Assembly: GCA_000934665.2 (NCBI GenBank)
Contig: JYFJ02004344.1
Location: forward strand, 1 to 32,791
DNA from: Catajapyx aquilonaris
Lineage: Eukaryota
DNA: 32,791 bases
Reading direction: 5' to 3'
The position numbers and the translations under genes were made by a program. Below the pieces are notes generated by a model that saw only the letters and a list, made by a program, of their open reading frames with translations, searched no databases and was not told the DNA's origin. Below are positions 1 to 32,791 of the stretch, in pieces; positions within the stretch are counted from its first letter, which is position 1; every line of letters starts with the position of its first letter.

Positions 1-762
1 TTTCTTTGCGCCATTGATAAGAGGACACAAAACTGCGTAACATATGTTTTTTTCATAAAATTCTCATTCAGTGACTCTAGCTTCATTTCCACCTTAAGAG
101 GAAGCTTGTTGTTCTGCCCCTCTCCCCCCTCGCCCATGCCCCACCCCATCCCAAGAAAAATTCCCCTTGCAGTACCAGCTTTTAAATAGAAAAATTAGTT
201 ATTAAAAACAGGATGTTAATGTATTTTTAGAAATGAATGGCCTAGATTTCCTGTACAGTGGAGGTGTGGGGGAGAATTTTTTATTTTTTTAATTCCATGC
301 AACGTCCTCTATGGAAAACCATTTCTAATGCATGCAAGTGTACAATGTTGAATTCACTGGATTAACTAAAAATGAGTGCACTTGGACAGCATAAGAAGAA
401 CACTACGATCAACTATGCTGATACTGTCAATAACCAAGCAAGAGCAACAAAATTCGTGGATCACTAACACGAATTAATAATTTGGGACAAGTTACTGTGG
501 CAGGAAGTAAGACCTGGTAGTAACAATGGGGAAGAAGACATCAGCATTGCAACTAACCAGCTTTCAAATTTGGCTCCACAAAGAATTGATTTTCTCTCCC
601 ACCAATGTTACTGACAGGTCATAACTCCTGCTGCAACAACTGTATAAAGCTCCAAACAATGACAGAAACAGACAGAAGTGCAACACAGCAACATCTTGCC
701 TCAGCCTCCCTTTTTGGCTGCTTTCTTGAGCACTGAACTAAAATCAAGAGAAGCAGCCCTAC

Positions 763-3700
763 CTTTTGGAGTGAGGCGACCCCTAGTCTTACCCTGGCAG
801 TTCGGGCCACAGAAGAAGCACTAGAACCCACAGAGTTGATGGACTCCTTGGAACCAGATCTCCTGATGAATCCTGATGGTCCACTCAAGGAACCACGAGG
901 TGTGTTACTCACCGAAGCTCCGGAGCCCTTGCGGCTCTGGCAGACAGATTTGGTCACCTTGGCCAGTGGTGCAAACAAACCAAAGTGTTCCTTGCATTCA
1001 AAATATCTGGTAAGAAGACAAGTACGCAAGATATTACTGTCTCATTTGCATTGCTTAGCAAATTGTTGCATGCACAGGAAACTCAAAGACATCTCATTTC
1101 ATGGAAGAACTACTGCCACTCACTCTTACACATGCCAAATATCATATGACAACTGGCATTAGCTCCTGATTCAGGTCAGGAAATCCAAACTGCAATATGT
1201 CTTGTAATAAGTTATATCAAGAGCTCTTGGTTATATCCCCAATAATGTTACTCTTAGCATGCACAAATATGATGTCAACTTCGGGTTCCTGCATCTCATG
1301 TACTAGTACATTATAAGTGTTCCAATTACTACTCTAATTGCAAACATTGTCATCAAGATTTTTAATAGGTGTACAAGAGGTGGCGAAGACAACACGATCT
1401 AGCCGCACATCCTACAAAAATTTACCTCTTTCCAGCAACTGAGCCGTCATTTTTTCCAACAGGTTCATCGAGTTCAACTCCAGCCCAATCTCCTACAGCA
1501 AAGGCAGTAATGCCCAAGTACCTCAGGACACCCTTCTTGCTACCTGCGGTGCTGCTAACAATCACCCGGTCCCCAATCTTCAGCTCCGAAACACCAGAGC
1601 CTTTTCGGCTTGCTATAATTGAAGCGAACACAGTGCAATTAGATATGCTATACTTAAATCTTTGAAGCAGGAAGGATATTAGTTTGAGAGGATAAGCGTT
1701 ACCAGGAGTCTTTCGCAAGGTAGAACTTTTGTCAGGATCTGTTGGGGAAGCACTAACACTCATCTCGCGCTTACGGGGCGATGCAGGGGTGCTGCCATTG
1801 GTCTGGCTGCCTTCTCCACTACCATGTTCTCCTGGTGTCCGAGGCAGAGGTGCCCTGGTGAGTTTGGTGAGGCGGGAAAATACACCATGTTTTGCAGTGC
1901 ATTGAAAGTACCGAATGCCACCAACAGAGCCGTCATTCTTACCTGAAGAAATTGCCACAAATTACACTTTATGCAAATTAAGGAATTGTAATTATTACAT
2001 TACACAGATATAGACTGAAATATTTAGTACTGCATGTCACAAGTGTGAATTAAGATAAATGCATATGTATTCCTACTCTGCATGATGCTAAGCAAGATTC
2101 CTACTCTTTAAAGTGATTGCACTTATGTTTCAATTTTTATTACCCAAGGGTTCATCCAAAACAATTCCGGCCCAATCTCCTGGTGCAAACTGCGTCTCTC
2201 CAATAAAGGCTATCATGCCTGGCTTTGTTCCTCCAACCCATACTTTATCACCTATTATGAAGCTGTCAGTGTCCTGTGTGAGGATGACACTTGCATCTGC
2301 AAATAGTGAAAATCAATTAATTAGTGGTATTTCCCACCAATACATACAACAGGTAATGAAGCATATGGATTATTAGATGCGGTGATGGAAGCTTTCTGCA
2401 GTTATCATACAGTATGTATACAGTGGCCAGCACATTAACAGAACTTACCAGAACCCCTCCGAATGCCAGCTTCACTGAGCCTTCGAGCCTGTTCCCACAG
2501 TGGGTCTGGAGGACTAAGGCTATCTAAGAGTACAAAAGGCACACAACACATTACAAACATGCAACATGCACATCACAACAACTCAGGAACATACAGTACT
2601 AAGTACATAAATCTTGCAACATAATAGAGTTCATGCCATGCTGAGAAAGTGCAGAAAATCAACTAAAATCAAATTTCAAGCACTACTGCTCTACCACAAA
2701 GTAAATTCCGAAAAAAAAAAAACAGTAAAGTTCTCAACCATTGTTCTGTACCTGGGTAACTGCATCAGTACAGAAAATTTCATAATGAATTATTCTATTA
2801 TCTGCACTGCTGATGATGTAAAGTGAGCCAGTGCAGTGAATACAAATCACTAATAAACTATGTAAGTGTTCTTCAGTATTATCCTGACTCATTAGCCACT
2901 TCACATAAGTTTACCAGAAGGTCACTGAATCAATACACTGGTAATCTCTTTTTCATAATTATTTTGCATTACATGCGGTAATTGTTTACAGAATGGCCCA
3001 CCAATGCAGGAAATCTCCAGCAAAATAATTGAGAACCTATTACACAAATTGCTATAAAGGATAGTAGTTCTGAGACGGAAAATTTCATGAATGGCCCAAA
3101 TTCTGCGTAGTAACAACTTATTTAATTAATTAATTACATTCAGAAGTGGGTCTCCTCCGATCCACACCTGTTACACCCAGTCATCCCAATTTGAATCGCC
3201 AATTACGCGCCTATTACCAAACCTTCGACCTTGGACGATAACCACCGCGAAGATACCCCAATATTACGCGGCAAGGTCAAGACCATGCGTAACGCACATG
3301 GGAAGGCCACGAAGGTATCCCCATCAAGGCCGCATACATTCCCCACCTACTTATGCCATTTTTTAAAAAAAAAAAAAAAAACTCCCCCTGCCAAGCCTAT
3401 ATCTCCGGAGACATAGACTCATCTCTTTCCCAGGACAATTACCACGTCACCCCCTTTCTCTCCCTCGACATTTGGCCCTGGCCCACATCCCAATTGCCCG
3501 AAAAAGGAACAGGCCATGCATCAGCCAAAAGGTGTTTACGGCCCGATTCACCTCACGGCTGTTCCGACCCTGTATTTATGCTAGATGTGGACGTTAGATT
3601 TATTTTGAAATGACAAAACAATCCGTATGGCGATGAATTGCAGGCTGTCCCCATCCATTCTTCCTGATCAGTGCAATTACGTCTAATCGACTGTTAATTC

Positions 3701-6700
3701 CTTTCAAGGCATGGGAGCATGTCAATAAAAAATTGCGACATACCCCCATCAAATCCTTGTAGGGCAACCGTCTGATTCACCATGCTTTAACAAAAATGGG
3801 AGTATCGCTGCCTAATTAGTACTTGAGTACTTCCTTCAACCCACATTAGCAGGCCATCTTCCATCGCCTGCCAGGATTCGTCAAGCTGTGTAGCCAGGAA
3901 GGTTTGACAGGATAATTCGCGTGTATGCACCAAGTATTTTATTAGTGAACAATTATGTGGTGTGTTAACCTTCCATGAGAATACGGCAACCCTCACCTTT
4001 GCGTTTTTCGACATGTGTTTGAGCCAATTCCTCGCTCAGGCGTCTCACGTCCGGATTCATGCCTTCGGATGGTTTCTCGGTGCTGCAATCTACGGGGGAC
4101 ACACAATTGCTACATGCACTATTACTAATGCCAGCTTGCATCAACTATACTAGCCTAGAAGTAAACAATCGTTCAAGGTGCACCACTAAACAGCTGGAGG
4201 CCGATAAGATACGATGGTCAAATGGGGATTACTGTTCGTCACGTTCAGATCACATTGCATTTGGTCACGTTGGGTACATGGGGAACCACTAAAAAGACCC
4301 ATTAAGATCGTGCCGATCATGTCCTCTGGTTGAGATGTGGAGCAACGAACGTAGGGCCAACCTTGCGCAAATCAACAATGTGGCCCAATATTATGCATTC
4401 ACTCTTGTATAGAACACTATGGCCTACACAGTACCTGGACGTGACTTATGTTATTGAAAAAACGACAATACTGCCAGGCGTGGCATTGTGGTAATTAACT
4501 GAAGTGCCTTCAGGCATTCGCACGAATATTACGGTAGCTAGCATTAATGTAATTTTAAAAGTGCAATAAATCAGTCAAGAGGTTATGAGACCTCAGTCTC
4601 GGTTAATCTCAACCTGGCAATCCACTTTCTCCACGTAATAACGTCACAAGGTCGTGGAAACATGCACGTGAAAGGCCATCAAATCCTTCTGGATTTGTCA
4701 TGCCAAAAGAAGCAACCGTCCTGTCAGCATGTCTCCAAACAAAAAAAACTGAACAATGCAAGATTGGTGTCTCTTGATAAGCCCTTGAGTATGTTAATCC
4801 AACTAACAACTTCCATCATAAACAATCAAGGTCCATAACTAGTGTCCGGCACCCCCAGAAATTCGGCCTTTGACAGCTGAATGAAGCTCTACCAGGCCAT
4901 ACAGTTGATAAGACCCTCAAGGTCCAACCCTTAACAGCTATAAACTTATATTGTTAAGTACCACCAAAAGGGTTGTGCTTGAGTCACACCATCAAGGTCC
5001 CCTATCTCACGACATTGGCCACAAAATGTTCCTCAACCTCGATCCGACTTCTTTACGACAAAATCCCTCCATATCCAACAAGTGCAAGTTCAAGCCATGT
5101 TGACGTCAAACCCACACATTGCATCATCTCCTACGTGGTCCCGTATCGCCTTTCGCGGGAAGGCATGAGATTGAATCCCAAAGAAGGAAGTATGACCAAA
5201 CAGAGCGGTCTAAAGGTGACCTTCCAGGAGTCGATGGCACTAAGGGATGACGCCTCTCCCAAAAGGTGACCGCACGACCCCTTGACCCCTTCTGCATCAC
5301 CCCACCCATTCTTTCCTGTCTTCCCACGCCCTGCTCCGACCTACTCATATAGTACCAAACATATCGCGTGTGTCACCTCCTAATGTGGCACAGGCAGTTC
5401 CTCCGGATGCTCCAAAATGGACCTCTCCTAATTCGTCTATACGCGCCGCAGGCGCGCAAGTGGGGCGAAGCCCCCCCTGCCTCGCAAAGCGAGTTCGTCT
5501 ATATTCACCTCCTGCAGGCTACTATTTCAGCCGAAGACACCAGCACCATCCGTGTTCTTCCTGCTCCTCCCAGAAACCTCCTAGTGTTGACATACCCTAC
5601 CCTGGTGTAAATACCCTCAACCACCCACTTCTCAACATGCCGATCTCCAAATCGGAACCAAAAACACGCGACCTTCCACTTGAGAAAGGCAGACTCAGTG
5701 TCCCTGGCGCCACTGCCACTTTTGCTTCCCTTCCTGATCATACCATCTCCTTTTCTGGTGCACCGTTCCCGGCCACCACTTATATGCACTCCACATACAC
5801 AAACGTGGTTGTTTGATCCATGTATGACGGTGTGAAGGACGCCTCCAGACACTAATTAGCCTCCTTGCGATTATAGCGATCAGAGAACCACCATCGCCAC
5901 CACTCCCTGGAATCCACTTCCTACGCTTCCACATCTCTTGGCAACTGCAACACCCAGTGGTTCATGCAGTGGTCCTGGTTATACTACTTTTGACTTATTA
6001 CACCAAGTTGGCAATTTTGACAAAAATAAAAAGTACTGGCCAATATAGCTACACATGTGGGTGCATATAACATTTTCTTCAGTTTTGGTAAAATTGGTCA
6101 TCATAAGTATAGCACATTGAGGCACCATCACAACATGTCAACTACAAGCATACAGGGTATGGCACTCCACCGCACTGTCTAGTACTTCAGACTGTAACTG
6201 TCCTTGATTATTAATTGTAACGACAAAGTAGGCGTTAGGCGATAATCCTTCCTGGTACATACAGGTATGTCCTAACCTGTTTGTCACAAGCGTGGGTCGC
6301 TACCATGATTTACATAACCTGGAATTTATCGAGTCGCAAATCGGCGCAATTGGATTTACTTTTATGGTCGTGTGGAACTTTCTTACCGCTCACCATCAAT
6401 CTTCCACTGACATGCCATTTAAGATGACTATCTGGTCGGCTGTTAATTGTGGATGTGTGATTTCGTGAACATTGTACCGAACAGCATTATAAATTATGTT
6501 GAAGAGAGAGGCAGTACATGTATAGAGTGAGGAATTAGCTAAAATCGCAGTGATAATATGCAATCTATCCAGCAACTGTTTCCTCCTTCCTACACAAAAA
6601 ACCTCAGGAAATGGAACAGTTATGAGTACAGTGCCATTGTGTGAATGACTCATTAATGTGCAACCGCATGCAAAAGGTGTAGGCCTACATGCAATGTCTA

Positions 6701-8918
6701 CAGACACCATGAGATAACACCCAACATTGGAAAAACTATTCACATTTTGCAATAACGCCACATAAAATAGCACATAAACAATAAAGACAGCAGAAGTATT
6801 AAGTCACGTTGACCTACACGGTGCCAAGAAACACACTGTTAGGTTTTCCCACATAAATCAAAATATGTTGCCTCATCATCCCTTCACCCTTCTGTGAAAC
6901 AAGTTTCTACAAAATTCCCAACTTGTTCACATGCTCATATCAGCAGAAAGACAAACGCAACATGATCTGAACAGTCACACTTGATCTGTTCCCCATCAAT
7001 CATCAACACAGAAGAAAATGTGCCGGTGGACCAAAAAAACCAAAAACGTGATTTCTCACTGCCCTCATGCACGTACAGGACAAGACTCAAAAAAGTACAC
7101 AAAAAGAAACTCACCTTGCCTGTGGACTTGAAAATGGGCCACGGGCATGACTAAGGGACCGCAACAAAGTGACTGTGAGGGGGGCACCCCACAGGTATTA
7201 AATCAAACCCTCAATCAAATGTGCAGTGCTCAAGATCCAGGCAGCTTCTCTCAGGAGGAGGTCCACCTGCCCAGATATTACCTTCTACCAATGTCCCCCA
7301 CCACCCCTACCTCACCTCACCTCACCTGGCCTCACCTTGCTTACTAAATTTGGGAGCGGGTGGAGTCAACCATTGACAAAACAAGGAGAAGAGAGAAAGG
7401 GGGGGATGTGATAAGTCAGCTTCTTTGGCTTCTTTTTTTTAAACGCTGAGGCCAAAGAGAGACGAGGGGGAGGAGCCTGGGAGGCCCAACACTACACCTG
7501 GACCAACCTACCTGTCCATCACTCATGCCCTCTTATGGACACACAGTGCCCAGTTGCGGCTTCAGCCGCATGAGATAGTGGCAGGTCAGGCCTTTGCAAA
7601 AATGGGGAGCTTTTGAGAGGAAATTTACAAGAAGGCGGGTTTCCCAGGAGCGTGCCTGCATTATTGTCTGCCCTTCTATGGGGGAAGGTTCAAGTATGGT
7701 GAGCGAAGCATGCAAATTATTTGCTTCGCATCAAGCTTGATTTTTCTGAATTACCCACATTGCCTTTTCTAGACGTGATTCATAGCTGCTGACTTTGCAC
7801 GATTACTGCAGAGGTTGGCTATCTTCACATGATTTGTCACTCGCAAGGTGTTTGTTTTCATGTGATTAGGGCTATCAAGTTCAATTTTAAGGTCACTTCT
7901 GACAGCACATCACTTCTGATAAAGATTAAANGGAGCGTGCCTGCATTATTGTCTGCCCTTCTATGGGGGAAGGTTCAAGTATGGTGAGCGAAGCATGCAA
8001 ATTATTTGCTTCGCATCAAGCTTGATTTTTCTGAATTACCCACATTGCCTTTTCTAGACGTGATTCATAGCTGCTGACTTTGCACGATTACTGCAGAGGT
8101 TGGCTATCTTTACATGATTTGTCACTCGCAAGGTGTTTGTTTTCATGTGATTAGGGCTATCAAGTTCAATTTTAAGGTCACTTCTGACAGCACATCACTT
8201 CTGATAAAGATTAAAAATGTATCATACTGGTCAAAAGATAAAGTACTGTCACTGGATAAGGTATTTGCATACAGCGTCAAGTCCATGTTTGTGTCACCCA
8301 ATTTCCATTTTTATATGACAGTCTGCCAACAGTATTTTGTTACCAATGATCACACTCAGGATCGCTTTTGCCTTGAACTGCCACAATTTTTAATGGAAGT
8401 TGTTCCCAATGATACAGTGAGGTGAAAAAGTGTCCTATATATTCTGGCACTGCTGAAATCCACATTTGAAATTAACAATATGCAACCTTCTCCAACTAAT
8501 ATTGCCCCAGTTGATGCTCGTGTCCTTAAATAATTTTTCTTTCATTTTTTTCATAGTAATGTTATGTAACACCTACTTTTAAATTGAATCTCTTGCCTTC
8601 CTGGCTGTTCTACATACATAGGAATGGTAGTATTGTTTTCAAAATAATACATCAAAAGCATACAAAACACATACAGCTACAACAACATAAAAAACTAGCC
8701 AATTCAGTCAAGCAGCTGTTGGTAGCCAGAAAAACAAATAATAATAATAGACAACGGTACTCACTTGCTTTGACCCCATATGACATAGAGAAGGATGCCT
8801 CACTCCCAGGGGGTGAAGTTGTTGTGCTGGAACAAGGTTTTGGGAGTCCACTTGGCCGGGCGATTTTACTGGGTGGCTTTAGGCCCGAGGGCTTCGGTGA
8901 AGAAGGTGCATCTGCCAT
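763..8918 (-). CDS. CLIP-190: CAP-Gly domain linker protein (CLIP-170/CLIP-190/restin homolog), 5' coding exons; gene continues past the left edge of the window
   Basis: Six exons with GT-AG boundaries and consistent phase: 8765-8918 ([24 protein letters not shown]), 2449-2523 ([24 protein letters not shown]), 2144-2296 ([26 protein letters not shown]...[11 protein letters not shown]), 1703-1942 ([22 protein letters not shown]), 1426-1612 (LKIGDRVIV...[21 protein letters not shown]), 763-1006 ([17 protein letters not shown]...). Two tandem CAP-Gly domains with GKNDG motifs followed by a Ser-rich linker match the CLIP-170 family. 351 codons lie in the window; the coiled coil would be downstream. 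Confidence 0.92.
3140..5940 (-). mobile_element. Heavily decayed non-LTR retrotransposon ORF2 (L1/Tx1-like) in a CLIP intron
   Basis: This stretch is richer in GC than the flanking intron. Degenerate motifs appear on the minus strand in LINE ORF2 order: GPFW (~5420, cf. G.G.WK after the endonuclease), PEGFDGL (~4690, cf. PG.DG), LVTLL (~4645), D*GLIT..CTFKI (~4590, cf. NWRPITLLN.DYKI), FFNNISH (~4455, cf. AFD.V.H), IKYLV (~3935, cf. KYLG) and [10 protein letters not shown] (~3160, cf. the C-terminal Cys/His motif). There are many stops and frameshifts, and I found no YxDD. Confidence 0.42.
5432..5503. repeat. 52-bp cassette of three GC-rich triloop hairpins flanked by a 10-bp direct repeat
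   Basis: TTCGTCTATA occurs at 5432-5441 and 5494-5503. The hairpins are CGCGCC-GCA-GGCGCG (5442-5456), GGGGC-GAA-GCCCC (5462-5474) and CTCGC-AAA-GCGAG (5481-5493). Confidence 0.8.
7115..7148 (-). CDS. Putative alternative first coding exon of the CLIP gene ([11 protein letters not shown])
   Basis: ATG at 7148 opens 11 codons plus 1 nt, ending in a perfect AAG|GTGAGT donor in phase 1, which matches the phase-1 acceptor of exon 2449-2523. Confidence 0.55.
7647..8215. repeat. 284-bp tandem duplication across a single-N gap (probable assembly or haplotype overlap)
   Basis: 7647-7930 is repeated at 7932-8215, separated by an N at 7931. I noticed one difference between the copies (ATCTTCACAT vs ATCTTTACAT). 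Confidence 0.9.
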
Positions 8919-11900
8919 CCTCACACAACTGTCTCCTCTTGAATCACCACACTCACGACCACAACACCATTAATTGTCTTGTATATCTCCCGGAACCTGC
9001 CTCCTTCCACACAATCTCACCACATCCGGAAGGAAGTTTCTTCTGATGAATGGCTCCACTCAACCTGAACACAGAACAGTCATCACTTGTATTAGACTGT
9101 TGCAAGAACAAGAGGAGAATGTATCACACATGCTAGCCCAAACTCAAATGGCCCCAGGTTGGAGGTGTGAGTAAGTGCATATGGGAAGCTTTCCCGGAAT
9201 TTTCCTGCTAGCTTTTTCCCTGAAAAGTGGGGAGTCAACCAAGAAGAGAAGGCATGATGATTATCTTCACCTTTTATGGAGGATTCTTTGTGGTTAAATC
9301 ACAACTGAAAAAGACACGCCGATTTCACACTCTAGTCAGGACAAAGTGGTTAACGTTTCTTTTCTTGTTCCGCCCCGGGGCCTTTGAACTGCAACATTGC
9401 AGTTTGGTTCTTCCTACTTCATTATAATGATCTCTAACAATTGATCACACCTTCATGCAATTAATTTTAAATAGACACTCAACACTCCTTAGTGGCATTA
9501 TGAGTCCTACCAAACAATAATAGTTCTCAACCCTATTGCAGGCTCTTCAGTCATACCAACACCAATATCAGACTTCGGTTTATTACTCAATTCACTAAAA
9601 TGGCCATTACGTTAAGCAGTGAGCCAGTGGCAAAAATACTGGAGTAACCAGTCAATGCGTGGGTGGCCACTAAACTACTACCTGGTCATTCTGGCTGGCA
9701 AACTAATTTATAAAGGCCTTCATCCTGTCAAGGCTAAGCTGCTGCCTCTAGTTACCGCTGTTGAATAATTCAGGTGAAAGCTCGCTTAAATCGCCAGAGA
9801 AGACGTAACCAACCACAACTTGCAACTGCAGGCGGGTCTGCTGCTATAAAAGCCTCACCTCATCCATGCTTGTGGTCTATTACAAAATGGGGAAGCCCAA
9901 TGACTGAACTCTTGCGGTTCAATATTAGACACTTTAGAAGACTTTTTTCTCTTCTTTAAACAAGAAACCTGTGCATAGAAGGAAGGTTGGCAGAATGCCA
10001 TAGAAGAAGTTTATGAAAGATTTTAATTTGAGGTGAAGGATAGCAGGGGCTCTCCTCCTACCGCCTTGTCACTTAAATTTACGAAGCATTGGATTCTATT
10101 AGGCAAATGAAAGATCATCGTTTCACACCAGCAACCTCACCTGTCACCTGACTACATAGCATGGAAAAATTTTGACATGCTGTTCTAGTGTTCACCTTTT
10201 AATCTCTTTTTTGAATTATCCGGGTCAAAGTCCTACAAGTGCCATTTCCTGCCTGAGGAAGTGGCCTCATTTGAAAATTACACTTGCATGTCGGAGACCT
10301 CCAGCATGTACGTCTCATGCCCCTCCACATGCAAGGAACTCATCCGCAGTAACCACACCTCAAGAAGCAGGTCAGGAACAGAAATGACAGTTATCATAAA
10401 ATCAACCAGGAAGTACTTCAAGGAAGCTCACTCCGCTAATATTGTCATTGACAGCTGATTGCACCAAGCTCTTGAGATTAGTACTCTGGGCATTAATAAC
10501 CGTGCACTGTGTCTACAATACCTGAAATCGCCATGTCAGTAGCAGTGTTTGTAAACTTCCACTGAATCTTCATGTGTTGCACTAAAATTTTGCTATTCAT
10601 AATGACTTAATTTTATTATGTCGTTTCCTTGGAAATAGGCTAGTTTTTTGTATTGTCATGCAACAATGAACCTTTAGGCATGGTTGCCTGTTCAATTGAA
10701 ATTCCTAAACAAGTTGTTGATGCTTGTCGATATATCTTTGGTAACGTGGTAACAATAAATACAAGGAACGACTTGTTTGGATTTTTCAAATACTATAACA
10801 GATTCCTAAAGACTGACTGGTACAGATGAACTTCATGCACAACAGTCTAGGAAGGGAATTATTGCAAGAATAAGTAATGCAAGTAGAACTACAGTTTTGA
10901 CATGTTAATGACACTGAATGTGAATAAGTTCCTAGAACACTTTTAGCAACTAAAATAACCTGCCGTCACATTTATTATTCATGTCTAATGTTAAGTATTG
11001 CATCAAGCAGCCTTAGAAACCGAACTTTTTCATAACCTGGTACACTGTGCATGAAATAATTTTAAAGTAACCTCAACTGATTTCACTTATTTAGATGTTA
11101 GCCAAGCTTCTGCTATCTTAGCAAAACTCTGTCTTACAAAAAGATGGAAATAATGTTTCATTTGCATTCAATGCAAAATCATCCCCAAAGTTTTTGAGCA
11201 AATAGCACTTTCCCTGCCAGACCTAACCTGATTCCTCAGCCCAAAAGTTATGCTGGAAGAATTGCTATGTACATGCCAATTTACGTGCACAATATTTTGT
11301 ATGTATTTGTGTGTATAGAGTGACTGAAAGTAAAATTGAGGATGATCAGATTTTTATATATTACCATTTGGTAGCTACACAGACATGCTGTTATAAGGCT
11401 GCGTATTCAGGTCAGTTGGGTGTGGTTGCTCCTCAGTTCAAGGCATTTGTAAGTATTCAATAGAGGTGAAAAATATGTATCAACTAATTTTCAAGGGAAG
11501 AAGAAAATTAATTATTTATATCTGCTGGTTGTACTCCCCACTTATGCTAGCCTGTTGCTCACACCATATTTATATTGTCACGCCATCCTACATTATAAAA
11601 TTTGGTATTGTAATCACCAAATCAACTTAGACGCTAGAACCAAACCACGTTCACAGAAGCTATGCTCTGCGATGCAACCCACTTAGAAGCTATCTGCGAC
11701 AAAACGAAAAGATTATTGAATAGGTCCTTATGTAGGTCATACACAGACTTATTGATCCCACTACCAGACAATCCTGACTTCGCAATTCCTCCTACGGTAG
11801 CGGCTATGTAAACGCACCAGTCTATTTCACACATTTGTTAGTCAAATCCTAAATTATAGGCTACATAACCTAGAGCTAGAGTTGTAGGCTCTCTTAGCAA

Positions 11901-12346
11901 TCTGTACACGTTACGTATCAAACCTTCTCCGGCTCTCAACATTACGGTCAGCTGACGACATTGATAAAGATACAGCGCTGAATGGGCTGGCTGATTGTGA
12001 AAGTAATTTCGTGTATGAATCCACCACAATATAGCCATTTTGGCTATTTAATAGGTTCAGTAAATGTACTGTACGTGGTGGCAGACAAATGCAAAACAAC
12101 AATTTGGCTCACCGGCCTTTCATCAAGTCCTGATCCCCAGGAATGGTATTGAACAATTTGTGAGTTCCCTTAATGACTCTCTCTGCGTGCGTAGTTGGCC
12201 CTCAGCTGATACCATTTTTATATTTAGACACAGCAAACTGTGAATGTATCAGCAGAGTACACCCTTTTTTTCGATTACTCACCAGCACAACTTCCCACAA
12301 CTTGTGCCACCGGAGGAGAAAACGAAAGTCCAACTCGTGCACTCAC

Positions 12347-12927
12347 CTCACGCACATCCTCGGACGCGGATATAGTTTTTTTCTCTCATTCAAATAATTA
12401 AGAAAAATAGACAGATTTCACTTCAACTGGCGGACACGACATTAAAAGAAAAAAAGCGACAGACAACTGTAAAAGGTTAGAGATTTTACGGACAGGTGGC
12501 GGTAACGGACAGCATGCCAGCACCCTCTTTCCGCATTTGTCGTCACTACAAAATATTAATTGCAATTATGTAAACCGTAAGGACCATTAGGAAGTACTTT
12601 GCAGGATGTCAATTTGCACTAGTTAACGTAAAAGTTTCTGTTGCGCAATAACGTGCTGATCTGGCAAACTCCAGTTTTGTAATGGGTGCATTTCTACCGC
12701 TATCGTAGCAAAGCACAACATAATTACCTTCAGCAGTGCAAGAGCATAATAAAGTATATGGTGATAATTTATTATGTAAGAAATTATAAAAAATACGGAT
12801 ATCATCACATTAAGAAACAGATTAAAACTTTTCAGTAATTGAGGTGGATATGGTCGTCCTTTGGAATGCACCCGAAGACTGACATGTTGGTCCGATTGGT
12901 TCTGTCCTGATTCTATTATGGAATTAG
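12347..12927. promoter_or_regulatory. Putative divergent promoter and non-coding first exons of CLIP (minus) and pelota (plus)
   Basis: Minus-strand donors GTGAGT (12341-12346) and GTGAG (12108-12112) could splice to the CLIP acceptor at 9065-9066. The plus-strand donor AG|GTGAGT at 12928 could splice to the acceptor TTTGCACAG ending at 13430, just before the pelota ATG. The region is relatively rich in CpG. Confidence 0.5.
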
Positions 12928-13454
12928 GTGAGTTTTAGACCAAATTAGTTAGCAAAATATTGTGGTCAGTGAAAGGTCGATTTACTTGATGCAGTGAGTC
13001 TGTCATGGAGTCAGCCCGGTTATAACCGTTGAACGAACATTAGAACATTAAGTACCAAGGTTAGGAAAAGTGGAACTTTTTCCCAGGTTTGCTATGTCAC
13101 TAGGCCCAGACTTGGCATATACAACTCAACGACTATTCATGCGCATGTGTCTAGAAGCAAGCAGAAGCTTATACAACATGAGAGCGCAGTAATTGAAGGT
13201 TATGCCCTGTATGGTTGACACGCGGGTTCAAAACTAAACCTTGGTTTCATTTAGTAGTTTCATGGCAGCAATGGATAATTGCAGTGTATGGCATTCTTTG
13301 GATGGACTAAGTTTATTATGATAGGTAGTTTAGACCAGGACTGTTCTTGTGGTGTTGAAATTCCATGGCCGTCAGTCCTCCATATGGATATTGACGTAAA
13401 CTCTAATTGCTATTTCTCATGTTTGCACAGGTAGGGGATAAAACAATAGCAAAC

Positions 13455-15399
13455 ATGAAGTTGTTGCACAGGAGCATTGACAGAGATGGAAGGGGGTAAG
13501 TTATTTTGTGATGTGTATTTTGTAACATTTATTTACCATGTTGATTTGTTTCTCTAGGAGTGTCGTACTCGTCCCGGAGGAGTCCGAAGATATGTGGCAT
13601 GCCTATAATCTAATTGCAGATGGCGACTGTGTTCGGGCTTCCACCATCAGGTTAATATTTTGCTCTTGCACATCTATTGTTTGGGATTATACATTTAAAC
13701 TGCAAATTCATTGAAATTTCAGTGAAAGTGGAACTTGAATAATAAACAACAACAACAACAACAAAAATAATAATAATGTTGCAATTTGCAGAAAAGTCCA
13801 GCAGGAGACTGCAACTGGGTCATCATCCAGCAATCGTGTACGCACGGTTTTGATGATTCAAATAGAGGACATTGACTTTGACACCCAGGGATGCATGCTC
13901 CGCCTGAAAGGACGAAATGTGCAGGAGAACCAATATGTCAAGATGGGGGCACGTCACACGCTCGACCTTGAGTTAAACCGCAAGTTCACTCTCATGAAGC
14001 AGGAATGGGACTCGATTGCTCTAGACAGAGTTGACCAAGCATGTGACCCCACCCAGGTGAACTGCTTCTTAATTGATAGATTTGAAAGTCACTGATATAT
14101 GTGCCGTTGTTATTTACAGAATGCTGATTTAGCTGCTGTGGTGATGCAAGAAGGTCTGGCTCATGTAACCCTAGTGACTTCCAGCATGACCCTAGTCAGG
14201 GCAAAGATTGAACAGTCTATACCTAGGAAGCGCAAGGGGAATGTTTCCCAGCATGATAAGGTCGGTACAGTTGCAAGATTCATTGAAAATGGGGGCACCC
14301 ATACATTATTGAAATTAAAATGCGAAATTTATATCATTTTTGTCAGTAATTCATGTGTCATTTCGTATCATCGTAGGGATTGAACAGATTCTTCGAAAGT
14401 GTACTCCAAGCACTCCTTCGTCACGTCAACTTTGACATAGTCAAGTGCGTGTTGATTGCCAGCCCTGGATTTGTCAAGGACCAATTCTATGAATACATGT
14501 TTCAACAGTCAGACAACAAAGTTCTGATTGATAACAAAGGAAAGTTTGTCCTTGTTCATGCTAGCAGTGGATTCAAGCACTCATTAAAAGGTTATACATA
14601 ATTCTGCAACAGTCAAACAACAAATTAATTTTTATTCACAATGAATTTTAACATTTTCAGAAGTACTGGCAGATCCTGCACTGATGGGACGCCTCTCGGA
14701 CACCAAAGCTGCAGGGGAAGTGAAGGCCCTTCAGAGCTTCTATGCTGTCCTACAAACAGAGCCTGCTAAAGCATTCTACGGGTTGAAGCATGTCGAAATG
14801 GCAAATGAGTCCCAGGCCATTGAGACACTTCTTATATCTGACAATCTCTTCAGGTTGGAAAACTTATGAATATTGTTTAGATACTCAAGCATTTCATCAA
14901 GCAGTGGCATCAAATGAGACTTGATTTAAGAAATTAGGCATTTATTAATTCCGTTAATTTGCCATCATGTAAGTTTTGGATGAGCTTCTGCCATGATTTA
15001 AAGGTTTGACATAAGCTACAATTTTCTATCCTCCTGCCTATCTCTTATGATAAAAGAAATGAAATGCTGGAGCAATCATCGAGACGTTGCCTGAAGATTT
15101 ACGTAAACATTGTTATCACACTCTCATGTTCTGTTTTGTCAGGGCAAACAGTGTTTCTCAGAGGAAACGGTGCGTAGCACTGGTTGACAGTGTACGAGAG
15201 TGTGGCGGGGACGTGAAGGTGTTCTCCAGTCTCCATGTCTCGGGTGAACGTATGTCATACGATTCTGGCTACTTGTCACGTGTATCTCAGATTGGTTTTA
15301 ATTTCAGAGCTGGACCAGTTGACGGGTGTGGCTGCTATTCTGCGTTTTCCATTGCCCGACATAGAAGACACCGATAGTGAGGATGACAATGCAGAATGA
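13455..15399 (+). CDS. pelo: Protein pelota (Dom34; eRF1-family ribosome rescue factor), 381 aa, 8 coding exons
   Basis: Exons 13455-13495, 13558-13650, 13792-14056, 14120-14260, 14377-14590, 14661-14853, 15143-15249 and 15308-15399, all GT-AG and in phase. Motifs: [101 protein letters not shown]. Confidence 0.97.
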
Positions 15400-15647
15400 C
15401 GATGCTAATCTTTTAGGCCCACTGTCTTCTTTAAGAGATATTTGTTCATACTCGTGTGTTGAATATTTATGCAGAAGTAATATAAAATTCTGACTGATCA
15501 AACAAGTTTGGTTCTTTTCATCCTATGCTTATTCACCAGTTCACCTAGTTCATGTCAGTCATGCTCGAGACATGTTCTCCCACGGTTTCCCTGAAGAGAA
15601 TCCAAATGAAACAAATGCTGCAGTACATTGTTATTTTATTCTTGAAA

Positions 15648-17865
15648 CTAAGCTTGAATTTTCTTGGCTTCTCTCCTCTGCTTTGAAGCCTGTCGATCCA
15701 ATTCTTGTCGCTTGCTTGTAAGAAGTTGTGCTTCCCTCTGCGTACGCTTGGTCCCTCGCATTATGTTGCGGTAAAGTCGCTTCTGCTTCTTCTTGATCAT
15801 CATTACGCGCAGGCCCCGTGTCTCCCTGTCCTCCTGTGCCTTGATAGCCTCAGGGTTGTCTTTTTCAATCTCACCAGCTTTAACTGACATTTTGATTTTC
15901 TAAACAAAAAAAAATGAGACGGATTACATTCATTATCATCAGGTACTAAATGACATCATACCTTGACACTTGGCTGCTGTTTTCCGAATTTCCTTCGCCT
16001 CGGTGTCACTGTTGGTTGATCCTCATCCTCACTCTCTTCGCTTTCTTCATCTGGCTTGACTGAAAGGGACATTGCATTTAGCTTATTCACAACTCCTGAT
16101 TACATAATGCTGAAACACTTCTACTGCCCTATGTAAACAATATACGCAGGGTTGTGGAACGTTTTCCAGGAAATAAAAATTGGAGCAAGGAAAGGTCCCA
16201 TTGGCAACAAGTTGCTACTATGAAAAACTATCATATTACCAGTGCGTGCTCCTTTCTGGGTTTCCGCTTCCATCAAAGCCTTCCTTTCTGGTGGCACGTA
16301 AGTACCAGGCTTGTCCTCCACAAATGGCGATAAGTGTGGGGGAAGAACAGCCCCCATAAAGTAGTCCTCAACTGGAAGCAGCCTCCTCTCATTCAGGGAG
16401 TCAAACACCCACTGCGGCTGGATGTAGTATCTGGACATGAACTGCTTCTCCATTTTCTTCCTGTCAACTACTTGGTGTGTAATTGACTCATCCTCCTCAC
16501 CGTATGTGGCCCCCACAAATAAAGTCTTGTCCCAGCTGACTTCCCCTCCCAGCGCACGGATGCAGAATGTCAGGGGTTCTCGGGGTACCTCCCGGTTCAG
16601 GAAGAATTTCAGTCCAGAGAAGAGAGAGCGGAGACGCTTCAGGCTTTCCGCTTCTTTCCGGGTATCTTCCAGGTTATCGCCTTCAGGATTTGGAAATTCA
16701 TCCAGTTCTGGTTCCTCCTCTTCTTCAGACCTGTGTGCCTTACGAAGACTCTGGTTCAGAGCAGCCACCCGCTCTGTCATCAGCTCCTCTGCAGAGGCCA
16801 TCTCTTTCTCAGCATCCGAGTCTACAACAAAAATTAGACAATTGTTACTTTTCAGGTTGTCAATGCTGACAACTCGATGACGTTAGTTTCGAAATGTATT
16901 CCACGTTTCCGCACAATATGCTACAAAATGGAACATATTCTGAGACTTGAGGAAATTGTTATAGCACTCTGAAGTTGTAGCGTGTTTCACAAGAAAAAAA
17001 ACATCCCACAAAATTCTAGGTGCATTGCTGTTCATGCTTCTTTCATGGTTTCAAAGTATCCTTCCGATAAAAATAAAACAAATGATTGTTATAGCTAACC
17101 TGCACATCCATGTAACTTGGGTGGGTAGAACATGTTGAGCGTGTGATACAGCCTGAAGTTGACGAACCCAAGCAAAGTGTTGTAGAACTCAACAAAATGT
17201 GCCATCACCTTGAAGTCAACCTCAGCCGGGTGCTGTGGTTGAAACCCAAAATAATGTGGTACAATCCAAGTCACCTTCCGGCCTTTGATCTCTGCCTGGA
17301 AGTAGTACCCCTTGATGCTCACAAACACCTTTCTAAGTGCTCTTGTATCAATCACGTAGTGCATGAATTCAGATGTGAGTCGCCGGCAGAGGTGTGAGGT
17401 TCGAGGCGGGATCACACGCAGGGTTGGAAAGGTGGAAAACAGGGAGCACATGGTTAGGCAGTCATCCAGGTCACCAATGGCATGCATGAAGGTTGGATAC
17501 CGCTCCTTCACGATGTGATCTATGCTGAATTCCTGTCGGTTTTCCTGGATCCTCTTCATTTTTTCCATGTCGCCCCGGTTCTTGGCTTTGGCCTGCTTCC
17601 TCAAGTGGACCTTCAAATCTCTAAGCTTCCACAATACTGGCTCATGTATCAGGAACTGTATGTCCTTCTTGTAGTACAGGGTCTTCTTCTCCACCACCCC
17701 CTTCTGCGCCCGCTTCCATTTGCGAGGCTCCCTCGGGTACACCCCCTTCAGAATGCAGAGGTAACGGAAGGCCTTCAGGCTCAACTGCAGCTTGCGAACA
17801 GCCTGCTTGCGGGAGATGTACAGGGTGGCCTCCCCACGCTCGAACTGCTTCTTGCGCTTGCCCAT
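15648..17865 (-). CDS. PES1: Pescadillo homolog (PES1/Nop7; PeBoW complex, BRCT domain), 565 aa, 4 coding exons
   Basis: Exons 17100-17865, 16240-16821, 15962-16059 and 15648-15899, in phase. Motifs: [64 protein letters not shown], and the BRCT segment [18 protein letters not shown]...ITHQVVDR...[10 protein letters not shown], followed by LPPHLSPFV. Confidence 0.97.
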
Positions 17866-18894
17866 CCTGCTCTAGGCTATCCAACCACACTGGAAAACCA
17901 CAAGACTAATTACACAAATTTCTGCGTCAAAAAGAGGCTGTCCTATATGTGGGAACCTGAGGAAACCCCGAGGGGTTATAGTTGACCTCCCAGTGACTAG
18001 CCCCACCGGAAACCCTGCCATACCCAGGTTTCCACATGGTTGGAAACTGGCCAGCCCTAGTGTGGCTTATTACCAATCAGCCGTACCTCCGATGCAAACC
18101 TGGACAACACCCCACAAGCACGGACACGGGAGGAGCAGCGGTGCGACGGACAAACAACGTGGTCCCCTAGAAGCCTACTTGACGCATATTCGTCCGCCAG
18201 GTGGCACAACGATCGGCGAGGCAGGTGGCGCCATCTGTGCCTTCACCGCCACTTTCAAATCTTTTGCCCAAGTTTCTTCTTGTCTGTCAATAATGGTTCG
18301 GGCCCCAGGGTTATGCCAATTACACCGGACTGCCACAGACTGAGGGACCTGGCAAAGAAATATTCTTCGACACAATATGTGAAGGTCATATTGATTGATC
18401 GCTCAGGTGAAGCAGGTGTGCTTTTTAGCGTGTTTGCAAGATGGAAATGACAGACTCGATGTTCGTAATCAATGATGGTAAAGTGCATATTGAGGCGGTT
18501 GCGCAGTTCTGGCCTCGGGCGAGCAATAGTGGGGAACAGACCACACACCTGTGGGATATGTCGCATGTAAGAGGGTTGTTATTATGCCGTTCAATACTGC
18601 ATATGACGTTCTGCCGATTCTCGTGTAAGATTCATGCTCGTTGATATGCATTTCCCGAAAACATGTACACTGCAACCCGATTGAAAGAGACCTTCACTTG
18701 AATTTTTGTCTGGTATGTAGATAATGTAGGTGACCCTGCCTGAAACTGATACTTCGCTACCAGATAGCACACAGATTTCGGCTTACGCGATACGCGTACT
18801 CCGAAGATACGCACAAGATATTTTTACAAATAATAACAGATCTACTTACCCGATCTGGGAGCACAGTATATTAATGTGTCTCTAACAATAACAC

Positions 18895-19634
18895 TGATAA
18901 ACAAGCTGTAGAAGTCTGACATAGCGTTTACATTTTCTAATGCAGTTTTTCATGCTGTATCCAAATCTTTAATTAGAATTTTAATATCAGGCTAAGTTTT
19001 TTGAGATATATCATTTTAAAGTTTGGAACTGTTTACTAGGGTTCTTTCAGAATCAAGTGGGCCTAAATGTTGCGAGACCGTCTCGGATCTTGGTGAAAAT
19101 AATCACAGATGTACTCAACTATTCCATAATTCCGCTTATACATTTTCAGCCATATTTCTCAATACCATGATGGGGGGGAAAATCGCAAAAATCTGGAAAT
19201 GGCTGAAAATGAGGCAGTTTTTGGAGATTTTTTTCTGTTAGTGGAAGTGGTCAAAACCCAATGAACATAGCCTATTTATATCAAAAGAAAGAGAAACACC
19301 AGGAGAATGCGTCTATGGAATTAGTTTTCCTCTAAAATGTAAAAATAATATTTTATAGCATTTCATTGGTCACTTTCTCAGTCACATGCCCAAGAACTGT
19401 GACCTCACAATTAGTGATGTATTTGCGTTACATTGGTCATATTTGGTGACACTAGTTGTGACCTATATAAGGTTCAGTATGTGAAGTTTGAGGCCTGGGT
19501 CATGCATGGTTCGCGAGAAAATAATAAGTATGTTTTGCAGATATACCGTTAATATTATTTTGATAAACAACCTGTAGAAATATGACATGATGTTTACATT
19601 TTCTAATGCAGTTTTTCATGCTGAATGCAAATCT
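18895..19634. repeat. Pair of ~74-bp imperfect direct repeats, probably internal to a non-autonomous DNA transposon
   Basis: 18895-18968 (TGATAAACAAGCTGTAGAAG...GTTTACATTTTCTAATGCAGTTTTTCATGCTGTATCCAAATCT) and 19561-19634 (TGATAAACAACCTGTAGAAA...GTTTACATTTTCTAATGCAGTTTTTCATGCTGAATGCAAATCT). Confidence 0.6.
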
Positions 19635-19799
19635 GAAAACTGTTTTGCTCTATCACACCAGGTCTTGAAGATGTAGAAAAATTCCATTCCCACCTCAGTG
19701 CCACCACGTCAGTGGGTAATGATTCCCTTGCTGTGTGAGTTTCGGGTGCGAGGATATACACGGTAAGACTAGTCTACATCATTTCTTATCATTAGATCA

Positions 19800-20632
19800 C
19801 AGTGTTGGTCAGGATCTAAATCCCAAACGCGTGATCTATGATCTGATCTAGGTAGCCTACTTTTAAAACGGAGTATCTGTACTTGTATCTAGATACTTTT
19901 TTCATGGGATCTATGATCTAAAGATCTGAATTTTCCAGATCATGTCTTTTTTTCGAAATGTTCCTAATAATGCTCAAATCATTTTCAAAAGATTATGTCA
20001 AGTCTAGGTAAAAAAAGGAGACCGAAGATGGCAAGTCAATATATTATGTCAAAATTTGCAAGTTTATATTATTTTTTAAATCACGGAATGTATTTTAAAA
20101 GAGAACTGTGTGCCTATTAATTGGATAAGTTTGTGTTTTTCAATTATACAAGTTCTCGTGTATTATGTATATAATTCATACTTGTCAAAATAATGAAAAT
20201 ATAGACTAATACGTAGACTATGTATGGGACATGCTGGGAATTTTATGATTATTGACTAGGCCTGTATGTTTCAACTATTTTTATGTGTGTGAAATTATTC
20301 TGTGTAGCCTACTTATTATAATATTTTCAATTGCAAGGTCATTATTTTTGACACATTCATCAATGGATCTTTTCTCAGTGTTTTCTCTTGCAATTTAGCA
20401 ATATGCCCCTGGGGCGGGTGGCAGATAATATTCAAATTCCCTGTATCCCTCTTCACTTGAACTAAACTGCCAATTGACGTAAATCACTTTAGGTTGTGTG
20501 ATCTGAAATCTGATCTAGATCATACCTAGATCCTTTAGAATTGAGAGATCTGAACTGGGATCTAGGTACGAAAACGCTGAAGTATCTGGGATCTGATCTA
20601 GATACATTTTTGGGTGATCTTTCCCAACACTG
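19800..20632. mobile_element. Non-autonomous hAT-family DNA transposon (833 bp)
   Basis: TIRs CAGTGTTGG...CCAACACTG, a perfect 8-bp TSD TTAGATCA (19792-19799 and 20633-20640), clustered subterminal GATCT/AGATC motifs at both ends and an AT-rich non-coding interior. Confidence 0.88.
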
Positions 20633-20888
20633 TTAGATCATTACCGCATCATCATTTATGGCAAGTTGTTGTTTAGAGTGTTACAAAAAAAAACTTCAAT
20701 TAATGTGATCGCCATTGTTTTTGTTATCACCTCATTTAATCCGCATAACTATTGTGTACGGATTGCATGTGTTTGCGGGCATAAATAAACCTATATATTT
20801 GCAATGTAAATATTTTACGAATCATTATTTCATATTGTAATGAATTGTTGCTATACTCTTGTGTTGTAACTTTCAGCAACAGATATAC

Positions 20889-20926
20889 GGCCTGTTGAGC
20901 GAAGGCCTACCTTCGCTCAACAGGCC
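20889..20926. repeat. Perfect 17-bp inverted repeat with a 4-nt loop
   Basis: GGCCTGTTGAGCGAAGG-CCTA-CCTTCGCTCAACAGGCC. Confidence 0.9.
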
Positions 20927-20939
20927 TATGATTTACGGA

Positions 20940-21070
20940 AGCAACCCCGGAATTTTCCTGGGAAAATCGTGGGAAACCACAGAAAACCACGGTCAGGGTT
21001 GCCGGCCCCTGGACTCGAACCCAGGACCTCCCTACTAGCAGTCGGACGCCTTAACCACTGCACCAACCAA
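20940..21070 (-). mobile_element. tRNA-derived SINE head fragment
   Basis: The minus strand reads GGTTGGTGCAGTGGTTAAGGCGTCCGACTGCTAGTAGGGAGGTCCTGGGTTCGAGTCCAGG, with an A-box-like TGGTGCAGTGG (21055-21065) and a B-box GGTTCGAGTCC (21011-21021). I saw no clear acceptor stem. Confidence 0.62.
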
Positions 21071-22146
21071 CTTCTGTATCACCGTGTGTATATAACAATG
21101 GCTCCCAAAATCGCGACCCCATGTTTGGTAGAATGCATGGTAGAATGGACTGGGGCTAAATATGTCGCATGGATGAGGGATATATTTTCCGGTTAACGCA
21201 TCACTTTAATGAGGCAATGTCCTGATGAAACAAAATGTAGTATTACAGTTAGTCCATTTTTTAAACTGACAGTGATGCCCATCTAAAAATGCCTGTTAGT
21301 CACTGCAATTATTGTGGCCGTAGAACCACGATGAAAGGCGAGAATAGTAGTGAGTAATATTGCATTGCGCAAAGTGACCTCCGTATTGCATTCGAGTATG
21401 TTACGTATTTAATATCGGCAGTCAGGTGGAGCAAGTACTGAACTATACTGACCATATTTTCAAGTCGGATTTTGTGCAAAGGGATACTGAAGGAGTAATT
21501 ATTATAAAATGCAATTTCGATTTAACATTAACAATAAAAATATAACCGCATAGTGTACGGATGGGGAATTGCGACAGTGACTTATTCAGCTAAATTGGTG
21601 CTCCAATACGGATTTGCAGCAATTGCTACATTCTCTTCTTATCTCATACTCAGAAATAGACATGTCTACCACCCCCCACTAGAAGGCAAGAAAATTAATA
21701 CCATCCATCTATTTTCCGGCGCACATTTCATGCTAGTATTTTCAGCCATCACAAACAAAAAGCCCCGCGGGCCAAACAATCGCCCAGGTTGATGTCCTGA
21801 AATGTTGACCATCTGTTTATTCCTGTCCCCATCCAACCCCTTGACATATGTCACCTGAAATTAAATCGCAAACACTCATTTCTTGCTGTCCCACTTTTCG
21901 ATACAAACGTATAGCCCCTGCAAATAAAAATCGACCGAAACACATCCGACAACATTTTCCGTCCCTGACCCCCCTTTTGAAACGAGCTCTCTCCCCAGCC
22001 CATGCAAGATTGAGTAGCCCAGGGACACTCGTGAATCATTGAAGAGCGTTGCCCGTCGATCATAACAAGAAAAGCAGCAAGCGGACGTCTAGATTGCATC
22101 AGCCGCCATGCGAAAGGTGCGTTTCCAACCCATCGGAACCTCCGGT

Positions 22147-22202
22147 TGGCGTCACTGCTGGCGTCACGACCAATCAGAAAGAGACACGATGCCAGCTCAG
22201 TT
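22147..22202 (+). promoter_or_regulatory. XBP1 proximal promoter: two CRE/ATF-like sites, an ERSE-like element and an Inr
   Basis: TGGCGTCAC at 22147-22155 and 22159-22167; CCAAT-N9-ACACG at 22170-22188 (ERSE consensus CCAAT-N9-CCACG, one mismatch); arthropod Inr-like TCAGTT at 22197-22202. Confidence 0.55.
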
Positions 22203-22285
22203 TTGCTCTCATTTGGGAGCAGCCTTTTCATATGGAGGAGGATGTTGCTTGAGGACACTTAGCGTTTCGCTCTTCCGGGTTGAGG

Positions 22286-23371
22286 ATGGCTGCTCCGAAG
22301 ACCATTGTTGTGACCACCCTCTCGGGGATGGGTCCGATCATCAAGAGTCTGCCGGTGGCTGTCAACCTGAGGAGGGAGATGTCCCCAAGGCCCAGTCCAG
22401 CTGGAAGCAGCAGCAGTGGGAGCGACATGGATGAGTCTGGGGAGGTGGGGCAGCAGCCTGGGAGGAAGAGGCAGAGGCTGGACCACCTCAGCATGGAGGA
22501 GAAGATCATGAGGAGGAAGATGAAGAACAGGGTGGCCGCACAGACAGCCAGGGACAGGAAGAAGGCCAGGATGGAGGAGTTGGAGAGCGTCGTGCAGGAT
22601 ATGGAGGAAAAGGTGAGGGACTGTTACGTAATCATGCTTAGAAGGTGTGTAGGCAAAAAAAAAGAGATGGCAGGTAGGAAATGAAACCAATTAGCCCAAA
22701 CATGGCATCTTGGTCGTGGCACATTACAGTAGGTAGGGACAACTTGGTCATGTGCTTCCCTAATCAGTGGCGTATGTTACAGTATGCTGCATTGGAGGTT
22801 CAGAACATCTCGCTGATAGTGGAAAACCAGAAGCTGCAGGAGCAGAATGAAGAGCTCCGGCTGATGCTGGAAGAGAGGCTGGCGTTGGACGCTGCCGTGG
22901 AAGAAGTCAAAGTGGTGGTTGTCAAGGAGGAAGTGCAGTCTTCACCACCCCAACTGACCCACCCGACCCCTCCCTCGTCCCCTCCTTCCTCCCCTGCCAC
23001 CCACCCAGCTCGTGCCTGCGAATCCGTCGAGTCTGCCGCACTCGTTAGTGACCCTCTGCAGAAGGGACAGGATCGCCAGGTACAGCTGGAGGTGGCTGCC
23101 ACAACCCTGATGATGCTCCTCAGCCTCAGCTCCCTCTTCTGGACATGGACCTCAGTCATGACGACTGCCTCCAGATCCTTGAGCAGCTCTCACAGTCGCT
23201 GCTTGAGCATGATACCGAGCCTGGAGAGGTGAGTTTCGTTTAATATGGCCTGAGATTGATTACCCTCAGAGTGTGATGACTAATAAGCATTCTCTTTGCA
23301 GGGCTGTCAACAAGCTGAGGCATCAGTGGTGGGGTCCACACCAGAAGGGCTGGAACCCGCCGAACAACTAA
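22286..23371 (+). CDS. Xbp1: XBP1 unspliced form XBP1u (~280 aa)
   Basis: With the 23-nt intron retained, the frame reads ESAALVSDPLQKGQ, then the hydrophobic VAATTLMMLLSLSSLFWTWTSV, then across the 23229-23301 intron to LERAVNKLRHQWWGPHQKGWNPPNN and a TAA stop at 23369-23371. Confidence 0.9.
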
Positions 23372-23706
23372 ACACCCCAACTGTCACGTGTCCAAACACA
23401 CAATTGGTGTCCGTCCTAAAGCCCTCTTCCACTGTCAGCACTTCTTCACCTGTCAGCAAATGTGGTTCAGCCGTCAAGAGGCGCCGGCATGCTCTCACAG
23501 AGGAGGAACCAGCTGAATGCATCATCCTGGACGATGACTGCTCTTCAGTTGTGCCAGAGTCAACTTGGGTTGATGTGGACATGGCTCCAAGTTGCAGCCC
23601 CAGCTCTGACCTTGGTTACGATTCCTCGCTGGACTCTCCACCCAGCCTCATGGAAACACAGACCTGGAGCGACACATTCACCGATCTGTTCCCTGACCTA
23701 CTCTAA
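22286..23706 (+). CDS. Xbp1: X-box binding protein 1, IRE1-spliced form XBP1s (~384 aa bZIP transcription factor)
   Basis: Exons 22286-22612, 22783-23228 (minus the IRE1 intron 23036-23058) and 23302-23706. The bZIP reads RKRQRLDHLSMEEKIMRRKMKNRVAAQTARDRKKARMEELE. Removing 23 nt gives an open frame (ESAEGTGSPG...LQILEQLSQSLLEHDTEPGE|GCQQ...) that ends in the XBP1s-type tail SDLGYDSSLDSP...WSDTFTDLFPDLL. An alternative in-frame exon-2 start at 22768 is possible. Confidence 0.95.
23036..23058 (+). other. 23-nt unconventional (IRE1-cleaved) intron of XBP1 mRNA
   Basis: The 5' hairpin is CGAGT-CTG|CCGC-ACTCG and the 3' hairpin is CCCT-CTG|CAGA-AGGG; both have 7-nt loops matching CNG|CNGN. The intron is CCGCACTCGTTAGTGACCCTCTG. 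Confidence 0.95.
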
Positions 23707-24845
23707 AAAAAAGAACAAACTCCACAAGAATTGTTCAGTGCTGTCACAATGGTGCCCTAAGGTAAAATTCTGTACCTTAACTGTTTTGATATTGACATGT
23801 AGGCATGAAGTTCAAATGTAAACAACAATAGTTAGTCAGGGAAGTTTAGAATTTTTAAAAAGCAGTAGGCCTACACAGAGATACCTGCAATGATCTCGAG
23901 ATACCGAGTTTTACTTTGCGGCACCAATGCCACGTGTGACCATTTTGTATCTATGTAAATGTTAATTTTATTGAGGGCTGTATGTACACTTATTTGTGCC
24001 GAAATGGACATGTATTCAGATCTTTCAGCATCGAATGTCTTTTGCATAAATCCCTTGGCCTCCCATTTTCTTTCAGGTGACCAGTAATTACGCATCAGTA
24101 CCAGTTGGCTGTATGGGGTCAACTAAATAAGACCCAAATAGTGGAAAAGCTAAATGTACTGATATATTATCTACTGCTACAGAATGTTTCCCAGTAATGC
24201 AACATGTAGCACAGCTATATTGATTATTAGTAGCCAGTCTGGATCAATACCCCTTGACAGGCTGAAACATATGCCTCATATTCCAACACTCATATCCAAG
24301 TGGCTACAACATTAACCTTGAGATATGTTTAGGACACAGGGGGACAGGCCATTATACAAAGGCAAAGTGCTTGGCATGCATGACTATACAGTACGTGGGC
24401 AATTACTTGCTTCACCTTGAACCGGCCTTAATAAAAGTTGCATCAACCTATTCCATGCAGACTACTTGGGACTTGTGATTACATAAGTACAACTGAATGT
24501 CAATAACTGACACAGAATATTGTAAACGGTATGAGACTTTGACGACCACTGCACAAACTGATGAAATCAAGAATAAGAAAATAGGTAATTTATTGCATAA
24601 GGTATGAGCTGATAAGCCTCAAAAACTAGGATTTTGACAAAACGAGTAACGTAAATGTTACACAAACATTTAGCAGGCATATACAAAGTTGATTCAGGGA
24701 TAGGGATGATGACTATAACCTCTACCATATTATGCATTGATTTTGCAGTACTTTCAACAAATTAGTGAAAGCTTCAGTCACAACTTCTTCAAAAATGAGG
24801 GGAGGAAAAAACATGCCCAGCACACCTTGACAAAAACCATACATA

Positions 24846-25300
24846 CAGGGTGGTCGGTAAATGGTGCACAAGCTTCGGGTAGCGAGATTCCTTGTGAAAA
24901 ACCAGTATAGAGAAGTGAAGGTCCTATTGCTCAACGATGCCTGGTTTGGGCTCACGAGGCCTCCAAATCATGACGTCAAATCCGCCCGGGAAATTCAAAC
25001 ACTACCATATCACTACTGTCTGCGGTGCATTGCCAGGGGTTGGCAATGCCTGGCAACATCCCAGCCAGTTTATACAGTTCCATTGTTGGGTGGAAATGTG
25101 GGGGATATCAGCATGGCAACGCACCGCAGACAGTAGCGATACAGCAGTGTTTGAATTTCACAGGCAGATATGACGGCATGATTTGGCCTCGTGAGCCCTA
25201 ACCAGGCATTGTAGAGCAATAGGACCTTCACTTCCCTATACTGGTTTTTCACAAGGAATCTCGCTACCTGAAGCGTGTGGGTCACTTACCGACCACCTTG
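24846..25300. mobile_element. Tc1/mariner-type foldback MITE (455 bp)
   Basis: TA flanks at 24844-24845 and 25301-25302; ends CAGGGTGGTCGGTAA...TTACCGACCACCTTG. The imperfect inverted arms extend well over 100 bp (GTAGCGAGATTCCTTGTGAAAAACCAGTATAG / CTATACTGGTTTTTCACAAGGAATCTCGCTAC). Confidence 0.88.
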
Positions 25301-25531
25301 TATAGATTATAACATTTGATAACCTGATTAGTCTACTTGGCTTCACAATGGTACAAAAAAATTACCCTTGGGATTTCACCTACATAAATTCTATCACCTA
25401 GGTTAGCTTGCCGTTTGCAAAACCCATCTGACTCATAATCATAATATTTCCACGATTGTCACCCTAACATAATCTACAGGGTGCATGGAGAAATAAATAC
25501 AAATGACATTTTCCAATAACTGAACAGGTTT

Positions 25532-28500
25532 TCAGTTCTCATCGTAAAGTGGAGTTGCGTCTCCTGAAATTGAACTCTCCACCATGGACCTGGGACTGGT
25601 GTTGGTCCTTGGGGTGGATCGCAGGCTGTCCCTTCCAGAATTAGACATCTGGGAAGGCGTTCTTGGTGAACGATGATGATGAGACGGTAGCATGGGTGGC
25701 CCTCCTCCTCCTCTTGGTGGCGGCCGGTCATGGTCCACATACCCTCTACTAGATCCAGAGGAATGGTGATGGTGTGAGTGGTGGCCATCAAAACGGGGTG
25801 TCTTATCCCCATACTGCGGGGTCATGCCTGGCCTAAGGGTACAAATACACAGAAATAAGTGCAAGCCAAGTGCAGATGCCCCACTCTACGAATGATAACT
25901 CACCCGAATCTGGGTGTTCCTCTGGGAGTGCCCCAAGAACCAGATCCGCCAGCTGCAGATGAAGAAGGGTTGTTTGAGGGGGGATCTTGCTTTTGTCTAG
26001 ACCTGGCCCACATCTCAGCTGCTTTCTGCCAGTCAGTTCCCTCTTTCAACGAGTCTTGTGGAGGGGGCGGCCTGTGGGAACTGAATAGACCCAATTGATA
26101 AGGTTTGCATTTTTTTCCTACTCAGTTATGTACTACTTCAGTTTTTCAGTTCTAACATGTATCTTTAAAAAAAAAGCCAAATCCTTACAAAGTCAAGTAC
26201 TGGACCAAACAGTTGACTTTTCAAAATAAAAAAGGACGCCAAAGAGACTGCACCTGGAAGGTGTCTGGGGCTGCATGGGTGTTCTGTGTCCAGGTGTCCT
26301 GTGCCCTGGTGTTACCGATCCTGGGTGCAGGAAAGGCCCTCCTTGGTTCTGCTGGCTTCCTCCATGTTGTGACATGGCATGAGGGGGATGAGATGCATGG
26401 TGCGGAGGATGGTGGTGGGAGTGATGGTGGTGGGATGGAGTGTGCTGGTAGTTCCTCGGAGTCTGGTTGCCATGAGGAGTGTGGTAGGGGGTCATGAAGG
26501 GGGTCTGGCCAGACGGGGTGTATGGAGTATTGGCTGTGAATCCACCAAAGCCACCTCCTCCACTGCCGCCACCTCCGCCTCCTCCCCCACTTCCACCATA
26601 AGCAGGGGTGTGAGCATAGTGAGGAGTGTGGTTGGCCACCTGGGAGAGGCTGTGCAGCATATGTGATGGGATGTTCTGGGCCACCATATGGATTGTTTCT
26701 GGATTCATGTCTGGAACAAGAAAATTAATGAAATATTTGACCTGATCTCTACAAAATAATAAACTAAGTTGCAGCAGCGTCATAGGTCACTTTCCATTGT
26801 CATTTACCACTGCCTTGAAAATTGTCAGGACATCAGTCAATTTATATTGTTCCACTTTTAATGCACACACTACCATAGCATAGTGCTCATGAACAATTCA
26901 CTTACTGGCCAAGTTTAGACTTGGGGTGGTTGCTCCGCCCATGTAGGGTGTCCTGTTGCTCATGGCTCCCCTTGGGGTACTTGGTGTCCCTGGAACTGGG
27001 TCCCTAAAGTGTTCCTTGAACCATCGGAATAAAGAGCCCAGGGTCTCAAACATCTGCTGTCGGAAGCGGAAGCCATCCTGGGTCACGGTTATGTACTCAT
27101 GGCGACCTTTGTTGCGGGGCATGTATGATAGAATGAATTTGCCTGGGAACTCCTTAGAAGCTGAAAGAATGTAGTGAATCTTCCCAGAGTTCTTCTTCTT
27201 CTCTTCTTTCAGCATCTCCTCTGACTTCTCACGGTTGCCCCCTTCTGTGTCCTTATAGTACTTGAAGGCCAACAGATCACGCACATGGGCTGCCATTGGG
27301 TTCACATACCGGGCAATGATCTCATCCAGATCTTCAAATTCCTCACTCCCAATCCAGAGAGACTGTCCTAAACTGAATGCATTCTCCTTCCCTTCCTCGC
27401 GAACATCTATGTGCTGATATATTCCATCAGTCACTTTCCAGGTCACTGTCAGGTGGTCAGATCCCTGCAGAAAGTTGGAAACATTACAGCATTTTGAGGT
27501 TGTACAGTACATCATTTTACAAATATTGTATGATAACTTAATGGGCATGGAATCTATGCTACTTTCAACCTTCCTGCTTCATACATGTCAAATATGCCTG
27601 CTCTGAGATAGCCTATAAATAAATTGAAAATTATGGCAACTTCAAAATTTTAAGAATATATACTGTACTTCAAATGCAATGTTGCACAATATTCAATTAA
27701 TGATCATTTAACCCTGGAACCGTGACGTGCCTGAAAGTTACGGCAACCATAACATGGGGTCTTTTAGAACCCCACCCAAATTTTTATTTTTATTAATTTT
27801 TATATAATACTTTTCAATGTATTGACTATATCCAATCATTCTTTGAACAATGCCTAAAATGATCGCTAATTCAAAATAAGCATGCACTTCCTGTTATATA
27901 CTTTTTTAAATGGCAAAAGTTCATTGTAATTATCATTTTAATGCATTTTAATTCTTTTGGGGTCCTAAAAGACCCCACGTCACGGTTCCAGGGGTAATCT
28001 ACATGGAGGTACTATATCGCTCAAAAACATGAGAAGATTTTGCATTTGATTCAAGTGCAGACTGCACTTGCGTCAAATGCATATAGTACATAATACGTAA
28101 ACATGTCTTTGCATATTCATCTTTTCCTTTTGGTATCCTGTGATTGGTTTTAAAAAGTGTGAATGTGTTTGTATGGATCAATTCCTTGTCCACTACGAGA
28201 GGTCAAACTAGCATTTCCGACCATGATCAAGGTAACCTCCTATTTTAACCATATAAATAAAAATTTCAAGCCCATCACACTAATTACACAACAAAATGAA
28301 ACAAAAGCATCAAATCCAAGTCCATTTACCTTGCTTGAGGGCCTGACAATGACCTCGCCCTGGTCCATTTGTGTCATGAGCTTCTCAGCCTCTTTGAAAG
28401 AAATGTTGTGAAATGAAGGATGCACAATGACTCTCTTGATGTATGTTTGGCGCTGTTTGAGCTTGCGGGCATCCTCTTCTGACTTAGTGTGCTTCTCTTC

Positions 28501-31137
28501 CAGTTCGAAATCATAAAAAGGATCTTTAGATGGTCTCCACTCCCCATTTTTATCTGCTAAGTCTGAGCTCTTGGAGGTGCACTCCACAGAGAAGCGCTCC
28601 ACCTCAATCTTTGTCACGCGGCAGTGAATTGACTGGCCAGGCCGCACTCGATCCTCTGGATTTGTGACGTGCTTATCTGACAGGTTTTTAATAGGAATGA
28701 ACCCAGTGATTCCATTGTCTAACCGGACCCGTATCCCTGTGGCTTGTCCTGGGCATGATCCAGCATCAAAATGATTCCACACCTGGACACAAATAAAATG
28801 TCAGATTTGGTATTTAGGTGAAAAGCGATTATGCCAAACGGGATAGTAGTTGATGCAAAACTGGTATTATTTTGCAAATAGGTTTTCATAAGGTTAAGAA
28901 AAATTTGGGGAAAATTTGGCTTTAGCACAATTCTGGGTAAGTTGTAAGAATTATGATGTAAAATGCCAATAATTATCAGTGCAAACAATTTTTTTGGCAT
29001 AATTATGGTGGTGAAACACAAATCTTTCAACACAACCTTACCTCAGATAAGTCGGGAAAGTCATTCTTCAGGCAGAATGGGCACTGCCATAGGCCAGTCT
29101 CATCATTTCTTACTGGGTTAGCTTGATCTAATTGATCACCTTGGGGCTTCCTGTGTGTGATGGCTGCAGAAGAAAACGGAATGTTACATTCAGTCTGCCT
29201 TGCATTCGTCACACTTCAGTTGAAAAATCCTGGTGTACTCACTCATGACATTGGCAAGGACTAGCTTCCCAATGTAAAAAGTCTCAGGAGTCTCCTTTGT
29301 AAGCATGTTGAACAATTCCTCTGGGTTAACTGACTGGAATTGAGTCCTCAGGTCCTTGTAGCGATGGTTCAGTTCTGCCCTGATATCATACAGAGTGATG
29401 CTCTTGTTCCCAAAGCCCTGTCAAATAAAGGAACATCAGTTTCCATAGTTGGCATAAACAAAGCATTACTTGTGATGTGCAAGTTTTTAAAATGACTCTC
29501 ACTTGTCTCTCTAATTCCTCGGCAAAGGCATCTAGATCAAGGTCCTTCAAACGATCTGGAGCTTCTAAAATTTCTTCCAGAGCACCAGCAGGGTTGGCAT
29601 CTTCGTCGTCATATTCCAGAGCATCTACAGCCATTTTCCTGGCCCATTCATAGGTCTCTGGGTGAACCCTGGACCCATCCAGAACTTCCACATACGCCTC
29701 AGTGCTGCAAATTTTTAAAGCCTTTGTTAAACTTCCATAAGGAACAATTTTATCTAAATCAGACACAGCAGAACTAAGTCAATAAATTTTTTGAAGTCTG
29801 GAACTGAAGACAGTAAGGTTAGCTAACAAACTCCTCCTACCAGGACCTGACCCTTGATACCACTAGTAATCCATTTTACATGCAACATCCTGTACATAAA
29901 GGTGAGATTGAGAAGCAAGGAAAAATGAAGACACACAACACACCTGTCCCCAAGTGAATTAGTGTCAATCTTGATAAAACCAGCACAATTGATGAACACC
30001 TTAGGCCCCATGTGGCAAGCTGTGACCAATTGAGTCCTGTTTTCCAAGCGCTGGTTTGACTGCTTCAGTATCTGCAGGTTAAAAATAAATGTCAATAACT
30101 TCAACTCACCTCAACTCTTCAAATGCATAAAACCCTGATAAAATTCATTTCTGGGATCCAAAATATGGACCCTTTGTCTTAAGCAGTCTTAAGTGGGTTT
30201 GTAATGATCTGATACTCACCATTGCCCCGACACAGCTCCCCACTTTGTACTATGTAGCATTCAAATTACATATCTGACCTATTAAGTATTGAAATCTCTA
30301 TCCCCTGGGTCAGGGTATTGGTTTTACTTCCTCATATGTGGCTCTTGCCATCTCCAATTTGTCTAATCAGTATTTTACTGCTTAGGTATTTTACACCTGA
30401 TTCTGCTTTGCAGCTCTTTCCTTTATAACACAACTTGAGTACCTTCAGCAATGCTGCTGACTTCCTAGGTCCCAGACCACACACGAACTGCACTAGGTTG
30501 GCAGTGTAGGGGAAGTTGATGGCACGGTTGATATCCACGCCAACCTCATTGGTTCGGTTTACAAACTCCAGGTACAGGGCATCCAGAAGTTCTTCCTTTG
30601 GAATTTGCTCCTGGTATTGGTGGTACCGCATGCAAAGGATCTCATCATCGCTGGTACATAGTTGTGAGTACTCAATCAACGGATCTTGCATCATTCTGCC
30701 TAGGGAAACAGCTTGGCGAAGCAGCAGGGGGTAGTCCCGGAAGTCATTCTGTATAAAATAAAAGTTGCACTGTACCATACTATTATCCCATTAGGGGAGG
30801 CGGAGTGGTGCTGCGGTATGTATGGCTGTACAGGTCCTGGGTTCGATCACAACCCCGGCTTTCCCCCCTTCATCTCGTGCAGAGTTTGGGGTCATCTCTT
30901 GCTTCATCTTGGGTGGGATTTCCGCTAGACTAACCACCCGGGGAAGTTCACAAAATGACAAAAGGACCAACATTGCATTGCACCTTGCACACCCCCTCCC
31001 AGTAACCCTGCCCTCGGACCAGGGCGCATCGCAGAAAGGCTACATTTGTGCAATGCACACAGTATAATAATAAAGGTACGTGCGATATACTCAAGAGGGG
31101 TGAAAGCACTACACGGATAATAATAATAATAATAATA

Positions 31138-31210
<73 letters not shown>

Positions 31211-32151
31211 TCCCATTGTTCCTTTTCCCAGATAAAACCTCACAAAACTGACTTATAAGTAGCACCGTAGTAGTACCATAATGTAAGCTATTTTCTTGGA
31301 TGAGCAAGTGATATTGGTCAAAAATTTTACAAAAATAATATACTACCCATCACATGCAATGCTTATCGGCAAAGGTGTACTGACCTCTCCTTTGATTGAG
31401 TTAGCGTAGACTTTATTGAGCTCATTATCCACAATCTCCACATTGATGGTAGGAAACTGCTCATCTTCCACTAAAAGGCTCACGACACCCTTCAGATCTT
31501 CCTGAATCATCTGGGCCTCACGTGACTCACCCGAAATGCAGATCACATGAGGTTTCTTTGTGCTGATAAAGTGCTTCAGGGCTGTCAAGTCTGATTCCTG
31601 GATAATTTTAAAAATTCGACATTAAGACTGAGAAACTCAACTGAAAAATGCAAGTTTATTTTATGATATCCTTTAGCTGTGGTGAGATGGATCTTCCAAG
31701 GAGCATCGATTGCAGCCAATGCTGCATGAAAATAAATAAAATAAAACCCTACACTCACCTTATGGAGACGATCAGGTACCCTCCAAGAGTTCTTCCTCTT
31801 GAGAATGTGCTGTAGCCGAAGGTAATCAGAGCAGTCCCCATCTGGTCCTACCATGCAAGCGAAGGCAGCTTGAGAATAGTCTGGCACATAGGCTAATGAC
31901 ATAACCCTCAGGCCCTTGGAAGTGTCCCACTCGTCCTCATCTTCATCAGGAAACTCCACTTGATATGGAGAAACCTTAAGTGAGTTGTACAGATTGCGGC
32001 AACAAGCCTTCAGAACAGACTCCCTTGCTTCAGCCAGCAAGCAGGTTTTCAGCTCTTTCCGCAACATCGGGAACAGGAGCTTGTTAAATGCCAGGTCAAT
32101 GCATTCCCCACGCAGGTCATTCCAATCTTGCACAGTCTTGCTGAACTCATC
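25532..32151 (-). CDS. Spt6: Transcription elongation factor / histone chaperone Spt6 (SUPT6H), 3' 12 exons; 5' part lies past the right edge of the window
   Basis: Exons 31759-32151, 31385-31597, 30443-30748, 29944-30071, 29503-29704, 29243-29417, 29042-29163, 28330-28782, 26906-27464, 26254-26710, 25904-26080 and 25532-25832, all GT-AG and in phase. Domains: YqgF ([15 protein letters not shown]), HhH ([27 protein letters not shown]), [24 protein letters not shown]1 ([14 protein letters not shown]), tandem SH2 ([39 protein letters not shown]) and the C-terminal [10 protein letters not shown]. Confidence 0.97.
27712..27993. mobile_element. piggyBac-like MITE in a Spt6 intron (282 bp)
   Basis: Perfect 18-bp TIRs CCCTGGAACCGTGACGTG / CACGTCACGGTTCCAGGG, flanked by TTAA (27708-27711) and GTAA (27994-27997, a probable mutated TSD). 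Subterminal imperfect palindromes GGGGTCTTTTAGAACCCC and GGGGTCCTAAAAGACCCC. Confidence 0.82.
30793..31210 (+). mobile_element. tRNA-derived SINE with an (AAT)n tail, antisense in a Spt6 intron
   Basis: Starts GGGGAGGCGGAG, with an A-box-like TGGTGCTGCGG, a B-box-like GGTTCGATCAC and an (AAT) tail of about 30 units. The candidate TSD TCCCATT occurs at 30786-30792 and 31211-31217. Confidence 0.72.
31117..31209. repeat. (AAT)n microsatellite
   Basis: About 30 AAT units with one interruption near 31137-31140. Confidence 0.95.
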
Positions 32152-32202
32152 CTGAAATAATTACATGAGTTGGGCTATGAGTTTATCCTTCATGCTATAC
32201 AG

Positions 32203-32416
32203 CAGTGCTTCCCAAACTGTGGGTCGTGAGGGAGGGTAACAAATTATTTTCAGAAAATGATGCCTTCTTTCTTGAAAATAATAACCATAAGGTAAGGTCA
32301 TTTCACTGTTCACCTGTCTTTTCATGTTGGCGGATCGAAATGTGCACATATAGGTGGTCGCAAATTTTACGAGACGATTATTTTGGGTCGTCAACGAAAG
32401 AAATTGGGAAGCACTG
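32203..32416. mobile_element. hAT (Charlie-like) MITE, 214 bp
   Basis: TIRs CAGTGCTTCCCAA / TTGGGAAGCACTG with an internal TGGGTCG motif near both ends, and a perfect 8-bp TSD CTATACAG (32195-32202 and 32417-32424). Confidence 0.88.
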
Positions 32417-32421
32417 CTATA

Positions 32422-32791
32422 CAGGGTGAAGGGAAACTCCCGGACAATCACCAGGTAGACTGGTAGTACTCGAAAACTAATATAGGGATATGCAATTAGT
32501 TTTCGGCACTGCTGCATAGTTAATGCATATGGCGCTGTCAAAGTTTCGTGACGTCACATCCGTTCCGCCAGCTTCAACGAAGCAAAAGTCAGCTCGAGGG
32601 CCTCTGAACAATCCAGCCCTGGATCTGTAACACATTGTCCATGTGCTGCAATAGGTGATCAAATCCCATCCGAGTAAGAATCCAGGTGCGACACCCATGC
32701 ACTTTGTCATTTTTACCTTGTATTCTACCATCCGCCCCTCTACACTTTAAAGGCGCAGTACGCATTAACTACGCAATGGAACCAAAAACTA
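32422..32791. mobile_element. Possible left end of a Tc1/mariner-type element
   Basis: Begins TA|CAGGGTG, the same terminal motif as the MITE at 24846. The other end is not visible in the window. Confidence 0.4.

Follow-up and report, generated by a model that had tools for sequence, protein, structure and literature searches.

A conserved twin-hairpin element at the predicted 23-nucleotide IRE1 splice site of an arthropod-like XBP1 gene

The window analysed here (the whole stretch of DNA, 32,791 nucleotides long) carries on its plus strand, at 22286-23706, what is by its translated sequence a three-exon XBP1 orthologue of an arthropod-like animal (Table 1). The protein encoded by exon 1 matches the Pfam families bZIP_1 (E 1.3e-7, 32 bits at a cut-off of 27.6) and bZIP_2 (E 4.7e-7, 30.2 bits at a cut-off of 22.3); a protein search with it returns 1061 relatives at E<=0.001; of these, 120 are listed, and where they carry a name it is nearly always X-box-binding protein 1 or XBP1. 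Exon 1 can be aligned to a nemertean and to decapods along 99% of its length, and its N-terminus, MAAPKTIVVTT..., is decapod-like. For the adjoining Pescadillo exon, the best named relatives are springtails (66-70% identity), followed by insects (about 60-66%); a close relative is absent from the protein database.

Table 1. Features of the XBP1 gene and of its twin-hairpin element (positions are those of the window).
Feature	Position	Strand	Basis and remarks
XBP1 exon 1	22286..22612	+	ATG 22286, 109 codons; translation, Pfam, transcript contig
bZIP basic region start	~22460	+	within XBP1 exon 1
GT-AG intron 1, 170 nt	22613..22782	+	skipped in transcript contig; splice-site letters
XBP1 exon 2	22783..23228	+	leucine zipper, linker, IRE1 site, XBP1u hydrophobic region; transcript contig
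Bifurcated stem-loop, exon-exon stem and two hairpins	23012..23083	+	Rfam RF04247 full-length match; covariation
Exon-exon stem, 5' arm, GTGCCTG and ATCC	23012..23025	+	pairing, pair probabilities, alignment
5' splice-site hairpin, loop CTGCCGC	23028..23044	+	predicted cut between 23035 and 23036
Predicted 23-nt unconventional intron	23036..23058	+	hairpin geometry, frames; kept in transcript contig
3' splice-site hairpin, loop CTGCAGA	23052..23066	+	predicted cut between 23058 and 23059
Exon-exon stem, 3' arm, GGAT and CAGGTAC	23070..23083	+	pairing, pair probabilities, alignment
Hydrophobic region of XBP1u, residues 216-239, TTLMMLLSLSSLFWTW...	23101..23172	+	lost after splicing
GT-AG intron 2, 73 nt	23229..23301	+	skipped in transcript contig
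Exon 3, XBP1u frame, end ...LRHQWWGPHQKGWNPPNN	23302..23371	+	stop TAA 23369-23371; translation, tail alignment
Exon 3, XBP1s frame, 134 codons ending TWSDTFTDLFPDLL	23302..23706	+	stop TAA 23704-23706

The sole public run that matches the locus provides a transcript contig of 2349 nt, which is 100% identical to the locus, starts at 22266 and covers exon 1 over 22266-22610/12. Both GT-AG introns are absent from it, which establishes that the gene is expressed and confirms the conventional splice sites; the 23 nt at 23036-23058 are kept, and the contig is the unspliced XBP1u form. A contig from which the 23 nt are deleted is not seen, the single contig from the sole matching run being the one just described; as contigs drop minor variants, it speaks neither for nor against splicing by IRE1. 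Downstream of the gene, no Pumilio-type UGUANAUA sites occur in 23707-24900.

The element in exon 2 consists of two hairpins carried by a stem between the flanking exon segments. In the 5' hairpin, a 5-bp stem (CGAGT 23028-23032 with ACTCG 23040-23044) closes the loop CTGCCGC (23033-23039); in the 3' hairpin, a 4-bp stem (CCCT 23052-23055 with AGGG 23063-23066) closes the loop CTGCAGA (23056-23062). Both loops are 7 nt long and stem-closed, and both have C, G, C and G at loop positions 1, 3, 4 and 6. Cuts behind the third base of either loop would take out 23036-23058, that is 23 nt, which is 2 modulo 3, so that removal shifts the frame. The exon-exon stem is formed by GTGCCTG 23012-23018 with CAGGTAC 23077-23083 (7 bp including one G-U) and by ATCC 23022-23025 with GGAT 23070-23073 (4 bp). 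The initial annotation had placed two 7-nt loops on 5-bp and 4-bp stems around 23036-23058, which is exact to the base, and had proposed the pairing of the flanking exons in 7 and 4 bp with all coordinates right; it was also correct in remarking that CTGCAG is restored at the junction. This PstI site, at 23056, is lost by the cut and remade by the joining (a second PstI site lies at 22834), and because it is remade, PstI cuts both forms and cannot tell them apart. The cuts cannot be placed from reads alone: TCTG'C (the apostrophe marking the cut) is repeated at both sites, and the product is the same in each of six deletion registers (23032-23054 to 23037-23059), so that aligners may put the 23-nt gap at any of them.

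In the window, a pair of such loops at 23-nt spacing occurs once where 0.20 are expected, and at least one such pair is found in 16 of 100 dinucleotide shuffles of the window, a frequency that would leave some room for the twin hairpins as a functionless chance arrangement in coding sequence. With their stems, they are met far less often: the window has, on both strands, 10 consensus-loop hairpins with stems of at least 4 bp, which form one twin at a spacing of 14-40 nt, namely the element at 23012-23083, and any twin hairpin with stems appears in just three of 300 dinucleotide-preserving shuffles. The element further occupies the position that corresponds by homology to where other XBP1 genes are spliced, matches Rfam at E 2e-6, has an exon-exon stem that covaries, and is followed by a frame that is conserved. 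A chance origin is thus extremely unlikely, and an arrangement without function is refuted by the comparative data.

The Rfam match is to RF04247 (bZIP non-canonical Hac1/Xbp1 intron), whose model positions 1-72 align to exactly 23012-23083 with 39.5 bits in a permissive scan of 22900-23200 (301 nt). Across the whole window, RF04247 gives no match at its gathering score of 41 bits; the element falls 1.5 bits short of that score and is therefore missing from a scan at the gathering threshold. The covariance search that the initial annotation had put forward accordingly finds the element over its full length, but with a score under the threshold. On the contigs of 40 XBP1-like relatives, the same model yields 16 matches at E<=0.1 (29.5-37.3 bits), and the element in the window scores higher than every one of these. 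The gathering score is a database cut-off and no biological feature; it appears badly placed for XBP1 genes of this kind.

Relatives were sampled as 80 of 307 confirmed XBP1-like loci, obtained by scanning contigs from metagenomes and metatranscriptomes with a pattern, and were searched with a twin scanner (loop C.G..G., stems of at least 3 bp, spacing of 17, 20, 23 or 26 nt). Twin hairpins are detected by the scanner in 55 of these 80 XBP1-like mRNA contigs, with predicted introns of 23 nt in 28, 20 nt in 19, 17 nt in six and 26 nt in two; all 55 lengths are 2 modulo 3, and two of the six relatives with 17 nt have an alternative reading of 23 nt. Five of the 25 relatives that lack a detected twin match Rfam, with 23-nt elements whose 5' stem is imperfect; in the remaining 20 of the 80, neither scanner nor Rfam finds an element. 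Near-identical pairs of spliced and unspliced contigs are not found for these 25 loci, and the sole match at 90% identity or more among them (L053 with L052) has no deletion. When the predicted introns are removed in silico, 42 of the 55 relatives have an LFP motif within their last 14 residues, compared with none of the 55 in the unspliced frames; the typical ending of their XBP1s is W-E-E-S-F-x-E-L-F-P-x-L, and the ending of XBP1s in the window, TWSDTFTDLFPDLL, belongs to the same LFP-motif class. The lengths also bear on where IRE1 cuts. That cleavage occurs at different bonds, or involves a different 3' site, and so releases an intron of different length is compatible with the identity of the product across the registers 23032-23054 to 23037-23059, by which reads cannot place the cuts; it is nevertheless highly unlikely, as no further consensus hairpin is found within 14-40 nt, 23 nt is both the commonest length among the relatives and the usual one in insects (PMC13027231, available part of the article), and the conserved C-terminus is reached only by lengths of 2 modulo 3.

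For covariation, the window and 24 unique relatives with 23-nt introns form an ungapped alignment of 25 rows and 80 columns, in which 23 pairs are counted. Across the 25 rows, 80.2% of the cells are paired, compared with 36.5-42.6% after a shift of the 3' partners by 1-3 columns; changes on both sides are seen for 22 of the 23 pairs, and none of 500 shuffles reaches the observed paired percentage or the covariation score. The pairs of the 5' hairpin stem are kept in 97.6% of the cells, a value to be read with the preselection of the relatives for a stem of at least 3 bp; because the scanner preselects hairpin stems, hairpin pairing is in part built in. The exon-exon stem had no part in the selection, and here 13 of the 14 aligned pairs have compensatory changes, with 73% of the cells paired. 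RNAalifold, to which no structure was supplied, recovers the same three helices. The XBP1 element is complete, conserved and expressed.

The predicted folding of the single sequence is less simple. RNAfold gives -41.6 kcal/mol for 23005-23090, with a z of -4.16 and none of 200 shuffles as stable. The fold calculation for this segment, to which the initial annotation had looked for confirmation, thus yields a stable structure, but its minimum-energy form is a rod and not the twin hairpins: in the rod, UCUGC 23032-23036 pairs with GCAGA 23058-23062, and the best fold in which both hairpins are enforced, at -36.5 kcal/mol, lies 5.1 kcal/mol above it and accounts for about 0.05% of the ensemble. 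Of the 11 exon-exon pairs, nine have probabilities of 0.98-1.0; the other two, which flank the internal loop, are at about 0.5. On the 80-nt rows, where the comparison across relatives is one of energy gaps only, the rod is favored over the hairpins by 5.1 kcal/mol in the window and by a median of 1.2 (maximum 6.4) in the 24 relatives, the gap in the window exceeding that of 23 of them. The energy model inserts a C-G pair inside the 7-nt loops, and nearest-neighbour energies treat structured 7-nt loops poorly; the gap is regarded here as a mere oddity that comes with the palindromic CUGCAG. The spliced product is predicted to form one 63-nt hairpin (-33.1 kcal/mol), in which the restored CUGCAG stands in the context of a 4-nt loop and no longer in a 7-nt loop.

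Two further readings attach to the rod. As the palindromic CUGCAG allows the splice-site regions to pair with each other atop the exon-exon stem, the element might act as a switch with three states, a rod that hides both loops, a bifurcated substrate and a zipped product, with the opening of the rod gating the access of IRE1; this is an improbable model, as is its component that the opening would be brought about by, for instance, a translating or paused ribosome. It is very unlikely, on the other side, that this XBP1 has merely inherited its hairpins, the site being little or never used because the rod masks the loops, and XBP1u being the main or only product. The rod does lie 5.1 kcal/mol below any fold with two hairpins, by a gap that 23 of 24 relatives do not reach, and the sole transcript contig is unspliced; however, nearest-neighbour energies are poor for 7-nt loops, alternative folds are described for human XBP1 as well (PMC4687415, in the part of the paper available), contigs represent the predominant form, and in tissue free of stress most of the mRNA should be unspliced. 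Moreover, both loops are an exact consensus, and the frame behind the intron stays open for 190 codons and ends in a conserved terminal motif, which would be expected to decay in a site that is not used.

The two proteins of the gene, XBP1u (280 residues) and XBP1s (384 residues, after removal of the 23 nt in silico), have their first 194 residues in common. XBP1u continues into a hydrophobic region, where its hydropathy peaks (19-residue Kyte-Doolittle mean of 1.53, centred on residue 220) and which can be aligned to its hydrophobic counterpart in other XBP1u proteins; its frame then crosses intron 2 and leads into the tail WWGPHQKGWNP, with the end ...LRHQWWGPHQKGWNPPNN. Counterparts that align with this tail are found at the C-terminus of XBP1u in Limulus, Uloborus (a spider), a mite, Tubulanus (a nemertean), Penaeus and other decapods, and vertebrates, and the alignments of XBP1u as a whole with other XBP1u proteins begin at residue 35 or before and extend to residue 280, with E down to 3e-41 and an identity of only about 35-40% to the best XBP1u relatives found. 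The splice site falls on the codon homologous to that of other XBP1u proteins, within ...ESAAL...; the window has ESAAL-VSDPLQK where vertebrates have ESAALRLRVPLQQ, that is one residue fewer, which an intron of 23 in place of 26 nt would lead one to expect.

The second half of XBP1s, 190 codons long, is acidic and rich in Ser and Pro. Its frame had been described as staying open across the next GT-AG intron to a canonical XBP1s C-terminus; it is indeed open across intron 2, and the last 14 residues contain the motif W..TF..LFP.L, but for the last exon as a whole no relative appears. A search of a large protein database with the last exon in the XBP1s frame returns 321 candidates, none of them at E<=0.01, and the designation of the C-terminus as canonical hence refers to the short terminal motif. 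BLAST of the 190 post-junction residues to the in-silico-spliced relatives gives weak matches, the best at E 1.3e-4 in a very small database, and these are largely limited to the very end of the C-terminus. As far as sequences can be aligned, conservation of the XBP1s C-terminus is that of a terminal motif, and not of a domain. The expectation that standard gene predictors miss the spliced isoform fits the databases: 27 of the 120 listed relatives of exon 1 are labelled by NCBI as 'LOW QUALITY PROTEIN' at XBP1s-like lengths.

Taken together, the element at 23012-23083 is very probably an XBP1 stress-splicing switch of the ordinary arthropod type, with cleavage and ligation ascribed to it by analogy. 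The mRNA would be translated first as XBP1u, with its bZIP domain, its hydrophobic region and a tail of the pausing type, WWGPHQKGWNP. The segment 23012-23083 would fold into the bifurcated stem-loop recognised by IRE1, the exon-exon stem presenting the loops CUG'CCGC and CUG'CAGA with one cleavage site each. ER stress would lead IRE1 to break the RNA behind G23035 and behind G23058. With the 23-nt intron released, the exon ends would be brought together by zipper-like pairing and sealed by a ligase of the RtcB type, RtcB being the ligase in XBP1 splicing. The resulting frame shift would produce XBP1s, with an acidic, activation-type tail ending in ...TWSDTFTDLFPDLL. From established knowledge of XBP1 we infer, for this gene, the cleavage by IRE1, the ligation and the dependence on stress; membrane targeting and pausing by XBP1u are presumed here on the same grounds. 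This mechanism is textbook and not new, and 23 nt is the expected state in arthropod XBP1; the C. elegans intron also measures 23 nt. The gene adds one further case to a mechanism documented from insects to mammals and opens no new question. For annotation, it should be entered with XBP1u (280 aa) as one product and XBP1s (384 aa) as the other, and the model of the latter should not be marked as a frameshift error; the element itself could be used as a read-out of ER stress in this species.

Among the closest documented systems is Xbp1 of Diaphorina citri, whose 23-nt intron is confirmed by sequencing, and the same report, in its available part, gives 23 nt for the Xbp1 intron of most insects and 17 nt for Lepidoptera and Coleoptera (PMC13027231). 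The gene in the window resembles it in the 23-nt intron, in the two stem-loops with CNG'CNG loops and in a frame shift by which the bZIP half is continued in a second reading frame; it differs in having three exons, where five are reported for D. citri, and in that splicing is predicted here from sequence, whereas it is confirmed by sequencing there (PMC13027231, same part). For shrimp, a literature search finds no primary paper on XBP1 splicing.

In its architecture, the element follows human XBP1, for which the bifurcated stem-loop and the RNA zipper are published (Peschek et al. 2015, PMC4687415, as far as the available part of the paper describes them). Like the human RNA, it has a central exon-exon stem (S1), a stem in each of its two arms (S2 and S3) and 7-mer loops; like it, it carries the consensus motif at both junctions, so that ligation restores the motif; and like it, it is predicted to become, once spliced, a single long stem whose loop is smaller and holds the restored motif (PMC4687415, same part). 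The modelled fold of the in-silico spliced RNA thus matches the published human zipper and its resistance to re-cleavage (PMC4687415, same part). Unlike human XBP1, it has an intron of 23 and not 26 nt, and its 5' loop is CUGCCGC.

The unspliced protein follows the same pattern. Human XBP1u has the hydrophobic region HR2 and an arrest peptide, its C-terminal region pausing the ribosome (PMC11077094, available part), and in Drosophila both HR2 and the C-terminal region for pausing are described as conserved (PMC4138184, available part). As in human XBP1u, a hydrophobic stretch (residues 216-239) lies ahead of the C-terminus, here by 41 residues, and as in other XBP1u proteins, the C-terminal tail WWGPHQKGWNPPNN can be aligned, its role in pausing being predicted; the tail resembles the KWWGPHQKAWNPTKN-like form of chelicerates and crustaceans more than that of vertebrates.

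Outside XBP1, the switch has its counterparts in yeast HAC1 and plant bZIP60, where likewise two loops are cut by IRE1 and a change of frame or of C-terminus follows; these proteins belong to different families outside the bZIP core and have different unspliced tails. The yeast HAC1 intron has 252 nt and blocks translation. Plant bZIP60, according to the available part of one article, loses 23 nt (PMC11077094), as is predicted for the XBP1 described here.

Of the 80 XBP1-like metagenome and metatranscriptome contigs (L001-L080), 55 have twin hairpins, and the IRE1 introns predicted in these 55 loci come in four separate lengths: 23 nt (28 loci), 20 nt (19), 17 nt (6) and 26 nt (2). In every one of the 55 the length equals 2 modulo 3; a change of length thus adds or removes whole codons. 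The two splice-site regions of the window's element are complementary to one another (UCUGC at 23032-23036 and GCAGA at 23058-23062) and are therefore predicted to form a rod, a modeled fold that would compete with the one recognized as substrate by IRE1. The computed fold energy gap of the window's element, 5.1 kcal/mol, exceeds that of 23 of the 24 unique relatives with a 23-nt intron aligned to it.

The unspliced frames of the twin-hairpin relatives end in a strict WWGPxQxxWNP tail in 21 of 55 cases, with close variants in some further relatives; in one group, the frame ends instead in a basic tail of the type ...LPLKKRSKDW..., so that certain lineages may have exchanged the pausing-type peptide of XBP1u for another tail.

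Against the Rfam family RF04247, whose curated gathering score is 41 bits, the window's element (23012-23083) reaches 39.5 bits and the XBP1-like contigs yield 16 matches of 29.5-37.3 bits, so that none of the XBP1-like elements tested (the window's and these 16) exceeds the threshold; invertebrate XBP1 sites will therefore be left unflagged by routine Rfam annotation. Of the 120 XBP1 relatives listed, 27 carry the NCBI label 'LOW QUALITY PROTEIN', and all 27 have XBP1s-like lengths of 376-451 aa; these labels are a trace of annotation pipelines that handle the IRE1 splice as a frameshift.

Genes and exons flanking XBP1 in the window
Feature	Positions	Strand	Evidence
Exon with two CAP-Gly stretches	1425-1961	-	E 3.4e-27
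Pescadillo gene	16124-17871	-	Pescadillo_N (E 8e-108) and a BRCT exon
SPT6-type elongation factor exons	26901-30790	-	SH2_2, S1, HHH_7, HHH_9 and YqgF domains

The assembly of the window contains a single N, at position 7931. The SPT6-type exons probably extend to 32160 on the same strand. Pescadillo is situated upstream of XBP1 at a distance of about 4.4 kb, the two genes being divergent and on opposite strands; their human counterparts, PES1 and XBP1, are also near one another, at 22q12.
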